Positions 1-64,000 of a stretch of 64,000 nucleotides of DNA are shown one piece after another. How positions within the stretch are numbered: position 1 is the first letter of the stretch; the number at the start of each line of letters is the position of its first letter. The stretch spans positions 10,062 through 74,061 of the forward strand of contig CANQMS010000003.1 of assembly GCA_947624995.1 (NCBI GenBank), in the 5' to 3' direction. Origin of the DNA: an uncultured Clostridia bacterium (GTDB lineage Bacteria > Bacillota > Clostridia > Oscillospirales > CAG-272). Below the pieces are notes generated by a model. That model ran no database searches. It was given only the letters and a program-made list of their open reading frames with translations, and was not told the origin of the DNA. Position numbers and translations under genes: made by a program.

Positions 1-2
1 TC

Positions 3-494
3 GACGCCGTCATAACGCTGACGGGCGTCGACGAGGAGAACCTCATCATCTCGATGTATTGCAGCCACATGGGCATAAAAAAGACGGTCACAAAGATCGA
101 CCGCAACGAGTACGTGCGCCTGTTTTCCGACCGCGACGTCGGCTCCGTCGTTTGCCCGAAGGAGCTGACGGCAAACGAGATCATCCGCTATATCCGCGCG
201 ATATCGAACAGCGGCGAGGACTCGATCCGCGCGCTTCACCGCCTCGTCGACGGGAAAGCGGAGGCGCTCGAATTCCTCGTCACCGACACGACGCCGCATA
301 TCGACATCCCGCTCTCCAAGCTCCGCTTCAGGCAGAACGTCCTCATCGCCTGCATCACACGTTCAAATCAGGTCATAATCCCGAACGGTTCGGACGCGCT
401 TCACCCGGGCGACACCGTCATCATCGTTACAACGGCGGACCGCACGGTCGGGGATCTGCGCGACATCTTCGAGAGAGACGCCGTTAAGGATTAA
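3..494 (+). CDS. trkA: Trk-type K+ uptake protein TrkA, C-terminal portion (5' end outside window)
   Basis: The reading frame is open from the window edge and shares the frame of ORF 54..494. The translation DAVITLTGVDEENLIISMY...GKAEALEFLV...HPGDTVIIVT looks like a TrkA_C/RCK_C domain. trkH follows immediately. Confidence 0.8.
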   Translation, partial: DAVITLTGVDEENLIISMYCSHMGIKKTVTKIDRNEYVRLFSDRDVGSVVCPKELTANEIIRYIRAISNSGEDSIRALHRLVDGKAEALEFLVTDTTPHIDIPLSKLRFRQNVLIACITRSNQVIIPNGSDALHPGDTVIIVTTADRTVGDLRDIFERDAVKD

Positions 495-507
495 GGGGGC
501 GCGGCTC

Positions 508-1962
508 TTGAATTACAAGATCGTCTCAAACTATCTCGGAAAGATCCTTCTGCTCGAATCCGCGACGATGCTTCCGTCGCTCATCATGGCAATATTCGCG
601 GACGGGCTTGTGCCCGCTGTCGCGTTTGCCGTTTCGATGGCTGTCGCCGCCGGAGCCGGGCTTTTGCTCGTATTCTGCTTTAAACCCGAAAGCCGCAACA
701 TATTCTCGCGCGAGGGCTGCGTTATTGTTGCGCTTTCGTGGGTTGCGATCTCGATCTTCGGCGCGGTCCCGATGACGCTTTCGGGCGCGATCCCGTCATT
801 TATCGACGCCGTGTTCGAAACCGTCTCCGGCTTCACGACGACGGGCGCAACTATACTCACCGACATTGAATCTCTTCCGATGAGCGTACTGTACTGGCGC
901 TCGTTCACACATTGGCTCGGCGGCATGGGAGTGCTCATATTCCTTTTGGCGCTCGGTCCGGCAAGCCGCGGGAGCGGAATGCCGTTCCAGATAATGCGTG
1001 CCGAGAGCCCGACGCCGACCGCGGGCAAGCTCGCGCCGAAGCTGCATCTGACGGCGCGTATACTTTATTCGATCTACCTCGGTCTGACCGTCTTGCAGAT
1101 CGTCATTCTTATCTGCGGCGGGATGCCCGTCTTCGACGCGGTCACCGCGTCGTTCAGCACGGCGGGAACGGGCGGATTCTCGATCAAGAACGACAGCTTC
1201 GCTTCGTACAGTCCGTTCTGCCAGACGACGCTCGCGGTATTCATGCTGCTGTTCGGCGTCAACTTCAACATATATTTTCTCCTTCTCATGGGCGAGTTCC
1301 GCCGCGTCTTCAAAAACAGCGAGCTGCGCGCGTATCTCGCGATCATCGGCGTTTCCGTCGCCGCCGTGACCGTCAACGTCCTGCGGTTTTTCGGCTCCGC
1401 AAAGGAGGCGTTCCACCACGCGTTCTTCCAGGTCGTCTCGATCATCACGACGACCGGCGGCACGACGCTCGACTACGAGCCGTGGCCCGAATTCTCGCAC
1501 ACGGTGCTCCTCGTCCTGATGGTCGTCGGCGCGTGCGCCGGTTCGACCGGCGGCGGCGTCAAGGTCTCGCGCATCGTCATGATGTGGAAGGCGTTCCGCA
1601 ACGAGATAAAAAAGCTCCTGCACCCGCACGCGGTCCCGACGATCGAGATGGACGGCGAGGTCATCGAGCGCAGCACGCTCGCGCGCTGCGGCGTATTCTT
1701 CTTCATCTACATGATCCTGGTCTCGCTCTCGACACTTCTGCTCTCGATCGAGGGCTGCGACCTTGAGACGAACCTGAGCGCCGTTCTCGCGTGCATAAAC
1801 AATGTCGGACCGGGCTTCGGTCTTGTCGGTCCGGCGATGGCGTATACGTGCTATTCGCCCGTCGGAAAGCTCCTGCTCGCGCTCGATATGCTGATCGGCA
1901 GGCTCGGCATATTCCCGATCCTCCTGCTCTTCGCCCCATCCACATGGAACGCGAGAAAATAA
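508..1962 (+). CDS. trkH: Trk/Ktr-type potassium transporter membrane subunit TrkH
   Basis: 484-aa polytopic membrane protein with repeated pore-loop-like motifs (SGFTTTGAT, TAGTGGFS, IITTTGG, NNVGPGFG). It has a TTG start after AAGGGGG and lies 13 nt after trkA. Confidence 0.9.
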   Translation: MNYKIVSNYLGKILLLESATMLPSLIMAIFADGLVPAVAFAVSMAVAAGAGLLLVFCFKPESRNIFSREGCVIVALSWVAISIFGAVPMTLSGAIPSFIDAVFETVSGFTTTGATILTDIESLPMSVLYWRSFTHWLGGMGVLIFLLALGPASRGSGMPFQIMRAESPTPTAGKLAPKLHLTARILYSIYLGLTVLQIVILICGGMPVFDAVTASFSTAGTGGFSIKNDSFASYSPFCQTTLAVFMLLFGVNFNIYFLLLMGEFRRVFKNSELRAYLAIIGVSVAAVTVNVLRFFGSAKEAFHHAFFQVVSIITTTGGTTLDYEPWPEFSHTVLLVLMVVGACAGSTGGGVKVSRIVMMWKAFRNEIKKLLHPHAVPTIEMDGEVIERSTLARCGVFFFIYMILVSLSTLLLSIEGCDLETNLSAVLACINNVGPGFGLVGPAMAYTCYSPVGKLLLALDMLIGRLGIFPILLLFAPSTWNARK

Positions 1963-1980
1963 TATCGTGCCGAGGCTCAG

Positions 1981-2010
1981 CGGGGAGAATTTTTCTCCCC
2001 GTGATTTTTT
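1981..2010 (+). terminator. Rho-independent terminator after trkH
   Basis: Stem CGGGGAGA / TCTCCCCG with an ATTTT loop, followed by TGATTTTTT. Confidence 0.7.
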
Positions 2011-2069
2011 CCGTCCCCGCCGCCCGGAAAAAGCAGGAAAGAAGAACTGAAAAATTTTTTCGGCACGTA

Positions 2070-2098
2070 TTGACAAGCGGCTCCGTCTGTGATATCAT
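2070..2098 (+). promoter_or_regulatory. Sigma-A type promoter of the SPFH-RHH pair
   Basis: TTGACA (2070-2075), a 17-nt spacer, then TATCAT (2093-2098). Confidence 0.55.
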
Positions 2099-2110
2099 TA
2101 TGATATCACA
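2088..2110. promoter_or_regulatory. Perfect 23-bp palindrome overlapping the -10 (candidate operator)
   Basis: TGTGATATCAT-T-ATGATATCACA has 11-bp perfect arms. It spans the -10 hexamer and the predicted transcription start. Confidence 0.5.
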
Positions 2111-2131
2111 AGAATATAAGAGGTGACAATC

Positions 2132-3169
2132 ATGAATGAGATCGTTCTTTCAAACAAAAAGCACGGCATGGCAACGCTCATCGTCTGCATCGCGATCGTG
2201 CTCGCCGCCATCGCCGGGGTCATTTTCGGCGTCATCGGACTTGACGCGGCGGAGGAGAGCGGCACTACGGACGCCGTCTCGACCGCGCTTTTCATCGTCT
2301 CGCTGCTCGTTTTTTCAGTCGCATGGATCCCGCTCTGCGGGCTGCGCATCCTCGCCCCGAATGAGGCGCTCGTGCTGACGCTGTTCGGCAAATATATCGG
2401 CACGCTCAAGGGCAACGGGTTTTACGCCATTAATCCTTTCTGCGTCTCCGTCAACCCGGCGGCAAAGACAAAGCTGAACCAGTCGGGCGACGTTTCTTCG
2501 ATCGCTACAGTCGTAACGGCGAACGGCTCCTCCTCAACGCAGGCGGAGTCCGTCTCGAAAAAGCTGTCGCTCAAGATCATGACGCTGAACAACAGCCGCC
2601 AGAAGATCAACGACTGCCTCGGCAATCCCATCGAGATCGGCATCGCCGTGACGTGGCGCATCGTCGACACGGCGAAAGCGGTCTTCAACGTCGACAACTA
2701 CAAGGAATTCCTTTCCCTCCAGTGCGACAGCGCGCTGCGCAACATCGTCCGCCTCTACCCGTACGACGTCGCGCCGAACGTAGACACGACCGGCGACGGC
2801 ATCGCGGACGACGGCAGCCTGCGCGGCTCCTCAGAGCTCGTCGCCTCCCGCATCCGCGACGAGATACAGGCGCGCGTTGACGAGGCGGGGATCGAGATAA
2901 TCGAGGCGCGCATAACATATCTCGCATACGCGACCGAGATCGCAGCCGTCATGCTCCAGCGCCAGCAGGCGTCCGCCATCATCGACGCACGCAAGATGAT
3001 CGTCGACGGCGCTGTCGGCATGGTCGAGATGGCGCTCGAACGCCTCGCGGAGAAGGGGACCGTGACGCTTGACGAGGAGCGCAAGGCGGCAATGGTGTCG
3101 AACCTGCTCGTCGTCCTCTGCGGGAACCACGACGCACAGCCCGTCGTGAATTCCGGCAGCCTGTATTGA
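2132..3169 (+). CDS. SPFH/Band-7 (prohibitin-homology) domain membrane protein
   Basis: N-terminal TM segments are followed by an SPFH-like core ([22 protein letters not shown]...[13 protein letters not shown]...[34 protein letters not shown]). I prefer the ATG at 2132 (AAGAGGTG 6 nt upstream) over the GTG at 2123. Confidence 0.85.
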
Positions 3170-3170
3170 C

Positions 3171-3383
3171 ATGGCAGACAACGAGAGAAACGAGAAAAAA
3201 CAGGTTCCGCTGCGTCTGTCACCGAAGCTTTATGCCGCCATCGCCGCGTGGGCGGAGGATGATTTCCGCTCCGTCAACGGGCAGATCGAATACCTTTTGA
3301 CCGAGTGCGTCCGCCAGCGGAAGAAAAACGGCAAATACGTCTCCGACGAGCTCGACGTCCCGCCGGAGCTCGACATCGAATAA
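3171..3383 (+). CDS. Arc/MetJ-type ribbon-helix-helix DNA-binding protein
   Basis: 70 aa. [36 protein letters not shown] fits a beta-strand/helix/helix RHH pattern. The start lies 1 nt after the SPFH stop. Confidence 0.6.
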
Positions 3384-3491
3384 CCGGGCAGTTATCTGCG
3401 GGAAGGGGGACCTCCGAATAAGGAGGTCTCCCCCGACCCGTTTGCAGCCTGCCATCGGATAATTTGACCTATTGAAACGGACCTTAAATCA

Positions 3492-3956
3492 ATGACAAAC
3501 AAAAAACGCATACTTTTCGTCTGCCACGGGAACATATGCCGCTCCCCGATGGCGGAGTTCGTACTTAAAGACATGGTGCAAAAGCGCGGCGGGAGCGGGT
3601 TCCGCATCGAATCCGCGGCGACGAGCACGGAGGAGATCGGGAACGACGTCCACTACGGCACAAAATCAAAGCTGCGCCGCGAGGGGATCCCGTTTGAGCG
3701 CAGGGCGGCGCGGCAGCTCACGCGGCGGGATTACGGCGATTTCGACCTCATCATAGGCATGGACAGGTACAATATTTCAAACATTCTCCGCATAACCGGC
3801 GGCGACCCGGACGGCAAAGTCAAAAAGCTGCTCGACTTTACGGAGAGGCGGGGCGAGGATATCGACGACCCGTGGTACACCGGCGACTTTGACACCGCGT
3901 ACCGCGACATCTCCGAGGGCTGCCGCGGACTTCTGGACAGCATCTGCGGGAAATAA
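3492..3956 (+). CDS. Low-molecular-weight protein tyrosine phosphatase
   Basis: P-loop signature CHGNICRS near the N-terminus and a DPWY aspartate loop. The 154-aa length is typical. Confidence 0.9.
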   Translation: MTNKKRILFVCHGNICRSPMAEFVLKDMVQKRGGSGFRIESAATSTEEIGNDVHYGTKSKLRREGIPFERRAARQLTRRDYGDFDLIIGMDRYNISNILRITGGDPDGKVKKLLDFTERRGEDIDDPWYTGDFDTAYRDISEGCRGLLDSICGK

Positions 3957-3981
3957 CGATCAATTATAAGGAGAACCGGAT

Positions 3982-4297
3982 ATGCCTGCTGCCATATTTG
4001 CTTTTTTACCGTGCTGTTCGTTATACTCGGCATTGTTTTCCGCACCGGGAAGGGAGGGTTTCTCATCGCCGGATACAACACCGCGCCGCTGTCACGAAAG
4101 AAACAATATGACGAAAAAAGCTCTTTAAATACATGAGCATAATCATGTTTCTGTGCGCGGCGTGCTCTCTTTTCGCCGTCTTTGCGTTTCTGCTCCATAA
4201 AATGATGCTTTTGTGGCTCAGCGTCGGGCTCATCGTCCTCGTGTGCGTCGGCGGGGTGATCTTTATGAATACGGGCGGCAGAGTGAAAAAACAGTAA
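3982..4297 (+). pseudogene. DUF3784-like small membrane protein, interrupted by two -1 frameshifts at homopolymers
   Basis: The ATG at 3982 gives MPAAIFAF.. in one frame. The core ..VLFVILGIVFRTGKGGFLIAGYNTAPLSRKKQYDEK is in the second frame. The tail KLFKYMSIIMFLCAACSLF...GGRVKKQ* is in the third frame. The frame switches fall at T6 (4002-4007) and A6 (4114-4119). Confidence 0.6.
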
Positions 4298-4303
4298 GAG
4301 CAC

Positions 4304-4337
4304 GGGGGAGGCTTTCGCAAAAGCTCCCCCCTTTTCT
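4304..4337 (+). terminator. Rho-independent terminator
   Basis: Stem GGGGGAGGCTTT / AAAGCTCCCCCC followed by CTTTTCTG. Confidence 0.6.
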
Positions 4338-4382
4338 GTTGCCAAGACGGCGTATTTGTGGTAAACTTTAAAATAGAGAAAA

Positions 4383-5666
4383 ATGCGGAGGCGGAAGATG
4401 GAATTCTGCGGCTTTGAAACGAAAACGGTGACATACCCGGACCCCGCCCCGGGCTGGGTCGACGGGGTCTATCACGAGAGGGGGGCGCGCACCGTCCCGG
4501 GTGGGGAGCATGTGTACGTGTCGCGGCGGTTCCGCGAGCGCGAAGAGACGGGATACGGCGTCTATGACTACGTCGAGGGAACGCGATTTTCCTTTCCCGC
4601 CGAATACGTGGACTGGAGGATAACCGTCCGCGTCCGTGCGGATGGGGGCTGTAAGCTCGACGTTTTCTGCGACGGGATGTGCGTCCTTTCGGGGGCGGAG
4701 GCAGAGCCCGACGGGACGGAGCTTTCCTTCACCGTCCGCTCGTGCAGCGAAACGTCCGAACTCGCCTTCGCGCCAGCCGCGGACGGGGACGCGGAATCGT
4801 CCGCCTCGCTCGCCGTCACGGAAATATCTCGTGAGCGCGTCCCCGTGCCGGAGGCGAAAAAAATCCCGACGCTGTTTTTGGCGTCGGATTCGACGGTGCA
4901 AACCTACGACCAATACTACTATCCGCAGACCGGCTGGGGCGAGGTGCTGTACAGATTTTTTACCGATGCCGAGCTCGTCCGCGAATATAGACCGGACGGC
5001 AGCACATATTCGCATTGCCGCGCCTACGGTCTGCCCGGAGTCGTCATCGAGAACCGCGCCATCGGCGGGCGCTCGGCGCGCTCGTTCTGCCTCGAGGGCA
5101 AGCTCTCGGAGCTTTTGTCCCGAGCCGCGCGCGGCGACTTTATGATGATACAGTTCGGGCACAACGACTGCACAAAGGCGCGTCCGAACCGCTACTCGGA
5201 CCCCGATAATTATAAGTCATATATCCGCCGATACGTGAAGTCCGCGCTGTCGCGCGGGATCTTGCCGATCCTCGTCACGCCCGTGTCAAGGCGAAATTGC
5301 GGCGAGAACGGCGTTTTTTCCCCATCCTTTGCCGAATATTCCGAAAAGCTCTCGGAGCTCGCCTCCGAATTCGGAATCCCGCTCCTCGACCTCGGCTCCG
5401 CGAGCCTTGAAATTCTCAACATTCTCGGCGCAGACGACTCAAAGCGCCTCTATCTCCACACGGACCCGGGGCAATATGAGGGCGCGTACATCGGCGGCGC
5501 CGCCGACAACACGCACCTCTCCCGCACGGGCGCGCTCGTCTATGCCGGGCGCGTCGCGGACATGCTTTCCCGCTCCGCGGACGGACGGCTCGCCGCCCTC
5601 GGCAGCCTTGTCGACCGAAACCGCATTGATTATATTACGGAGGCGCTCCTTGGAAAACGACTTTGA
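4383..5666 (+). CDS. SGNH/GDSL hydrolase, rhamnogalacturonan acetylesterase-like, with an N-terminal ~160-aa extra domain
   Basis: SGNH blocks are present: LFLASDSTV (block I Ser), NRAIGGRS (block II Gly), FGHND (block III) and DNTHLS (block V His). The start could be 4383 or 4398. Confidence 0.75.
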   Translation: MRRRKMEFCGFETKTVTYPDPAPGWVDGVYHERGARTVPGGEHVYVSRRFREREETGYGVYDYVEGTRFSFPAEYVDWRITVRVRADGGCKLDVFCDGMCVLSGAEAEPDGTELSFTVRSCSETSELAFAPAADGDAESSASLAVTEISRERVPVPEAKKIPTLFLASDSTVQTYDQYYYPQTGWGEVLYRFFTDAELVREYRPDGSTYSHCRAYGLPGVVIENRAIGGRSARSFCLEGKLSELLSRAARGDFMMIQFGHNDCTKARPNRYSDPDNYKSYIRRYVKSALSRGILPILVTPVSRRNCGENGVFSPSFAEYSEKLSELASEFGIPLLDLGSASLEILNILGADDSKRLYLHTDPGQYEGAYIGGAADNTHLSRTGALVYAGRVADMLSRSADGRLAALGSLVDRNRIDYITEALLGKRL

Positions 5667-6561
5667 TCTCTGCTCGCCCGCCTTCGTGCGCGAGCTGATG
5701 GCGCGCTACGGCGTCGAGTTCCGGCACGAGTTCGGGCAGAATTTTCTCATAAACCGCGCGATCCCCGAGCGCATCGCGCGCGCCGCCGTCGGGGACGACG
5801 GTCACGCCTGCGTGCTCGAGATCGGACCCGGCATCGGCACGATGACGCGCGAGCTCTCGCGCCTCGCCGAAACCGTTCTCGCCGTCGAAATAGACGCATC
5901 TCTCATCCCCGTGCTCGACTACACGCTCTCCGACTGCGAAAACGTCACGGTGCTGAACCGCGACTTCATGAAATGCCCGCTCGGCGAGCTGACTCGCGCC
6001 GCCTTCGGCGACCGCGAATACCGCGTCTGCGCGAATCTGCCTTACTACATAACGACGCCGATAATAATGAAGCTGCTCGAAGAAACGGATCGGCGGCTGC
6101 GCTCGGTCACCGTCATGGTGCAGACCGAGGTCGCCGCGCGCCTCACCGCCGCCCCCAGCACCGCCGACTATGGCTCGATAACCGCCGCCGTCGCGTATTA
6201 CGGGCGCGCAAAGCGGCTCTTTTCCGTGTCCCCCGGGAGCTTTATGCCCGCGCCGAAGGTGACCTCGACCGTCGTCTCGATTGAAATATATCGCCCCGAA
6301 GAGCGCCCCGTCCGCCCAATTGACGGGGAAACGATGTTCCGCGTCATCTCCGCCGCCTTCGGTCAGCGTCGAAAGACGCTGCCGAACGCGATCTCTGCGG
6401 GATTCCCCGACATTTCAAAGTCTGACGCCGCGGACATCCTCGCCTCCCTCGGATACGACCCGCGCGTGCGCGGCGAGGCTCTCGCCGTCTCGGACTTCGC
6501 CCGCATATCGGACGCGATATCGGCGGCAGAACATGAAAAGATTTCAGGGCATAAAGAATAG
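5650..6561 (+). CDS. rsmA: 16S rRNA (adenine1518/1519-N6)-dimethyltransferase RsmA/KsgA
   Basis: FGQNFLIN, the SAM-binding VLEIGPGIGTMT motif and NLPYYITTPI are present. The TTG at 5650 is the preferred start. The ORF-track start at 5329 overlaps the previous gene and that stretch is low complexity. Confidence 0.9.
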   Translation: MENDFDLCSPAFVRELMARYGVEFRHEFGQNFLINRAIPERIARAAVGDDGHACVLEIGPGIGTMTRELSRLAETVLAVEIDASLIPVLDYTLSDCENVTVLNRDFMKCPLGELTRAAFGDREYRVCANLPYYITTPIIMKLLEETDRRLRSVTVMVQTEVAARLTAAPSTADYGSITAAVAYYGRAKRLFSVSPGSFMPAPKVTSTVVSIEIYRPEERPVRPIDGETMFRVISAAFGQRRKTLPNAISAGFPDISKSDAADILASLGYDPRVRGEALAVSDFARISDAISAAEHEKISGHKE

Positions 6562-6572
6562 GCGTTGCTTTT

Positions 6573-8396
6573 ATGGATAAATACGAAATTTTAAAAACAT
6601 ATTTCGGCTACGACAAATTCCGCCCCGGGCAGGAAAGGATCGTTGACGCGCTCGCCTCCGGCGGCGACGTTCTCGCCGTCATGCCGACGGGAGCGGGAAA
6701 ATCCATATGCTATCAGGTCCCGGCGCTCATGGCGGACGGCATCACCGTCGTCATCTCGCCGCTCATCTCGCTGATGAAGGATCAGGTCCGGGCGCTCATC
6801 GGCTCCGGCGTCCCCGCCGCGTATCTGAACAGCTCGCTTTCCCCCGAGCAGTACGACTTGGCGCTCCTCCGCATGGATGCGGGCAGGTACAAGATCGTAT
6901 ATGTCGCCCCGGAACGGCTGCCCAGCCCGCGCTTTTTAGAGGTCTGCGCCCGCGTCGGCGTCTCTCTTGTCGCGGTCGACGAGGCGCACTGCGTCTCTCA
7001 GTGGGGGCAGGATTTCAGACCGGACTATCTGCGGATTGCCGATTTTATACGCGCGCTCCCGCGCCGCCCCGCCGTCGGCGCATTTACCGCGACGGCGACG
7101 GACCGCGTCCGCGACGACATCCGCGAAATACTCGACCTACGCTCGCCTGTGTCCGTCGTGACCGGATTTGACCGCCCGAATCTCTTTTTCAGCGTTATAG
7201 CGCCGGAGAATAAATCCGCAAAGCTCGCCTCGCTCTTGAACGAGCGGCGCGGGAGGTCCGGCATCATATACTGCGCGACGCGGCGCGCAGTCGAGGACGT
7301 CACCGAAATGCTCGCCCGCGAGGGGCACCCCGTAACGCGGTATCACGCGGGTCTTTCGGCGGAGGAGCGGCAGCGGAACCAGGATGATTTCGTCACGGAC
7401 AGAAAGCCCGTCATCGTCGCGACGAACGCCTTCGGCATGGGCATCGACAAGTCGAACGTCTCGTTCGTGATACACTACAACATGCCGAAAAACATCGAAT
7501 CCTACTACCAGGAGGCGGGGCGTGCCGGGCGGGACGGCGAGCCCGCGGAGTGCATACTGCTCTTCGGCGCCCGCGACATAATCACGGCAAAATTTCTCAT
7601 CAACAACTCCGATCCGAACCCGGAGCTTTCCGCAGAGGAACAGGCGGCGGTGCGGCAGGAGGAGCTATATAAGCTTGAGCACATGATACGTTACGCGACC
7701 GGGACCGGCTGCCTGCGCGCCTATATCCTGCGCTATTTCGGCGAGCCCGGCGGCGACTTTTGCGGCGCGTGCTCGAACTGCCTTCACACATACGATGCCG
7801 CCGACATCACCGAGGACGCGAAAAAAGTCATCGCCTGCGTCTCGGGAACGCGCCAGCGCTACGGCATGTCGGTGATAGCGGAAGTTCTTCGCGGCAGCAA
7901 AAGCGAACGCATCACCGCGCGCCGCCTTGACCGCGAGAATACATACGGCGCCATGAGCGCGTACAGCGAAGGAAAGATAAAGGAGATCATAAGCGCGCTT
8001 CTGGCGGGCGGATATCTCGACGTGACGGACGCCGAATACCCGGTCCTCACGCTGACAGCGCAGTCCGCGGATGTGCTCGCCGGCAAGAGGCGCGTGGAAA
8101 TGAAGGTCATAAACAAAAAGAAAAAGGAGGCTCCCCCGAAAAAGGAAGCCGCCTCAAAAGCGCCCCTTGATGCCGCGGACGAGGCGCTGCTCTCCGAGCT
8201 GCGCCGCCTGCGTGCAAGGCTCGCGCGCGAGGAAAACGTCCCCGCCTACATCATCTTCACGGATGCGACGCTCACCGACATGTGCCGCAAAAAGCCGCGC
8301 GACATGGTCGAGATACTCCGCGTCTCCGGCGTCGGCGAACGCAAGCGCGACAAATACGGTCCGCTGTTTCTCGATGTGATAGAGAAATATTTATGA
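6573..8396 (+). CDS. recQ: ATP-dependent DNA helicase RecQ
   Basis: Motifs FRPGQ, MPTGAGKS, VDEAHCVSQWGQDFRPDY and ATNAFGMGIDK, a Zn-binding Cys cluster, and a C-terminal HRDC-like region (IFTDATLTDMCRKKP). Confidence 0.92.
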   Translation: MDKYEILKTYFGYDKFRPGQERIVDALASGGDVLAVMPTGAGKSICYQVPALMADGITVVISPLISLMKDQVRALIGSGVPAAYLNSSLSPEQYDLALLRMDAGRYKIVYVAPERLPSPRFLEVCARVGVSLVAVDEAHCVSQWGQDFRPDYLRIADFIRALPRRPAVGAFTATATDRVRDDIREILDLRSPVSVVTGFDRPNLFFSVIAPENKSAKLASLLNERRGRSGIIYCATRRAVEDVTEMLAREGHPVTRYHAGLSAEERQRNQDDFVTDRKPVIVATNAFGMGIDKSNVSFVIHYNMPKNIESYYQEAGRAGRDGEPAECILLFGARDIITAKFLINNSDPNPELSAEEQAAVRQEELYKLEHMIRYATGTGCLRAYILRYFGEPGGDFCGACSNCLHTYDAADITEDAKKVIACVSGTRQRYGMSVIAEVLRGSKSERITARRLDRENTYGAMSAYSEGKIKEIISALLAGGYLDVTDAEYPVLTLTAQSADVLAGKRRVEMKVINKKKKEAPPKKEAASKAPLDAADEALLSELRRLRARLAREENVPAYIIFTDATLTDMCRKKPRDMVEILRVSGVGERKRDKYGPLFLDVIEKYL

Positions 8397-8417
8397 CCGC
8401 GTGCGCGCCGCCGCCCC

Positions 8418-8732
8418 TCACAGAAGCGCAAATCCGACGACAAGTATGACGGAGAGCGCGATGCGTATGATGTGGTGCTGTATGTGAAGCTGTCCGCTCT
8501 TTACCCCGTTCATGATCGCGGCGGCACAGATCGCGATACATCCGATCAGGGCGACGATGAAGTCCGCCTGCTGCCCCGCTGTGTTGCATATAACGGCGGC
8601 AAGCAGCAAAAGGGAGCCGGCTGTCATTATTACGGCAGGGACCGGCTTTTTCTCGTTTTTTGCCTGAACGAAAGCGGCGAGCATGGACAGCGCGCCGAAA
8701 AGTACGCTTACGGTACACAGTGCGATTTTCAT
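8418..8732 (-). CDS. Small hypothetical membrane protein
   Basis: 104 aa from the internal ATG (MKIALCTVSVLFG...) preceded by GGAGGTACAA, with several hydrophobic segments. I recognise no family. Confidence 0.45.
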   Translation of the reverse strand: MKIALCTVSVLFGALSMLAAFVQAKNEKKPVPAVIMTAGSLLLLAAVICNTAGQQADFIVALIGCIAICAAAIMNGVKSGQLHIQHHIIRIALSVILVVGFALL

Positions 8733-8818
8733 TTGTACCTCCGGGATAGGGTCTGCGGCTCGCTGCGCGCTCGGCATACGAAATACCGTACCGGAGGCGC
8801 AAGCCCGCAAATATAAGT

Positions 8819-8850
8819 CCCCCGCCTCCGGCAGCCGCCGAAGGCGGGGG
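8819..8850 (-). terminator. Hairpin downstream of the rpiB-like gene
   Basis: Stem CCCCCGCCT...AGGCGGGGG with an inner CGGC/GCCG stem. The U-tract is weak. Confidence 0.4.
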
Positions 8851-8877
8851 GCGCTTCTATAATTCCGTATTACCGCC

Positions 8878-9516
8878 TCACTCGGCGAGGAGCTTTTCGA
8901 CGAGCGCGCGGAGCGCCGGGCACTTGCAGTCGGCGAAGAACAGCTCGCGGAAGCGGCTTCCGGAGAGCGCGCCCTTCACGAGCGCGGGGTCGAGCTCGGG
9001 GAGGATCTCCTCGAGCGGGCGGTAAGTCTTCGCCTTTACCCCGTCGAGTATCTTCTTGTTCGCCTTCTCGGGGACGGCGCGCTCGCGCGGATAGCCCTGC
9101 CCCGGTTCCTCGCAGAACAGCTTTTCGAATATGTATTCGAGGTTGAGATCTCCGCCCCAGCCGAAGCCCTTTGCGAACGGAATGGCGATAGCGTTCCCGT
9201 CGTTTATCTGTGCGAACGTGTACGCGTCGAGCGGGTCCTCAACGTGCCCGCAGATGACGCCCGGGAACGAGTTGCACGCGAGCATCGCGCCTTCTCCCGT
9301 GCCGCAGCCCGTGATGACGTAGTCGGCGGCGCCCGAATTGAGCAGAACCGAGGCGAGTATGCCGATCTGTACGTATGTGAGCTGGTTGTCGTCCGGCGAG
9401 TACATGCCGTAGTTGACGACCTCGTGTCCCATCGGCTCGACGACGCGGCGCAGCGCGCCCTCGATCACGGCGTTTTTCGCCGCCTGGCTGTTTTCATTGA
9501 TAAGTGCGATCTTCAT
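8878..9516 (-). CDS. RpiB/LacA/LacB-family sugar-phosphate isomerase (long form)
   Basis: MKIALINE...ADYVITGCGTGEGAMLACNSFPGV matches the RpiB/LacAB fold signature. It is co-directional with the SDR gene upstream. Confidence 0.8.
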   Translation of the reverse strand: MKIALINENSQAAKNAVIEGALRRVVEPMGHEVVNYGMYSPDDNQLTYVQIGILASVLLNSGAADYVITGCGTGEGAMLACNSFPGVICGHVEDPLDAYTFAQINDGNAIAIPFAKGFGWGGDLNLEYIFEKLFCEEPGQGYPRERAVPEKANKKILDGVKAKTYRPLEEILPELDPALVKGALSGSRFRELFFADCKCPALRALVEKLLAE

Positions 9517-9577
9517 TTCTTTGCCTCTTTTTTAAAATTAAATTAGATTTTCGTATATCTTCGTATATCAAAGTGTT

Positions 9578-10372
9578 TTACGGCTGCTTGCCGATATATG
9601 CGAGGATGCCGCCGTCGACGTAGAGGATATGCCCGTTCACGAAGTCGGACGCCTCGGACGCGAGGAACACGGCGGGACCCTTCAGGTCGTCGGGCGTCCC
9701 CCAGCGCTCCGCCGGAGTCTTCGCGACGATAAACGCGTCAAACGGGTGCCTGCCCCCGTCCGGCTGAGGCTCGCGCAGCGGCGCGGTCTGCGGCGTCGCT
9801 ATATATCCGGGACCGATGCCGTTGCACTGGATGTTATACTGTCCGTACTCGGACGCGATGTTCCGCGTCAGCATCTTGAGCCCGCCCTTCGCGGACGCGT
9901 ATGCCGACACGGTCTCCCTCCCGAGCTCGCTCATCATCGAGCAGATGTTGATGATCTTGCCGCGCCTGCGCTCCATCATCGACGGGAGCACCGCCTTTGA
10001 CACGATGTACGGCGCGACGAGGTCGATATCGACGACCTCGCGGAACTCGGACGCCTCCATCTCGTGCATCGGGATGCGCTTTATTATCCCGGCGTTGTTG
10101 ACGAGGATGTCGACGGCGCCGAGTGTTTTTTCTATATCGGCGACCATCCGGGCGACGGCGTCCTCATCCGTCACGTCGCATATATACCCCTTCGCCTCGA
10201 TGCCGCGCGCCTTATAATCCTTGAGCGCGCGCTCAAGGTGCGCCTGCCCGCGGCAGTTGAACGCGATCTTCGCGCCCGCCTCCGCGAGCGCTTCGGCTAT
10301 TGCGAAGCCTATTCCGTACGCGGCTCCCGTAACGAGCGCGACCTTTCCCTCGAGCGAAAACATGTCCTTCAC
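9578..10372 (-). CDS. SDR-family oxidoreductase (gluconate 5-dehydrogenase / KduD-like)
   Basis: TGAAYGIG cofactor motif, NNAG, and the catalytic S...YxxxK triad (YASAKGG). 264 aa. Confidence 0.85.
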   Translation of the reverse strand: MKDMFSLEGKVALVTGAAYGIGFAIAEALAEAGAKIAFNCRGQAHLERALKDYKARGIEAKGYICDVTDEDAVARMVADIEKTLGAVDILVNNAGIIKRIPMHEMEASEFREVVDIDLVAPYIVSKAVLPSMMERRRGKIINICSMMSELGRETVSAYASAKGGLKMLTRNIASEYGQYNIQCNGIGPGYIATPQTAPLREPQPDGGRHPFDAFIVAKTPAERWGTPDDLKGPAVFLASEASDFVNGHILYVDGGILAYIGKQP

Positions 10373-10467
10373 TTTTGTAAAGCACCGCCTTTTTTAACGA
10401 TTATGCACTTTATCTAAAGTATATCAGAAAACGCGGCTGTTGTAAATGACTTATTGCGCTTTTGCAC

Positions 10468-10496
10468 TTGAAAAACGGACGCGTTTGGTATATAAT
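10468..10496 (+). promoter_or_regulatory. Candidate sigma-A promoter for the LCP gene
   Basis: TTGAAA, a 17-nt spacer, then TATAAT, with TGG immediately upstream of the -10. Confidence 0.5.
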
Positions 10497-10537
10497 ACAC
10501 TTTACGGTACTCTTTTTCCGCGAAAGGAGGCGGAGCA

Positions 10538-11620
10538 ATGCTCGCGGCAGTCAGGAATTTCGTAATAGCGTTTTTGATAGCGGCGCTCGTTTTCGGGCTG
10601 ATAGCGTGGTTCATCACGATATTTATCGCCGACAACGTCATCGGCATTGCCGATTCGCCGGACACGGAGGGCGTCGGAGACGTCACGTTCCCGCCGGAGG
10701 AAACGCGCCCCGTCGACCCCGACGGACCGAAGCCGCCGTCATACCCCGACATCCCGGGCAATTCCTTTACGGTGCTCCTCGTCGGGACGGACTACCGCCC
10801 GGACGATTTCATTGATTATTTTGAGGATTTTGTCAACGGTACGGTCACGAACGCAAAGCTCGGGCTCCTGCAAAAGCCGATGCGCACGCAGAACGCCGAC
10901 CTCATAATCCTCGTCACCGTCTCGGAGGAAACGCGGCAGATCGTGTTCGCGTCGATCCCGTCGAATACGCGCGTCACCGTCAACGGAAGCTACCGACTGC
11001 TCGGCGAGCGCTACGACAAGGGCGGAGTCGAGGAGATCGTGGACTTTGCGAACTACCTCACCGCAGTCCCGATCGACTACTACATCAAAGCCAACATCAC
11101 GGACGCGGGCACGATAATCGACGTTATCGACGGTGTCTCCGTCAACGTTCCCGTCGATATCATGAACCCGTACTACAATCCCGACTGGACCGAGGAGGAC
11201 GCCGAGTGGTCCGGGATCACCGGCGAGCGCGATCATGATACGCGCATCGCCATACACGCAGGCGAGCGGACGATAAATTCCTCCAACATATTCGCCCTCA
11301 TGCACTACCGCACCGAATCCGCCTCGGTGAGCGAGCGCGACTTCGTCATCATGGAGCTTGCGCGGCAGACGCTGCGAAAAGCCGTCAGCCCCGAATATCT
11401 CAGCCGCGCGCCCGAGCTCTTCACGCGCATCCAGCGATATACCGATTCGAACATAACCGTCGACGACCTCAACAACAGCCTCGAGCTTTTCCGGCACTAC
11501 AACGAGTTTTCGATCTCCACGATAACGTACCCCGGCAGCTACTCGACGCTCGACGGCAAGGACTGCTTCATCCCCGACCTCACGGAAGCATACGAGGCTT
11601 TCCGCGCATACAGGCAATAA
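10538..11620 (+). CDS. LytR-CpsA-Psr (LCP) family cell-envelope glycopolymer transferase
   Basis: N-terminal TM anchor followed by an LCP-like core (FTVLLVGTDYRPDD...ADLIILVTV...). Confidence 0.7.
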   Translation: MLAAVRNFVIAFLIAALVFGLIAWFITIFIADNVIGIADSPDTEGVGDVTFPPEETRPVDPDGPKPPSYPDIPGNSFTVLLVGTDYRPDDFIDYFEDFVNGTVTNAKLGLLQKPMRTQNADLIILVTVSEETRQIVFASIPSNTRVTVNGSYRLLGERYDKGGVEEIVDFANYLTAVPIDYYIKANITDAGTIIDVIDGVSVNVPVDIMNPYYNPDWTEEDAEWSGITGERDHDTRIAIHAGERTINSSNIFALMHYRTESASVSERDFVIMELARQTLRKAVSPEYLSRAPELFTRIQRYTDSNITVDDLNNSLELFRHYNEFSISTITYPGSYSTLDGKDCFIPDLTEAYEAFRAYRQ

Positions 11621-11646
11621 AACCGAAAGGAAACAACAGATAATAA

Positions 11647-13026
11647 ATGAACAATACCGAAAAGACAATGGACAAGATCGTCGCGCTCTGCAAGAACCGC
11701 GGCTTCATCTTCGCGGGCAGCGACATATACGGCGGGCTCGCGAACACGTGGGACTACGGTCCGCTCGGCGCGCGCCTCAAAAATAACGTCAAGGACACGT
11801 GGCGCAAGCGCTTCATCCAGGAGCGCAAGAACAGCTACGAGGTCGACGCAGACATCCTCATGCACCCGAGAGTCTGGGAGGCTAGCGGTCACGTTGCCAG
11901 CTTCTCCGACCCGCTGCTCGACTGCCGCGAGTGCAAGACGCGCCACCGCGCCGACAACCTCATCGCCGACTTCGACCCCGACGCTCATCCGGACGCGATG
12001 ACGAAGGAGGAGATGTTCGAATACATCAAGGCGCACTCGATCCCGTGCCCAAAGTGCGGCAAGCACAATTTCACCGATATACGCGAATTCAACCTCATGT
12101 TCCAGACGTTCCGCGGAGTCACGAACGACTCGAAGAGCGTCATATACCTGCGTCCCGAAAACGCGCAGGGCGAATATGTCAATTTCCTCAACGTTCAGCG
12201 CACGATGCGCGCCAAGCTCCCGTTCTCGATCGGTCAGATAGGAAAGGCGTTCCGCAACGAGATCACGCCCGGCAACTTCACGTTCCGCACGATCGAGTTC
12301 GAGCAGATGGAGTTCCAGACGTTCTGCCATGAGGGGCAGGACGGCGAGCTCTACGACTACTTCAAGGAGTACGGGCGCAAATATTTCGAGGACCTCGGCA
12401 TCGCGCCCGAGCACCTGCGCTATCACGACCACGAAAAGCTCGCGCACTACGCGAAGGCGGCGTGCGATATCGAGTTTCTGTTCCCGTTCGGCTGGGGCGA
12501 GATCAACGGCACGCACAACCGCACGGACTTCGACCTCACGCGCCACCAGGAATACAGCGGCACGAACATGAGCTACCTCGACCCCGAGACGAACGAGCGG
12601 TTCATCCCCTACATCATCGAGTCGACGTACGGTCTTGACCGCACGGTTCTGGCGCTTTTGTGCGAAGCATACGACGAAGAGGTCATAGACGCGGAAAAGA
12701 ACGACGTCCGTGTCGTACTGCACCTCTCCCCCGCCGTCGCGCCGTACAAGTGCGCGGTGCTCCCGCTCTCGAAAAAGCTGTCGGACAAGGCGCTCGAGGT
12801 TTACGACCGGCTCTCAAAGCGCTTCATGACGGACTTTGACGAGACGGGCTCTATCGGCAAGCGCTACCGCCGCGAGGACGAGATCGGCACGCCGTACTGC
12901 GTCACCTACGACTTCGACTCCGAAAATGACGGCTGCGTCACGGTCCGCGAGCGCGACAGCATGGAGCAGGTCCGCATCCCGATAGGCGAGGTCGCGGAAT
13001 ACATCGAAAAAACGATCGGCTTCTGA
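11647..13026 (+). CDS. glyQS: Glycine--tRNA ligase (homodimeric class II)
   Basis: MDKIVALCKNRGFIFAGSDIYGGLANTWDYGPLG and FRNEITPGNFTFRTIEFEQMEF are hallmark GlyQS sequences. Confidence 0.95.
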   Translation: MNNTEKTMDKIVALCKNRGFIFAGSDIYGGLANTWDYGPLGARLKNNVKDTWRKRFIQERKNSYEVDADILMHPRVWEASGHVASFSDPLLDCRECKTRHRADNLIADFDPDAHPDAMTKEEMFEYIKAHSIPCPKCGKHNFTDIREFNLMFQTFRGVTNDSKSVIYLRPENAQGEYVNFLNVQRTMRAKLPFSIGQIGKAFRNEITPGNFTFRTIEFEQMEFQTFCHEGQDGELYDYFKEYGRKYFEDLGIAPEHLRYHDHEKLAHYAKAACDIEFLFPFGWGEINGTHNRTDFDLTRHQEYSGTNMSYLDPETNERFIPYIIESTYGLDRTVLALLCEAYDEEVIDAEKNDVRVVLHLSPAVAPYKCAVLPLSKKLSDKALEVYDRLSKRFMTDFDETGSIGKRYRREDEIGTPYCVTYDFDSENDGCVTVRERDSMEQVRIPIGEVAEYIEKTIGF

Positions 13027-13034
13027 TGCCCGAA

Positions 13035-13066
13035 GGGAGGATGACCCGTATGGGGTCCTCCCTTTT
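13035..13066 (+). terminator. Rho-independent terminator after glyQS
   Basis: Stem GGGAGGATGACCC / GGGGTCCTCCC followed by TTTTCC. Confidence 0.65.
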
Positions 13067-13098
13067 CCTAACGCAAAACGAAAAAGAGGTGTGATCAG

Positions 13099-15102
13099 GT
13101 GAAAAGATCAATTCTCGTTATGGCAGCGGCACTCTCGGTGCTCGTGATGTGCTGCGTGCCGACGCACGCCGCGGACCCGGTCCCCGAGATCCCCGTCGGC
13201 GACAACGGCGTCGTGCCGACGGACGGCTATGACGGACCGCAGATAATAAAAATACGCGTCCTCAACGAAGCGCGCTTTCTCGAGATCTATTGGGACCGCT
13301 ACGTCGACGAGGACGCCGCCGTGGACCCCGCGAACTTCATTCTGCGCGCCGGCGGCAAAACCGTCACCTTAACGCCTAACACTCTTTCCGCGGACGGCTG
13401 GACGGACACGATCTTTTTCGATCACGAAAACAAAACCGTCGCCGCCTCGGACGCGCACTGCATGAACAGACTCGACCCGGCGCTGCACATGTCGAGCATC
13501 TCTTTCCCCGAGTCCGAGCTGTCAAAGCTCGCCTCGGGCGAGCTGACGCTCGAGGTGAAGGGCGAAAAGATCACGGATAAGGACGGGAAGGCGACGAAGA
13601 ACGCCGTTTACACCGGCGTCCCGCGCCTTGATTACTATACGCAGAAGGTCGTGACCGAGAGCGGCATAACGATAAAGGGCGACGACACCGTCAAGCTCTC
13701 GTCCCTTGAGCTTGCCGCAAAGCAGGTCGAAGTCGAGCTCTCGAAGCCCGGGACCGGAATCGCCGAAACGATGAAAAAGTGGGGCTGCTCGCTCGCCGTT
13801 TACAGTCCGCGCGAGAACGTATACATGATTCCAGAGCACCGCTACGGCTTCCGCACCTCGATGTACGACCTTGAGGGCTACGGCGGCAACAAGTGGAACG
13901 GCTGCGTTTCCTCTATCGCAGAGGTGAACATCACGCGCACGAGAAACTCGTCCGAGCCGTATGCGAACACGATGTACCCGAACGAAAACGTGCTCATACA
14001 CGAGTTCGGGCACAGCATCAAGTCGATAGGACTTGAAGAAAACGAAGATCAGACGCTCATAAACGAATATTTCGCGGCGTACGAAAACGCCGTCGACACG
14101 GGACTGTGGCCGAATACATACGCCATTTCGAATTCGGACGAATTTTTCGCGACGATGTGCGCGATCTGGTTCAACAATATGGACGACGTTTCGAGCTGGG
14201 ACGACGGGACGCGTTCCCCGCTCAACACGCGCGAGGAAATGAAGGAGTACGACCCGCAGACCTACGCGTTCTTTGAAAAAATATTGCCCGCGGACACGCC
14301 GCTTCCGGCGCCGTGGAGCACACATTCGCCCGACAACTATCACGGCGGTCTGATCCGTCCCCCCGTCGACAACCGCATCGCCTGCGACGAAGACAGCGTG
14401 AGCCGCGGCGTCTTCAAGCTCGAGACGCGTGCGCGCGGCACGACGTGGCAGGTCGACAGATACGCCGCGGACGCCTCCCGCCCGCAGAACGACCTCTGCC
14501 TCTGGACCCCGTACGGCACGGACGGCGACGCGTCCTCGATGATAAACGGACCGTGGCACGTTATAGTACATGACGACGGGACGGTCTCGCTCACCTCGGC
14601 GGATCTCACCGCCGCGCTCACCGCGACGGGAAAGGAGACGGTCGCCGTTTCCGGAAGGCGTTACGATGAAGACAACGAGGCGCAGAGATGGCTCTTTGTC
14701 GAGGACACCTCGACGGCGAACAAATTCGACGGCAGGCTCATAAACCTGAAGTACGGCACCGCTCTTTCGCACGACCCGCGCGCCGCGGACGGCGCGCCGC
14801 TGATGCTCGCCCCGGAGGCGGACGGCGCGCTCTGGATGCTTCGCAACACCTCGGAAACAAAGGGTGACAAGCAGGCTTTCCTGACGCCCGGAGACGGGAA
14901 GCTGACGCCTGAAACCGAGGCGCCCGAGACGGACGCTCCGACAGAGAAGGTGACCGCGTCCCCGTCCGACGAAAGCGACAGCGAAACCGGCGCGGACAGC
15001 GCCTCCGGCGGCTGCGGCTCATCTCTCGGAGCCGCGTCCGTCCTCCCCGCTCTCGCCGCAGGCATCCCGCTGTCAAAGAAAAAGCGCGGTGCAAAAAAAT
15101 AA
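13099..15102 (+). CDS. Secreted HEXXH zinc-metalloprotease-like protein (anthrax lethal factor-like core) with a C-terminal GGCGS-TM-basic anchor
   Basis: N-terminal signal peptide (MKRSILVMAAALSVLVMCCVPTHA). HEFGHS plus the downstream SDEFFATMCAIWF resemble the HEFGH...EFFAE arrangement of lethal-factor-type gluzincins. The C-terminus is SGGCGSSLGAASVLPALAAGIPLSKKKRGAKK. Confidence 0.7.
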   Translation: MKRSILVMAAALSVLVMCCVPTHAADPVPEIPVGDNGVVPTDGYDGPQIIKIRVLNEARFLEIYWDRYVDEDAAVDPANFILRAGGKTVTLTPNTLSADGWTDTIFFDHENKTVAASDAHCMNRLDPALHMSSISFPESELSKLASGELTLEVKGEKITDKDGKATKNAVYTGVPRLDYYTQKVVTESGITIKGDDTVKLSSLELAAKQVEVELSKPGTGIAETMKKWGCSLAVYSPRENVYMIPEHRYGFRTSMYDLEGYGGNKWNGCVSSIAEVNITRTRNSSEPYANTMYPNENVLIHEFGHSIKSIGLEENEDQTLINEYFAAYENAVDTGLWPNTYAISNSDEFFATMCAIWFNNMDDVSSWDDGTRSPLNTREEMKEYDPQTYAFFEKILPADTPLPAPWSTHSPDNYHGGLIRPPVDNRIACDEDSVSRGVFKLETRARGTTWQVDRYAADASRPQNDLCLWTPYGTDGDASSMINGPWHVIVHDDGTVSLTSADLTAALTATGKETVAVSGRRYDEDNEAQRWLFVEDTSTANKFDGRLINLKYGTALSHDPRAADGAPLMLAPEADGALWMLRNTSETKGDKQAFLTPGDGKLTPETEAPETDAPTEKVTASPSDESDSETGADSASGGCGSSLGAASVLPALAAGIPLSKKKRGAKK

Positions 15103-15120
15103 GCGCATGATATAAAATAT

Positions 15121-15156
15121 CCCGCCCGGAAGAGATTCCCGGGCGGGGTATTTTTG
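15121..15156. terminator. Bidirectional terminator between convergent genes
   Basis: Stem CCCGCCCGG / CCGGGCGGG followed by TATTTTTG, with an A/T-rich flank on the other side. Confidence 0.6.
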
Positions 15157-15175
15157 CCTTTTCCACAGGCTCTTT

Positions 15176-17872
15176 TTATCTTCTCTTTTTTCCGAGAACG
15201 GCAGCTGCCGAGAGGACTGCCGCGATACATACAAAGCCGGGACCGCCTATCGCGGAGCCGCAGCCGCCATTTTCGGCGGGAGCGGTCTCCGTCGTCGGCT
15301 CCGTTTCAGCGGGATCCGCCGGCACGTTGATCTCCATCTCTACGTTTTCCGCGTTATTGCGATAGAACCTCACAAGATCGACGGCGCCCTTGAACCCGCC
15401 TCCCAGCGTACCGTATATCGCGCCGATGTCACGGGGGCTGATGTCCGTCTTCATGACGTCGTGCGTAATATCGCCCACGGTCAGCGCAGCCGCCCCGTCC
15501 GCAAATGTAACGTAAATATTTGTGAACTCCTCGACCGGGACCGCGGTCTTCGTTTTGAGCGTCACCTTTTCATCCCGGGTCCTCAGCTCAAATGTGAGCT
15601 TTCCGTCCTCGTCCGAGGTGAGCGAAAGCGACCCGTTTCTCCCTTCAAACGACAGGATCGTGCCGCCGTTCTTTCGCAGCATCGCGGAAAGGAATATCTG
15701 CAGCTCCGGTGACGAGAGCGCCTGCCCGTCGAGCGTGATGGTGTCCTCCGCGGTGAAATTATAAAATCCCATCGCTGTCAGGGCACCGCCCTTCTCCCAT
15801 CTCGCGCCGTTGACCGCCGCGTATGTCGAGCCGTACTGCGGGTCTGCCAGAAATTCGTTGTCCCCTTTGTCAAACGTATAGCCGAGTATCAGCCCGTCCG
15901 TCTTGCGGAGCTTGTTTATATATTCGTTCTGAGCGCTCTTGTCGCCGAGCGACGGAAAATATCCGAACGCGGTGCCGGACGCAATCGTCAGCCCGCCGTC
16001 CTCGAAGAAATCCCCGTCTGCGACCGCGTCGCCCTTGAGCGCCCCGCTGCCGAGGCAGAGCGCGAGTCCCTTCGCGGTCGCGTTTTCATATACCTTGTAG
16101 TTCCCGGCGACATACGCCGATTCTATCACCCGCGCGTGCCCGTAAACGCTCGCATTCCGTGTCACAACGGCGCTGTCCCCGACATAAGCGTCCTTGCCGA
16201 CGACGGCGTTTCCAGCCACAACGGCGCAGCCGTCTATGACGGCGTTGTCGGACACCTTCGCGTTCCCCATGACGACCGCGTGATCTTCGATCCTGGCGTT
16301 CCCGGTAACGGTCGCCGCTCCGAGCACCTTCGCGTCCGGACCGACATACACGCTCTCGCTGACTTTCGCGGTCCCGGCGACGAACCCGCCGCCGTTCGGA
16401 TGCGGGGCGCCCGCGCCGCTGTTCGCGATCTCGCGCACCTTCGGCTCCGCTCCCTCAAGCTCCACGCGGAACGGATACCGCGGCTTTGTGCCGAAGGGAA
16501 CGTCGTTTTCCGACTGGAACGCCGCGTACTTAACGTAGCTGTCGATTGCAGGCGTCGCAGCGACTGTCAGATACACTTCCTCTGCGCCTGACACGTCGAC
16601 CTTTACAGTGTCTCCGTCCCCGAACAGCTCCGAATACTCCGTCCCGCCTTTTTTGACCGTCACGACGCAGGCGCGCCACGCTGCCCCGGGCGCATCCGTC
16701 ATCCCGCGCAGCGTAACCGACACCGTGTCGCCGTCAACATTCAGCGGCGAGACGACATACGCCGCCTGCTGCGGCGCGCGCTCCGTCGGAACGGCGTATG
16801 TGTGCTCCGCCCCCGGAACCGCCTCGAGCGTCGTGTAAAACTGCTGCCAGAAGAAATCCTGATCTTTTACCGCGCTTTGCATATTCGACATATAGTTTTT
16901 CCGGTGCTCAAAGTCGAGCGTCGCCATGTGCGCGGCGAAATATCCGAGCATATCCTCGAGCTTTGCGTCGGCGTGCTCGGCGATCATCGTATATATGTAG
17001 CCGCTCGAGCTGCCGTTCTGCAACAGCTTCGCGACAAAATCGGGACCGTACCCGTCAAGTCCGTCCGGGTTTTCGGTCAGGTACTGCAGTATCGGCCACG
17101 CCTCGTAGTACGCGCGTCCGTTCGCCGCCGTCAGGCTCGATGCGCGCATGATGAGGTATGAAAAATCCGTCCGGGAGCCTCCCGCCGTATAGTAGTCGCT
17201 GTAAAGGTACTGCTCGCGGAACCAGTTTCCGATCGCCTCGTACCACGGACCGAGGTAATTGCCGGACGCCCAGCTGTTGTACCCCTGCGCAAAGTGCGTC
17301 ACATGACCGAATTCGTGCGGCAGCGCCCATGAGTTCGACTCCATCGCACTGCGGCTGCACATCATATAGCCGTAGCCCTCGTAGTCGATGCCGCCGTATG
17401 CCGCCCACTCGTTCGGGTCTGCGGCGTTGTGGTAACCGGGCAGCCCCGTGCCCCAGACGACGACATTCACCTTGTAGTGCGTCTTCTGGTCGCCGTTCCT
17501 GTATGTACAGAGCGACGGCGGCTGCATACCGAGATCGTCAATATATAGCTTCCAGCACGCCTCATACATATCGAATATCGCCGCAATCCAGTCATCGGTG
17601 ATATATGAGTTGTTCTGATCTCCCCACAAGAGCTGGAAGTGCTCGCTCTCCGCCGCGTGGTACTTCTCCGCGGAGATGACAGTCACTCCGTCGGCGTTTA
17701 CGACCGGTCGGACATGATAGACGATGTCCCCGTCATTGCCGTCATTACCGTCATTGTTGTCATCCTCGCCTCCGTCCGCCGAAACGGTCAGCGGCAGGGC
17801 AGTGAAAACAAAGACGAGCACCAAAACGAGCGATAAGATCTTCGGCAGTCCGTGCTTCATTGTTTGCCTCAC
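15176..17872 (-). CDS. Secreted HEXXH metalloprotein with a beta-helix repeat region, a LamG-like segment and a C-terminal GGCGS-TM-basic anchor
   Basis: Signal peptide, then a DGNDGNDG tract. ALPHEFGHVTHF is the HEXXH motif. The hexapeptide-like run is GNARIEDHAVVMGNAKVSDNAVIDGCAVVAGNAVVGKDAYVGDSAVV. The C-terminus is NGGCGSAIGGPGFVCIAAVLSAAAVLGKKRR. Confidence 0.7.
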   Translation of the reverse strand: MRQTMKHGLPKILSLVLVLVFVFTALPLTVSADGGEDDNNDGNDGNDGDIVYHVRPVVNADGVTVISAEKYHAAESEHFQLLWGDQNNSYITDDWIAAIFDMYEACWKLYIDDLGMQPPSLCTYRNGDQKTHYKVNVVVWGTGLPGYHNAADPNEWAAYGGIDYEGYGYMMCSRSAMESNSWALPHEFGHVTHFAQGYNSWASGNYLGPWYEAIGNWFREQYLYSDYYTAGGSRTDFSYLIMRASSLTAANGRAYYEAWPILQYLTENPDGLDGYGPDFVAKLLQNGSSSGYIYTMIAEHADAKLEDMLGYFAAHMATLDFEHRKNYMSNMQSAVKDQDFFWQQFYTTLEAVPGAEHTYAVPTERAPQQAAYVVSPLNVDGDTVSVTLRGMTDAPGAAWRACVVTVKKGGTEYSELFGDGDTVKVDVSGAEEVYLTVAATPAIDSYVKYAAFQSENDVPFGTKPRYPFRVELEGAEPKVREIANSGAGAPHPNGGGFVAGTAKVSESVYVGPDAKVLGAATVTGNARIEDHAVVMGNAKVSDNAVIDGCAVVAGNAVVGKDAYVGDSAVVTRNASVYGHARVIESAYVAGNYKVYENATAKGLALCLGSGALKGDAVADGDFFEDGGLTIASGTAFGYFPSLGDKSAQNEYINKLRKTDGLILGYTFDKGDNEFLADPQYGSTYAAVNGARWEKGGALTAMGFYNFTAEDTITLDGQALSSPELQIFLSAMLRKNGGTILSFEGRNGSLSLTSDEDGKLTFELRTRDEKVTLKTKTAVPVEEFTNIYVTFADGAAALTVGDITHDVMKTDISPRDIGAIYGTLGGGFKGAVDLVRFYRNNAENVEMEINVPADPAETEPTTETAPAENGGCGSAIGGPGFVCIAAVLSAAAVLGKKRR

Positions 17873-17937
17873 TTTCCCGATATTTTTTATTTTTTTGCCG
17901 CTGTCTGCGGCTTAATACATCATAACCGTGCGGCGTC

Positions 17938-18942
17938 TCATTCGTATCTTTCCGCGAGCTCGAGGACCGCCGCCTCCATGTCGGAAAGCGTCGCGGAGCG
18001 CATGATGCGGTCGCGGCACGCGGGCGCGCCCTCGATGCCGTGTATATACCACGCAAAGTGCTTTCTCGCCTCAAACACACCGACGCGCTCGCCCTTGTCC
18101 GCGACGAGCAGCCGCGCGTGAGATATGGCGGTGAGGCACCTCTCCCGCACCGTCGGCGGCGTGTATTCCTCATTTCGTGCGAAAGCGCCGATCTCTCTGA
18201 ATATCCACGGGTTCCCGAGCGCACCGCGCCCTATCGCGACCCCGTCGCACCCAGTGACGTCGATCATCCTTGCGGCGTCCGCAGCGGAGGCTATGTCTCC
18301 GTTCCCGACAACGGGGACCCCGACCGCGCGCTTGACGTCCGCTATCACGGAGAGATCGACCGGCGGGGCGTACATCTGCTCCCTCGTCCTGCCGTGTATG
18401 ACGATCAGCGAGGCGCCCGCCGCCTCAGCCGCCCTCGCCGCCTCCGGCGCGTTCCTGCATCCGTTCCATCCGGCGCGCATCTTCACCGTGACGTGTACGC
18501 CGTGCGGCTCCGCCGCGCGGACGCACGCCGAAACGATCCTCTCGATGAGCGCCGTATCCTTCATCAGCGCCGCGCCGTCTCCGTTTTTGACTATTTTCGG
18601 CGCGGGGCAGCCCATATTTATGTCTATCGCCGCGGGCGCGTGATCCGACGAGGAGAACGCGTATTCGCCGGACGCGGTCAGCCCCGCCGCCTTTGCCATC
18701 GTTTCCGGATCGTGACCGAACAGCTGTACCGCGAGCGGCACGTCTCCGTCACGGACGGCGGCGAGCGCCGCCGTCTTTCTGTCGCCGTACATCATCGCCT
18801 TTGCCGACACCATCTCGGTGACGGCATATCCCGCGCCGTGCGCCCTGCACACGGTCCGCATCGCGTAGTCGGACGCGCCCGCCATCGGCGCGAGCATCAC
18901 GCCGTTCGGTATCACGGTATTGCCGAGACGTATATCCTGCAT
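17938..18942 (-). CDS. dusB: tRNA-dihydrouridine synthase
   Basis: Dus family TIM barrel with LAPMAGASD, DINMGCP and HGRTREQMY motifs. Confidence 0.9.
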   Translation of the reverse strand: MQDIRLGNTVIPNGVMLAPMAGASDYAMRTVCRAHGAGYAVTEMVSAKAMMYGDRKTAALAAVRDGDVPLAVQLFGHDPETMAKAAGLTASGEYAFSSSDHAPAAIDINMGCPAPKIVKNGDGAALMKDTALIERIVSACVRAAEPHGVHVTVKMRAGWNGCRNAPEAARAAEAAGASLIVIHGRTREQMYAPPVDLSVIADVKRAVGVPVVGNGDIASAADAARMIDVTGCDGVAIGRGALGNPWIFREIGAFARNEEYTPPTVRERCLTAISHARLLVADKGERVGVFEARKHFAWYIHGIEGAPACRDRIMRSATLSDMEAAVLELAERYE

Positions 18943-19129
18943 GAAAAACGTCCTCCTCCGAAATATTCCGCATACACCCGCACGGCAAAGCGGCGGCGTG
19001 AAAGAATTACATCAAGACAATTATATAATATTTTCCGGCGGATTACAATACCGCGGCACATCAAACGCCGCACGCTCTTTTCCGCTCTGTTTTCCTGCTT
19101 AATTTTTTTGCGCGCCGCTGTTTTGACAC

Positions 19130-19158
19130 TTGAAAAATACGAGCATTTATGGTAGAAT
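19130..19158 (+). promoter_or_regulatory. Candidate sigma-A promoter for the envelope gene cluster
   Basis: TTGAAA, a 17-nt spacer, then TAGAAT. An overlapping TTGACA sits at 19123. Confidence 0.45.
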
Positions 19159-19193
19159 AAATGTGATTATGACCGAAGCATCGGAGGCTTGCC

Positions 19194-20831
19194 TTGAAAC
19201 GTATAAAGGGCGTGATCCCCGCGGCGATCATTGCCGTTTTTTCCATCATTGCCGTATTTGCCGTCATGGCTGTCCCCGGGGATATGCCGAACGGATATGT
19301 TTTCGCGGAGGATGCCGCCCCGACCGAGGCTGAAGACCTCGAGATCGAAGTATACTGCCCCGGCGCATATACGGCGTCCGCGATCGACCGGAACGAGACA
19401 ACGTTTGCGTACATCCCGGACAGTGTGGGCGTCACCGTCTCGTCCGGGAGCCCGATCTCATCACTTTATATAGAATTCGACCGCGTGTTCGGCAAGTGGT
19501 CGCTCTCGGACGGCAGCGTCTCCGTTGAGTGCGGGCAGAACGGCTTTCTGCACGAATATGTCGACGTCGCGGAAGCGTTCGGATATTCGCCGACATCGGT
19601 GACGCTTACGTTCTCGGGCGGCACGGCGACCGTATCCGAGATCTACGCGCTCAGCGCGGGCACCCTTCCCTCGTGGGTACAGGTCTGGGAGCCGCCGTGC
19701 GAGGAAGCCGACCTCGTGCTCTTCTCGACACATATCGACGACGAGCAGCTCTTTTTCGCCGGGATCCTCCCGTATTACGCCGGAGAGCTCGGATATCAGG
19801 TCGAGGTCGTTTATTTTACCTCGCCGTATACGTATCACGACAGACCGCACGAGCAGCTGAACGGTCTTTGGACTGTCGGCGTGCGGAACTATCCGGTCGA
19901 GGGCGAGCTCATCGACTCCTATTCCGAAAACGCCGCGGACGCGTACAGCCATCAGTCATACTACGGATTTTCCCGCGATTATATCGTACAAAAGCAGGTC
20001 GAGGCGCTCCGCCGCTTCCGCCCGCACGTCGTCGTCGGGCACGATGCGAACGGAGAATACGGTCACGGACAGCACATCATAAACAGCGAGACGCTGCGCG
20101 AAGCGCTGCCGCTCGCGGCGGACGAAAGCTACGATCCCGAAACAGCCGAGAAATACGGCGTGTGGGACACGCCGAAGGCATACATCCACCTCTGGCAGGA
20201 AAACGAGATCATCATGAACTGGGACATCCCGCTCGAAAAATTCGGAGGGAAAACGGCATTTCAGGTCACGCAGGACGGCTTTATGTGCCACAAATCGCAG
20301 CACTGGACGTGGTTTTACGGCTGGATATACGGTCCCGCGAACAACATCACGAAGGCTTCGGAGATATTGACGTATTCTCCCTGCCGGTACGGACTGTTCC
20401 GCTCGACGGTCGGAGCCGACGTCAAGGGCGGCGACATGTTCGAGAACATCCCGATGTCATACGCCGAGATCGCGGCGGAGGAGGAGCGGCAGCGCCTCGA
20501 GGAGAGCCGCGCCGAGTCCGAGCGCGTCAGCCTCGAGGAGAGCATCCTCGCCTCCGAGAGCGAAAGCATCGAGGAAAGCCGCCTCGAATCTGAGGCGGGC
20601 AAAAACACCACGCAGTCCCCGACCGGCATCACCGCCGTGCCTCCCGGCACGGAAGGCGCGGGGGGCAGCGGCAGCGGCGGAAACGGCGGCTCGCCGAAGA
20701 TTGTCGGAATAATCATGATCGCGATCGCGGCAGTTGTCTGCGTTTTGCTGCTGCTGCCGCAGCTCAGGCCGAAAAAGGCAAAGAATACAAGAAACAATCA
20801 GATGAGAACGCCGCGGCAGGGACCGCGATAA
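19194..20831 (+). CDS. PIG-L/LmbE-family deacetylase with an N-terminal anchor, an acidic Ser/Glu-rich linker and a C-terminal TM
   Basis: STHIDDEQLF and VVGHDANGEYGHGQH fit the PIG-L metal-binding motifs. There is an N-terminal TM (TTG start) and a C-terminal GGNGGSPKIVGIIMIAIAAVVCVLLLL segment followed by a basic tail. Confidence 0.8.
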   Translation: MKRIKGVIPAAIIAVFSIIAVFAVMAVPGDMPNGYVFAEDAAPTEAEDLEIEVYCPGAYTASAIDRNETTFAYIPDSVGVTVSSGSPISSLYIEFDRVFGKWSLSDGSVSVECGQNGFLHEYVDVAEAFGYSPTSVTLTFSGGTATVSEIYALSAGTLPSWVQVWEPPCEEADLVLFSTHIDDEQLFFAGILPYYAGELGYQVEVVYFTSPYTYHDRPHEQLNGLWTVGVRNYPVEGELIDSYSENAADAYSHQSYYGFSRDYIVQKQVEALRRFRPHVVVGHDANGEYGHGQHIINSETLREALPLAADESYDPETAEKYGVWDTPKAYIHLWQENEIIMNWDIPLEKFGGKTAFQVTQDGFMCHKSQHWTWFYGWIYGPANNITKASEILTYSPCRYGLFRSTVGADVKGGDMFENIPMSYAEIAAEEERQRLEESRAESERVSLEESILASESESIEESRLESEAGKNTTQSPTGITAVPPGTEGAGGSGSGGNGGSPKIVGIIMIAIAAVVCVLLLLPQLRPKKAKNTRNNQMRTPRQGPR

Positions 20832-20853
20832 AGCAGAAAGACTCATAAGATCC

Positions 20854-21954
20854 ATGGGAAAGTACAACTTTACACTTGTAATACCGTCTCTCGATCCGGA
20901 TGACAAGCTTACCTCCACCGTCGGCTCCGCGCTCGAGGCAGGGATCGACGATATAATCCTCGTCGACGACGGGAGCAGCGCCGGGCACAGGGCAGTATTC
21001 GACGAGCTCGCCGGCGCGCATCCCGAGATAACGCTGCTCCGCCACGAAAAAAACCTCGGCAAGGGAGCCGCGCTGAAAACAGCGTTTTCGTATTTTCTTG
21101 AAAACAAAAAAGACCGCTCCGGCGTCGTCACCGCGGACGGAGACGGTCAGCACACGACCGAGGACATCATCGCCTGCGCCGAGGATATGGAAAAGACCGA
21201 CTGCGTCGTGCTCGGATGCCGCGATTTTTCGCTCGACTACGTCCCCAAAAAGAGCCGCTTCGGCAACCGCGCGACCTCCTTCGTCTTCCGCGTCTTCTGC
21301 GGGATGAAGATCTCCGACACACAGACGGGTCTGCGCGCGATACCGTCCGATCTGCTCGCGGATATGCTCGAGGTGAACGGGTCACGGTATGAATATGAGA
21401 CGAATATGCTTCTATATATGGGGCAGAACAGCATCCCGTACCGCGAGCATCCGATCAGAACGCTCTATTTCGATGACAACAGCGCCTCACACTTCCGCCC
21501 GTTCAGGGACTCGGTCCGCGTCTACGGGCTGATACTCAAATATATGGCGAGCTCGATTTTCTCGACCGTCGTCGACCTGTTTATGTTTTTCCTGCTCGGG
21601 CAGTTCATTTTCAACGGCGGCGGCAAGCTCGACGTCCTTTATACGACGGCGTGCGCGCGCGTCATATCCTCGTCCGTCAATTTTCTCACAAACAAAAAGC
21701 TCGTATTCCACAACCGTTCGAGCCTCGGGAAGACGCTTTTCAGATACGTCTGCGTCGCCGTTCCCGTTATGCTCGCGTCATGGCTCAGCGTATACCTGAT
21801 CTCCGAGCTGCTCGCGCTCGCCTTCGGCGTTGACGCGATAGCGCATATCGGACGCACCGCGGTCAAGATCCCCGTGGACGCGCTCCTGTTCCTCGTCAGC
21901 TTCAGAGCGCAGCGCAAATGGGTATTCGCCGAAAGATCCTCAGGCAGGAGGTAA
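20854..21954 (+). CDS. Family-2 glycosyltransferase fused to a GtrA-like membrane domain (polyprenol-phosphate sugar synthase type)
   Basis: VIPSLDPD...VDDGS...TADGDGQH is a GT-A DxD-type core. The C-terminal four-TM region with the VNFLTNKKLVF motif looks GtrA-like. Confidence 0.85.
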   Translation: MGKYNFTLVIPSLDPDDKLTSTVGSALEAGIDDIILVDDGSSAGHRAVFDELAGAHPEITLLRHEKNLGKGAALKTAFSYFLENKKDRSGVVTADGDGQHTTEDIIACAEDMEKTDCVVLGCRDFSLDYVPKKSRFGNRATSFVFRVFCGMKISDTQTGLRAIPSDLLADMLEVNGSRYEYETNMLLYMGQNSIPYREHPIRTLYFDDNSASHFRPFRDSVRVYGLILKYMASSIFSTVVDLFMFFLLGQFIFNGGGKLDVLYTTACARVISSSVNFLTNKKLVFHNRSSLGKTLFRYVCVAVPVMLASWLSVYLISELLALAFGVDAIAHIGRTAVKIPVDALLFLVSFRAQRKWVFAERSSGRR

Positions 21955-21961
21955 ATCAGAG

Positions 21962-23656
21962 ATGAACGAAAATAACATCCCGACGGAAGGCGGCGCACCG
22001 AGACGCGTTCCGCGCCACGACGTCGTGAGAAGAACGCCTCAGCGCATAGCCGAGATACCGCCGCAGCAGCCGACTGACGCCGCGCAGCAGCCTCTCCCGG
22101 CACAGCCGGAAAACGCGGCTCCGCGCCAGCCCCGACCGGTACAGCCCGGCGATACAACACCGCGCCAGCCTCGCCCGGCACAGCCCGGCGATACGGCTCC
22201 GCGTCAGCCCCGACCGGCGCAGCCCGGCGATACGGCTCCGCGTCAGCCCCGACCGGCGCAGCAGGGAGATACGGCTCAGCGTCAGCCACGACCGGCGCAG
22301 CCCGGAGACACGGCTCCGCGCCAGCCCCGACCGGTACAGCAGGGAAACACGGCTCCGCGCCAGCCCCGACCGGTACAGCCCGGCGATACGGCTCAGCGCC
22401 GACCCCAGCCGGCGCAGCAGCAGCGTGCCTCTTCCGCGGACGGCGGCGTCCGCCGCCCGCCCGTAGGCTCTCAGGTGCGGAACATGACCTCCGAGGACGC
22501 GCCTACGCGCCGCGCGAAGAAAAAGCGCCTGAGCGCGTCCATAATCGTCGGGCGCGTCCTGCTCGTCATACTCACCGTGATACTTGTGCTTCTTTTCGCG
22601 GTTTTCGCCCTCTGCGGCACTCTCGTCAACGGACCGAGCGAGACCGTGCGCGATAAGCTCGTGCTCTCCGCGATGCAGGCGAGCGCCACAAAGTGGCTGC
22701 CCGGTCTGTTCCTCGACGACGAGGTCGTCCGCGACATCTGCGACCGCAGCGAGCAGCAGCAGCCCGTCACGGTTCCGATGGGCACGATCCCCGGCGCGAA
22801 CACGCCTTCCACGGGAGAGGACACGGACACTCCCGGCACAGGTGACGATCCCACCCCGCCGGCTCCCACAGACGAATGGGCAAACGCCATCGACGGTATG
22901 ATATTCAAAACGACTACCAAACCGACCTTCAAGGCGTATATCCTCCTCATCAAGGATCCCTCCCGCGTCTTTGTCGGCACCTCGTCCGACAACTATCAGA
23001 CGGCGACCGTCGGGAAAAATATATTTGACACCGTAGCCCGTTACGACGCCCTCGCCGGAATAAATGCCGGCGAATATCTCGACATGGGCGGCGGCGGTGA
23101 CGGCGCGCAGCCGCTCGGCATAACGTATTCGAAAGGCAGCTGCGTCTGGGATGACGGCACGTGGCGCACCTTCATCGGCTTTGATAAGAACAACGTCCTG
23201 CACGCCGTGGAGCCCTTGACAAGGGCACAGGCGGATGAGCTCGGCATACGCGACGGCGTCTGCTTCCAGAACGGCAACGTCCTGATCACCAACGACGGGG
23301 AGCAGGTGACGCTCCACTATTCCGAGGGCAACACGGGACTTGCGCAGCGCACCGCGATCGCTCAGCGCGCGGACGGTACCGTCATACTCGTCGTCACGGA
23401 CGGGCGTTCTCCGTCGAGCCTCGGTGCGAACCGCAACGATATCATTGACCTTCTCGTCTCCGAGGGTGCCGTCGTCGCCGGTATGCTTGACGGCGGTTCA
23501 TCCGCAATGATGTATTATGAAAACTACTATACAAAATACAACATTGACCCCGCGGAGCTCGACGACTACCAGAAGAAGGGGCTGACAAACAGATATAAAT
23601 CATTTACCCTGCCGCGCACGATGCCGACGTTCTTCCTCGTCGGGCGCGAGAAATAA
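21962..23656 (+). CDS. Phosphodiester glycosidase (NAGPA-domain) protein with an N-terminal Pro/Gln-rich repeat, then a TM
   Basis: The C-terminal half (RTAIAQRADGTVILVVTDGR...MLDGGSSAMMYY) matches the phosphodiester glycosidase domain. There is a single TM (IIVGRVLLVILTVILVLLFAVFAL) and a repeat region at the N-terminus. Confidence 0.8.
   Translation: MNENNIPTEGGAPRRVPRHDVVRRTPQRIAEIPPQQPTDAAQQPLPAQPENAAPRQPRPVQPGDTTPRQPRPAQPGDTAPRQPRPAQPGDTAPRQPRPAQQGDTAQRQPRPAQPGDTAPRQPRPVQQGNTAPRQPRPVQPGDTAQRRPQPAQQQRASSADGGVRRPPVGSQVRNMTSEDAPTRRAKKKRLSASIIVGRVLLVILTVILVLLFAVFALCGTLVNGPSETVRDKLVLSAMQASATKWLPGLFLDDEVVRDICDRSEQQQPVTVPMGTIPGANTPSTGEDTDTPGTGDDPTPPAPTDEWANAIDGMIFKTTTKPTFKAYILLIKDPSRVFVGTSSDNYQTATVGKNIFDTVARYDALAGINAGEYLDMGGGGDGAQPLGITYSKGSCVWDDGTWRTFIGFDKNNVLHAVEPLTRAQADELGIRDGVCFQNGNVLITNDGEQVTLHYSEGNTGLAQRTAIAQRADGTVILVVTDGRSPSSLGANRNDIIDLLVSEGAVVAGMLDGGSSAMMYYENYYTKYNIDPAELDDYQKKGLTNRYKSFTLPRTMPTFFLVGREK
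22121..22423 (+). repeat. 39-bp in-frame tandem repeat, about 7.7 copies, encoding PRQPRPAQPGDTA
   Basis: Read directly from the sequence: ccgcgccagccccgaccggtacagcccggcgatacaaca and its variants repeat head-to-tail. The peptide units are PRQPRPVQPGDTT / PRQPRPAQPGDTA / ...QQGDTA / ...QQGNTA. Confidence 0.9.
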
Positions 23657-23674
23657 GCAAAGGGGGACTACTTC

Positions 23675-24841
23675 ATGGCTATGAAGAAAAGCAACGCGCG
23701 CCGCGGCTTTCATATTCCGCGCTTTTACGTGATATATCTCGCCGTGACCGTATCGGTGATACTGATAATAATCGCCTCTCTCGGCATCGTTTCAAACCGT
23801 CTCGCCGAATACGAGGACGCGCAGCCGAAATATGTCGCCTCCGAGATATTCGCGCGCTATTTCGAACCCTCCGTCAACTATGACGCGCTCCTTGACGACG
23901 CACGCTACGACCGCGAGGCGGGGACGCGCGAGGCGCTGAAGATGTATCTCATAAACGAGATCGGCGAGAGCGAGGTCACATATTCCGCCTCCTCCGCAAG
24001 TGAAGACGAGATGAAATACATCGTCCGCGCCGGTTCAAAGCAGCTCGCCTCCATCATCCTCAAGGCGTCCGACGAGAAGACCGAGCACGGTTACACTCAG
24101 TATGAGTTCTCTTATATCGAGCTGTTTATCAATACGGCGGGCGGCAGCACGAACCCGCCCGAGACCGAGGAGCAGCCGAAAACGGTCACGCTCTATTTCG
24201 ATGTTCCCTCGGGCTACACAGTCACCGTTGACGGCACCGCTCTCACCGGGGAAAACATTACCCAGAAACACATGAACAAGGACGCCATAATGTATTTCCC
24301 TCCCGAATCGGAAAATACGGAAGGGCTTGAATTCTCGATCTACATGCTGAACACGCTCGAAGCGCCGCCCGAAAAGGTGACCGTCACGGACGCCGAGGGC
24401 AACGAAGCCGAGGTCAAATATAACGCGGAAACGAGGACGTACACCGCCGGGCTCGCGTATTCAAAATCACTCGCCGACGAGTATTCCGAATTTGTGACGG
24501 CTGCGATGACGGATTTCGCCGCATTCGGTCAGGGCGCACAGGACAAGAGCCTTTTGGGAATGCAATACAGCGGTCACTTTGACCTGAACTCCACGGCGAA
24601 CGAAAAGCTCATCACCCAGGCGGGCGCGCTTTGGACGATATGGGCGCCCTCGAGCTACGATTTTGCCGATATTGAGATCGGCGAATTCTACAAATTCTCG
24701 GACGACGTCTTTTCCTGCCATATTTCGTTCAAGCTGCTGCTCGAACGGGACGGTCAGAGCTTCAGCGAGATCATGGATTATTACGTGTTCCTGCACAATG
24801 TGGACGGGCAGTTCCTGATTTACGACTGGTTCAACGCGTAA
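23675..24841 (+). CDS. Hypothetical membrane-anchored extracytoplasmic protein
   Basis: 388 aa with a single N-terminal TM (FYVIYLAVTVSVILIIIASLGIV). I recognise no motif. It is tightly spaced within the cluster, 4 nt before the PAP2 gene region. Confidence 0.6.
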   Translation: MAMKKSNARRGFHIPRFYVIYLAVTVSVILIIIASLGIVSNRLAEYEDAQPKYVASEIFARYFEPSVNYDALLDDARYDREAGTREALKMYLINEIGESEVTYSASSASEDEMKYIVRAGSKQLASIILKASDEKTEHGYTQYEFSYIELFINTAGGSTNPPETEEQPKTVTLYFDVPSGYTVTVDGTALTGENITQKHMNKDAIMYFPPESENTEGLEFSIYMLNTLEAPPEKVTVTDAEGNEAEVKYNAETRTYTAGLAYSKSLADEYSEFVTAAMTDFAAFGQGAQDKSLLGMQYSGHFDLNSTANEKLITQAGALWTIWAPSSYDFADIEIGEFYKFSDDVFSCHISFKLLLERDGQSFSEIMDYYVFLHNVDGQFLIYDWFNA

Positions 24842-24854
24842 AGGGGTGCCGGAT

Positions 24855-25406
24855 ATGAATGTAAGCGAGCTTGCAATTCTCGATTTCATCGCCGAGCACC
24901 TGCGCTGCCCCTTCCTCGACTTTCTGCTGCCGAAGATTACGCTGCTCGGAGACGCGGGGATATTCTGGATAATCCTCGCGATAGCGCTCCTGATCCCTAA
25001 AAAAACGCGCAAAACGGGGCTCATGATGGCTGTCGCCCTCATCCTCGGGCTTCTCGTCTGCAACATAACGATAAAGCCTCTCGTCGCGCGCGTCCGCCCG
25101 TATGACGTCAAGGGAATAATGCCGTATCTGTGCGAGGTGCAGAAGGACTTCTCCTTCCCGTCCGGGCATACGACGGCAAGCTTTGAGGGCGCGACCGTCA
25201 TCCTCATCCGCCACCGCAAGTGGGGGATCGCCGCCTGCGTGCTCGCCGCGCTGATTGCGTTCTCGCGGATGTACCTCTACGTCCACTACCCCACCGATAT
25301 CCTCGCCGGACTCGTGCTCGGCGTCCTCTTCGGCATACTCGGCGTCCTCATCGTCGACCGCCTCGACGCATACATACAAAAACACAAAACGCCGGCGGCG
25401 GAATAA
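24855..25406 (+). CDS. PAP2-family phosphatase (undecaprenyl-diphosphatase/PgpB-like)
   Basis: PAP2 motifs KxxxxxxRP (KPLVARVRP), PSGH (SFPSGHTT) and SRxxxxxHxxxD (SRMYLYVHYPTD). The ATG at 24855 follows AAAGGGG. Confidence 0.85.
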   Translation: MNVSELAILDFIAEHLRCPFLDFLLPKITLLGDAGIFWIILAIALLIPKKTRKTGLMMAVALILGLLVCNITIKPLVARVRPYDVKGIMPYLCEVQKDFSFPSGHTTASFEGATVILIRHRKWGIAACVLAALIAFSRMYLYVHYPTDILAGLVLGVLFGILGVLIVDRLDAYIQKHKTPAAE

Positions 25407-25425
25407 ATAATAACAGATGATTTAT

Positions 25426-25463
25426 CCGGGGGGAGGAACCTTTGAAAAGGTTCCTCCCCCCGG
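25426..25463 (+). terminator. Long GC hairpin after the PAP2 gene (terminator-like, no clear U-tract)
   Basis: CCGGGGGGAGGAACCTTT-GA-AAAGGTTCCTCCCCCCGG forms a perfect 18-bp stem. Confidence 0.5.
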
Positions 25464-25644
25464 TCCCCCCTCTTCAAAACTTTTCATTACTTGGTTTGGC
25501 TTACAGCGAGCGTGAGCACTTTTTCCACAGCTTTTTGCATGTAAAAAACAATGCTCCTTAAATTTTTCTTTTTCATCTTCATCCCAACCTTTTTGACGCT
25601 TTTGATGTCTATATAACGAAAGCTTTCAACGAAAGGAATTAAAA

Positions 25645-28600
25645 ATGCCTCATTCTTCAAATTCGGACGGCACGCTCGTGCTCCTGACGCTCGCGGGTGA
25701 CCCCGCCGCATATGACGAGCTGTTCCTGCGCCATGAAAAGCGCGTCCTCGCGGCGGCGTATTCCGTTATACGCAACGCACACATCGCCGAGGACGCTGCG
25801 CAGGACGCCTTTCTGGCGGCGTGGCTCAAGCTCGACCGGCTCCGCGAACCGGAAAAGTTCGGGATATGGGTCTGCCGCATCGCCAAAAACTGCGCCCGGA
25901 ACATGGCGCTGCGGTTCAGGAACTATCTCTGCCTCGACGACGTCGAGGGGATAGAGTACATGCGCGCCGACGGCGGGGACCCGGAGCTGATGCTCATGAC
26001 GGAGGAGGAGGCAGAACTCATGCGCCGCGGACTGCGCAGACTCCCCGAGCGCGCCCGTCAGGTCGTCTATCTGCACTATTACGAGGACATGAGCGCGGAG
26101 GACATCGCAAAGCTGATGGGCATATCGGTGGGGACGGTCAAATCGCAGCTCCACGACGGCAGAAAGAAAATGCGAAAGGAGCTATGCGCAATGGATGAAA
26201 AATTAAACGACACGCTTCTTCTGAAGATCAGGAAAAAGATCGACGAAGTAAAAAGCTGGCAGTACAAAAACTCAAAGGAGGGCTTTGACAAGGTCTATCG
26301 TGACGTTTTGAAGGACATCGACACGATGCCCGAGTGCCGCGAGAAATATCACGCCTTGGCGGACGTTCTGATGCGCGGGTACTGGTGGCTGCCGGGAGAG
26401 AAAAACGACTGTCTGCTCGGGCGCATACGCGAGGCGGCAAAGCTCGGCAAAAACAACGAGGTCATGAGCTATGTGCTTGTCCGCGAGGCGGCAAAATATT
26501 GGGGTGATGAAAAGCGGGAGTACATCAAAAACGTGCAGATCCCGTCCCTTGATCCCGTCGATTTCCGGCTCACGCTCGCGGACAGGTGGTGCGCCGTCGG
26601 CGACTTGACAAAGCCCGAAAACTTAAAGGACGGCACGGACGCCTTTGACAGCGCGCTCGCGCTCCTGACCCCGGCAGACGTTTTATACCATCACGCGCTT
26701 GAAATGAAAAAAGCCTTTCTGGAGTCGGCAGAAGAGAAATTCATAAGCGACATTAAGAACCGCAAAAACGTCTGTGTGACTTATGAATTCGTCATGTCGG
26801 ACGGCTTAAAAATAGCCCGAGACGAATACTACAGCTTCGGCGGTCTTTACGCGCTGAACTATATGTGTACGCAGCTGTTTGAAAATCTTTTCAGGTGCGA
26901 CGGGGAAATGACGGCGGATATAGCGCCGGGCGAGAGCGTCACCGCCTCGGACGGCTCGACGCTCACGTTTGAATCGGGGGACGAGACGGTCACGGTCCCG
27001 GCGGGGACGTTTTCCGGCTGTGAGGTCTGGGTGTCGCGCTTAAAAGCCGGCACGGTCAGAAGCTGGCTCAAGCGCGGCGTCGGACTCGTCAGGCAAGAGA
27101 TGATCTGCGAGGGCGTCAGCGACATCAAATCACTGAAAGCCTATAGCGTCTCCGGCGATGAGGGGCTTTTGCCGTTGTCTGCCGGCAACGTTTGGGAATA
27201 TGAGATGGACTGCGACCCCGCGTCGTTTTCCGCGCCGACGCGGATCAGGGTTGCGTGGTCCGACGGCGAGCGGGCGATCGTTACGGAGAATACGCGCGTC
27301 GTCCGGAGCAGGTATGACGAGAACTCATGGCTCGATATGATCCTGAAGACCCGCGACGATTACTGCACGAGGAACCCGGAGAGGATCGCTGACGTAAGAC
27401 CTTATGCACGGCGCGCCGTGGAGCTCGCGAAGACTCCGTTTGAAAAGGCGCACGCTGAGGCGGCTTATTCCGTCGTCAAAAGGATAATCGAGACGGACGA
27501 AGAATTCGATCCCGAATGCGAGGCTGTGGGGCTCTGGAACTTCTTCTCCCGCAATACGGTCGAGCATGCTGACGGAAAGCTCTGCCTTATCAGAACCGGC
27601 CGGAGATTTGACTTTGAGTGGAAGAACACGGACGACACCTCGCTGTGCAATCGCCTGCTCTCAAATCACATCTATTCGATTTTGCACGACGTAACAGGCT
27701 GTCTCTTTGACGAGAGGTGGCAGCCCGGGTACAGTTCAGAGGAATCGAGGGATTACGGCAGCAACAGCATCATCAGGACGCGTATAAGCTGCGCGGACGC
27801 GGGAACGGTCACCGTATGCGCCGGGAGTTTTGATAACTGTCTTTCCGTCGACACATACTGCGGCGGGTTTGACAGCGGCCACAGCTACCGCGGCGGCAGG
27901 AGGACGTATTATTTCGCGCCCGGCGTGGGACTCGTAAAGGTGGAGATATACACGGGCGCCGGTTCCGTGAGCGCGTATGAGCTGACCTCATACGAAGGCA
28001 CGGGCGAAGGGTATATGCCCGCAAAAGACGGGATGAGGCGCAGATACGAGGGCCTCGGGCTTACCGACGGCTACGAGGGCGCGGCGGAATACACATACGC
28101 TCTTGACTGCGAGGGCAAGCTCGTGATCTTCTCGGACTTGACGGGTATCAGACATAAGCCGAAAAAGATCACCCGCTATAATTCGACCGTAGGCGAGCTT
28201 GAAGAGGCGTGCCTCGCGAACACGGAAAACTATGACGGAGCAAACCTTGAGTCCGGATACAACGCGATACTTCTTCTTCTGCACCAAACGTCAAAGAGAG
28301 ACTGCCACTACAGCGACCCGCTCACAAGGGCGAGGAGATTTACCTATTACCTGCGGCTGCTCGAGGCGGCGGGGGACGGCAGCGTTCCGCCCGCGTTCCT
28401 TGCGAAAGCGTCACGGATATGCCTTTTGGCATCGCTCGCGTTTTTCGGCGGCGGCGAGCACGAGAACGGGTACAAATATCTCGAGCTTGCGCTCGACTAT
28501 GCCGAGCGGTGGCACGCGATACCGGACGGCGAGGCGCTCTCCTTCGGCGACGAGGCGGCGTTTGACAACATCCGCTATATCAAGGGGCAGTCGATAATAG

Positions 28601-28785
28601 AGCTGCCGGACGGCACAAAGCGCGAGATCGACGCCGACGGCACGATCGACGGCTGGCTCTCCGACAGCGGGATGATATACCGCGCCATGACGTCGACACA
28701 GCGGAGCTGGGGCTGGTTCGACCCCGCGAGGGAGGACGAAAGATATAAAAAGCTCACAGAAAGGGCGAAAAAGCTCACGGAATAA
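25645..28785 (+). CDS. ECF-type sigma-70 family factor fused to an ~860-aa C-terminal extension of unknown function
   Basis: Residues 1-180 carry sigma region 2 (AEDAAQDAFLAAWLKLDRL) and a region 4.2 HTH (MSAEDIAKLMGISVGTVKSQLHDGRKKMRKEL). The ORF then continues without a stop for 864 more codons. No TM or zinc anti-sigma motif is seen. Confidence 0.8.
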   Translation: MPHSSNSDGTLVLLTLAGDPAAYDELFLRHEKRVLAAAYSVIRNAHIAEDAAQDAFLAAWLKLDRLREPEKFGIWVCRIAKNCARNMALRFRNYLCLDDVEGIEYMRADGGDPELMLMTEEEAELMRRGLRRLPERARQVVYLHYYEDMSAEDIAKLMGISVGTVKSQLHDGRKKMRKELCAMDEKLNDTLLLKIRKKIDEVKSWQYKNSKEGFDKVYRDVLKDIDTMPECREKYHALADVLMRGYWWLPGEKNDCLLGRIREAAKLGKNNEVMSYVLVREAAKYWGDEKREYIKNVQIPSLDPVDFRLTLADRWCAVGDLTKPENLKDGTDAFDSALALLTPADVLYHHALEMKKAFLESAEEKFISDIKNRKNVCVTYEFVMSDGLKIARDEYYSFGGLYALNYMCTQLFENLFRCDGEMTADIAPGESVTASDGSTLTFESGDETVTVPAGTFSGCEVWVSRLKAGTVRSWLKRGVGLVRQEMICEGVSDIKSLKAYSVSGDEGLLPLSAGNVWEYEMDCDPASFSAPTRIRVAWSDGERAIVTENTRVVRSRYDENSWLDMILKTRDDYCTRNPERIADVRPYARRAVELAKTPFEKAHAEAAYSVVKRIIETDEEFDPECEAVGLWNFFSRNTVEHADGKLCLIRTGRRFDFEWKNTDDTSLCNRLLSNHIYSILHDVTGCLFDERWQPGYSSEESRDYGSNSIIRTRISCADAGTVTVCAGSFDNCLSVDTYCGGFDSGHSYRGGRRTYYFAPGVGLVKVEIYTGAGSVSAYELTSYEGTGEGYMPAKDGMRRRYEGLGLTDGYEGAAEYTYALDCEGKLVIFSDLTGIRHKPKKITRYNSTVGELEEACLANTENYDGANLESGYNAILLLLHQTSKRDCHYSDPLTRARRFTYYLRLLEAAGDGSVPPAFLAKASRICLLASLAFFGGGEHENGYKYLELALDYAERWHAIPDGEALSFGDEAAFDNIRYIKGQSIIELPDGTKREIDADGTIDGWLSDSGMIYRAMTSTQRSWGWFDPAREDERYKKLTERAKKLTE

Positions 28786-28810
28786 CGCACACGTCTTTCG
28801 GGCAAAAATA

Positions 28811-28860
28811 CCGGGGGAGGGACCTTTTTGGGGGTCCCTCCCCCGGCGGTTTTTATTTTG
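28811..28860. terminator. Bidirectional rho-independent terminator
   Basis: Stem CCGGGGGAGGGACC / GGTCCCTCCCCCGG followed by CGGTTTTTATTTTG. It lies between convergent genes. Confidence 0.7.
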
Positions 28861-28864
28861 AATT

Positions 28865-29134
28865 TCATTCCCACCTGTGCGGCAGGTCGGGGCACGTCTG
28901 CATCTTTTTGGCGGCGCGGACCTCGACAAAGCAGCCGCAGAGCGAGCACATCCCGTCCGATAGGCGGTCGCACGCGCGGCATATCCTGAGGCGGGACGCG
29001 TACTCGTCCGCCCCGCACCTGACCGCGTCGTCGAGCGAGGCGAGGTATTCGAGCACCGTTTTATACACCCCGTCGCGGTCGATCTCCGAAAGGAGGCACC
29101 GGCGGCAGCGGGGCTGCGAATAATCTCCGTCCAT
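28865..29134 (-). CDS. Small Cys-rich protein (DUF6171-like)
   Basis: From the internal ATG the sequence is [18 protein letters not shown]...RLRICRACDRLSDGMCSLCGCFVEVRAAKKMQTCP. It has multiple CxxC-type pairs. The start overlaps the abfA stop (TAATG). Confidence 0.55.
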   Translation of the reverse strand: MDGDYSQPRCRRCLLSEIDRDGVYKTVLEYLASLDDAVRCGADEYASRLRICRACDRLSDGMCSLCGCFVEVRAAKKMQTCPDLPHRWE

Positions 29135-30612
29135 TACCGCTTGACCGTTATCCTCGCGACAGAACATTCGGGCAGCGTGAACGAGATACCGTCATCCGTG
29201 AGCTTAATGCCGTCAAAATGCTCTGCCCGCACGTTTTCCGGGGACTCGAACGTGTTGAACGCGTCCATTCTGCCGGTCACGATCTCGCCCTCGACCGAGG
29301 CGGGCTTATATCCGACAAGGATCGCGTCGATATCGTGAGCGTCCGTGCAGGAGAGATTGCAGACCGTGATGTTGAGGTTGCCTTCGGCGTCAATTGATGC
29401 AGACTCGGAGAGGTCGTCGGCGCGGACCTTGTCCTCGATTCCTATCTTCGACTTCTCGATAAAGCTGCCGACGAGCGTCGCGTCCTGATGCGGCGCGTAC
29501 ATTTTGAAAACGTGGTAAGTCGGCGTCAGTATCATGCACTCGCCGTCCGTGAGAATGACGGACTGGAGCACGTTTACGAGCTGCGCGATGTTCGCCATTC
29601 GAACGCGCGCGCTGTGCTTGTTGAAAATATTGAGGTTGACGCCCGCGACGACAGCGTCCCGGATCGTGTTCTGCTGGTAGAGGAAGCCGGGATTCGTACC
29701 GGGCTCAACGTCAAACCAGTTGCCCCACTCATCGACAATGAGCGCGACGCGGCGGCGCGGGTCGTAGCGGTCCATGACGTGCTCGTGTCCGGTGATTATC
29801 TCCTCCATCTCGAGCGTTTTCTTCATCGTGAGGTACCACTCTTTTTCGTCAAACGCGGTCGCGGAGCCCTTGTGGTTCCAGTCGTGGCAGATCGTGTAGT
29901 GGTGGAGCGACAGCCCGTTCATCTGGTGCCCCGCCTGCTTCATCAGGACCTCGGTCCAGTTGTAGTCCGCGGAGCTCGGTCCGCACGCGATCTTATATAG
30001 GCGGTCCTCGCCGTAATTGCGGCAGAAGTTCGCGTACCGGCGGTACTCGTCCGCGTAGTATTCGGGGCGCATCATGCCGCCGCAGCCCCAGCTCTCGTTG
30101 CCGATGCCGAGGAAGCGTATACCGAACGGCTCCGGGTGCCCGTTTTTCGCGCGCAGATCCGCCATCGGGGACTTGCCGTCAAAGTTCATGTACTCGACCC
30201 ACTCGGACATCTCCTGAACGGAGCCGCTGCCGACGTTCGCGTTTATGTAGGGCTCGCAGCCGATCTGGCGGCAGAGCTCGAAGAACTCGTGCGTGCCGAA
30301 GCTGTTGTCCTCCGTGACGTCGCCCCAGTTCGTGTTGACCATGAGCTTTCTGTTTTCCTTGGGACCTATGCCGTCCATCCAGTGATATTCGTCCGCAAAG
30401 CAGCCGCCCGGCCAGCGGAGCACCGGCAGCTTCATGTCGCGGAGCGCCTTCACGATATCGGTCCTCATGCCCGCTACGTTCGGGATCGGCGAATTTTCGC
30501 CGACATAAATGCCGTTATATATGCATCTCCCGAGGTGCTCGGAGAAATTACCGTAAATATTTTTGTCTATACGGCTCCTTTTGTCGTATGTGTTTATAAC
30601 GAGTTTGCTCAT
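29134..30612 (-). CDS. abfA: Alpha-L-arabinofuranosidase, GH51
   Basis: [38 protein letters not shown] and [11 protein letters not shown] (acid/base Glu region) are characteristic. I prefer the ATG at 30612 ([11 protein letters not shown]) over the upstream ATG at 30690. Confidence 0.9.
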
Positions 30613-30733
30613 AAAAAATCCTTCCTGAGCGAAAAAAGTGCGCCCCGCGCCACCGTACATTGTAACCGATGGAGCCCCGTTTGTCAACACGAAAAGCGCG
30701 CATATTCCGATAAAAAACAGTCATTTTTCGTCT

Positions 30734-30782
30734 GTGAGTTTCGAAAGTAAATTCCGCAGCGGAATTTACTTTCGAAACTCAC
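30734..30782. promoter_or_regulatory. 49-bp perfect palindrome in the abfA / M42 divergent intergenic region
   Basis: GTGAGTTTCGAAAGTAAATTCCGC-A-GCGGAATTTACTTTCGAAACTCAC has 24-bp arms with no mismatch. Confidence 0.6.
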
Positions 30783-30885
30783 TCAAAAATTTTCGTTCCG
30801 ACGCAAAAAGCTATTGGCGTTCCCGTGTTTTTGTGGTATCATCTATGGTGCGGATAAAAAATCAAGTTATGAAAGGATATAGAAT

Positions 30886-31938
30886 TTGTCAGAATTTTTT
30901 GAAATACTCTCCCGGCTGTCTGCGGCAAGCTCGCTCGTCGGTCACGAGACTGCCGACAGCGGCGCTCTCACCGATCTTTTGTCCCCGTACTTTGACGACT
31001 GGCGCGTTGACAGCGTCGGGAACCATATTTTCCACCGCCGCGCGTCGGAGCCGGGCGCGCCGCGCCTTATGATAGACGCGCACTATGACGCGGTCGGTCT
31101 GCTCGTCACCGATATAACGGACGAGGGGTGCCTCCTCGTGACGCGGCTCGGCGGCGTTGACCGCCGCATCCTCCCCGCCTCCGAGGTGACCGTATACGCG
31201 CGCGAGCCGATCTTCGGTGTCGTCGCCTCGACGCCGCCGCACCTGATCTCCGGCGACGACCGCGACAAGGTCGCCCCGATAGAGGAAATGCGCATTGATA
31301 CGGGATATTCGAAATCGGAGCTTGAGGCGCTCGGCGTCCGCGTCGGCACGACGGTCGGCTACCGCGCGCCGTTTACAAAGCTGCTCGGCGGCAGAGCCGC
31401 CGGCGTCGCCTTTGACGACAAGGCGTGCCTCGCCGCGGCGATATGCGCCGTAAAAATGATGGGGGACGACCGCGGTCGCTTCGACGTCTATGTCGTCGCC
31501 TCCGCCGAGGAGGAGACGGGCATGTCCGGCGCCGAGAAGGCGGCGTTCGCGATCACCCCCGACCTCGCGCTCGTGCTGGACGTCGGCTTTGCATCCGCCC
31601 CCGGCTCGCCGGAGGAAAACGGGACATCTCCTCTCGGCTCCGGCGTCATCGTCTCATTCTCCGCCGTCACGAACGTTAAGCTGACGCGCCGCGTCATGCA
31701 CATTGCCGACGACGAAAATATAAAATACACCGTCTCGGCGGAGCCCTCCGGTACCGGCACGAACGGTGACGACGTGACGCTCGCCGCGGGCGGCGTTCCG
31801 ACCGTCGTGCTCGGGATCCCGCTCCGCTCGATGCACACTCCCGCCGAGGTCATAGACGAGGCGGACGCGCTCGAGCTCTCAAAGCTCGTCCTTGCCGTGA
31901 TGAAAAACCGTGAACTGGAGGTGTGGTGCCGTGAGTAA
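30886..31938 (+). CDS. M42-family metallopeptidase (TET/FrvX/CelM-like), paralog 1
   Basis: [26 protein letters not shown] and [11 protein letters not shown] fit the M42 metal-ligand regions. It has a TTG start after AAAGGA. Confidence 0.85.
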
Positions 31939-33007
31939 CAAATTATCCGGTATCGAGCTTTTGCGCGAGCTCTCGCTCACGTTCGGACCGACCGGGTGTG
32001 AGGACAACGTCTCAGACCTCGTCCGGGCGCAGATAAGCGACATTGCGGACGAGGTGAGGCGCGACAAAATGGGCAATCTGACGGCGGTCATATACGGCGC
32101 CGACCACGGGACAGACCGCGAGCGCCGCGTCATGTTCTCCGCCCACATGGACGAGGTCGGGTTCATGATAAAGAACGTCAACTCCGACGGGACGCTCTCG
32201 TTTATGAACCTCGGCGGCATCGTCGGCTCCGCGCTCCCCGCGCGCCGCGTCACCGTCGGCGACGAGAACTGCCGCGTCCCCGGCGTTATCGGCACAAAGC
32301 CGATACACCTACTGAAGGGCGACGAGCGCGAGGCGATGCCGAAGCTCTCCGAGCTCTATATAGACATCGGCGCGAAGGACAAGGATGAGGCGGAGGGATA
32401 CGTCAAGCGCGGCGCGTTCGCGACGTTTGACTCCGAGTTCGTCCGCTTCGGCAGCGGCGGCAAATATATAAAGGGCAAGGCGCTCGACGACCGCTTCGGC
32501 TGCGCCGCCTTAATCGAGCTTGGGCGCGCGCTCCGAGAGGCACAATACCTGCCCGGGCACGACACGTATCTCGCGTTCACCGTGCGCGAGGAGGTCGGCA
32601 AATCCGGAGCGGAGACGACGGCGTACGCCGTCGACCCGCACATGGCGTTCGTCCTTGAGGCGACCGCCGTCGCCGATAACTCCGGTGCGCTCCGCGAAAA
32701 GCAGGTCGCCCGCCTCGGCGAGGGACCCGCGATCTCCTTCATGGACCGCTCGACGATATATCTGCGCGAGGTCTATGACTTCGTTCTCAAAACCGCCGCC
32801 GCGCACGGCATAAAGGCACAGCCGAAGCGCTTTGTCTCCGGCGGCAATGACGCCGGGCATATCCACAAAACGCGCGCCGGAATAAAAACGGCGGCGATCT
32901 CCGCCCCCGCGAGATATATCCACACCGCCTCCTGTGTCATCCACGAGGATGACTTTTACGAGACGGTCCGTCTGCTCACCGCCCTCTCCGAGGACATAAA
33001 GCTCTGA
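31931..33007 (+). CDS. M42-family metallopeptidase, paralog 2
   Basis: [24 protein letters not shown] and [10 protein letters not shown] are present. The GTG at 31931 (GGAGGTG 7 nt upstream) overlaps the previous stop. An alternative GTG lies at 31910. Confidence 0.85.
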
Positions 33008-33034
33008 ATCCGGAAGAAATAAAGAGGAAAAGAT

Positions 33035-34015
33035 ATGTATACACTGCTGAAAGATCTCATAAAGCCGCTCGGCGTCTCCGGGCGTGAGGGCGCTGTCCGC
33101 GCCGTGATCGAAGAAAAGATCTCGCCGTACGTCGACGAGGTATATACGGACGCGCTCGGCAACCTGATCGCGCACAAGCGCGGACCGGAGGGCGCGCCGA
33201 AGCTCATGTTTGCCGCCCATATGGACGAGATCGGCTTTTTCGTCACCGACATCGACGACGGCGGCAGAGTCTGTTTCTCCGCCGCCGGAGGCATCCGCTT
33301 TGACGCCGCCGCATACGGCGAGGTCGTGTTCGAAAACGGCACGCACGGCGTTCTCGTCGCGAATGACGACGCGAAATCTCCCGCCGCGGACTGCTGCTAC
33401 GTCGATATCGGCGCCTCCTCGCGCCGCGACGCCGAGCGCCGCGTACGGACGGGGGACACGTTTGCCGTCGCGTCCTCGCTGCGCCGCATCGGCGCTCATC
33501 TCGCCGCGGGCCGCCCAGTCGACGACCGCATAGGCTGCGCCGTCCTGATAAAGACCGCGATGAGCGCAAATTCGCCGAGATACGACGTTTACTACACGTT
33601 CACCGTACAGGAGGAGGTCGGCTGCCGCGGCTCGAAGACAGCCGCATACGCCATCATGCCGGACATCTCCGTCGCCATCGACATAACGAAGACGGGCGAC
33701 ACCCCCGGCGCGCCCAAAATGGCGGTCCGGCTCGGGGACGGCGCCGCGATAAAAGTGAAGGATTCCTCCGTCATCTCCGACCCTGCGCTCGTCGAAGAAA
33801 TGGCAAAACTCTGCCGCGAGAGGGGAATAAAGCATCAGTTCGAGGTTTTGACCCGCGGCGGGACGGACACGTCCTCGATGCAGTCCGCCGGAGCGGGCAG
33901 CCGCGCCGGATGCATCTCGATCCCGACGAGATATTCGCACACGCCGGTCGAGATGATCGACCTGCGGGACGCTGAGGCGTGCGCCGCGCTCGCGGCGGCG
34001 CTGGTCGAAGGATAA
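33035..34015 (+). CDS. M42-family metallopeptidase, paralog 3
   Basis: FAAHMDEIGFFVTDI, VDDRIGCAV and VQEEVGCRGS are present. Confidence 0.85.
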   Translation: MYTLLKDLIKPLGVSGREGAVRAVIEEKISPYVDEVYTDALGNLIAHKRGPEGAPKLMFAAHMDEIGFFVTDIDDGGRVCFSAAGGIRFDAAAYGEVVFENGTHGVLVANDDAKSPAADCCYVDIGASSRRDAERRVRTGDTFAVASSLRRIGAHLAAGRPVDDRIGCAVLIKTAMSANSPRYDVYYTFTVQEEVGCRGSKTAAYAIMPDISVAIDITKTGDTPGAPKMAVRLGDGAAIKVKDSSVISDPALVEEMAKLCRERGIKHQFEVLTRGGTDTSSMQSAGAGSRAGCISIPTRYSHTPVEMIDLRDAEACAALAAALVEG

Positions 34016-34024
34016 AAAAGCCGC

Positions 34025-34068
34025 AAAAAAGCTCCCCGGCGCCGCAAAACGCGGCGCCGGGGAGCTTT
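34025..34068. terminator. Bidirectional terminator between the M42 operon and hsp20
   Basis: AAAAAAGCTCCCCGGCGCCGC-aaaac-GCGGCGCCGGGGAGCTTT, with an A-run on one side and a T-run on the other. Confidence 0.7.
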
Positions 34069-34108
34069 CTATCACAGTGATACGCGGGGAAACGCTGCAC
34101 GCACTGTC

Positions 34109-34567
34109 TTATTCAATGTCGAGCCTTCTCGACTCGGGGAGCACTGCCTGCTTTTTCGGCATCGCCAGCCTGAGCACGCCGTTTTCGTACTTCGCCTTTA
34201 TCTTCTCCGCGTCAACGGACGAGATGTCGAACTGGCGGCTGTACTGTCCGTAAGAACGCTCGAGGCGGACGTACTTGTCCTTTTTATCCTTGTCCTCGTG
34301 CTCGGAATGGCGCTCCGCATTTATCGTCAGAACGTCGCCCGATATGTCGAGGTGGATGTCCTTCTTGTCAAATCCGGGCAGGTCGGCTTCGAGCAGATAG
34401 TGGTCGCCCTCGTCCGAAATGTCCGTTTTGAATTCCGCTATGTCGCCGCTCTCAAAGAAGCCCGTGAACGGCTCCTCGAAGAAGCGCCTTTCGAATTCCT
34501 CCATCTCCTTGAAGGGGTTGTAGGAAATGCTGTTGTTCTTTCTGTGGTACGGTCTGAGTTCAAACAT
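34109..34567 (-). CDS. Hsp20/alpha-crystallin family small heat-shock protein
   Basis: Alpha-crystallin domain: DISDEGDHYLLEADLPGFDKKDIHLDISGDVLTINAER...ENGVLRLAMPK. Confidence 0.9.
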   Translation of the reverse strand: MFELRPYHRKNNSISYNPFKEMEEFERRFFEEPFTGFFESGDIAEFKTDISDEGDHYLLEADLPGFDKKDIHLDISGDVLTINAERHSEHEDKDKKDKYVRLERSYGQYSRQFDISSVDAEKIKAKYENGVLRLAMPKKQAVLPESRRLDIE

Positions 34568-34749
34568 AATAAAACCTCCGAAAAATAATTATTCTGTCCG
34601 CCCTTTGTTTTTTGTTCCGATGGGGTAGGCGGGGAATCGGTCAGTTCGCTTTCAGATGTTCATCATACTCGCCTCTTTCTTTTTACGGTTATATTGTAGC
34701 CCGAATATATGAAAAATATGTGACGGAACCATGAAGTCGCGCTGAAACT

Positions 34750-34776
34750 TTAGCACTCTTGTGCCGAGAGTGCTAA
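34750..34776. promoter_or_regulatory. CIRCE element (HrcA operator)
   Basis: TTAGCACTC-TTGTGCCGA-GAGTGCTAA is a perfect match to the consensus TTAGCACTC-N9-GAGTGCTAA. It lies 183 nt upstream of the hsp20 ATG. Confidence 0.85.
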
Positions 34777-34820
34777 AAGCATTTTCTACATCTTTTTATA
34801 CTATTTATACTATACACCGA

Positions 34821-34849
34821 TTGACACGCGGGCGGCGGGGTGATATAAT
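34821..34849 (+). promoter_or_regulatory. Consensus sigma-A promoter of the four-gene TerB/ATPase/helicase operon
   Basis: TTGACA (34821-34826), a 17-nt spacer, then TATAAT (34844-34849). The ATG at 34917 is preceded by GGGGAGGCAGGGG. Confidence 0.7.
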
Positions 34850-34916
34850 CAAAAGATACAGAACTTATGTTTGCGTAACGCGGACAGGCGCAAAAATACG
34901 GGGAGGCAGGGGCAAA

Positions 34917-36740
34917 ATGGCGGACAGACACGATATTCCGGACGATTTTTGGGACCTCTCGTCCCTTTTGCCGAAAAAGCGTCCCCCCGTCATGCGCGAA
35001 CGCAAGCCGGACGTTGAGACGGTCCCGATAGATATCGGCGTGCCGGACAAGAGCGCGCGCGGTCACGTTATAGGCTCGCTCTCCGTCCGCTTCCGCGAGG
35101 TGGACGGCTCCAAAAGCCGCGCCGATGTCACCGTCCGCATTGAGGTGGACGGCGCTAAAAACCGCGCCGACGTCTACGTCCGCACGAAGGATGACGCGCG
35201 GAACACGCATAAGGACACGTCCACGGTAACGGTCGCGTCCGCGGGCGAGCCGCACAGCGACGACTCGCTCCGCCTCCCGCCGAGGGAGTCCCTGCGCTCC
35301 GCGCCCGCGGCAGAGCTTATTGACGAATACGAACCGGAGGGCGGACTTCTCCGCCGCGTGCGCGTCATGCGGTGGCCGTCGCGCTACAGCTTTTACGAAC
35401 AGTTCCGCCACGACGCAAAGCGGTATTTTTCCGTCTCCGGCACCGAATCCCCCGCCGTCGACTTTTTCTCATACACGCCCCAGTACAGGCAGATGACAAA
35501 GACGCAGCTCGCGTATTACTTCTGGTGGCGCGAGAACGCCGTCCGCGGCGTGTGGCTGCCCGCCTCGTTTTCATACATTCTTCTTTATATCTACGAAATA
35601 ATAAATCTTCACGAGGTCATCCCGCCGCCGGAGGGGCTGCGCAGGCTCGTCGGCGTGTGGCTCGCGTGCCGCGACAAGCACCGCGTGCTCGACAAATATC
35701 TCTCCGAGTGGGTCGCGGACTACTGCCTGATCCACCGGCTGCCGCCCCCGCGCGAAGAGCTCGCGCCGATAATGTCCTCCGTCATGGAGGCGGCGTCGTT
35801 CCGCGAATTTTATATGTCCGGCGGCAGCGACGGGATCACGGTAGAAACGCTCATCGACCTCTCCTCCGACTACAACTGGCGCAAAAGCAAATTCGCCGTC
35901 GAGGACGGCGGCGTCGCCGCCGCATATGCGCGCCACATCCCCGCCGCCGTCGCATACGTCGCGGACAAGAGCGGGGACGCGAGATTTTCGACGGGCGGAA
36001 TGAGCTCCGCCGTCGTCTCGCGGGACGCGTTCTGCGGCTCGCTCTGCGCACACAACGTCAAGTGCCGCATCGACATCGAATACCTCTCGTACACCCGCTC
36101 GCGCGAGCTGCGCTCGCTTTTGACGGAGCTTGTCAAATACTGCGAGAACAGGCTGCGTGCGGCTCTCGGCATACGCGCGCGCCTGCGCGTCAACGGACTT
36201 GACCCCGCCATCTCGGCGCTCGCCGACGAATACTTTGACCGCGAATTTCCGGAGACAAAAAAGCCCGTCAAGCTGTCAAAAGAGGAGCAGCTCGCCGCCG
36301 AGGAACGCAGATACGACGCCGAATATGACGCACTCTCGCACGGCTTTGACTCGCGCGGAGCCGCCGAAATAGAGCGCGCCTCGTGGGCATCTACCGATAT
36401 ACTCGCACCCGAAGACGAGCCGTTTGCGGCGGAAGAGACAAACGACATGCCAAGGGATCCGCAGGATGTCCCGCCCGCCCCCGTCGCAGACGAACAGGTC
36501 GGGCAGGACGCGCGGGACGGCGGGATCTTTTCCCGCCTCGACGCGGATGCCGCAGAATATCTGCGCCTCTCGCTCTCGGGCGGCGGCGCCGGCGAATACT
36601 GCCGCGCGCACGCGCTGTATGAGGACGAGCTCGTCTCCCGCATAAACGAAATCTCCGCCGACGTCATCGGCGACATAATAATCGAGCCCGACGGCAACAC
36701 TTACCGCATCGTCGAGGACTACCGCGACGACATAAAATAA
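34917..36740 (+). CDS. TerB-N / TerB-C domain protein (Shango SngA-like component)
   Basis: DFFSYTPQYRQMTKTQLAYYFWWRENAVRGVWLPASFSYILLYIYEIINL matches the TerB-N pattern as I know it. The C-terminus LDADAAEYLRLSL...EDELVSRINEISADVIGDIIIEPDGNTYRIVEDY matches TerB-C. The ORF-track start at 34761 runs through the promoter and CIRCE, so I prefer the ATG at 34917. Confidence 0.75.
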   Translation: MADRHDIPDDFWDLSSLLPKKRPPVMRERKPDVETVPIDIGVPDKSARGHVIGSLSVRFREVDGSKSRADVTVRIEVDGAKNRADVYVRTKDDARNTHKDTSTVTVASAGEPHSDDSLRLPPRESLRSAPAAELIDEYEPEGGLLRRVRVMRWPSRYSFYEQFRHDAKRYFSVSGTESPAVDFFSYTPQYRQMTKTQLAYYFWWRENAVRGVWLPASFSYILLYIYEIINLHEVIPPPEGLRRLVGVWLACRDKHRVLDKYLSEWVADYCLIHRLPPPREELAPIMSSVMEAASFREFYMSGGSDGITVETLIDLSSDYNWRKSKFAVEDGGVAAAYARHIPAAVAYVADKSGDARFSTGGMSSAVVSRDAFCGSLCAHNVKCRIDIEYLSYTRSRELRSLLTELVKYCENRLRAALGIRARLRVNGLDPAISALADEYFDREFPETKKPVKLSKEEQLAAEERRYDAEYDALSHGFDSRGAAEIERASWASTDILAPEDEPFAAEETNDMPRDPQDVPPAPVADEQVGQDARDGGIFSRLDADAAEYLRLSLSGGGAGEYCRAHALYEDELVSRINEISADVIGDIIIEPDGNTYRIVEDYRDDIK

Positions 36741-36750
36741 GGAGGACAGG

Positions 36751-38103
36751 ATGGAATATATAAACACCGAGGCGGCTGCCCGCGTGCCGAAGCGCATACT
36801 ATCCCAGCTCATGAGCTCGCTTTCGGCGGGCGTCGTCCCGCGCGCCGGCGCGCCGTACATCGCCATCGGGCGCACGGAAGAGATCGCGGCGCTCACCTCC
36901 GACCTTTCGCGCGTCGCCGAGGGGGAGGGCGCGATGCGCTTTCTCATCGGGCGGTACGGCTCCGGCAAGAGCTTTCTCATCCAGCTTTTGCGCGGGTACG
37001 CGCTCGAGCACGGCTTTGTGACCGCGGACTGCGACCTCTCGACCGAACGCCGCCTCTGCGGGACATCCGGCTCCGGTCTTGCGACGTATCGCGAGCTCAT
37101 GCGCAATTTAGCGACGAAATCGTCCCCGGACGGGGGCGCGCTCCCCCAGCTTTTGGCGCGCTGGATCTCCGATATCAAATCCTCCGTCGCCGCCTCCGGC
37201 AAAGATGTCGGGAGCGCGGAATTCGACCGCGCCGTAAAAAAGCGCATCTTCGACGTTATCCGCGAGCTTGAGGGAGGCGTCGGCGGCTTTGACTTTTCGC
37301 TCGTGCTCACAAATTACTATGACGCGTGCGAGGACGGAGACGAGGACAAAAAGAGCGCCTGCCTGCGCTGGCTGCGCGGCGAGTTCTCGACAAAGACCGA
37401 GGCAAAGGCGGCGCTGCGCGTCGGCTCCATCGTGAACGACGACAACTGGTACGACGAAATAAAGCTGACGGCGCGCCTCGCCGCCGGTATCGGCTACAGG
37501 GGGCTCGTCGTATTCATCGACGAGTGCGTCAACCTATATAAGATCCCGAACCGCATCTCACGTGAGAACAACTACGAAAAGATCCTCTCGATGTATAACG
37601 ACACGCTCGAGGGCAGGGCGGAGCATCTCTGCCTCGTCTTCGGCGGGACGCCGCAGTTCTTGGAGGACCGCAGGCGCGGGCTCTACAGCTATGAGGCGCT
37701 GCGCGGCAGGCTCGCCGAGGGGAGATTCGACAGCGGCGAATACAAAAACATGATCGGTCCCGTCATCCGGCTGCGCCGCCTCTCGGACAATGAGCTGTTG
37801 GCGCTCGTTCTGCGCGTCACCGCGCTGCACGCGCGCTACTATGAATGGACGCCGCGCATCTCCGACGGCGACCCCGAGGCATTCGTCCGCGCGTCCCTCG
37901 AGCTCGCCGGGGCAAACATCATGATAACGCCGCGCGAAATAATCCGCGACTATATCTCGATACTGAATATCCTATATCAGAACCCCGAGGCAAAGTTTGC
38001 CGACATAATCGGCACCTCGCTGACGCTGACGCCCGCCGCCGGGCAAAGCGACCCCGACGAGACCGCCGCCTCCGCATTCGATCCTAACGACATAGTCATA
38101 TAA
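36751..38103 (+). CDS. P-loop ATPase, DUF2791 / BrxD-like (Shango SngB-like component)
   Basis: Walker A GRYGSGKS (36949-36972) and Walker B LVVFIDEC. The N-terminal LSAGVVPRAGAPYIAIGRTEE region is typical of this family. AAGGAGG lies upstream, and the start is 10 nt after the previous gene. Confidence 0.75.
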   Translation: MEYINTEAAARVPKRILSQLMSSLSAGVVPRAGAPYIAIGRTEEIAALTSDLSRVAEGEGAMRFLIGRYGSGKSFLIQLLRGYALEHGFVTADCDLSTERRLCGTSGSGLATYRELMRNLATKSSPDGGALPQLLARWISDIKSSVAASGKDVGSAEFDRAVKKRIFDVIRELEGGVGGFDFSLVLTNYYDACEDGDEDKKSACLRWLRGEFSTKTEAKAALRVGSIVNDDNWYDEIKLTARLAAGIGYRGLVVFIDECVNLYKIPNRISRENNYEKILSMYNDTLEGRAEHLCLVFGGTPQFLEDRRRGLYSYEALRGRLAEGRFDSGEYKNMIGPVIRLRRLSDNELLALVLRVTALHARYYEWTPRISDGDPEAFVRASLELAGANIMITPREIIRDYISILNILYQNPEAKFADIIGTSLTLTPAAGQSDPDETAASAFDPNDIVI

Positions 38104-38140
38104 CCGCTCCCGCCGTAAAATTTTTTGAAAAGAGAGGGGT

Positions 38141-38186
38141 GTGGGGAGAGGAAAACTTTTTTATAAAAAAGTTTTCCTCTCCCCAC
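38141..38186. repeat. Perfect 46-bp palindrome between the ATPase and helicase genes
   Basis: GTGGGGAGAGGAAAACTTTTTTA|TAAAAAAGTTTTCCTCTCCCCAC has 23-bp arms with no mismatch. Confidence 0.9.
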
Positions 38187-38200
38187 ATGAAAAAAACTAC

Positions 38201-40456
38201 ATGAGAAACGCAGAAGAGGTCATCGGGCGGTTCGCGCCGTTCATACAGGAATACATTTATTCTCACGGCTGGGACAGGCTCCACGAGGTACAGCTCCTCG
38301 CCGCGGAGACGATTTTCTGCACCGACAACAACCTTCTTATCACGTCGGCGACGGCGTCCGGGAAGACGGAGGCGGCGCTTTTCCCGATACTCTCCGAATT
38401 CTGCTCCGACCCGCCCAAAAGCGTCGGCGCCGTCTACATCGCGCCGCTGAAGAGTCTCATCAACGACCAGTTCGCCCGCATCGACGAGCTCCTCGACATG
38501 ACCGGCATCCCCGTTTACCACTGGCACGGCGACGTTGCGCAGTCACACAAATCAAAGCTCTTAAAATCGCCCGCCGGCATACTCCAGATCACGCCGGAAT
38601 CGCTTGAATCTATGCTGATGAACCGCCCGAACGACATCCCGCGCCTGTTCGGGGATCTGCGCTACGTCATCATCGACGAGATACACACTATGACGAACAC
38701 CGACCGGGGCAATCAGGTCATCTGCCAGATAGAGCGCATCTCGCACGCGATAGGGCGCCGCCCGCGCCGCATAGGGCTGTCCGCGACCGTCGGCGACCCG
38801 GAAACGGCAGCGCGCTGGCTTTCGGGCGGGGACGACCGTGTCTGCGACATACCGCGCGCGCCCGAGGCGCCGCTGCGGTGGCGGCTCGGTCTTGAGCACT
38901 TCTTCCTCGCGGATGAGGAAACGCTGCACACCGGGACGCACGAGATACGCAAAACACCGTCCTCCGGCGACCTCGCCCTTGACCCGGAGGACGCCCCGAC
39001 CGAGATAGACCCCGGGTACGAATACGTCTACGACTGCGTCAAGGGCAGGCGCGCCCTCGTCTTTTCGAACTCGCGCGAGGAGACCGAATACGTCTGCGCG
39101 ACGCTGAGGCAGATCGCCGAGAACCGGCGCGAGCCGGACATCTTCCTCATACACCACGGGAACCTCTCCGCCTCGATACGCGAAGAGGCGGAGCTGCTAC
39201 TGAAGAGCGAGGAGGAGCGGATGGTCGCGTGCGCGACGGTCACGATGGAGCTCGGAATCGACATCGGCAAGCTCGAGCGCATCGTTCAGATCGGCTCGCC
39301 GAACTCCGTTTCGAGCTTTCTTCAGCGGCTCGGGCGCTCGGGCAGGAGGGGCGACCCGCCGGAAATGATGATGGTCTTCCGCGAGGAGCCGCACGTCCCG
39401 AACACGCCGCTGCCTCAGCTCATGCCTTGGGAGCTTTTGCGCGCGATAGCGATAATCCAGCTCTATATCGAGGAGCGCTTCATCGAGCCGCCCTCGACGA
39501 GAAAAATGCCGTTTTCGCTCCTGTTCCAACAGACGCTCTCCGTGCTCATCTCATCGGGCGAGCTCACGCCGAAAGCCCTTGCCGACCGCGTCCTCTCGCT
39601 GCCCCCGTTTGCATCCGTTGACCGCGAGGATTATAGGACGCTGCTCGTTTCGATGATAAAAAACGATTTTCTTGAATACACCGACGAGGGCGGGCTCATA
39701 ATCGGAATAAAGGGCGAACGGCTGACGTCCGGGTTCAAATTCTACGCCGTCTTCAAGGATTCCGAGGACTACACCGTCCGCTGCGAATCGGACGAGATCG
39801 GAACGATCTCGGAGGCGCCGCCCGTCGGCGACAGATTTGCGCTCGCGGGCAGAGTCTGGGAGGTGGAGGAGCTCGACCTTGCGCGCAAGCTCATATATGT
39901 CAAGTCCGTCGGCGGTAAGATGGAAATTTCGTGGCCCGGCGAGCTCGGCGAAATACACACGCGCATTCTTGAGCGCATGTACCGTGTCCTCGCCGAGGAC
40001 ACGCAGTACCCATACCTCAAAAAAGGCGCCGCCGCCCGCCTTGACGCGGCGCGGCATGTCGCCCGCAACACCGGAATGCTCGAGCGGCCGCTTGTCCCGC
40101 TCGGCGGGCTCTCGTACTGCATGTTCCCGTGGCTCGGGACGCGCTCGTTCAGGACGCTGCGCCGGTACCTGTCCAAGAACGCGCAAAAATATAAAATCTC
40201 CGGCATCGAATACGAGGGCTGCTACTTTATCGAATTCAAAATGGAGCGCGGCGACGCCGCCTCCCTCATGGACGCAATAAACCGCGACTTTTCCGCCGGT
40301 GTCGACAAATACTCGCTCGTCGGCGACAATGAAACGCCCGCATTCGACAAATACGACGACTACGTTCCCTCGGAGCTTCTGCGGCGCGCCTATACGGAGG
40401 AGCGCCTCCGCACGGACGAGATCGAATACCGCGCAAAACACGGCTGGATGCTCTGA
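38201..40456 (+). CDS. Lhr-like DExH-box superfamily-2 helicase (Shango SngC / BrxHI-like component)
   Basis: Motif I SATASGKTEAA, YIAPLKSLINDQ, motif II IIDEIHTM, and helicase-C motifs (ATVTMELGIDIG, QRLGRSGRRG), followed by a long C-terminal domain. The start is uncertain: the ATG at 38201 has no SD, and the GTG at 38141 lies inside the palindrome. Confidence 0.8.
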   Translation: MRNAEEVIGRFAPFIQEYIYSHGWDRLHEVQLLAAETIFCTDNNLLITSATASGKTEAALFPILSEFCSDPPKSVGAVYIAPLKSLINDQFARIDELLDMTGIPVYHWHGDVAQSHKSKLLKSPAGILQITPESLESMLMNRPNDIPRLFGDLRYVIIDEIHTMTNTDRGNQVICQIERISHAIGRRPRRIGLSATVGDPETAARWLSGGDDRVCDIPRAPEAPLRWRLGLEHFFLADEETLHTGTHEIRKTPSSGDLALDPEDAPTEIDPGYEYVYDCVKGRRALVFSNSREETEYVCATLRQIAENRREPDIFLIHHGNLSASIREEAELLLKSEEERMVACATVTMELGIDIGKLERIVQIGSPNSVSSFLQRLGRSGRRGDPPEMMMVFREEPHVPNTPLPQLMPWELLRAIAIIQLYIEERFIEPPSTRKMPFSLLFQQTLSVLISSGELTPKALADRVLSLPPFASVDREDYRTLLVSMIKNDFLEYTDEGGLIIGIKGERLTSGFKFYAVFKDSEDYTVRCESDEIGTISEAPPVGDRFALAGRVWEVEELDLARKLIYVKSVGGKMEISWPGELGEIHTRILERMYRVLAEDTQYPYLKKGAAARLDAARHVARNTGMLERPLVPLGGLSYCMFPWLGTRSFRTLRRYLSKNAQKYKISGIEYEGCYFIEFKMERGDAASLMDAINRDFSAGVDKYSLVGDNETPAFDKYDDYVPSELLRRAYTEERLRTDEIEYRAKHGWML

Positions 40457-40484
40457 ACAAGAAATATAAGGAGTTTGGCGGAGG

Positions 40485-42926
40485 ATGAAGATAAACTACG
40501 ACGCGGAAACGAATACAGTCACCGTCGCTGTGCGCGAGCTCGTCGACTTTCTCTGTCGCTCCGGCGACATAGGCGGGCGCGCCTCAGTCACCGCGGAGGA
40601 GGGCAAGCTCGCCCACAAACGCGCCGAGGACGGGAGCACCTCCGCGATGCTCGAGGTCCCGCTCGAGCTTTTGACCGAGTATGACGGCATAAACTACCGC
40701 CTTACGGGTCGCGCAGATATGATAACGCCCGGCGACAGCCTCGACACGGTCGAGGAGCTGAAAACAACGCCGTCGGCGTTTTTCGGCGGCACCTCCGACA
40801 TCCCGCCCGCACACATAGCCCAGTGCGTGCTGTACGCGTTCATGTGGTGCTCCGGGACCGGGCGGGATTCCGCCGCCGTGCGGATAACGTACATCCCGAA
40901 AAACGGCGGGCGCGAGCGGAGCTTTGAATGTGTCTTTTCCGCCGACGAGCTGCGCGCGGAATCGTCTGCGCTGCTCGCAAAATATGCGCGCTGGGCGCGC
41001 CTCTCCGTCGAGCGCGCGCGCAGCCTCCCCGCCTTTGTTAAATCCATGCGCTTCCCGTATGGGGAGCCTCGGGACGGTCAGGTCGAATTCATGACCGCCG
41101 TCATGCGCGCCGCGCGCAAGCATGAAACGCTGCTCATAGAGGCGCCGACAGGCATCGGCAAGACGATGGCGGCGCTCTACCCGTCCGTAAAGGCGCTCGG
41201 CGCCGGTTATGCCGACAGGATCTTTTACCTAACGTCCAAGACCTCGATCCGACTCGCCGCCGAGGACGCCGCCGGGGCGCTGCTCGCGTCCGTCCCCTCG
41301 CTGCGCGCCGTCTCCATCCTCGCGCGCGAGCGCGTCTGCCCCGAAGCGGAGGCGCTGCGCTCCGGCGCGATCTGCTCCGCCGAGCTCTGCCCGCGCGCGC
41401 GCGGACACTACGAGCGCGTCGAGGGCGCGCTGTGGGAGCTTGTCGGCACGCTCGGCGCGGGAAAAACGCTCACCGCCGACGACATCTCCGCCGTCGCCGA
41501 GCGACACCGCGTCTGCCCGTATGAGCTTTCGCTCGACGCCGCCGAATTCTGCGACATTATAATCTGCGATTACAATTACGTCTTTGACCCGCGCGTTTAT
41601 CTGCGCCGCTTTTTCGGTGACGAGCCGGACGGGGGTCACCGCGAGGAAAAATATATTCTGCTCTGCGACGAGGCGCACAACCTGCCGGACAGGGCGCGCG
41701 ATATGTTCTCCGCGTCAATAAAGCTCTCCTCCGTCGAGCGCCTGCTGCCATTGACGGAGGGCGCGTCCGACGCGCACACCTCTCTCGTCTCCCTCGCCGA
41801 CTGCATACGCGACCTGCGCGCGCGGTTCGAGGATATCACGCTCGACGGCAAGGGGCGCGAGCGCGGATTTTATCTCGGCAGCGAAGCCTTCGCCGACATC
41901 GTCGCCGCCGCCGCGAAGGCGGCGGACGAGTGCGGACGGGAGGCGTTCTCCCTGCGCGGGGCGGGGACGGAGGACGAGCGCCGCCTCGCCCGCGAGCTTG
42001 CCTCCGCGCGGCGCGCGCTCTCCGATTTTGCCTCGTCCTCCGAAGGATTTGACAGGCGGCACGCCGCCTACGCCGAAATATTCGACGGCGATATCAAATG
42101 CTCGCATATCTGCCTTGACGCCTCCGAACACCTCGCCGCCTCGATGCGCCGAGCCTCCTCCGTCATAATGTTCTCGGCAACTCTCGAGCCGCCGGACTAT
42201 TTTGCGCGCGTGCTCGGCTGCCGCGATTACGGCTCGCTCGCGCTCGAATCCCCGTTTGACGAATCGAATCTCTGCCTTTTGGCGGCGGACAAGCTCAGCA
42301 CGCGCATGGCGGACCGCGAGGCGAGCGCGCCCGAGGTCGCGGCGATGATATACGCGGTCGCGATGGCGAAGACCGGCAACTATATCTGTTACTTCCCGTC
42401 GTACCGTTACCTTGAGCTCATCTGCCGCGAGTTCGACCTCCGGTACGGGCACGAGGAGATAGACATCGCCGTGCAGAAGCAGCACATGACGGAACGCGAG
42501 CGGGCGAACTTTCTTGCCGAATTCCACCCCAATCCTCGGCGGACAAAGGTCGGCTTCTGCGTGCTCGGCGGCGTGTTCTCCGAGGGCGTCGACCTGCCCG
42601 GGGACAGGCTCTCCGGCGCCGTCATCGTCGGCGTCGGGCTGCCGCAGCTCTCGGCGGAATCGAACCTGCTCCGCGACTACTACGAGCGCGTCTGCGAGCG
42701 GGGGTACGAGTTCGCATACGTTTTCCCCGGGATGAACAAGGTCTTACAGGCGGCGGGGCGCGTCATCAGGAGCGAGCACGACCGCGGCGTCGTTCTGCTC
42801 ATTGACGACAGGTTTGCCTCGCACGAGTACAGGGCGCTCTTTCCCCCGCACTGGCGCGGGCTGCGCTACGTCGGCGACAGGCGCTCGCTCGGGATGGCGC
42901 TCGCCGCGTTCTGGAATAAAAAGTGA
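40485..42926 (+). CDS. RecB-type PD-(D/E)xK nuclease domain fused to an XPD/DinG-type Fe-S superfamily-2 helicase
   Basis: The N-terminus carries GRADMI...VEELKT...AQCVLY (D, ExK and QxxxY nuclease motifs). It is followed by EAPTGIGKT, four Cys (VCPEAE, AICSAE, ELCPRA, RVCPYE), CDYNYVFDP, CDEAHNL and the C-terminal LQAAGRVIRSEHDRGVVLLID. Confidence 0.8.
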   Translation: MKINYDAETNTVTVAVRELVDFLCRSGDIGGRASVTAEEGKLAHKRAEDGSTSAMLEVPLELLTEYDGINYRLTGRADMITPGDSLDTVEELKTTPSAFFGGTSDIPPAHIAQCVLYAFMWCSGTGRDSAAVRITYIPKNGGRERSFECVFSADELRAESSALLAKYARWARLSVERARSLPAFVKSMRFPYGEPRDGQVEFMTAVMRAARKHETLLIEAPTGIGKTMAALYPSVKALGAGYADRIFYLTSKTSIRLAAEDAAGALLASVPSLRAVSILARERVCPEAEALRSGAICSAELCPRARGHYERVEGALWELVGTLGAGKTLTADDISAVAERHRVCPYELSLDAAEFCDIIICDYNYVFDPRVYLRRFFGDEPDGGHREEKYILLCDEAHNLPDRARDMFSASIKLSSVERLLPLTEGASDAHTSLVSLADCIRDLRARFEDITLDGKGRERGFYLGSEAFADIVAAAAKAADECGREAFSLRGAGTEDERRLARELASARRALSDFASSSEGFDRRHAAYAEIFDGDIKCSHICLDASEHLAASMRRASSVIMFSATLEPPDYFARVLGCRDYGSLALESPFDESNLCLLAADKLSTRMADREASAPEVAAMIYAVAMAKTGNYICYFPSYRYLELICREFDLRYGHEEIDIAVQKQHMTERERANFLAEFHPNPRRTKVGFCVLGGVFSEGVDLPGDRLSGAVIVGVGLPQLSAESNLLRDYYERVCERGYEFAYVFPGMNKVLQAAGRVIRSEHDRGVVLLIDDRFASHEYRALFPPHWRGLRYVGDRRSLGMALAAFWNKK

Positions 42927-42955
42927 AGGCGGCGTACCATAAAATTACATTTTGC

Positions 42956-42984
42956 TTTTTCGGGGGCATATTGTGCCCGAAAAT
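42956..42984 (+). terminator. Imperfect hairpin after the four-gene operon
   Basis: TTTTTCGGGGGCA-tat-TGTGCCCGAAAA. The stem has a 2-nt bulge and the U-tract is weak. Confidence 0.4.
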
Positions 42985-43062
42985 TCCCCGCGCTTGTGTT
43001 TTTACACAGTAAAGCGCCCGATATCGGCTTAATAATTGTGAAAACGGAGACAGCTTCCCATA

Positions 43063-43091
43063 TTGATTTTTCCCGGCGAACATAATATAAT
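43063..43091 (+). promoter_or_regulatory. Sigma-A promoter of asnS
   Basis: TTGATT, a 17-nt spacer, then TATAAT. Confidence 0.6.
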
Positions 43092-43167
43092 ATAGGAGCT
43101 GTCCTTTTGAAAATGAATTTATAACGTCCGCAATGTTGCAAAACAGCGGCGCAGAAAGGATCACACG

Positions 43168-44571
43168 ATGGAAAGAAAAGACATAACGACGGTACGGTCA
43201 ATCTTCGCCTCTCCCGAAAAATTCGCGGATCGCGAGCTCCACGTCGCAGGCTGGGCGCGCAAGCTGCGCGCCTCAAACGCGTTCGGCTTCATCGAGCTGA
43301 ATGACGGGACGTACTTCTCGAACCTTCAGATAGTGTTTGAGTCGGGCATCGTCCCGAATTACGACGAGATCGCGCACCAGAACATCGGCTGCGCGCTCCA
43401 CGTCCGCGGAAAGCTCATGCTGACGCCCGACGCAAAGCAGCCGTTCGAGGTCCACGCCTCCGAGATCCGCGTCGAAGGAACGTCGACCCCGGACTACCCG
43501 CTCCAGAACAAGCGGCATACAATGGAATATCTCCGCTCCCTCGCGCACCTGCGCCCGAGGACGAACACTTTTTCCGCCGTGTTCCGCGTCCGCAGCGAGG
43601 CAGCATTCGCGATCCACAGCTTCTTCAACGAGCGCGGCTTCGTCTATGTCCACACCCCGATCGTCACCTGCTCCGACTGCGAGGGCGCGGGCGAGATGTT
43701 CCGGCTCACGACGCTCGACATCGAAAACCCGCCGCGCGGCGAGGACGGTCGCGTCGACTACACTAAAGATTTCTTCGGCAAGCCCGCGAACCTGACCGTT
43801 TCCGGTCAGCTCAACGTCGAGACCTTCGCCCAGGCATACTCGAACGTGTACACGTTCGGTCCGACGTTCCGCGCCGAAAACTCGAACACCCCGCGCCATG
43901 CCGCCGAATTCTGGATGATAGAGCCCGAGATCGCATTTGCCGACCTCGAGGACGACATGGAGCTCGCCGAGGCGATGATAAAGCACATCATCAGCCACGT
44001 GCTGAAGACGTGCCCCGCCGAGATGGAATTCTTCGACAAGTTCGTCTCCCCCGGCAAGATCGCGCAGCTCAAGGCGCTCGTCGAAAGCGACTTCGGCAGA
44101 GTTACGTACACCGAGGCGGTCGAGCTGCTCAAAAACTCCGGCGCGGACTTCAAATTCCCCGTCTTCTGGGGCATGGACATGCAGACGGAGCACGAGCGGT
44201 ACCTGACCGAGAAAATTTTCGGCAAGCCCGTCTTCGTCACCGACTACCCGAAGGAGATCAAGGCTTTCTATATGCGCCTGAATGACGACGGGAAGACAGT
44301 TGCCGCCTGCGACATGCTCGTGCCGGGCGTCGGCGAGATGATCGGCGGTTCCCAGCGCGAGGAGCGCCTTGACTATCTGCTCGAGGCGATAAAGCGGTGC
44401 GGGCTGCGCGAGGAGGATTACTCGTGGTACCTCGAGCTGCGCCGCTTCGGCAGCACGAAACACGCCGGGTACGGACTCGGCTTTGACAGACTTCTTATGT
44501 ATATGACCGGTATGCAGAACATACGCGACACGGAGCCCTTCCCGCGCACGGCGGGGAGCGCCGAGTTCTGA
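43168..44571 (+). CDS. asnS: Asparagine--tRNA ligase
   Basis: Class IIb synthetase with an N-terminal OB fold ([22 protein letters not shown]). Also [21 protein letters not shown] and [12 protein letters not shown]. Confidence 0.93.
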
Positions 44572-44593
44572 TATCCGGCGAAAGGACGATATT

Positions 44594-45850
44594 TTGAACG
44601 AATCAGACCTCTCGGCGCTCAGGCGCCGCTATGAAGATATAAAAAGCAAGCACTACGCGCTCGACTTAACGCGCGGAAAACCCGGAAAGCCTCAGCTCGA
44701 CCTCTCGATGGGCATGCTCGACGTCGTGAAAAACAGCGCCGACTGCTCCGCCGAGGACGGGCTCGACTGCCGCAACTACGGTCTGCTTGACGGGCTGCCC
44801 GAGGCAAAGCGCCTCTTCTCCGACCTGCTCTCGATCCCCGCGGAAAACATCCTCGTCGCGGGCAATTCGAGCCTCAATTTGATGTACGACTGCATAATAC
44901 GCGCGATGCAGTTCGGCGTATACGGCAGCGAGCGCCCGTGGGGGAAGGAAAAAAGCGTCAAATTCCTCTGCCCCGTTCCGGGATATGACCGCCACTTCGC
45001 GATCTGCGAGTCCCTCGGGATAGAGATGATATCCGTCCCGATGACGGCGGAGGGTCCCGACATGGACACCGTCGAGCGCCTTGTCTCCTCGGACCCCGCC
45101 GTCAAGGGTATATGGTGCGTGCCGAAGTACTCGAACCCGTCCGGCATAACGTACAGCGACGAGGTCGTCCGCAGATTTGCGTCTCTCAGACCCGCGGCGC
45201 CCGATTTCCGCATTTTCTGGGACAACGCATACGCTGTCCACGACTTCTACCCGGAAAATAAAGCGCAGCTCCTTGACATATTCTCCGAGGCAAAAAAGCT
45301 CGGACCGAAGAGCGAAAATATGATAATGTACTTCGCCTCGACCTCAAAGATCACGTTCCCGGGCTCCGGCGTCGCGATAATGGCGGCGAGCCGCGACAAC
45401 CTCGAACAAATAAAAAAGCTGATGTTCTATCAGACGATAGGCTACGACAAGATAAATCAGATGCGCCACGTCAAATACTTCGGCTCGGCGGACGGCATCC
45501 GCCGCCACATGGAGGAGCACGCAAAGCTGCTGCGCCCGAAATTCGAGATCGTATGCGAGACGCTCGAGCGCGAACTCGGCGGAAAGGGCGTTGCCGAATG
45601 GACGCCGCCGCTCGGCGGATATTTCGTCAGCCTCAATGTCCTGCCCGGCTGCGCGCGCCGCGTATACGAGCTGTGCCGCGACGCCGGAGTCAAGCTGACG
45701 GAGGCGGGAGCTACATATCCCTACCACCGCGACCCCGACGACCGCAACCTGCGCATCGCGCCGACATTCCCGAACAATGACGACTTACAGCTCGCGATGG
45801 ATATCCTCTGCCTCTGCGTCCTGCTCGCGTCGGAAGAGGCAAAGCAATAA
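44594..45850 (+). CDS. PLP-dependent aminotransferase (class I/II fold, aspartate aminotransferase-like)
   Basis: LDLTRGKPGKPQLDLS and a STSKITFPGSGVA pyridoxal-lysine region. TTG start. Confidence 0.7.
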   Translation: MNESDLSALRRRYEDIKSKHYALDLTRGKPGKPQLDLSMGMLDVVKNSADCSAEDGLDCRNYGLLDGLPEAKRLFSDLLSIPAENILVAGNSSLNLMYDCIIRAMQFGVYGSERPWGKEKSVKFLCPVPGYDRHFAICESLGIEMISVPMTAEGPDMDTVERLVSSDPAVKGIWCVPKYSNPSGITYSDEVVRRFASLRPAAPDFRIFWDNAYAVHDFYPENKAQLLDIFSEAKKLGPKSENMIMYFASTSKITFPGSGVAIMAASRDNLEQIKKLMFYQTIGYDKINQMRHVKYFGSADGIRRHMEEHAKLLRPKFEIVCETLERELGGKGVAEWTPPLGGYFVSLNVLPGCARRVYELCRDAGVKLTEAGATYPYHRDPDDRNLRIAPTFPNNDDLQLAMDILCLCVLLASEEAKQ

Positions 45851-46004
45851 AAGCTGACAATATGTACGCGGCGGAGCGGCTTTTATAAAGTCGCTCCGCC
45901 TCTTTGGAAGCGCTGTAATTGTTTTCCGGCATGCAAAAGCAAAAAAGGCGCCGCGCGTGACCTTTTGCCGCGCCGCTTTAAAAATATCGGAGGTTCTATT
46001 TATT

Positions 46005-47915
46005 ATGAAAGACGGATTTCTGAAGGTCGCGGCAGTAACGCCGGATATAAAAGTTGCCGACCCGATATATAACAGGGAACAGCTTGTCAAAGCGACTTTT
46101 GACGCCGCCTCTCTCGGCGCAAAGCTGATCGTGACCCCGGAGCTCGCCATGTGCGGATATACGTGCAGCGACCTGTTCTGGCAGGAAGCGCTTATACGTT
46201 CGTCAAGAGAGCAGCTCGCGGCGTTCGCCGCCGAAACGCGCGCCGCCGACGCGCTCATCTTCGTCGGGCTGCCGTTCGAGCATGAAAACAAGCTCTATAA
46301 CGTCGCCGCCGCCGTGTGCCGCGGTGAGATCCTCGGCTTTGTTCCGAAAAAGCACCTGCCGACATATAACGAATTTTACGAATCGCGCCACTTCACCCCG
46401 GCGGCAGATGAGACGGCGTACACCCCGTTTGAGGGGCGCGAAATTCCTTTCGGCACAGATTTGCTGTTTTCGTGTACACACCTCCCGCACCTCACCGTTG
46501 CGGCGGAGATATGTGAAGATCTGTGGGTGCTCTCTCCCCCGAGCGTGCGCCACGCGGAGGCGGGCGCGACCGTCATCGTAAATCTCTCCGCGAGCGACGA
46601 GGCGGCGGGCAAAGACGCATACCGCCGCGAGCTTGTCAGGATGCACTCCGCCCGGCTCATCTGCGGCTATGTTTACGCCGCCGCCGGGACCGGAGAATCG
46701 ACGACCGACCTCGTCTTCGGCGCGCAGAACATGGTCGCCGAAAACGGCGTCATCCTCGCCGAAGCCGAGCGATTTAAAAATGCACCCGCCGTAACGGAGC
46801 TCGACCTTGACAGGATCGTCTCCGAGCGCCGGAGAATGACGACGTTTCCCGCCGCCGACAGGCGCGGCTTCATAACCGTTCCGTTCGACCTCAATATAGA
46901 AGAAACGCCGCTCACGCGCACGTTCGGCAAAATGCCGTTCGTCCCGTCATCGTCCGCCGACCGCGGGCAAAGATGCGACGAAATCCTGATGATGCAGTCG
47001 ATGGGGCTCGCAAAGCGCCTCTCGCACATAAACTGCCGCGCTGCCGTCATCGGCATATCGGGCGGGCTTGACTCGACGCTCGCGCTCGTCGTGACCGCGC
47101 GCGCGTTCGACATCTGCGGCTTGCCGAGGAGCGGCATTCTCTCCGTCACAATGCCGTGCTTCGGGACAACGAGCCGAACGCACGACAACGCCTGCCGCCT
47201 GACCGAGCGCATCGGCGCGACACTGCGCGAGATACCGATCTCGGACGCGGTTCGCCTCCACTTCCGCGACATCGGACATGACGAGACCGATCACGACGTA
47301 ACTTATGAAAACTGCCAGGCGCGAGAGAGGACGCAGGTTTTGATGGATCTTGCCAACAAGACGGGCGGGATCGTCATCGGCACCGGCGACCTTTCGGAGC
47401 TCGCGCTCGGCTGGGCGACATACAACGGCGACCATATGTCCATGTACGCGCCGAACGTCTCCGTCCCGAAAACGCTCGTCCGGCACCTGCTCGCCTACTA
47501 CGCCGACACATGCGGCGACGGCGCGCTCGCGGAAACGATCCGCGATATACTGAATACTCCCGTCTCCCCCGAGCTTCTGCCGCCGGAGAACGGCATCATA
47601 TCGCAAAAGACAGAGGACCTCGTCGGTCCCTACGAGCTGCATGACTTTTTCCTTTACTACATGCTCCGCGCCATGTTCCCGCCGAAAAAATTATACCGCA
47701 TCGCGTGCCGCGCGTTTGAGGGCGATTTTTCGCCTGAGGAAATACTCCGCTGGATGAAGGTCTTCTACCGCCGTTTCTTCGCGCAGCAGTTTAAGCGCTC
47801 GTGCCTTCCGGACGGACCGAAGGTCGGAAGCGTCGCCGTTTCTCCGCGCGGAGACTTGCGTATGCCGAGCGACGCCTGCGCCCGGATATGGCTTGAGGAA
47901 CTGGAAAATTTATAA
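46005..47915 (+). CDS. nadE: Glutamine-dependent NAD+ synthetase (CN-hydrolase + NAD synthetase domains)
   Basis: N-terminal nitrilase-type domain (KVAAVTPDIKVADP...TPELAMCGYTCSDLF...EICEDLW) and a C-terminal PP-loop (GISGGLDST). I prefer the ATG at 46005. Confidence 0.9.
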   Translation: MKDGFLKVAAVTPDIKVADPIYNREQLVKATFDAASLGAKLIVTPELAMCGYTCSDLFWQEALIRSSREQLAAFAAETRAADALIFVGLPFEHENKLYNVAAAVCRGEILGFVPKKHLPTYNEFYESRHFTPAADETAYTPFEGREIPFGTDLLFSCTHLPHLTVAAEICEDLWVLSPPSVRHAEAGATVIVNLSASDEAAGKDAYRRELVRMHSARLICGYVYAAAGTGESTTDLVFGAQNMVAENGVILAEAERFKNAPAVTELDLDRIVSERRRMTTFPAADRRGFITVPFDLNIEETPLTRTFGKMPFVPSSSADRGQRCDEILMMQSMGLAKRLSHINCRAAVIGISGGLDSTLALVVTARAFDICGLPRSGILSVTMPCFGTTSRTHDNACRLTERIGATLREIPISDAVRLHFRDIGHDETDHDVTYENCQARERTQVLMDLANKTGGIVIGTGDLSELALGWATYNGDHMSMYAPNVSVPKTLVRHLLAYYADTCGDGALAETIRDILNTPVSPELLPPENGIISQKTEDLVGPYELHDFFLYYMLRAMFPPKKLYRIACRAFEGDFSPEEILRWMKVFYRRFFAQQFKRSCLPDGPKVGSVAVSPRGDLRMPSDACARIWLEELENL

Positions 47916-47940
47916 TAGCACGTTATCAAAGCAAAAAAAT

Positions 47941-47974
47941 TTGCCGTGGAACGGTCGCGACCGTTCCGCGGCAA
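47941..47974. terminator. Bidirectional terminator between nadE and the MBL gene
   Basis: TTGCCGTGGAACGGTCG|CGACCGTTCCGCGGCAA is a 17-bp-arm palindrome with one G-U pair, flanked by A7 and T4 runs. Confidence 0.65.
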
Positions 47975-47976
47975 TT

Positions 47977-48807
47977 TTATATTTCCATCTCCATACCGTC
48001 ATACGCGGCGATAAAGCCGTGCTTTTTCCCGAGCACCTCGGCCTGCTCGTGCGTCATCCTCCCGTTATGCGAGAAGTGATTCGCGACGAACACCGTTTTT
48101 TCGCCCGCAAGACCGAAGTCGCGCAGCTTTTCCATAAAAATGAGGTCGCGCTCGACATTCATGTGCCCCCTATAGTCGATGTGCCGGATGCCCTCGTTGC
48201 AGTCCATTGAAACAAGGTCGAAGAATGCGCCGAGTGCTTGAAGCTTCCCGAGCGTTCCGTCCGGCAAAATGCCCGTGTCGTGCGCGTAGAGGATCGTTTT
48301 ACCAGAGCGCGAGATCGCGTACACGAACGGCTCCCCGGTCGAATGGATTGCGGGGATCGGGATAACGGTGTATTCCCCGACCGCCGCCGGTTCAAACGCA
48401 TGCAGCCGACGGAACAAAACGCTGCCGTCCTCGGTCACCTTTCCCCCGCCATAGCGCACAACGGCTTTTTCAACACCGCTGCCTCCGTATAATTTGAGCG
48501 GGCTCGCGTCCGGCGGCAGATTTGCGAGTCCGCGGCACCTCGTCCCGATATCGTCGACATACAGATGATCGGAGTGTGCGTGCGTTATGAGACAGTGCTC
48601 AAACAGCGTTATGTCGATCGAATCCCGCAAAAGGTGCAGATATGTGTCCGGTCCAAAGTCGATCAAAAGCCCGTCGTCTATGATCGCCTGGCAGCGCGTC
48701 CTGATCTCTTTGCCACCGATGCTTCGCGCGTTTTTGCATATTTCGCAGCTGCAAAACAGCGCCGGCGTCCCCTCGCTCGCCGCCGTTCCGAGATATTTTA
48801 TCTTCAC
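47977..48807 (-). CDS. MBL-fold metallo-hydrolase (PhnP-like)
   Basis: HxHxDH motif (THAHSDH) and an N-terminal Cys pair (CSCEIC) as in PhnP-type enzymes. Confidence 0.8.
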   Translation of the reverse strand: MKIKYLGTAASEGTPALFCSCEICKNARSIGGKEIRTRCQAIIDDGLLIDFGPDTYLHLLRDSIDITLFEHCLITHAHSDHLYVDDIGTRCRGLANLPPDASPLKLYGGSGVEKAVVRYGGGKVTEDGSVLFRRLHAFEPAAVGEYTVIPIPAIHSTGEPFVYAISRSGKTILYAHDTGILPDGTLGKLQALGAFFDLVSMDCNEGIRHIDYRGHMNVERDLIFMEKLRDFGLAGEKTVFVANHFSHNGRMTHEQAEVLGKKHGFIAAYDGMEMEI

Positions 48808-48872
48808 AAAAGACCTCCCTTTTTAAATCTGCCCGCTCGGAGCGCGGCAAATCCGCTTTTCAAAAAATTTTG

Positions 48873-48904
48873 CGCGGGGAGAAAGTTTTTTCCTTCTCCC
48901 CGCG
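48873..48904 (-). terminator. Hairpin downstream of the malic enzyme gene
   Basis: CGCGGGGAGAAAG / CCTTCTCCCCGCG with one mismatch. T-runs lie on both sides. Confidence 0.55.
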
Positions 48905-48923
48905 TTTTCATCCTAAATAATAT

Positions 48924-50096
48924 TCACGCCCTCGCGACGCCTTCGGCTCTCGCCGCCTCGCCGACCGCCTTTGCGACAGACGCGGCAACGCGCTTGTCAA
49001 ATGCGTCCGGGATGATGTAGTCTTCGGAGAGCTCCTCGTCCGAGACTATCGAGGCGATCGCATACGCCGCGGCAAGCTTCATTCCCTCGGTGATGTCCGT
49101 CGCCCTCACGTCGAGCGCGCCGCGGAAGATGCCGGGGAACACGAGCACGTTGTTGACCTGATTCGGGAAGTCCGAGCGCCCGGTCGCGATGATGCGCGCG
49201 CCGCCGCGCTTTGCCTCGTCCGGCATTATCTCCGGCGTCGGATTCGCCATAGCGAACACTATCGGGTCCTTTGCCATAGTTTTTACCATTTCCGCCGTCA
49301 TGACGTTCGGCGCGGAAACGCCGATAAATATGTCGCGCCCCTTTATGACGTCCGCCAAAGTCCCGCGTATGCGCTCTTTGTTCGTGATCTCCGCCATTTC
49401 CGCCTGGACGGGATTCATCCATTCTTCGCCGGGGCATAGCGCGCCGCGCCGCGCGAGCAGCACGATGTCGCCGAATCCGGCGCTCATCAAGAGCCTGCAT
49501 ATCGAGATACCGGCGGCGCCCGCGCCGTTGATGGCGATCTTCACGTCCTCCGGCTTCTTGCCGATCAGTCTGAGCGCGTTTTTCAGCCCCGCCGTCACGA
49601 CTATCGCCGTTCCGTGCTGGTCGTCGTGGAACACGGGTATGTCGAGCTCTTCCTTCAGCCTGCGCTCGATCTCAAAGCAGCGCGGCGCCGCGATGTCTTC
49701 GAGATTTATGCCGCCGAACGTCGGAGCGAGATATTTTACCGTCTTTATGATCTCTTCCGGGTCCTTCGTGTCAAGGCATATCGGGAAAGCGTCTATATCG
49801 CCGAACGTCTTGAACAGTATCGCCTTCCCCTCCATGACGGGCATTCCCGCCTCGGGTCCGATGTCGCCGAGCCCGAGGACCGCCGTCCCGTCCGTGACGA
49901 CGGCGACGAGATTCCCCTTCGCGGTATAGCGGTACACCTCGTCCTTGTTGTCGCGTATTCTCCGGCAGGGCTCAGCGACCCCCGGCGTATACGCCGTTGA
50001 AAGATCGTCTCTCGTGCTGACGCCGACCTTCGAGACGACGCCTATCTTGCCTTTGTGTTCTTCATGCAGCCGAAGCGCAAGTTCATTGTAATCCAT
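48924..50096 (-). CDS. NAD(P)-dependent malic enzyme (short form)
   Basis: AYTPGVAEPC, VVTDGTAVLGLGDIGPEAGMPVMEGKAILFK, FGGINLEDIAAPRCFEIE and FHDDQHGTAIV are present. Confidence 0.92.
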   Translation of the reverse strand: MDYNELALRLHEEHKGKIGVVSKVGVSTRDDLSTAYTPGVAEPCRRIRDNKDEVYRYTAKGNLVAVVTDGTAVLGLGDIGPEAGMPVMEGKAILFKTFGDIDAFPICLDTKDPEEIIKTVKYLAPTFGGINLEDIAAPRCFEIERRLKEELDIPVFHDDQHGTAIVVTAGLKNALRLIGKKPEDVKIAINGAGAAGISICRLLMSAGFGDIVLLARRGALCPGEEWMNPVQAEMAEITNKERIRGTLADVIKGRDIFIGVSAPNVMTAEMVKTMAKDPIVFAMANPTPEIMPDEAKRGGARIIATGRSDFPNQVNNVLVFPGIFRGALDVRATDITEGMKLAAAYAIASIVSDEELSEDYIIPDAFDKRVAASVAKAVGEAARAEGVARA

Positions 50097-50123
50097 TGTC
50101 CTGTCTGTCCTTTATATTTGTGT

Positions 50124-51494
50124 TTAAACCATTTCTTCCGGGCGGAAGACCTCGTCGAAGCGCTCCGCCGTCAAAAACCCGAGCTTTACGCACGCTTCCT
50201 TCAGCGAGATGTTCTCGCTGTACGCGAGCTTTGCCGTCTTCGCGGCGTTCTCGTAGCCTATGTACGGGTTCAGGCACGTGACGAGCATCAGCGAGCGGCG
50301 AAGATTTTCCTCCATCTGCGCGCGGTTCGCGCGGATGCCTACGGCGCAGTTGTCGTTGAACGACACTATCCCGTCCGACAGGAGCCTTACCGACTGGAGA
50401 AAATTGTATATCAAAACGGGCATGAACACGTTGAGCTCGAAATTTCCCTGTGACGCCGCGATACCGACGGCGGCATCGTTGCCCATGACCTGGACCGCGA
50501 TCATCGTCACCGCCTCGCACTGGGTCGGATTGACCTTTCCCGGCATGATGGAGCTGCCCGGCTCGTTCTCCGGGATAAATATCTCGTGCAGCCCGCAGCG
50601 CGGTCCGCTCGAAAGCCATCTGACGTCGTTCGCGATCTTCATCATGTTTGCCGCGAGCCCCTTCAGCGCCCCGTGTGCGAACACGAGCTCGTCCTTGCTC
50701 GTTAACGAGTGGAACTTGTTCGCCGCCGTCCTGTACTCGTGCCCCGTCAGCTCCGAGACCGCCCTCGCGACCTCCGCGTCGAATCCTGCGGGCGCGTTAA
50801 GCCCTGTCCCGACGGCGGTCCCGCCGAGCGCGAGCTCGGAGAGTCCGTCGAGCGACATACATATCATCGCGCGCGATTTTTCGAGCATCGCGCGCCAGCC
50901 GGAGATCTCCTGAGAGAACGAGATCGGCGTCGCGTCCTGCAAATGCGTCCTGCCGCTCTTGATTATCCCTCGGTTTTCTTCCATCAGCCGCGCAAACGTC
51001 GCCGACAGTTTGTCTATCGCCGGCAAAAGCGCACATTCTATCGCCGTCACCGCCGCGATGTGCATCGCGGTCGGGAACGTGTCGTTCGAGCTCTGCGACA
51101 TATTGACGTGATCGTTCGGGTGAAGTATACGTTCGCCCGCAAGCTCGCCGCCGCGGTTCGCGATCACCTCGTTCACGTTCATGTTGGACTGCGTGCCCGA
51201 CCCCGTCTGCCACACGACGAGCGGGAAATTGTCATCGAGCGCGCCCGACATTATCTCGTCACACACCCGTGAGATGAGACGGAGCCGCTCCCCGTCGAGC
51301 CTCCCGAGCCTGTTGTTTGCCGTCGCGGCTGCCTTTTTGAGAACCGCGAACGCGCGGATGATCTCGCGCGGCATGCGCTCCTCTCCGATTTTGAAGTTTT
51401 CGTAGCTCCGCTCCGTCTGCGCGCCCCAGTATTTATCCGCGGGGACGTTTATCTCCCCCATCGAGTCGTGCTCGACCCTGTACTCAGCCGCCAT
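50124..51494 (-). CDS. fumC: Class II fumarate hydratase
   Basis: The GSSIMPGKVNPTQCEA signature is present and the N-terminus is YRVEHDSMGEINVPADKYWGAQT. Confidence 0.95.
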   Translation of the reverse strand: MAAEYRVEHDSMGEINVPADKYWGAQTERSYENFKIGEERMPREIIRAFAVLKKAAATANNRLGRLDGERLRLISRVCDEIMSGALDDNFPLVVWQTGSGTQSNMNVNEVIANRGGELAGERILHPNDHVNMSQSSNDTFPTAMHIAAVTAIECALLPAIDKLSATFARLMEENRGIIKSGRTHLQDATPISFSQEISGWRAMLEKSRAMICMSLDGLSELALGGTAVGTGLNAPAGFDAEVARAVSELTGHEYRTAANKFHSLTSKDELVFAHGALKGLAANMMKIANDVRWLSSGPRCGLHEIFIPENEPGSSIMPGKVNPTQCEAVTMIAVQVMGNDAAVGIAASQGNFELNVFMPVLIYNFLQSVRLLSDGIVSFNDNCAVGIRANRAQMEENLRRSLMLVTCLNPYIGYENAAKTAKLAYSENISLKEACVKLGFLTAERFDEVFRPEEMV

Positions 51495-52081
51495 CAGTCG
51501 TCCGAATCGTAATCGCCGCGGTCAAACGTGTCTTCCCTGAGCTCGGGCTTGAGCGCGGAGAAGATCATCACAACGATGTCGAGCAGCGCCACAACTATGA
51601 TAGACACGGCGGTGAAACGCCAAAGCGTCATCATCGCGCTGAAGGGATGCGCGAAGATGATCACCGCGAACACGAGCGTCAGAACCGCATTTATAAGCGA
51701 GAGCACGGAGCCGCGGCGCTTCAGTCGCAAGAGATCGACCGTGCCCTGAAGCTTCACGAAGCCGAGTATCAAAAGCGCGATCGCGTATATCATCGTCAGA
51801 AGCGAGAATGTCCCGATGACCCAGTCTGTACCGAACGCACAGAGCGCGCCCGCCGCACAGAGAAAGAGCCCCGTAGACAGATCGTGCTCGCGCATTGCGA
51901 GCTCGGGCTCGAGGCGGAAGTAGCGCAGCACGTACCAGACCCCCGCGACCGCCATACCGACGCCGGCGGCAATCACTATCCACGACGTGAACTCTTCGGG
52001 ATTGATGAGCAGCACGACGCCGAGAAGGATCTCCGCGATATACGCGACAGTCCTTCCCAGATACTTCACGAATTTTTTCAT
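51494..52081 (-). CDS. HdeD/DUF308-family membrane protein
   Basis: Six hydrophobic segments in repeated DUF308-like pairs. The stop overlaps the fumC start (TGATG). Confidence 0.6.
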   Translation of the reverse strand: MKKFVKYLGRTVAYIAEILLGVVLLINPEEFTSWIVIAAGVGMAVAGVWYVLRYFRLEPELAMREHDLSTGLFLCAAGALCAFGTDWVIGTFSLLTMIYAIALLILGFVKLQGTVDLLRLKRRGSVLSLINAVLTLVFAVIIFAHPFSAMMTLWRFTAVSIIVVALLDIVVMIFSALKPELREDTFDRGDYDSDD

Positions 52082-52109
52082 TTGTCATGTCCTCCGTTTG
52101 TGATTTATT

Positions 52110-52550
52110 TTATTTTTCTTCTGCTTTTTTAAGATACTCCGCAAGCGCCGCGTAGAACGCTGGATATTCGCGGTCGAGCCTGACTATTCCGCCGTCCTTC
52201 GTCAGAAAACAGTGCTCGGACTCCGCCGTGCAGACGACCGCGCCGTCCGCGCCGCGCATCTCGTACGCTATCGTCATGCGGACGGGTCTCAGCTCCGCGA
52301 CGGAGAGCGAAATATATACGTCGTCGTCAAACGTCGTCGGATGCCTGTATTTACAGCTCACCGCCATGACAGGCGAGACGATCCCGAGCTCTTCGAGCTT
52401 TGCGTAATCCCACCCGATGCGGGCAAGAAAGTCGACGCGCGCCTCCTCCATCCAGCAGATGTAGTTTGAATGATGCGTGATCCCCATTTTGTCCGTCTCG
52501 TAATACCGGACCTTGTGATGATATCCTTCCGTAAGCTCACCCCCTGTCAC
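52110..52550 (-). CDS. Acyl-CoA thioesterase, 4HBT/YbgC family
   Basis: HKVRYYETDKMGITHHSNYICWMEEARVDFL is a hot-dog fold signature with the catalytic Asp. Confidence 0.8.
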   Translation of the reverse strand: MTGGELTEGYHHKVRYYETDKMGITHHSNYICWMEEARVDFLARIGWDYAKLEELGIVSPVMAVSCKYRHPTTFDDDVYISLSVAELRPVRMTIAYEMRGADGAVVCTAESEHCFLTKDGGIVRLDREYPAFYAALAEYLKKAEEK

Positions 52551-52611
52551 GGTATATTATACAATAAGTGAACGACAATTTCAACCGTATAAATATTTTA
52601 GCGCGCAAAAA

Positions 52612-52649
52612 AGCGGGAGGCGGTCGGCATTTTTCCGACCGCTCCCGCT
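52612..52649 (-). terminator. Rho-independent terminator after the rubrerythrin module
   Basis: On the minus strand, stem AGCGGGAGCGGTCGG / CCGACCGCCTCCCGCT is followed by TTTTTTGCG. Confidence 0.65.
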
Positions 52650-52663
52650 ATGATCGCAAATAA

Positions 52664-54685
52664 TCAATAATTCTCCGCGTGGATCTCGAAATAGCTCTGC
52701 GGGTGGTTGCAGACGGGGCATACCTCGGGCGCCTTCGTGCCGACGATGATGTGCCCGCAGTTGCGGCACTCCCAGACCTTGACCTCGCTCTTTTCGAATA
52801 CCTCGGCGGTCTCTATATTGTGCAAAAGCGCGCGGTAGCGCTCCTCGTGATGCTTCTCGATGGCGCCGACCATGCGGAACTTGTGCGCGAGCGCCGTAAA
52901 GCCCTCTGCCTCAGCCGTCTTCGCGAACTCCTCGTACATGTCGGTCCACTCGTAGTTCTCGCCGTCCGCTGCGGCGTTCAGATTTTCAACCGTCGTGCCG
53001 ATGCCGGAGAGCTCCTTCAGCCACAGCTTCGCGTGTTCCTTTTCGTTGTCCGCCGTCTTGAGGAAGAGCGCAGAGATCTGCTCGTAGCCCTCCTTTTTTG
53101 CGACAGACGCGAAATACGTGTACTTGTTCCTCGCCTGGGATTCGCCTGCGAACGCCGCCTCGAGATTCTTCTCCGTCTGTGTGCCCGCGTAGATGTTCTT
53201 CTTTTCTGCCATTGTTTCAGTCTCCTTTTTTTCGTTTTTATTTATTTCGTATTTTACCATGCTTCTGCCTGCATGGGGTATACCGGTGTATTCCGCGATG
53301 TCGCGGTCCGTCGTCACAAGGTCGGAAAGCGAAAGGTCGTGTACCGACGAGTGACCCGTGATCCGCGAAAACGTCTCAAGCTCGGAGTTTGAGACCTTGA
53401 GATAGTTCGCGACGCGCGCCGCCGCGGCATCGACATTCAGGCGCGCGCGCAGCTCCGGGTCCTGCGTCGCTATCCCGACCGGACAGCGCCCGCTGCCGCA
53501 GATCCGGTACTGCTGGCAAGCCGCCGCGATCAGCGCCGCGGACGCGACGGCAACGGCGTCCGCCCCCATCGCAAGTGCCTTCGCAAAATCGGACGACACG
53601 CGCAGCCCGCCCGTTATCACGAGCTCCATATCGGAGCCGACCGAGTCAAGGTACCGCCGCGCGCGCGAAAGCGCGTATATCGTCGGCACCGTCGTCGCCT
53701 CTCTGAGGAAAAACGGGCTCGAACCCGTCGCGCCGCCTCTGCCGTCGACCGTGACGAAGTCTGCGCCCGCGAAGACGCACGCCTCAAGATCCGCTTCTAT
53801 CCTGCCCGCCGCGATCTTTATTCCTATCGGTCTGCCGCCCGAGCGCTCGCGCAGCATGTCGACGGCGGCGCGGAGGCCTTCCTTTGAATTTATCTCCGCG
53901 AATTTTGACGGGCTTTGTATGTCCTCACCGACTTTTTTGCCGCGGATCGCCGCGATTTCCGGCGTCACCTTGCTGCCGGGCAGATGACCTCCCATTCCGG
54001 GCTTGGTGCCCTGCCCGATCTTGATCTCTATCGCGTCCGACGAGCGGAGGTTTTCGTCCGTAACGCTGTATTTGTTCGGAACGTATTCGAATATGTACCT
54101 GAAAGCCGCCTCCCTCTCTTCCGGGAGAATTCCGCCCTCGCCGCTGCACGTCGCCGTTCCGGCGGCGGCTGCGCCCTTTGCGAGCGCGATCTTCGCCTCA
54201 CGCGAGAGCGCGCCGAACGACATGTGCGAAATATATACGGGTGAGGCGAGCCTCATCGGCTTTTTCGCGTGCTTGCCGATTACGGTCTCGGTAGAGACGC
54301 GGCAGCCGTCATCCTTCGGGAGGGGTGAAAGCTGCGCTCCGAGCAAAAGGATCTCGTCCCACCCCGGGCACGCCGTCCGCGTTCCCATCGCGGCGCTTAC
54401 AGTCTTCCCGCTGACAGCCATCTCGTGTATCTCTTCCATATACCGCGCGTCCGGGTCCTCGCGCGCAAACTCGCTCGGGTAGGCAAGGCTCCCTTTGTAT
54501 GTCACCGTCTGCGTCGGCGCCGGCGTCGGCACCGCGGGCTTTTTCTCCCCGTTCTTTTCATCCGTTCGGACGAGCTTTGATATCGGCTGCCCGCACACGG
54601 GGCAGACGTCAAGCTCCGAGATGGGGCGTCCTTCCTTTTCCTCGTCGTACACGTATCCGCACACGCTGCATCTGTAAACCGCCAT
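52664..54685 (-). CDS. Single ORF joining a rubredoxin-like Zn/Fe ribbon, a glutamate-synthase-related FMN (GltB domain 2-like) domain and a complete rubrerythrin
   Basis: N-terminus [10 protein letters not shown]...CPVCG. The core is [10 protein letters not shown]...[17 protein letters not shown]...[10 protein letters not shown]. From the internal ATG at 53212 (AAAGGAG 8 nt upstream) comes a full rubrerythrin ([18 protein letters not shown]...EKEHAKLW...WECRNCGHI...CPVCNHP). Confidence 0.8.
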
Positions 54686-54691
54686 CGTGAT

Positions 54692-55081
54692 CTACCGTCC
54701 TTCCTTCTCTCTGCATTCGGGGCACACGCCCTCAAATATCGTTCTGTGGCGCCCGACCGTAAAACCGGTCGCCGCGGCGGCGCCCTCGTCAAGCTCGTCT
54801 CTGTACGGGATCGGCGCGTCGGCAACGCGACCGCATCGGAGGCAGAACATGTGGTAGTGCTTCTCCGTCCGCAGATCGTACCTGTCCGCGGCGGGGACCC
54901 TGACGTGCATGATCTCGCCCGCGTCGGCAAGCACGCTCAGGTTCCGATAAACGGTCCCGCGGCTGATCTTCGGATCGAGCCGCCGCACGTCGATATAAAT
55001 ATCGTCCGCGCTCGGATGGTCGCATCTCGCCCTCACCGCATCGAGCACGAGCCCGCGCTGTTTCGTATTTCTCGTCTGCAC
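54692..55081 (-). CDS. Fur-family transcriptional regulator (PerR-like)
   Basis: TKQRGLVLDAV...HPSADDIY...ISRGTVYRNL...HYHMFCLRCGRV...CPEC shows a winged helix plus the CxxC...CxxC structural Zn site. It lies 6 nt upstream of the rubredoxin/GltS/rubrerythrin ORF. Confidence 0.85.
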   Translation of the reverse strand: MQTRNTKQRGLVLDAVRARCDHPSADDIYIDVRRLDPKISRGTVYRNLSVLADAGEIMHVRVPAADRYDLRTEKHYHMFCLRCGRVADAPIPYRDELDEGAAAATGFTVGRHRTIFEGVCPECREKEGR

Positions 55082-55226
55082 CGATGCTCACCTCCGTTAA
55101 CGCTATTAGGACTCTGTCTCATTATAGCAAATATCATGTGTACTGTCAACGGAAAAATGCGGAAATATTTTCTTTTTTCTTTTCTTGCTTTTTCCGCTTT
55201 TTTGTCATGTTTATTCCGCCGCGCGA

Positions 55227-55255
55227 TTGATTTTCCGGCTGAGCGATAGTATAAT
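55227..55255 (+). promoter_or_regulatory. Sigma-A promoter of pcp
   Basis: TTGATT, a 17-nt spacer, then TATAAT. Confidence 0.6.
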
Positions 55256-55273
55256 AAAGTCTGAGGTGATATT

Positions 55274-55861
55274 ATGACCGGGCGAATACTTTTCACATCG
55301 TTTGAGCCCTTCGGCGGGGACAGTGAAAACGCGTCTCTAAACGCGGCAGCTCTGCTGCCGGACACCATCGGCGGCTTTGAAGTCTGCCGGATGACGCTGC
55401 CCGTCGCCTTCGGACGCGCGGGGGAGCTCGCGATATCGGAAGCGGAGCGCGTCGGCGCGGATATCGTTCTTTCCGTCGGACAGGCGGCGGGGAGATCTGC
55501 CGTCACGCCGGAGGCGGTCGCCGTCAACATACGGTACGCGCGCATCCCCGACAATGACGGCGCGTGTCCCTGCGACACCCCGGTGATCACGCACGGGCGC
55601 GAGGCATTTTTCTCATCCCTTCCCGTCCGGCGCATGGCGGAGGCGATCTCGGAGGCGGGGATCCCCGCAGATGTCTCATACTCAGCCGGGACATACGTCT
55701 GCAACGACGTATTTTATCTTTTGTCCGCGCATTTTTTCGGCACAGCCGTGCGCGTCGGATTCATACACGTACCCGCGGCGGGCTCGCTTGACGCGCCGCG
55801 CGCCGCTCTCGCGCTGACTCGCGCGGCGGAGGCGGCAATAACCGCGGTCAAGGCGATTTGA
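55274..55861 (+). CDS. pcp: Pyroglutamyl-peptidase I
   Basis: ILFTSFEPFGGDSENAS, GQAAGRSAVTPE, AGTYVCNDVFY (catalytic Cys) and GFIHVP (His). Confidence 0.92.
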   Translation: MTGRILFTSFEPFGGDSENASLNAAALLPDTIGGFEVCRMTLPVAFGRAGELAISEAERVGADIVLSVGQAAGRSAVTPEAVAVNIRYARIPDNDGACPCDTPVITHGREAFFSSLPVRRMAEAISEAGIPADVSYSAGTYVCNDVFYLLSAHFFGTAVRVGFIHVPAAGSLDAPRAALALTRAAEAAITAVKAI

Positions 55862-55875
55862 CAGGAGGAAAAGAC

Positions 55876-56991
55876 ATGGAAGAATGGATCAACACGACAT
55901 GGGAAAAGCTCGACCGCAAGCTGCGCGCTTCCGCCGGGCGAAACGGCGACAAGCTGCCTTACACGGTACACGGCGGCAGGTTTGACGACGCGTCGAAGCC
56001 TAACATCACATGGTGGACAAACGGCTTCTGGCCGGCGCTCCTTTGGCTCATGTACGACGGTACGGGCGAGGAAGTCTACCGCCGTTCGGCTGAGAGCTGC
56101 GAGCGCATACTCGCGGGTGCGTTCGCCGAGTGCGACCGCCTCGACCACGACGTCGGCTTTCTCTTTCATCTCTCCTTCGGCGCAGACTACAAGATAACAA
56201 ATAGCTCCTCCGCCCGCAGATACGCGCTCTACGCCGCGAACCTGCTCGCCGGGCGCTACAACCCGAACGGCGAATTTCTGCGCTCGTGGAACGGCAGGGA
56301 CAACGTCGGCTGGGTCATTATTGACTGCATGATGAACATACCGCTCCTCTACTGGGCATCGGAGGAGACGGGCGACCCGCGCTACAAATACATCGCGATG
56401 AAGCACGCCGATAAGGTGCTGAAAACGCACATCCGCGCCGACGGCTCCGTCAATCACATCGTCGAGCTCGACCCGGACACGGGCGATATCATCCGCTCAT
56501 ACGGCGGGCAGGGCTTCTGCGAGGGCTCCTCGTGGTCGCGCGGGCAGTCATGGGCGCTGTACGGCTACGCGCTCTCATACGTCCACACCGGGGAGCAGCG
56601 CTATCTCGACGCCGCCAAGCGCGTCGCGCACTACTATATCGCCTGCGTTTCGGCGACGGGATACGTCCCGCGGATAGATTTCCGCGCGCCGGAAGAGCCC
56701 GTCCTCATAGACACGACATCGGGCGCCATTGCGGCATCGGGTCTTTGCGAGATCGCAAAAAGCGTCGGTGAAAACGAACGGGGAACGTATCTTTTCGCCG
56801 CCGAAAAAATACTTTGCGCGCTCGCGGAGTACTGCGACTGGGATCCCGAAACGGACGGCGTGCTCGGCATGGGTTCGGAAGCATACAACCCCGGCAGCGA
56901 CAAGGGACATCACATGCCGATCATATACGGCGACTATTTCTTCGCCGAGGCGCTCTACAAGCTGCGCGGCGGCAGGCTGCTCTTCTTCTGA
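55876..56991 (+). CDS. Glycoside hydrolase family 88 (unsaturated glucuronyl hydrolase-like)
   Basis: WWTNGFWPALLW, HDVGFLF, GWVIIDCMMNIPLLYWA and SWSRGQSWALYGY are present. I prefer the ATG at 55876. Confidence 0.85.
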   Translation: MEEWINTTWEKLDRKLRASAGRNGDKLPYTVHGGRFDDASKPNITWWTNGFWPALLWLMYDGTGEEVYRRSAESCERILAGAFAECDRLDHDVGFLFHLSFGADYKITNSSSARRYALYAANLLAGRYNPNGEFLRSWNGRDNVGWVIIDCMMNIPLLYWASEETGDPRYKYIAMKHADKVLKTHIRADGSVNHIVELDPDTGDIIRSYGGQGFCEGSSWSRGQSWALYGYALSYVHTGEQRYLDAAKRVAHYYIACVSATGYVPRIDFRAPEEPVLIDTTSGAIAASGLCEIAKSVGENERGTYLFAAEKILCALAEYCDWDPETDGVLGMGSEAYNPGSDKGHHMPIIYGDYFFAEALYKLRGGRLLFF

Positions 56992-57012
56992 CGGCGGCAG
57001 GCATAAAAAAGT

Positions 57013-57047
57013 GGGGGGAACCTTTCATGGGTTCCCCCTGTTTTTTG
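57013..57047. terminator. Bidirectional rho-independent terminator
   Basis: AAAAAA-GTGGGGGGAACC-tttcatg-GGTTCCCCCTG-TTTTTTG. Confidence 0.7.
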
Positions 57048-57103
57048 ATCTTTGCCCGGTCGAGCCCCGGGATCGGTCGCTGAGCCTTTTTGAGGCGCCC
57101 TTT

Positions 57104-59080
57104 TCAGACGGAGCTGCAATACGCGAAAACTCCCTTTGACGCGGGGAGGCTGATCTCCGCCTTTTCGTCGGGCGCGAGCTCCGTCTCTGTCTCCTCCGTC
57201 TGCTCCGGCTTCATGATCGAGAGCCCGAAGTCCTTGACGCGGAGGAAGATCTCCCCGCATTCGCGCACCGACTGCCACTCGTATATGTGATAGTCGGAGG
57301 AAACGCCGTACGCGTCTATGCCGAGCTCGCCCGCAATATAGAGCGCGCGCGGGAGCTGGTACTCCTGTGCGACAATGACGATGCGGTCCGCGCCGAACAA
57401 TTCCTTTGCGCGCAATATGCTGTCATACGTCGACTCGCACTCGAGATCGGTCAGGATGTCTCCGGACGGAACGCCGGACGCGAGCGCGTAATTTCTCATC
57501 ACTTCGGCGGCGTCGTGGTCGCGTTCATGCTTCTCACCGCTCATCAGAAGCTTGGGGGCTGCGCCGTTTTCGTAAAGTCCGACGCCGCAGTCGAGCCTGT
57601 CTTCGAGCATATCGTCTACGGTCCCGTCGAGCTTTGTCTCGCAGCCGAGGACGACTATGCAGTCAACTCCGTCGAGCTCTGCCGCCTCGGCGGAAAGGAT
57701 TATGCCGTCGTCGCCCTTCGCCATGACGTATACGTTTATACCTATGACGGCAGCCGCCGCGATTACAACGCATATCGACGTTGCGGCAGCCATGCGGCGC
57801 CGGCGCCGCCTCTCGGCGTTCGCGGTCCGCATATCCGCTTCCTCACACTTCAGCTTCTCGACGGAGAACGAGTGCTTTATGGGCTTCCAGTCTATTTTGC
57901 AGACGAGCGCCGCCACCGATATCGGCACGTAAGTGAACATGAAGAGCGGGAAGGTGAACATAAAGAAGAGCTTCTTCCACGCGGATGTGTGTATGTGCTT
58001 CCATTCTGTCAGCGTCGTGAACGCGCCGAACGAGAAGAGCGTAAAATACAGGCTCGATGCGAGCTGCCCGACAGCGCCCAGAACGACCATCATGTCGTCC
58101 CCCATCGCCGTCCCCCTGACGCCGAGCGCGATGTTGCAGAGCGCGGAGATGATCGAGAGAACGAACGCGGGCATTATCGTCATCGTCATGTCAAAGCAGG
58201 AAAAGCTCCCGCGGAACATGCCGCGTATCAGCTTTGCACCGTAGCCGCGGAACACCTGTATATATCCCTTCGACCAGCGCAAACGCTGCCGCCACGACTG
58301 CGAAAATTTCACGGGCTGCTCGTCAAAGAGCTCCGCCGTCGGGCAAAAGGCGATCTTTCGCCCCTTCAGTATCTCCTCAACGGAAAACTGGATGTCCTCC
58401 GTCAGCATATGGTACGGCCAGTTGCCTATCTCGTCCGCGACCTTGCGGCTGAACATGAAGCCCGTTCCCGAAACGGCACAGCTCGAACCGAGGAGGAAGC
58501 GCGCGTGGTTCAGATAGCGGCTCTCGCGCAAGAACCAGAGCGCGTAACCGGCGCTGATCCAGTTCGTGCCGAAATTCTTGCTGTTTCGGTAGCTCGTTAT
58601 AACGTCGTGACCCGCCGTGAACGTGCGGTTCATCTCTTCAAAATAGTTCGGTGAAAGGATGTTGTCCGCGTCAAAGACGAAGTATCCGTCAAAGCCCTCG
58701 GGGTAGTCCTCCCTGAGATGACCCATGAGCTCCGTCAGCGCGTAACCCTTGCCTATCAGCTCCGCGTTCTGCCGCGTATAGACGACGGCGCCCGCCGCCT
58801 CCGACACCTCTTTTGTGTTGTCGGTGCAGTTGTCCGCGAGCACAAAGATGTGGATGAGGCTCTGATCGTAAGTCTGGCTGCGTATACTCCCTATGAGGTC
58901 GCCGATGACCTCCGCCTCGTTTCTGGCGCAGATGAGCACCGCGAAGTTGTGCGGTTCGCTTTTTGTGTAAACCTTCTTTTTATGTAAGAGCCAAACGAGC
59001 GGTATAAACAGAAACTGATAAGCGTAGCAGACAGAAAACACTATGGTAATTATATAATTGATATACCGAAGCGTTCCCAC
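57104..59080 (-). CDS. Family-2 glycosyltransferase (polytopic, processive-type) fused in frame to a SanA/YdcF (DUF218) domain
   Basis: GT2 core: AVLICARNE...VLADNCTD...VFDADN...QRLRWSKG (QxxRW). From residue 417 comes MRTANAERRRRRRMAAATSICVVIAAAAV plus DCIVVLGC...KLLMSGEKH...IVIVAQEYQLPRALY, which is DUF218/SanA-like. GTG start after GGAGAAGGAGA. Confidence 0.8.
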   Translation of the reverse strand: MGTLRYINYIITIVFSVCYAYQFLFIPLVWLLHKKKVYTKSEPHNFAVLICARNEAEVIGDLIGSIRSQTYDQSLIHIFVLADNCTDNTKEVSEAAGAVVYTRQNAELIGKGYALTELMGHLREDYPEGFDGYFVFDADNILSPNYFEEMNRTFTAGHDVITSYRNSKNFGTNWISAGYALWFLRESRYLNHARFLLGSSCAVSGTGFMFSRKVADEIGNWPYHMLTEDIQFSVEEILKGRKIAFCPTAELFDEQPVKFSQSWRQRLRWSKGYIQVFRGYGAKLIRGMFRGSFSCFDMTMTIMPAFVLSIISALCNIALGVRGTAMGDDMMVVLGAVGQLASSLYFTLFSFGAFTTLTEWKHIHTSAWKKLFFMFTFPLFMFTYVPISVAALVCKIDWKPIKHSFSVEKLKCEEADMRTANAERRRRRRMAAATSICVVIAAAAVIGINVYVMAKGDDGIILSAEAAELDGVDCIVVLGCETKLDGTVDDMLEDRLDCGVGLYENGAAPKLLMSGEKHERDHDAAEVMRNYALASGVPSGDILTDLECESTYDSILRAKELFGADRIVIVAQEYQLPRALYIAGELGIDAYGVSSDYHIYEWQSVRECGEIFLRVKDFGLSIMKPEQTEETETELAPDEKAEISLPASKGVFAYCSSV

Positions 59081-59169
59081 GATACCGATCTCCTTCTCCC
59101 GGCAAAAACATTTTTACCAAATCGCGGGCGCGTCAAAAGGACAGCCGAAAACCCGCTTTTGTAAATAAT

Positions 59170-59198
59170 ATAATAGTATGCCGTCGCTTTTTTGTCAA
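59170..59198 (-). promoter_or_regulatory. Sigma-A promoter for the GT2-SanA gene
   Basis: On the minus strand: TTGACA, a 17-nt spacer, then TATTAT. Confidence 0.55.
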
Positions 59199-59287
59199 GA
59201 GTTTTGTTTCTTTTTTATTTGTACAGATTTCATAAAATTACGCGTCCCGCGCCGCCGCCTGATTCGCACATACGCGTGATCATGCCG

Positions 59288-59770
59288 TCAGCGCACGAAC
59301 AGGTCGACCTCACGGTCGTCCGGTCTCTCGAAGCGGTCGAGAAATTTTGCCGTGAGGCCTTCGTCAACGAAGTAATCGTCCGCCTCCCCCGCGGCGACCG
59401 CGGCGTTCCGCCCGGCGACCCTCCGCCGCCACGTTTCGCCGTCAATGTCGATAAAGTGCAGCTCGCACGGAATGCCGCGCGAGGCGAAAAGCGCCCGCGT
59501 CCCGCTGCGTTCCGCCGCCGTCCAGAAGCCCCAGTCGAGTATGACGCCGACGCCGGCGCGCACCAGCTGTACCGCGAGCCCCAAAAGATATTTTTTTACA
59601 CCGGCGGCGTATTCGTCGTGGCGCTCGCCCGCGTCTTGCCCGAACACGGACAGCATCACCCCGTCGACGGAAAGCGTGACCGCGCCCGTCCTCTCCGAAA
59701 GGGCTCGGGCATACGTCGTCTTCCCGCAGCAGAGCCCGCCGCATATCAGCGTAACACCGGCATTTTCCAT
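59288..59770 (-). CDS. Small P-loop NTPase/kinase (AAA_33 / zeta-toxin-like fold)
   Basis: Walker A GGLCCGKTT close to the N-terminus, and ILDWGF as a Walker B-like strand. The ATG at 59770 is preceded by GGGGAG. The gene lies 20 nt after the CotH gene. Confidence 0.65.
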   Translation of the reverse strand: MENAGVTLICGGLCCGKTTYARALSERTGAVTLSVDGVMLSVFGQDAGERHDEYAAGVKKYLLGLAVQLVRAGVGVILDWGFWTAAERSGTRALFASRGIPCELHFIDIDGETWRRRVAGRNAAVAAGEADDYFVDEGLTAKFLDRFERPDDREVDLFVR

Positions 59771-59789
59771 GTTCTCCCCTTCTTCCCCT

Positions 59790-62396
59790 TTAAAGCGCAC
59801 CTATCGCCCTGTCCATCCATTCGAATCTGTTTCTCATATATTCGCGGAGATACTCGAGCTGACCCGCGTATGTGTCGATCGCGACGGTCCTGTCGTCCTC
59901 AAGATGTATCTTTTTCCCGAGGATGTCCCAGCGCCTGAAGTTTTCGGCGGCGGACGGCGAGACGTTTTTCTCCGCGTCGTCGACCGTTTCGAGCCCTCTT
60001 TTCAGCATGAGCTTTCCGACCTCCGCCCACCGCGCCTTGACCCGCCCGACAAACGCCTCATCTTCGAGAAGATAATCGAGTATATTGTCCTTAATATAGT
60101 TGTATTTGTCCGTCATCGGCGTCCCGACGCTGATCCACTCCGAAAAGCTCTCCGAATCGAGCACAAAATTGCCGAACGCGTAGTCAAAATCCCACGGCGT
60201 GCAGAATATGAGCTTCCCGCCCTTTTCCTTCAAAAGGAAATCGCTGCGCCTGAATATCCCGTCGGCGTTATACGAAAATTCGTACAGCAGAAACCAGTCG
60301 ACGAGCGAGTCGACGTCGATCAGGGATCCGTAGTCCCCGCCCGTCTTTACGGCGTCCTCCACAGACTCTATGTAGGAGCTTATGTATTTATACTGTTTTT
60401 TCGTCAATACATCTTCATCCGGGCTTTTTATCAGGACGTACCTGAACAGCTCATGCGAGAAATTTGCGTACCCGAAGTCGGTCTTTTTCATCTCGCCGCC
60501 TATTTCGAGCAGGTAGTCGGTGTCGACCTCGGTCGAGTCCTCCTCCCCGGGGACGCGTCCGTCGTTGATCTCGACCTGCTCGCTTATCTGGTACACTCCC
60601 GCGTATTCGCCGTTTACGAAAAGGTCGACCTCGTACGCGCCCGGTACAAAAACGAAATTGCCGAGCACATCTGCTATCGAATACGCGAGCCTGTTCCTTA
60701 TGAGAGAGCGGTCGACGTGATTTGCGATCAGCACCCACTTTTTCGCCTTTTTCATGCCGAACAGCTTGACGCCGCTTTCAAACTTTATCTTGTACGGCTT
60801 TTTTTCAAGCTCCCATGAGGAATTTCCCCTGCCCCTGACCGACATGCGCGCGTCCGTTATCCCCTCGTATTCAAAAGCTCCGTTATAGTCTATGGAGAAC
60901 GTGCCGCCGATATATGTTTCCTTCGATTCGATCGCGGCGCCCCCGTCCGTCGTAATATGCACGACCGGCAGCCTGTATTCCGGCAATGAAAGCTCGACCA
61001 TGTAGCCGCGCACGCCGCCGCTCCCGTCGGTGACGGTATAATAATACGTGTCCCCGACGCGAGACAGCTCCCCGCTTCCGCTGCCGGACAGCTCCGCTCT
61101 GAATTCGGCGCGCCCGAAGTCTATGTTGTCCGCGTAGCCGAGCATGACTTTTATGACGTTTCCGTCGACCGTGAAATCGACCGACCTCTCCCCTTCGGCG
61201 ACCGAGCCGTATACGACCCCGACGGTGCCCGCGCCGCCCATGTGCGGGTCCGTCTCCTCGCCGTTGTAAAAAAGGACGTTCATGTGCCGCCCGACATAGT
61301 CCGCGTCGGGCTCGCCGCCCCGCCATGAAAGCCGGCAGTTCGGCGCGTCGACCCTTATCTTTTCGGAAAGCGCCGTGCCGTTCCCGGTGCAGTCGACGGA
61401 TATGTCCGCCGCCTCCGCCGTCTTTACGATCAGTCCGACGGATATTTTCACGTCGCCGGAGAACGACAGCGACATAGCCCGCGTCACCGTGCCGCCCTCG
61501 ACCGTGAGATCCCCCTCGCAGACGAGCCTTTCCACGTGCTGCGGTACATCGAGCCGCCCGTCCGGGAATATTGCCCGCCAGTCCTCCTCCGTGTCGACGT
61601 ACACCTCGCCGCAATCAATGCGTTTGCCGTTGACGGTGCGGGCGTAAACGCTGAACGCCCGTTCCTCGGTAAATCCGCCGAACGGCGACCTGACCGTGAA
61701 ATCCCATCCCGGCGCGTCACAGAACAGGCGCCCGCAGCGTATCTCGCCCTCGCCGTTTACGATCTTCATCTCGCCACAGGCGTCCGAGACAAACGTAAGC
61801 GCGCCCTCCGTCGAGAACGTGAACCCATTCGTTATCCACGAAAACGGCTCGCCGAAAGCGGCGCCGTCCGACGCGGCAATATCGGAGATCATGACGACCG
61901 TGTCCGCATATCCGCCGAGGAGCGCATTTGCGGAGGCGGCATACAGCACCTCCCCGCCGTCCGTCCCGAGCAGCACCGAGCAAGTGTATTCGCCATTCAG
62001 GCGCGATGTGTCAACAGTATCCGCGCCGCCATCAAACGAAAGCGCGGCGCGCTCGGTCCCGCCCGTCCCGTCCGCGCGGTCTAGCAGCAGCTCCGCCGCG
62101 GCGCCCGGGATATCGCACCTAACGGTGAGCTCGGATTCCGCGTCAAACACCGGGGACTGCGCCCCGGGATCAAGCGTTGAAAACAGAACGTCCTCCCCCG
62201 CAAAAACCGTCAGCGAGCCTGTCTCCGGCGCCGGTATATCCGTGACCGGCGCCGTCGAAGAGACCGCCGCATCCGTTTCCGTGGGCGTTCGCGCGGCGTT
62301 CACGGCAACGACGACGCACAATACCGCCGCGATCACGGCGGCAAGCGCCGACACGGATATCGCGGATATTATAATTATCTTTTTTCTGCGCTCCAT
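59790..62396 (-). CDS. CotH-family protein kinase-like protein with an N-terminal TM and a long extracytoplasmic N-terminal region
   Basis: The C-terminal half (RGNSSWELEKKPYKIKF...KKWVLIANHVDRSLIRNRLAY...PWDFDYAFGN) matches the CotH kinase fold motifs. The N-terminal anchor is IIIISAISVSALAAVIAAVLCVVVAV. Confidence 0.85.
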   Translation of the reverse strand: MERRKKIIIISAISVSALAAVIAAVLCVVVAVNAARTPTETDAAVSSTAPVTDIPAPETGSLTVFAGEDVLFSTLDPGAQSPVFDAESELTVRCDIPGAAAELLLDRADGTGGTERAALSFDGGADTVDTSRLNGEYTCSVLLGTDGGEVLYAASANALLGGYADTVVMISDIAASDGAAFGEPFSWITNGFTFSTEGALTFVSDACGEMKIVNGEGEIRCGRLFCDAPGWDFTVRSPFGGFTEERAFSVYARTVNGKRIDCGEVYVDTEEDWRAIFPDGRLDVPQHVERLVCEGDLTVEGGTVTRAMSLSFSGDVKISVGLIVKTAEAADISVDCTGNGTALSEKIRVDAPNCRLSWRGGEPDADYVGRHMNVLFYNGEETDPHMGGAGTVGVVYGSVAEGERSVDFTVDGNVIKVMLGYADNIDFGRAEFRAELSGSGSGELSRVGDTYYYTVTDGSGGVRGYMVELSLPEYRLPVVHITTDGGAAIESKETYIGGTFSIDYNGAFEYEGITDARMSVRGRGNSSWELEKKPYKIKFESGVKLFGMKKAKKWVLIANHVDRSLIRNRLAYSIADVLGNFVFVPGAYEVDLFVNGEYAGVYQISEQVEINDGRVPGEEDSTEVDTDYLLEIGGEMKKTDFGYANFSHELFRYVLIKSPDEDVLTKKQYKYISSYIESVEDAVKTGGDYGSLIDVDSLVDWFLLYEFSYNADGIFRRSDFLLKEKGGKLIFCTPWDFDYAFGNFVLDSESFSEWISVGTPMTDKYNYIKDNILDYLLEDEAFVGRVKARWAEVGKLMLKRGLETVDDAEKNVSPSAAENFRRWDILGKKIHLEDDRTVAIDTYAGQLEYLREYMRNRFEWMDRAIGAL

Positions 62397-62526
62397 ACCG
62401 CCCTCCCGCGCCGTTATTTACATACGCATTATATCAATTTTCGGGCGCTTTGTAAATATCCCCGGCGCCATCCGCCGTTATGTTTAAAAGGGCGCGGAAA
62501 GATCTTCTCTCCGCGCCCCGCGCCTT

Positions 62527-63492
62527 TTATGTCCAGAGCTCGCGCCAGTCGGACGCGCCCTCCCACAGGAACACCTGACCCTTTACAAGGCGGCAGTTTT
62601 TGTCCGCGCGCCTTATCGTCTCCATTTCGTCCGCCGAGAGTGGGTCTCCGCACACGCAGTCGAGGTTCGACCTGTACTGCGCCTCCTTGACCGAAAACGG
62701 TATCGGCGCCGCCCCGGACTGCACCGCCCACTTGAGGCAGACCGCCGCCGGATGTACACCGTGCGCCTCCGCGATCCTTTTGATCTCGGGCATCTCCATC
62801 GCCGCGATATCACCGTCCGCCCTGTCGCGTTCGGGTCTCGACGGCGAGCCGAGCGGGCAAAATCCTATCGGGCGGATGCCTTTTTCGAGCGCGAACGATA
62901 ATAGCTCCGGCTGCTGGTGCGCCGGGTGCAGCTCCGCCTCGAGCGCCGCCGGCATGATCTCCATTTTCGGCAGCGTCTTTTTGAGCTTTGACACGGTCAT
63001 GTTTGAGACGCCTATCGCGCGGATCAGTCCCTCCCTGTAAAGCTCCTCGCACTGTCTGTACGTATCCATGAATTCCTCGACCGAAAACGGCACGGAATCC
63101 GGGTTTCTCGCGTCCCCGGCGCAACCCGGAGCGTGGTAGTTCGGGTACGGCCAGTGAATAAAATACAGATCGAGATACGAGAGCCCGAGCGCGGCGAGGG
63201 ACCGTCTGCAAGAGGTCCCGACCTCGCGGTGATGATCGTTCCACACCTTGGAGGTGATAAACAGCTCGTCGCGGCTGACGACGTCCTCGTCAAACAGCCT
63301 GCCGAGCGCGCCGCCGATCTCCGCCTCGTTCCCGTACACCTCGGCGCAGTCTATCAGCCTGTACCCGTACTTGACGGCGCCGTATACGGCGGCGGCGATC
63401 TCCGCTGCCGTATATTTATCGGAGCCGAACGTCCCGAGCCCGATCACGGGCATCTGCCGCCCGTTATTCAGCGTATATGTCGGTGCCTTCAT
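62527..63492 (-). CDS. Aldo/keto reductase
   Basis: MPVIGLGTF, IDCAEVYGNE, LDLYFIHWP and LGSPSRP are present. Confidence 0.88.
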   Translation of the reverse strand: MKAPTYTLNNGRQMPVIGLGTFGSDKYTAAEIAAAVYGAVKYGYRLIDCAEVYGNEAEIGGALGRLFDEDVVSRDELFITSKVWNDHHREVGTSCRRSLAALGLSYLDLYFIHWPYPNYHAPGCAGDARNPDSVPFSVEEFMDTYRQCEELYREGLIRAIGVSNMTVSKLKKTLPKMEIMPAALEAELHPAHQQPELLSFALEKGIRPIGFCPLGSPSRPERDRADGDIAAMEMPEIKRIAEAHGVHPAAVCLKWAVQSGAAPIPFSVKEAQYRSNLDCVCGDPLSADEMETIRRADKNCRLVKGQVFLWEGASDWRELWT

Positions 63493-63495
63493 CGT

Positions 63496-64000
63496 TTATT
63501 CCCCGGGAAATGTGACCGCGACCTTGCCGCACGCGCCGGACGCCATGAGCGCATACGCCTCGCCCGCCCTCTCTAGCGGGAACTCGTGCGTTATCAGCTC
63601 CTCCGGGTGGACTCCCCAACGAACGAGCAGCTCGACGAGCTCCTCCATCTTCCAGAGGCTCGTCACCCATGAACCGTATATAGTCTTCTGACCGTGGATT
63701 ATGTCCGGGCTCGGCGTAAACGAGCATGTTCCGCCCTCGCCGACGAACGCGATCTTGCCCCATTCGCGCGTCCCGCGTATGGCGAGCACGCGCCCGGGGT
63801 CGGAGGCGGAGGCGTCTATGGCGCGCTCGCAGCCGTGCCCGCCCGTGACGGCGAGGATGTTGTCGAGCGCCTTTTCGTCGGACTTGAACACGTAGTCGGC
63901 AAGCCCGAGGCTGCGGCAGAGCTCGATCCTGTAGTCGGAGAGCTCGACGCCTATGAGAGTCTTCGCCCCCATCGCGCGGCAGAGCATCAGCGCCGCGAGC
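63496..64000 (-). CDS. Zinc-type alcohol dehydrogenase-like protein, C-terminal part (5' end outside window)
   Basis: The ORF is open to the window edge. It has the Rossmann-domain tail typical of MDR dehydrogenases (GAKTLIGVELSDYRIELCRSLGA...GKVAVTF). Confidence 0.7.
   Translation of the reverse strand, partial: LAALMLCRAMGAKTLIGVELSDYRIELCRSLGLADYVFKSDEKALDNILAVTGGHGCERAIDASASDPGRVLAIRGTREWGKIAFVGEGGTCSFTPSPDIIHGQKTIYGSWVTSLWKMEELVELLVRWGVHPEELITHEFPLERAGEAYALMASGACGKVAVTFPGE

Follow-up and report, generated by a model that had tools for sequence, protein, structure and literature searches.

Among the means of signal transduction in bacteria, ECF sigma factors are a major one; the groups understood least are those whose regulator forms part of the sigma polypeptide itself. 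In ECF42 (Streptomyces venezuelae; Pseudomonas putida ECF-10), the ECF core is followed by a conserved, soluble extension of ~200 residues, formed only by TPR; an anti-sigma gene is lacking, and regulation of the core is attributed to the extension (PMC8999054, PMC7826278). In ECF41 and ECF56 (SigJ, Ecf41Bli, SigG1), the same polypeptide bears a SnoaL-like domain of 100–150 residues, a fold of the small-molecule-binding type proposed to switch the core by conformational change. The extensions of the sigma/anti-sigma hybrids (IutY; ECF48/52/53), for which an origin by translational fusion with an anti-sigma in the distant past has been proposed (PMC8999054), contain a recognizable anti-sigma domain, e.g., zf-HC2, together with membrane helices, and activation takes place by regulated proteolysis. 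ECF groups that bear an extension usually lack an adjacent anti-sigma gene (PMC7826278). Concerning Planctomycetes, their ECF extensions reach up to ten times the size of the sigma core, and they are poorly conserved, heterogeneous, and probably the product of fortuitous capture of neighbouring sequence (PMC7671368).

The gene considered here is a single ORF without interruption, located in the window, i.e., the whole stretch of 64,000 nucleotides analysed, and it codes for an ECF sigma factor fused to an extension (Table 1). The preliminary description had recognized a complete ECF sigma factor in the N-terminal ~180 residues, and this was borne out for residues 1–181: Pfam placed Sigma70_r2 at residues 26–87 and Sigma70_r4_2 at residues 126–176, while the generic ECF model TIGR02937 scored 89 bits versus a cut-off of 42.9. 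Regions 1 and 3 gave no match in Pfam and NCBIfam profile searches of the protein. It is thus an ECF (group 4) member of the sigma-70 family, with regions 2 and 4 only. The best solved relatives of the core were SigW, AlgU and RpoE, and the SigG1 structure 7qh5 matched the protein through the sigma core only. None of the specific NCBIfam sigma models reached its cut-off, the best one being TIGR02983 (107.5 versus 141.6).

Beyond the sigma core, the frame continues for ~864 codons. The extension is soluble, with no membrane segment (maximum Kyte–Doolittle mean over 19 residues, 1.54), and no anti-sigma domain was found in it by Pfam, either in the complete protein or in pieces of the extension, or by PDB profiles; its N-terminal helices matched no known anti-sigma domain. 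This agrees with the earlier observation of a long extension devoid of both elements. Its length was also confirmed; the accompanying remark, that the extensions familiar to its author are far shorter, needs qualification, since those of Planctomycetes, poorly conserved as they are, reach up to ten times the core (PMC7671368). The AF2 model had a pLDDT of 83.8 overall and of 93.1 over residues 370–845. The extension is predicted, with high confidence, to begin with a region of helical repeats, to continue with two DUF3108-like beta domains that are duplicates of each other, and to end in a helical domain at the C-terminus, and a short flexible linker would join it to the sigma core. Residues 177–188 of this linker are predicted to be disordered (pLDDT < 50) and are nearly invariant in sequence. 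The TPR signal was weak and limited to residues 312–354 in the PDB-profile search, and some homologues carry precomputed TPR matches of Pfam. The two beta domains are internal duplicates with the common motif AGxFxxC...GVGLV. Profile PF21347 (DUF3108-like) scored 32.8 bits on the whole protein, as a sum over two partial stretches (gathering threshold, 27 bits), and 18.9 and 18.8 bits on each beta domain alone, where only profile positions 138–196 of 199 were aligned. Beta domain 2 also matched weakly the DUF3108 lipoprotein 4fvs. The fold search yielded no convincing solved-structure match for the extension; the best one for the beta domains, the di-domain aromatase/cyclase 4xrw, was weak (probability 0.84, TM < 0.2), so that ligand binding by these domains is only a suggestion. 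Membership in the SRPBCC/Bet v1-like helix-grip ligand-binding folds, judged by structural superposition, is no more than possible. The C-terminal module varies by branch, being absent from the ~840-aa forms and different in P0218.

Table 1. Features of the sigma-extension locus (positions in the window; residues of the 1046-aa protein)
Feature	Position	Strand	Basis or remark
Perfect GC-rich hairpin, 17 bp	25426..25463	+	20 nt past the PAP2 stop
−35 element CCCAACC, ECF-type promoter	25583..25589	+	motif in 73/78 related loci, fixed spacing
−10 element TGTCTA, ECF-type promoter	25606..25611	+	motif in 73/78 related loci, fixed spacing
Leader palindrome GAAAGCTTTC	25618..25627	+	near the transcription start
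Shine–Dalgarno (SD) GAAAGGA of the annotated start	25631..25637	+	mean SD energy of true starts in the family, −7.2 kcal/mol
Sigma-extension ORF	25645..28785	+	1046 aa plus stop; full-length homologues at 40–100% identity
Sigma region 2, residues 8–92	25666..25920	+	Pfam Sigma70_r2; AF2 helices; sequence matches to solved ECFs
Sigma region 4, residues 120–181	26002..26187	+	Pfam Sigma70_r4_2, E 6e-19; AF2 model
Internal SD-like AAAGGAG, codons 177–179 (Arg-Lys-Glu)	26175..26181	+	lowest synonymous entropy in the gene
In-frame ATG, Met183, candidate start of an 864-aa product	26191..26193	+	conserved Met plus SD
All-helical TPR-like region, residues 185–368, with the highly conserved HALADVLMRGYWW helix	26197..26748	+	AF2
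Beta domain 1, DUF3108-like, residues 373–554	26761..27306	+	AF2, pLDDT 93; PF21347 sub-threshold alone
Beta domain 2, DUF3108-like, residues 627–840	27523..28164	+	AF2; Pfam; duplicate of beta domain 1
C-terminal helical domain, residues 849–1046	28189..28782	+	AF2; missing from the shorter (~840 aa) family branch
Bidirectional intrinsic-terminator-like hairpin, 14-bp perfect stem	28811..28846		flanked by A-run and T-run

Compared with the described systems, the protein resembles ECF42 in having an ECF core with a conserved soluble extension that starts with helical, TPR-like repeats, and in lacking an anti-sigma gene. It differs from ECF42 in the 864 residues of the extension, with weak TPR signal and with two beta domains and a helical domain; in the phylum, as it comes from Clostridia; in the lack of a YCII-type neighbour among the recurrent neighbour families; and in the conserved internal SD and ATG, not reported for ECF42 in the literature searched. 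No SnoaL-like domain of the kind present in ECF41/56/294/295/205 was matched by Pfam, even at E ≤ 10 on pieces of the sequence. Unlike the hybrids of ECF48/52/53 and IutY, it has neither an anti-sigma domain nor membrane helices, while the ribosome-binding site and ATG retained at the junction would fit an origin by fusion like theirs. With the Planctomycetes ECFs it shares an extension several times the size of the core (PMC7671368), which here is conserved from end to end. Among the groups described in the main text of PMC7826278 there is no Firmicutes ECF group with a comparable extension, and neither a description of this sigma-extension family nor one of the function of DUF3108 was found in the literature searched.

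The sigma-plus-extension fusion occurs in more than 500 database proteins and in at least 452 species-level genomes, with identities down to ~27%; the family has ~400 clusters at 50% identity. All the carriers are uncultured gut Clostridia/Oscillospiraceae. Among the 120 homologues listed, 119 are full-length, with 1039–1103 aa and 40–100% identity. The extension starts at residue 156–221, mostly at ~180–200, as judged from the intact N-termini among 150 listed of 398 representatives, and it is conserved over its entire length across hundreds of species. The gene belongs to a large and so far undescribed family of ECF sigma factors, cytoplasmic and found in gut Clostridia. Six candidates for stand-alone extensions, with 660–690 aa, appeared in the search of representatives. 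Four of them (P0155, P0166, P0174 and P0187) are fusions truncated by the end of the contig, which starts 18–34 nt upstream and is in-frame through ...GRKxLRKE...; in L087 there is instead a frameshift in the sigma linker. Upstream of the sixth, L088 (28% identity), the contig offers no more than 181 nt, where every frame has stops and where a degenerate remnant of region 4 may be present. From truncated contigs of this family, gene callers choose the ATG of Met183, and they make false 'stand-alone' proteins that start at the internal ATG, which is of practical consequence.

Concerning the genomic neighbourhood, the upstream genes on the same strand are PIG-L, GT2/GtrA, NAGPA, an unknown 388-aa gene and PAP2, and downstream there are convergent genes for DUF6171 and a GH51 arabinofuranosidase. 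No anti-sigma gene is found in the window next to the sigma-extension gene, as had been noted before, and in the 78 related loci, too, no anti-sigma gene recurs beside the sigma gene. Neither is there a conserved partner gene in these loci: the commonest neighbour is present in 14 of the 78, with varying position and orientation. PADLOC gave no match. The gene is a self-contained, monocistronic unit without a partner gene.

The pattern CCCAACCTTTT-N11-nTGTCT is found upstream of the gene in 73 of the 78 related loci, with invariant spacing. Judged by sequence conservation, it has the AAC-containing −35 and the GTC/CGT-type −10 of ECF promoters. Since this promoter precedes the gene in nearly all the loci, the sigma factor probably activates its own expression, i.e., it is probably under positive autoregulation. 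A position weight matrix of the promoter gave in the 64-kb window a single match (score 38) and no second site, and in 956 kb of related loci three extra sites. In metagenomes, high-scoring copies occur almost only 5′ of genes of this family; a scan of metagenome contigs for the exact pattern returned 114 matches, ~36 of them promoters of the family itself, with no recurring non-sigma target. These scans brought out no member of a regulon. Of 69 related leaders, 62 contain a perfect palindrome, 8 nt or longer, versus 9.4 expected; it is fixed in position and variable in sequence. Neither the leader nor the hairpin had a credible match in Rfam.

Two accounts of the origin of this arrangement deserve consideration. 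According to one, a sigma gene and a partner gene, both ordinary, would owe their union in this genome to a sequencing error or, as raised in the preliminary description, to a lost stop or an indel. A contig of low coverage (L082, 2.5x) does have a frameshift just past the junction, and so does the L087 contig in the sigma linker. Against this, one frame is kept in hundreds of independent assemblies and the four truncated contigs account for most of the apparent stand-alone extensions, so the probability of this account is practically nil. According to the other, the gene would be a laterally acquired, AT-rich cassette delimited by two related hairpins. The hairpins do exist at the positions given, the first with a perfect stem of 17 bp and the second with one of 14 bp, and they are ordinary, terminator-type elements. 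The first one probably serves the upstream operon as its terminator or 3′ hairpin and does not belong to the sigma unit; it was missed by the terminator scan because no T-run follows on the + strand. The second is shared between the sigma gene and the convergent genes for DUF6171 and GH51. Other genes of the window end in similar G-rich hairpins of the GGGGAG type (at 1981, 34028, 38140, 48873 and 57014), the number of occurrences of the pattern (5, with 2.97 expected) does not exceed chance, and the two hairpins, which lie outside the conserved block, are absent from ~1 Mb of related loci, so they do not form a special bracket. Composition did not sustain the case for lateral transfer either: the gene, with GC 0.578 and GC3 0.747, departs by less than 1 SD from the values of 36 long ORFs in the window (0.603 ± 0.027 and 0.773 ± 0.065), and GC is low (0.48) only in the intergenic promoter region 25400–25800. 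In favour of a cassette, it can be said that similarity to the closest relative, L002 (91% nucleotide identity), is confined to 25566–28785, i.e., the promoter plus the ORF, with unrelated flanks, and that the gene occupies differing contexts across the family. Yet no integrase, transposase or direct repeats adjoin it, and the same hairpin-bounded block was not seen at different sites in related genomes. Such a cassette is considered very improbable.

In-frame internal starts giving two isoforms are known for CheA-L/CheA-S, IF2 alpha/beta and ClpB, where an SD and a start codon inside the ORF lead to a full-length and a C-terminal product from one mRNA. The locus studied here is a candidate for the same. 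The preliminary description had pointed out an AAAGGAG located 9 nt 5′ of an in-frame ATG at the junction, and both are present. Met183 is nearly invariant across the family, 27%-identical relatives included, and the SD energy before it is −5 kcal/mol or lower in 77 of 77 loci, with a mean of −7.28 kcal/mol; the true starts have −7.20, and the remaining internal Met codons −2.3. Codon usage is also constrained: the codon of Lys178 is AAG in 71 of 71 genes (35% to 87% in other conserved Lys columns), and that of Arg177 is xGA in 71 of 75 (95%, versus 27% gene-wide), counts that come from phylogenetically related sequences and overstate the number of independent events. Codons 170–178 form the window of lowest synonymous entropy of the gene (0.62 versus a mean of 0.85, SD 0.05). 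The SD-like motif is maintained despite amino-acid changes (RGE, RKD, RKG), also in the 27%-identical relatives, the ATG keeps a fixed distance of 8–10 nt from it, and A-rich codons follow. The SD and the start codon are thus conserved beyond amino-acid requirement, and from these alignments the AAAGGAG-9 nt-ATG of the junction is seen to be under nucleotide-level selection. This gives comparative support, short of proof, to a second product started at Met183, a separately made C-terminal part, as had been suggested. In the literature searched, there was no case of internal starts in sigma/anti-sigma genes or giving a pair of sigma factor and regulatory module.

With no partner gene and a long soluble extension, a built-in regulator or sensor, as first suggested, is the most reasonable reading. 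The extension would stand in for the missing anti-sigma, holding or modulating the sigma core, and a cytoplasmic ligand or partner protein might bind to the beta or TPR domains and so free the core. Ribosomes probably start also at the SD and ATG of the junction, which would give the fusion plus the free 864-aa extension; the latter could act in trans, e.g., as surplus inhibitor or sensor setting the threshold of the autoregulatory loop. Altogether, an autoregulated ECF family whose extension replaces the anti-sigma, and whose internal start gives a free 864-aa extension, is the account towards which we lean. That one ORF yields a tethered sigma-sensor/inhibitor and a free sensor/inhibitor, with their ratio setting the switch point of a self-activating circuit, is a tentative proposal, somewhat on the doubtful side.

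Other explanations of the junction and of the extension have to be weighed. The conserved A-AAG-G could be a −1 frameshift site, with a sigma-only product ending a few codons later: 'A AAG' is a known shift-prone motif, the −1 frame of the window reaches a TGA at codons 184–185, and the final A of Arg177 and the invariable AAG of Lys178 would fit. This would not explain the conservation of GGA(G/A), of Met183 and of their fixed spacing; moreover, codon 184 shows no constraint (observed/expected 0.97) at its third position, on which the out-of-frame TGA depends, and no stimulatory structure was identified, so that frameshifting appears as remote as the cassette, if not slightly more. Another possibility is that a protease releases the sigma core by cutting the linker RKELCAM(D/N)EK, whose conservation would then be that of a protease site. 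This would be in agreement with a linker predicted to be disordered yet nearly invariant, and such a mechanism has been described for other ECFs with an extension (PMC8999054). A protease site acts, however, at the amino-acid level, and it leaves unexplained the synonymous invariance of AAG and xGA and the survival of the purine-rich motif through amino-acid changes; as the explanation of the conservation, it is quite unlikely. Proteolysis and an internal start are not mutually exclusive. Somewhat less unlikely, though still improbable, is that the extension is a cargo or effector module (scaffold, enzyme, RNA polymerase tether) rather than a regulator of sigma, and that the SD-like motif slows ribosomes for co-translational folding. 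The very large size and multi-domain character of the extension, the failure to detect an anti-sigma-like domain, and the differences in the C-terminal module between branches speak in its favour. On the other hand, in the ECF groups described in reviews as having a conserved C-terminal extension and no anti-sigma partner, the extension has a regulatory role, either established or predicted (PMC7826278, PMC8999054), and pausing does not account for the ATG conserved at fixed spacing or for the A-rich codons after it.

The interest of the built-in regulator lies in that the family is large, confined to poorly studied gut Clostridia, and provided with a conserved sensor-like module of 860 residues. 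If the internal start is true, a compact, testable single gene would yield both a tethered and a free regulator, with a bearing on how sigma/anti-sigma stoichiometry is set. If the two products have the roles proposed, this would be a previously undescribed sigma/anti-sigma wiring, widespread in uncultured gut Clostridia, in which the sensor fold would be a pair of DUF3108-like domains without known ligand.

The gene is a single uninterrupted open reading frame of 1046 codons, whose residues 1–181 constitute a complete ECF sigma factor according to Pfam and NCBIfam, with Sigma70_r2 at residues 26–87 and Sigma70_r4_2 at residues 126–176 (E 6e-19). The sigma core scored above the cut-off of the generic ECF model TIGR02937, while none of the specific NCBIfam sigma models reached its cut-off with it. 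The nearest solved structures were SigW, AlgU and RpoE, the similarity being limited to the core. In the remaining 864 residues, a membrane scan found no membrane segment and a Pfam search no anti-sigma domain, which agrees with the preliminary description of a complete core followed by a continuation devoid of both; the AAAGGAG, the in-frame ATG and the two hairpins it reported were also located in place. The coordinates of these and other features are summarized in the table.

Coordinates of features in the window, in the protein and in related loci
Feature	Position	Remark
PIG-L-like deacetylase, GT2 with GtrA domain, NAGPA phosphodiester glycosidase, unknown 388-aa protein, PAP2 phosphatase	19194-25406	5′ cluster, same strand
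Hairpin	25426	3′ of upstream operon
Promoter motif CCCAACCTTTT-N11-nTGTCT	25583-25611	window
Leader palindrome GAAAGCTTTC	25618-25627	window
Fused sigma gene	25645-28785	+ strand
AAAGGAG	26175-26181	junction
In-frame ATG (Met183)	26191	junction
Hairpin	28811	bidirectional terminator between convergent genes
DUF6171 and GH51 arabinofuranosidase genes		3′ of sigma gene, convergent
Perfect inverted repeat, 23 bp	30734-30782	divergent AT-rich region, GC 0.46-0.48
Three tandem M42 peptidase genes	30886-34015	
Perfect hairpin, 22 bp, GGGGAG-type stem	38140-38187	gene boundary
Perfect hairpin, 11 bp, GGGGAG-type stem	48873-48904	gene boundary
Region 2	residues 8-92	AlphaFold2
Disordered linker	residues 92-118	AlphaFold2
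Region 4	residues 120-181	AlphaFold2
Short low-confidence junction	residues 177-188	AlphaFold2
Ten helices	residues 185-368	AlphaFold2
Beta domain 1	residues 373-554	AlphaFold2
Helices	residues 562-616	AlphaFold2
Beta domain 2	residues 627-840	AlphaFold2
Helical domain with small beta insertion	residues 849-1046	AlphaFold2
Sigma gene with extension, ~560 aa	L032 71-1821	related locus
Sigma gene with extension, ~560 aa	L016 9317-10999	related locus
Sigma gene with extension, ~560 aa		two other related loci
Serine recombinase gene	L205 3719-5125	locus of a 28% identical relative
Extra strong promoter-motif copy	L035 1167-1207	score 41.7, 5′ of small ORF

The AlphaFold2 model of the whole protein, run with a 40-sequence alignment, gave a mean pLDDT of 83.8 and a pTM of 0.69, and residues 370–845 modelled separately reached 93.1 and 0.89, respectively. 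The two beta domains duplicate each other within the protein (31% identity over 83 residues, E 2e-4), sharing the motif TVTVxAGxFxxC...GVGLV...EG..P, and each contains a Cys that never varies across the 40 aligned sequences. Each matches just the C-terminal third of the Pfam DUF3108-like domain, with either match alone falling below threshold.

Searching 5.8 billion proteins yielded 550 matches; among those listed, 119 out of 120 were full-length proteins (1039–1103 aa, 40–100% identity). When each species was represented by a single genome, a relative turned up in at least 452 genomes. The 80 fetched loci all belong to metagenome-assembled genomes assigned to gut Clostridia, Oscillospiraceae or 'Eubacteriales', the hosts being rabbit, goat, sheep, deer, chicken and human, and the closest relative among them was a rabbit-gut Clostridia genome (90% identity). 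When the extension alone was searched against 1.84 billion cluster representatives, 398 matches were obtained; in those listed with an intact N-terminus the extension began at residue 156–221, mostly at ~180–200, so that a sigma core precedes it. Two main architectures were found, a long one of ~1040–1130 aa, which includes the gene of the window, and a short, more diverse one of ~830–890 aa that ends past the second beta domain. In a few relatives the C-terminal module is of another kind.

Of six proteins resembling stand-alone extensions, closer checking explained five. Four (P0155, P0166, P0174 and P0187, at loci L083–L086) were artefacts of contigs starting 18–34 nt 5′ of the internal ATG, with the reading frame open through the end of region 4, and in L087 a frameshift inside the sigma linker splits the gene; the sixth is a distant case. 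A frameshift also splits the gene in locus L082, covered 2.5x. The possibility that a lost stop or an indel had joined two separate genes is thus refuted, since the fusion is kept across hundreds of homologues and the stand-alone candidates are mostly artefacts. Judging from these comparisons, the fusion is real and old. Two related loci from one assembly (CAZIOV01), L010 and L019, hold gene copies that lie on separate contigs and share the same upstream sequence, which may be either a recent duplication or assembly redundancy. Four related loci contain, next to the 1050-aa gene, a member of another family of C-terminally extended sigma factors (~560 aa), and the fused sigma gene of L205 is immediately followed by a gene for a serine recombinase with Resolvase/Recombinase domains.

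The suggestion that AAAGGAG before the in-frame ATG might allow the C-terminal part to be made separately gained support from both predicted Shine-Dalgarno (SD) energies and codon constraint. The counts come from sequences that share ancestry and are not independent events; synonymous positions outside the junction are, however, well mixed in these genes. The predicted SD:anti-SD energy before Met183 was −5 kcal/mol or lower in 77 of 77 loci, with a mean (−7.28 kcal/mol) close to that of the true start codons (−7.20 kcal/mol), versus a mean of −2.3 kcal/mol for 1803 other internal Met codons, 18% of which reach −5. Lys178 is encoded by AAG in all 71 genes, compared with 35–87% in ten other conserved Lys columns and 60% gene-wide for Lys before a codon starting with GA. 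Arg177 is AGA or CGA in 71 out of 75 genes versus 27% gene-wide, and Glu185, two codons past the ATG, is GAA in 92%. In a sliding scan of the whole alignment, codons 170–178 formed the window of lowest synonymous entropy (observed/expected 0.62; gene mean 0.85, sd 0.05). The purine-rich motif is retained where the residues vary (RGE, RKD, RKG, RRE), and relatives with 27–28% identity in the extension still present AAAGGAG(A/G), a spacing of 8–10 nt and the ATG. Met183 itself occurs in ~90% of diverse representatives, and where a sequence is truncated just 5′ of its ATG, gene callers independently pick that codon.

These comparisons indicate nucleotide-level conservation of the AAAGGAG-9 nt-ATG arrangement. 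The junction is a predicted disordered linker and still nearly invariant, which is the expected outcome of such a constraint; linker conservation could alternatively reflect a protease site. The SD-like motif could likewise cause ribosome pausing, and A-AAG could be a −1 slippage site, but none of these three alternatives accounts for all the junction features. The simplest reading, well supported but unproven, is a functional internal start that would yield a free 864-aa extension beside the fusion. It fits an origin in which a sigma gene, whose 3′ end held the ribosome-binding site of a downstream partner, was fused to that partner.

Concerning expression of the gene, CCCAACCTTTT-N11-nTGTCT precedes 73 out of 78 related genes, with a spacer of 11 nt in 72 of those, and shows the AAC/−35 and GTC/−10 character of ECF promoters. 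With a matrix derived from 70 sites, the only site in the 64-kb window was the gene's own (score 38; all else <12), and 956 kb of related flanks held just three extra strong sites. The exact pattern gave 114 matches in metagenome contigs, the high scorers lying almost all 5′ of family genes, and no non-family target recurred. The gene is a self-contained and probably autoregulated unit. The same motif is found 5′ of the ~560-aa sigma gene of L032 (matrix score 33.8). At locus L035, the extra copy is followed by a small ORF and then by the gene for a 503-aa protein bearing a MutS-type ATPase motif; this site may mark a regulon member there. The −35/−10 pair is not unique to the family, as exact CCCAACCTTTT-N11-GTGTCT also precedes unrelated, ordinary-length ECF sigma genes in pattern-matched loci L124, L145, L198, L154 and L187; in the first three, metagenome contigs whose GC is low to moderate, a membrane-protein gene follows.

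Perfect palindromes of at least 8 nt occur in 62 out of 69 related leaders (loci L002–L081) versus 9.4 expected, most of them starting 5–9 nt 3′ of the −10 element. They are clade-specific (AAGCGCTT, GAGCGCTC, TGAGTACTCA, GATGCATC and that of the window), palindromy being kept despite sequence change, and in clades whose leaders are longer, another palindromic position follows 20–25 nt further 3′. The palindrome could be an operator, a 5′-terminal RNA hairpin or something else.

The AT-rich cassette bracketed by two hairpins, proposed in the preliminary description, did not hold. The gene has GC 0.578 and GC3 0.747, versus 0.603±0.027 and 0.773±0.065 for 36 long ORFs of the window, and the AT-rich stretch is only the intergenic promoter region. 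The hairpins are alike, but lie outside the block common with the closest relative; the same G-rich GGGGAG-type stem recurs at 1981, 34028, 38140, 48873 and 57014, and ~1 Mb of related loci contained no copy of the arm sequence. Both features are ordinary. A listed ORF start at 38141, inside one such hairpin, is probably too far upstream. The 23-bp inverted repeat lies between the GH51 and M42 peptidase genes.

The absence of an adjacent anti-sigma gene was borne out, the neighbours in the window being unrelated to sigma control. The 5′ cluster resembles an operon for modifying cell-envelope glycopolymers, and its position beside the sigma gene is not conserved in relatives; clustering the flanking ORFs of 78 related loci revealed no conserved neighbour gene. 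In the 91% identical copy of L002, similarity is confined to promoter plus ORF (25566–28785). The differing contexts across genomes imply that the gene moved over evolutionary time; no mobile-element marks were found adjoining it.

Among known systems, ECF41/56 bear a regulatory SnoaL-like extension of 100–150 residues and ECF42 a regulatory TPR extension of ~200 residues, neither with an anti-sigma gene (PMC7826278, PMC8999054). The Clostridia gene resembles them in having a C-terminal extension and no anti-sigma gene, but Pfam detected in it no domain by which those groups are defined. Membrane helices and a recognisable anti-sigma domain mark the hybrid sigma/anti-sigma ECFs; this protein has neither. 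Planctomycetes ECFs carry very long extensions that are heterogeneous and poorly conserved (PMC7671368). The searched literature gave no description of the Clostridia family, nor of an internal start in a comparable gene; a few members may be filed in one of the groups of the ECF reclassification. The feature is genuine: it represents a large and new variant, at family level, among ECF sigma factors regulated by an extension.

Beside the observed architecture, conservation, promoter motif, lack of a partner gene and internal SD/ATG constraint, a mechanism can be proposed in which the sigma core would drive its own promoter, the extension would stand in for the missing anti-sigma factor and switch the core upon a cytoplasmic ligand or partner, and free extension made from Met183 would act in trans, tuning the switch. 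We consider conservation of the internal start the most interesting result; that start, well supported though unproven, would place a second layer on an extension-bearing ECF sigma factor.

What the first reader, a model, noticed from the sequence alone, without database searches (positions are those of the whole stretch)
34917..42926. Four-gene TerB-N/C + BrxD-like ATPase + Lhr-like helicase + nuclease-DinG helicase operon: a Shango-like defence candidate with an extra effector gene
Seen in sequence: four co-directional genes sit behind a consensus TTGACA-17-TATAAT promoter (34821-34849) and end at a hairpin (42956-42984). Gene A carries a TerB-N-like core (FFSYTPQYRQMTKTQLAYYFWWR...SYILLYIYEIINL) and a TerB-C-like tail. 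Gene B has GRYGSGKS / VVFIDEC and an N-terminus typical of DUF2791/BrxD ATPases. Gene C is an Lhr-type DExH helicase (TASGKT, DEIH). Gene D joins a RecB-type nuclease (GRAD, EELK, QCVLY) to an XPD/DinG-type helicase with four Fe-S cysteines and a DEAH box. Established knowledge: a TerB-type protein plus an ATPase plus a helicase is the reported composition of the three-gene Shango anti-phage system. A DUF2791 ATPase with an Lhr-like helicase is the BrxD+BrxHI accessory pair of BREX types 2 and 6. Comparative genomics of Ter systems has linked TerB-N/TerB-C proteins to such ATPase/helicase neighbourhoods. Inference: here the triad is extended by a nuclease-helicase fusion that is not part of canonical Shango as I know it. 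No PglX/PglZ or other BREX core gene is present. This suggests a four-component variant in which gene D is the DNA-degrading effector. The mechanism of this family is, to my knowledge, unresolved. The locus sits between hsp20 and asnS, has no integrase, transposase or tRNA nearby, and its composition resembles its neighbours.
Basis: partly seen in the sequence, partly recalled or inferred. Interest (0 to 1): 0.85.

Follow-up and report, generated by a model that had tools for sequence, protein, structure and literature searches.

The report
Shango defence operon beside EndoDinG helicase
Three of the four genes are an ordinary copy of the known anti-phage system Shango, and the fourth is the bacterium's own, already described EndoDinG nuclease-helicase that lies next to it only in this one lineage, so the proposed four-part defence system is mostly not supported.

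Summary
The four co-directional genes, the consensus promoter and every quoted motif are present. Genes A, B and C match the PADLOC SngA, SngB and SngC models nearly end to end (E 6e-47, 2e-161, 3e-240). They are a canonical Shango, not merely Shango-like. Gene D is an EndoDinG, a PD-(D/E)xK nuclease fused to an Fe-S XPD/DinG helicase. It aligns over its full length to the solved FmaDinG (PDB 9KQH, E 3.5e-121). This family is large and was described in 2025-26. Of 80 EndoDinG loci in reference genomes, 78 have no Shango, and many keep the same D-(asnS)-aspAT order. Of 80 Shango loci in metagenomes, none has an EndoDinG. Plasmid Shango is three genes. The adjacency is confined to one uncultured Clostridia lineage, where Shango is vertically inherited and sits near D in seven different arrangements. 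The tight four-gene operon is a derived state. The most likely origin is one ancestral insertion beside a resident helicase gene. A lineage-specific functional link is not excluded. One sub-lineage keeps SngC and D without SngA or SngB. A conserved LexA-type SOS box overlaps the Shango promoter.

The parts
34821..34849 (+). Shango promoter: TTGACA, 17 nt spacer, TG-extended TATAAT
   Evidence: 12/12 consensus match. The -35 and extended -10 are conserved in all 12 aligned SngA upstream regions. A promoter of this type lies upstream of SngA in 46 of 55 other clostridial Shango loci.
34861..34872 (+). LexA (SOS) box-like palindrome GAACTTATGTTT, 11 nt after the -10
   Evidence: It matches the clostridial operator GAAC-N4-GTTT and differs at 2 of 14 positions from the C. 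difficile recA operator AGAACAAATGTTTG (PMC4234289). It sits at the same position in 12 loci while the spacer and 5' UTR vary. It is also present in L089-L092 and L162. LexA binding itself is inferred.
34917..36740 (+). sngA: TerB_N plus TerB_C protein (607 aa)
   Evidence: Pfam TerB_N 62.3 bits and TerB_C 33.7 bits, both above their cut-offs. PADLOC SngA E 5.9e-47, covering 69-524 of 528 profile positions.
36751..38103 (+). sngB: BrxD-like (DUF2791) AAA+ ATPase (450 aa)
   Evidence: Pfam BrxC_BrxD E 1.4e-154. PADLOC SngB 535.7 bits against BrxD 167.9 bits. Walker A GSGKS and Walker B DEC are invariant in alignment A2.
38125..38187 (+). Intercistronic REP-like element: GAAAAGAGAGGGG followed by a perfect 24+24 nt palindrome
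   Evidence: Perfect inverted repeat. A hairpin is kept with compensatory changes in L083, L085 and L001, and is smaller in L081. Further copies lie at window 25426-25479 and in the L001 SngC-D spacer. It is therefore a dispersed element, not specific to Shango.
38201..40456 (+). sngC: Lhr-like SF2 DExH helicase (751 aa)
   Evidence: Pfam DEAD, Helicase_C and a weak WH_Lhr. PADLOC SngC 797.9 bits against BrxHI 418 bits. NCBIfam Lhr-type models at about 1e-60.
40485..42926 (+). EndoDinG: N-terminal PD-(D/E)xK endonuclease plus Fe-S XPD/DinG 5'-3' helicase (813 aa). It is adjacent to Shango and probably co-transcribed with it, but is not shown to be part of it.
   Evidence: Full-length match to FmaDinG 9KQH, E 3.5e-121. 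H44, E57, R76, D78, E91, K93 are invariant in alignment A1, as are C285, C302, C344; C297 is nearly invariant. These correspond to the residues mutated in FmaDinG. Only 28 nt with an AAGGAG/GGAGG ribosome-binding site separate it from sngC.
42956..42984 (+). Hairpin after gene D (weak terminator candidate)
   Evidence: The stem is present, there is no U tract, z -1.28. The terminator scan does not list it.

Best explanation
The locus holds two units that happen to be joined. Unit 1 is genes A-C with the promoter, a canonical three-gene Shango anti-phage system. It consists of SngA (TerB-N/TerB-C protein), SngB (BrxD-type ORC/Cdc6-like AAA+ ATPase) and SngC (Lhr-like SF2 helicase). In this uncultured Clostridia lineage Shango is chromosomally fixed and vertically inherited. 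By analogy with the BrxD-BrxHI dyad of type 2 BREX, the inferred mechanism has three steps. SngB oligomerises and loads or activates SngC on invading or aberrant DNA. SngA acts as sensor or regulator. Phage replication is thereby blocked. The operon has a near-consensus promoter overlapped by a LexA-type box, so it is predicted to be repressed by LexA and induced by DNA damage. Unit 2 is gene D, the lineage's resident EndoDinG. Its family member FmaDinG was shown in vitro to be a Mn-preferring endonuclease coupled to a 5'-3' helicase. D sits in its ancestral position upstream of asnS-aspAT. Shango was inserted next to it once in the ancestor of this lineage. In the sub-lineage that includes the window, the spacer shrank to 3-28 nt. 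D is therefore now probably read through from the Shango promoter. Shown here: family memberships, distributions, synteny, promoter and box conservation. Inferred: the Shango mechanism, LexA control and co-transcription.
For: A-C match the SngA, SngB and SngC models nearly full length and far better than the BREX models. Pfam agrees. Shango is defined and validated as three genes (PMC10250203; bioRxiv 2022.05.11.491447). Klebsiella and Paenibacillus plasmid Shango loci are three genes with no DinG. D is an EndoDinG (PMC13650095; PMC11981726). The family has more than 7400 full-length relatives across Bacillota. 78 of 80 EndoDinG genome loci lack Shango, including 47 of the 49 with at least 8 kb upstream. 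23 Shango-free loci keep D-(asnS)-aspAT. 0 of 80 Shango loci carry a D-like gene in 835 kb of flanks. In the lineage, SngC identity tracks asnS identity: 94/93, 91/90, 92/91, 87/87, 80/81 %. That pattern indicates vertical descent from one insertion. Shango orientation and the intervening genes vary: yjeF, a histidine phosphatase, an acetyltransferase, an LRR protein, and a 554-nt repeat spacer. The tight operon is therefore derived. D diverges relative to aspAT at much the same rate with or without Shango nearby. The D-aspAT synteny, which has no known functional basis, persists over much greater distances than the Shango-D synteny.
Against: In all 12 informative loci of the lineage a Shango gene lies within 2.4 kb of D, despite several local rearrangements. 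In L088 the D-asnS link is broken but the Shango-D link is kept. In L169/L170 and L173 an intact SngC stays 48 nt upstream of D with no SngA or SngB in 7.6 kb upstream. Four lineages have gaps of 3-28 nt that leave no room for a separate D promoter. Shango has no recognised nuclease, and D would supply one. Whole genomes could not be scanned, so a second EndoDinG copy elsewhere in these genomes is not excluded.
Confidence: 0.7

Rival explanations
1. In this lineage the locus is a true four-component Shango variant. EndoDinG is the DNA-degrading effector, recruited or licensed by SngABC.
For: The genes are co-directional with 3-28 nt gaps in four lineages, and a single strong promoter lies upstream. 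A Shango gene lies within 2.4 kb of D in all 12 lineage loci across seven arrangements. All EndoDinG catalytic residues are intact. Shango lacks a nuclease.
Against: All cases descend from what looks like one insertion, so there is one independent event. 78 of 80 EndoDinG loci and 80 of 80 other Shango loci lack the partner. In six lineages Shango is inverted or separated from D by unrelated genes, so the two are not one operon there. The three-gene system is sufficient for defence in Pseudomonas. D shows no clear change of evolutionary rate in the Shango lineage.
Confidence: 0.12
2. SngC and EndoDinG are the real partners. SngC is an Lhr-like helicase and EndoDinG a 5'-3' helicase with a nuclease. 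Together they would form an SOS-induced bipolar helicase-nuclease for DNA repair or processing, in the manner of AddAB. On this view the clostridial Shango genes are a vertically inherited genome-maintenance module rather than a mobile defence island.
For: An SngC-D pair persists without SngA or SngB in L169/L170 and L173. SngC is as conserved as asnS across the lineage. A LexA-type box lies on the promoter. Clostridial SngA-SngB pairs lie in core contexts beside alaS, ftsK and bacA. No mobile-element genes were seen among the ORFs scanned in the window, and it has no tRNA.
Against: No SngC-like gene lies next to EndoDinG in 78 other genome loci. The LexA box is absent from 47 of 55 other clostridial Shango promoters. 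It is found upstream of EndoDinG in only 2 of 48 loci outside the lineage. The same gene family is experimentally anti-phage and plasmid-borne in Proteobacteria. No interaction data exist. The 3'-5' polarity of SngC is assumed from Lhr and was not tested.
Confidence: 0.08
3. The locus is a remnant or accessory module of a BREX system (BrxD plus BrxHI), or D is a type IV CRISPR CasDinG.
For: B hits BrxD (1e-49) and C hits BrxHI (1.7e-125). D hits a PADLOC model labelled typeIV_DinG (7.8e-121).
Against: The SngB and SngC models score 3.2-fold and 1.9-fold higher in bits. NCBIfam BrxD scores 168 bits against a cut-off of 350. No PglX, PglZ, BrxC or Cas protein was found among the window's large ORFs or the neighbours. 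D keeps the four Fe-S cysteines and an N-terminal nuclease. CasDinG has a degenerate Fe-S module and lacks that N-terminal nuclease. D's best structural relative is EndoDinG. NCBIfam csf4 scores 28.7 bits against a cut-off of 400.
Confidence: 0.02

Closest known systems
Shango (SngA/SngB/SngC) anti-phage system; Millman et al. 2022, Johnson et al. 2023 (P. aeruginosa PA14, E. coli)
   Same: It has the same three families in the same order: TerB-N protein, DUF2791/BrxD-like ATPase, DEAD/DEAH Lhr-like helicase. The genes are contiguous and co-directional. The PADLOC Sng models match nearly end to end.
   Different: It lies in a core-genome setting between hsp20 and asnS rather than in a defence hotspot or on a plasmid. 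It is vertically inherited across a lineage, with SngC as conserved as asnS. It has a LexA-type box on the promoter. It is followed, with a 28-nt gap, by an EndoDinG gene.
EndoDinG subgroup of DinG-like helicases; FmaDinG of Finegoldia magna, PDB 9KQH (PMC13650095; classification in PMC11981726)
   Same: The full-length alignment has E 3.5e-121. The N-terminal PD-(D/E)xK module has the same H, E, D, E-x-K catalytic set. It has the four-Cys Fe-S domain, the DEAH box and Helicase_C_2.
   Different: D belongs to a divergent branch, at most 44% identical to most family members, with several small indels. Here and in close relatives it lies directly behind a Shango operon, a context not mentioned in either paper.
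BrxD-BrxHI dyad of type 2 BREX (PMC12839542)
   Same: It has homologous ATPase and helicase families that occur as a tightly linked pair. The proposed logic is that an AAA+ ATPase loads or activates an Lhr/Ski2-like helicase.
   Different: There is no PglX, PglZ, BrxC or PglW here. The pair is joined to a TerB-N/TerB-C protein instead. The sequences fit the Sng models much better than the Brx models.
CasDinG (Csf4) of type IV-A CRISPR-Cas
   Same: Both have an XPD/DinG-type helicase core. A PADLOC model with that label matches D.
   Different: CasDinG has a degenerate Fe-S module, no N-terminal nuclease, and lies beside csf genes and a CRISPR array. D has neither of the first two features, no cas genes were found nearby, and csf4 scores far below its cut-off.

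Membership tests
Shango | SngA: protein with a TerB N-terminal domain (and a TerB-C tail) | tested here: met
   TerB_N 62.3 bits (cut-off 25), TerB_C 33.7 bits (cut-off 26.3). PADLOC SngA 5.9e-47.
Shango | SngB: DUF2791/BrxC_BrxD-type P-loop ATPase with intact Walker A and B | tested here: met
   BrxC_BrxD 515 bits. PADLOC SngB 2.4e-161. GSGKS and DEC are invariant in A2.
Shango | SngC: SF2 DEAD/DEAH helicase of the Lhr-like type | tested here: met
   DEAD plus Helicase_C. PADLOC SngC 2.8e-240 over 8-713 of 720 positions. Lhr-type NCBIfam models at about 1e-60.
Shango | The three genes are contiguous and co-directional | tested here: met
   Gaps of 10 and 97 nt on one strand behind one promoter.
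Shango | Confers protection against phages | not testable with these tools
   Known only for the Pseudomonas and E. coli systems.
   2 of 80 EndoDinG loci have Shango, both from the window's own lineage. 0 of 80 Shango loci have EndoDinG. Plasmid Shango has three genes.
EndoDinG | N-terminal PD-(D/E)xK nuclease domain with the catalytic H, E, D, E-x-K | tested here: met
   H44, E57, D78, E91 and K93 are invariant in A1. They align to FmaDinG H40, E54, D75, E88 and K90. PDDEXK_1 is detected in relatives P0056 and P0106 but not in D itself.
EndoDinG | XPD-like core (two motor domains, DEAH box) with a four-Cys Fe-S domain | tested here: met
   DEAD_2 and Helicase_C_2. C285, C302 and C344 are invariant, C297 is nearly invariant, and the DEAH box (D395, E396, A397, H398) is conserved.
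EndoDinG | Full-length similarity to a characterised member | tested here: met
   9KQH_A E 3.5e-121, query residues 12-791 against chain residues 5-748.
EndoDinG | Endonuclease and 5'-3' helicase activity | not testable with these tools
   Shown only for FmaDinG in vitro.
BREX type 2/6 | Core genes PglX (methyltransferase), PglZ and BrxC in the locus | tested here: not met
   The neighbours are M42 peptidases, hsp20, asnS, an aminotransferase and nadE. The other large ORFs of the window are RecQ, a sigma factor, CotH and others.
Type IV-A CRISPR CasDinG | Adjacent csf/cas genes and a CRISPR array; degenerate Fe-S module | tested here: not met
   No cas genes among the neighbours. No repeat array in 34000-43400. 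The Fe-S cysteines are intact. csf4 scores 28.7 bits against a cut-off of 400.

The most novel reading that the evidence does not exclude
In this uncultured Clostridia lineage, Shango and EndoDinG have become one SOS-controlled four-gene module. SngC would be a 3'-5' Lhr-like motor and EndoDinG a 5'-3' motor with an endonuclease. The two would work together as a bipolar helicase-nuclease on phage or damaged DNA. SngA and SngB would act as sensor and loader. That would give Shango the nuclease effector it otherwise lacks. It would also give EndoDinG its first physiological role.
Probability: 0.12. Interest if true: 0.75.

Novelty: new member of a known kind. Interest (0 to 1): 0.38.

Why it matters
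Neither Shango nor EndoDinG has a known in vivo mechanism. This analysis shows that the attractive four-gene reading rests on a single lineage-specific juxtaposition, so the locus should not be catalogued as a new defence-system type. It still leaves three cheap, testable leads. First, the Shango promoter carries a conserved LexA-type box, which predicts induction by DNA damage. Second, this Shango is vertically inherited and as conserved as a tRNA synthetase, which is unusual for a defence system. Third, the lineage provides a natural experiment: ABCD operons, inverted ABC beside D, and CD without AB. That range could show whether the Shango helicase cooperates with a resident nuclease-helicase.

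Tried and rejected
BREX remnant was rejected. The Sng models outscore the Brx models, and no BREX core genes were found among the window's large ORFs or the flanking genes.

Type IV CasDinG was rejected.

D as a mobile or defence-island gene found little support. Plasmid hits are mostly chromosome-sized replicons. The one inspected, in Listeria, has a core-type context. The 'phage' hits are unannotated contigs and are uninformative.

EndoDinG as a generally SOS-regulated gene was rejected. A LexA-like box lies upstream in only 2 of 48 loci outside the lineage.

A LexA box as a general feature of clostridial Shango was rejected. It is absent from 47 of 55 other loci.

Insertion scars were sought as flanking direct or inverted repeats around the Shango cassette. 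None was convincing.

Rfam found no known RNA in 30-48 kb, only spurious miRNA matches to hairpins.

The SngB-SngC palindrome as a Shango-specific regulator was rejected, because it is a dispersed REP-like element.

L089-L092 (SngA-SngB only) and L169/L173 (SngC-D only) share no flanks, so they could not be linked as two halves of one split system.

The Anantharaman et al. 2012 Ter paper could not be retrieved. What is said about it rests on citations in other papers and on my own knowledge.

Full report
OBSERVATION

The four + strand ORFs are real. A is 34917-36740, B is 36751-38103, C is 38141-40456 and D is 40485-42926. The conserved start of C is the ATG at 38201. A 12/12 TTGACA-17-TATAAT promoter with a TG extension lies at 34821-34849. 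The flanks are three M42 peptidase genes and hsp20 upstream, and asnS, an aspartate aminotransferase gene and nadE downstream. The window has no tRNA. No BREX core or Cas protein was found among its large ORFs. No integrase or transposase appeared among the ORFs I scanned, but the smaller ORFs were not scanned. GC content is like the neighbours. The hairpin at 42956-42984 exists. It has no U tract and is not more stable than shuffled sequence.

WHAT THE GENES ARE

Pfam gives TerB_N plus TerB_C for A and BrxC_BrxD for B. It gives DEAD, Helicase_C and a weak WH_Lhr for C, and DEAD_2 plus Helicase_C_2 for D.

The PADLOC models SngA, SngB and SngC match A, B and C almost end to end (5.9e-47, 2.4e-161, 2.8e-240). 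They beat BrxD and BrxHI by a wide margin. NCBIfam BrxD stays far below its cut-off. A-C are therefore a canonical Shango. Shango is the three-gene TerB/ATPase/helicase system shown to protect Pseudomonas and E. coli. Its mechanism is still unknown.

Gene D aligns over its full length to PDB 9KQH, E 3.5e-121. 9KQH is FmaDinG, the first characterised EndoDinG. It is a Mn-preferring PD-(D/E)xK endonuclease coupled to a 5'-3' Fe-S helicase, and its in vivo role is unknown. The subgroup was named in a 2025 review. H44, E57, R76, D78, E91 and K93 are invariant across 24 family members, as are three of the four Fe-S cysteines, and the DEAH box is conserved. These include the equivalents of the FmaDinG residues whose mutation abolishes nuclease activity.

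IS D LINKED TO SHANGO?

D has more than 7400 full-length relatives, mostly in Clostridia and other Bacillota.

A scan of one genome per species returned 80 EndoDinG loci with up to 10 kb of flank. Only L001 and L002 carry Shango genes. These two have the closest D sequences in that scan, at 60% and 56% identity. Of the 49 loci with at least 8 kb upstream, 47 have no Shango. In 25 loci D is followed by aspAT, with asnS in between in 5 of them. 23 of those 25 have no Shango. D in the window therefore occupies the ancestral position of its family.

The reverse survey gave 80 SngB loci from metagenomes. No D-like gene was found in 835 kb of their flanks. Shango on a Klebsiella IncR plasmid and on a Paenibacillus megaplasmid consists of three genes. 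EndoDinG in Listeria lies in a core context with no Shango.

INSIDE THE LINEAGE

I looked up the contexts of D homologues that are 50-74% identical. In all 12 informative lineage loci a Shango gene lies within 2.4 kb of D. The arrangement differs:
- A-B-C-D with gaps of 3-28 nt: window, L081/L082, L083/L084, L085.
- A-B-C, then a 554-nt spacer full of tandem repeats, then D: L001.
- Shango inverted and divergent from D across 199 nt: L171.
- Shango inverted, with a histidine phosphatase gene between it and D: L172. L086 has a yjeF gene as well. L002 shows the same Shango and D coordinates as L086, but its intervening genes were not called.
- Shango inverted, with an LRR gene between it and D: L087.
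- A-B-C, then yjeF, then an acetyltransferase gene, then D, with no asnS downstream: L088.
- SngC-D alone, with a 48-nt gap and no SngA or SngB in 7.6 kb upstream: L169/L170. L173 shows the same SngC-D pair but has only about 300 nt of sequence upstream of SngC.

SngC identity to the window tracks asnS identity almost one to one: 94/93, 91/90, 92/91, 87/87, 80/81, 81/80 %. Shango has therefore descended vertically with the chromosome. All these loci most simply go back to one insertion. For a given aspAT divergence, D diverges about as fast inside the lineage as outside it. The D-aspAT synteny has no obvious functional basis, yet it survives to far greater divergence than the Shango-D synteny. 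Local inertia is therefore enough to explain the persistence.

Three observations argue mildly for more than inertia. These are the SngC-D pair without SngA or SngB, the retention of Shango-D in L088 where D-asnS is lost, and the operon fusion itself.

REGULATION

The promoter belongs to the Shango cassette. The -35 and the extended -10 are conserved upstream of SngA in all 12 aligned loci. A promoter of the same type precedes SngA in 46 of 55 other clostridial Shango loci.

Eleven nt after the -10 lies GAACTTATGTTT (34861-34872). This fits the clostridial LexA operator GAAC-N4-GTT(T/C). It differs at 2 of 14 positions from the C. difficile recA operator, for which LexA binding was demonstrated. 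The box is perfect in 8 of the 10 lineage loci aligned, and L081 and L083 have one extra mismatch. It is also present in L089-L092 and L162. The promoter spacer and the 5' UTR vary around it.

A single occurrence in 64 kb is not significant by count alone. The case rests on conserved position and sequence. Most other clostridial Shango promoters lack the box. Only 2 of 48 EndoDinG genes outside the lineage have one. I infer LexA repression and DNA-damage induction of this operon. In the fused loci that would extend to D. This is a prediction, not a result.

MECHANISM

The best-supported account is as follows. SngB is an ORC/Cdc6-like AAA+ ATPase of the BrxD type. With SngC, an Lhr-like helicase, it forms the same dyad as BrxD-BrxHI. 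For that dyad a loader or activator role of the ATPase has been proposed. SngA, with TerB-N and TerB-C domains, is the sensor or regulator. EndoDinG is a resident DNA-processing enzyme. In this genome it is merely transcribed from the same promoter. None of these steps is demonstrated for Shango.

The rivals are a real four-component system with D as effector, and an SngC-EndoDinG bipolar helicase-nuclease under SOS control. Neither is excluded. Both rest on one evolutionary event.

VERDICT

The Shango call is confirmed and sharpened.

The locus is a new member of a known system next to a member of a known helicase family. It has lineage-specific features worth a small experiment: the LexA-type box, vertical inheritance, the operon fusion and the SngC-D pair.

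Noticed in passing
window 34750-34776: A perfect CIRCE element, TTAGCACTC-N9-GAGTGCTAA (the HrcA operator). It lies between the divergently placed hsp20 gene and the Shango promoter and is the only copy in the window. It most likely controls hsp20. It lies 44 nt upstream of the Shango -35.
   Followed up: partly
window 34861-34872; same position in L001, L002, L086-L088, L171, L172, L089-L092, L162: A LexA/SOS box-like palindrome, GAAC-N4-GTT(T/C), conserved 11 nt after the -10 of the Shango promoter. It predicts DNA-damage-inducible Shango in this lineage. It is absent from most other clostridial Shango promoters.
   Followed up: partly
window 38125-38187 and 25426-25479 (-); L001 9945-10005: A dispersed REP-like element: GAAAAGAGRGGGG followed by a perfect hairpin of about 20 bp (GGGGAGAGGAAAAC...). 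One copy sits between sngB and sngC. The stem is kept by compensatory changes in L083, L085 and L001. The sngC start behind it has no obvious Shine-Dalgarno sequence.
   Followed up: partly
L169/L170 7652-12457; L173 318-5126: An intact SngC orthologue (75% identity) lies 48 nt upstream of EndoDinG. In L169/L170 no SngA or SngB is found in the 7.6 kb upstream. L173 shows the same pair but has only about 300 nt upstream of SngC. The region downstream of D in L169 is AT-rich and unrelated to asnS.
   Followed up: partly
L089, L115, L118, L120, L143, L149, L157 (metagenome loci): Many clostridial SngA-SngB pairs have no SngC within 10 kb. They sit beside core genes (alaS, ftsK, bacA) or beside LRR and radical SAM genes. 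22 of 49 loci with at least 3 kb downstream lack SngC. These are split or two-gene versions of Shango.
   Followed up: partly
window 38201-40456 versus L081, L083, L085, L001, L002, L086, L087: SngC amino-acid identity equals asnS identity almost exactly across the lineage (94/93 down to 80/81 %). SngB homologues at 60-65% identity are very numerous in Clostridia. That is an unusually conserved, vertically inherited 'defence' module.
   Followed up: partly
L001 9447-10000: The spacer between sngC and D is filled with tandem repeats: a 47-nt unit in 2.3 copies, and units of about 19-38 nt in 4-7 copies (GGGAGAAACTTTTTCGTTT-like). It looks like an insertion of repetitive DNA that split the operon.
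   Followed up: partly
window 35097-35186: A 45-nt tandem duplication (82% identical) in the non-conserved N-terminal part of sngA. It encodes EVDGSKSRADVTVRI and EVDGAKNRADVYVRT. This region lies outside the PADLOC SngA profile.
   Followed up: no
window 34028-34068: A perfect 18-bp inverted repeat between the convergent M42 peptidase and hsp20 genes. It is a likely bidirectional terminator.
   Followed up: no
window 30734-30782: A perfect 24+24 nt palindrome (GTGAGTTTCGAAAGTAAATTCCGC / GCGGAATTTACTTTCGAAACTCAC). It lies in the intergenic region between the arabinofuranosidase gene and the first M42 peptidase gene. It is possibly an operator.
   Followed up: no
L177 11561-12946 (Paenibacillus megaplasmid): A fourth co-directional gene lies 25 nt after sngC. 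It encodes a 461-aa protein with a weak GdpP-like GGDEF match. It is not a DinG. Shango may pick up different accessory genes in different lineages.
   Followed up: partly
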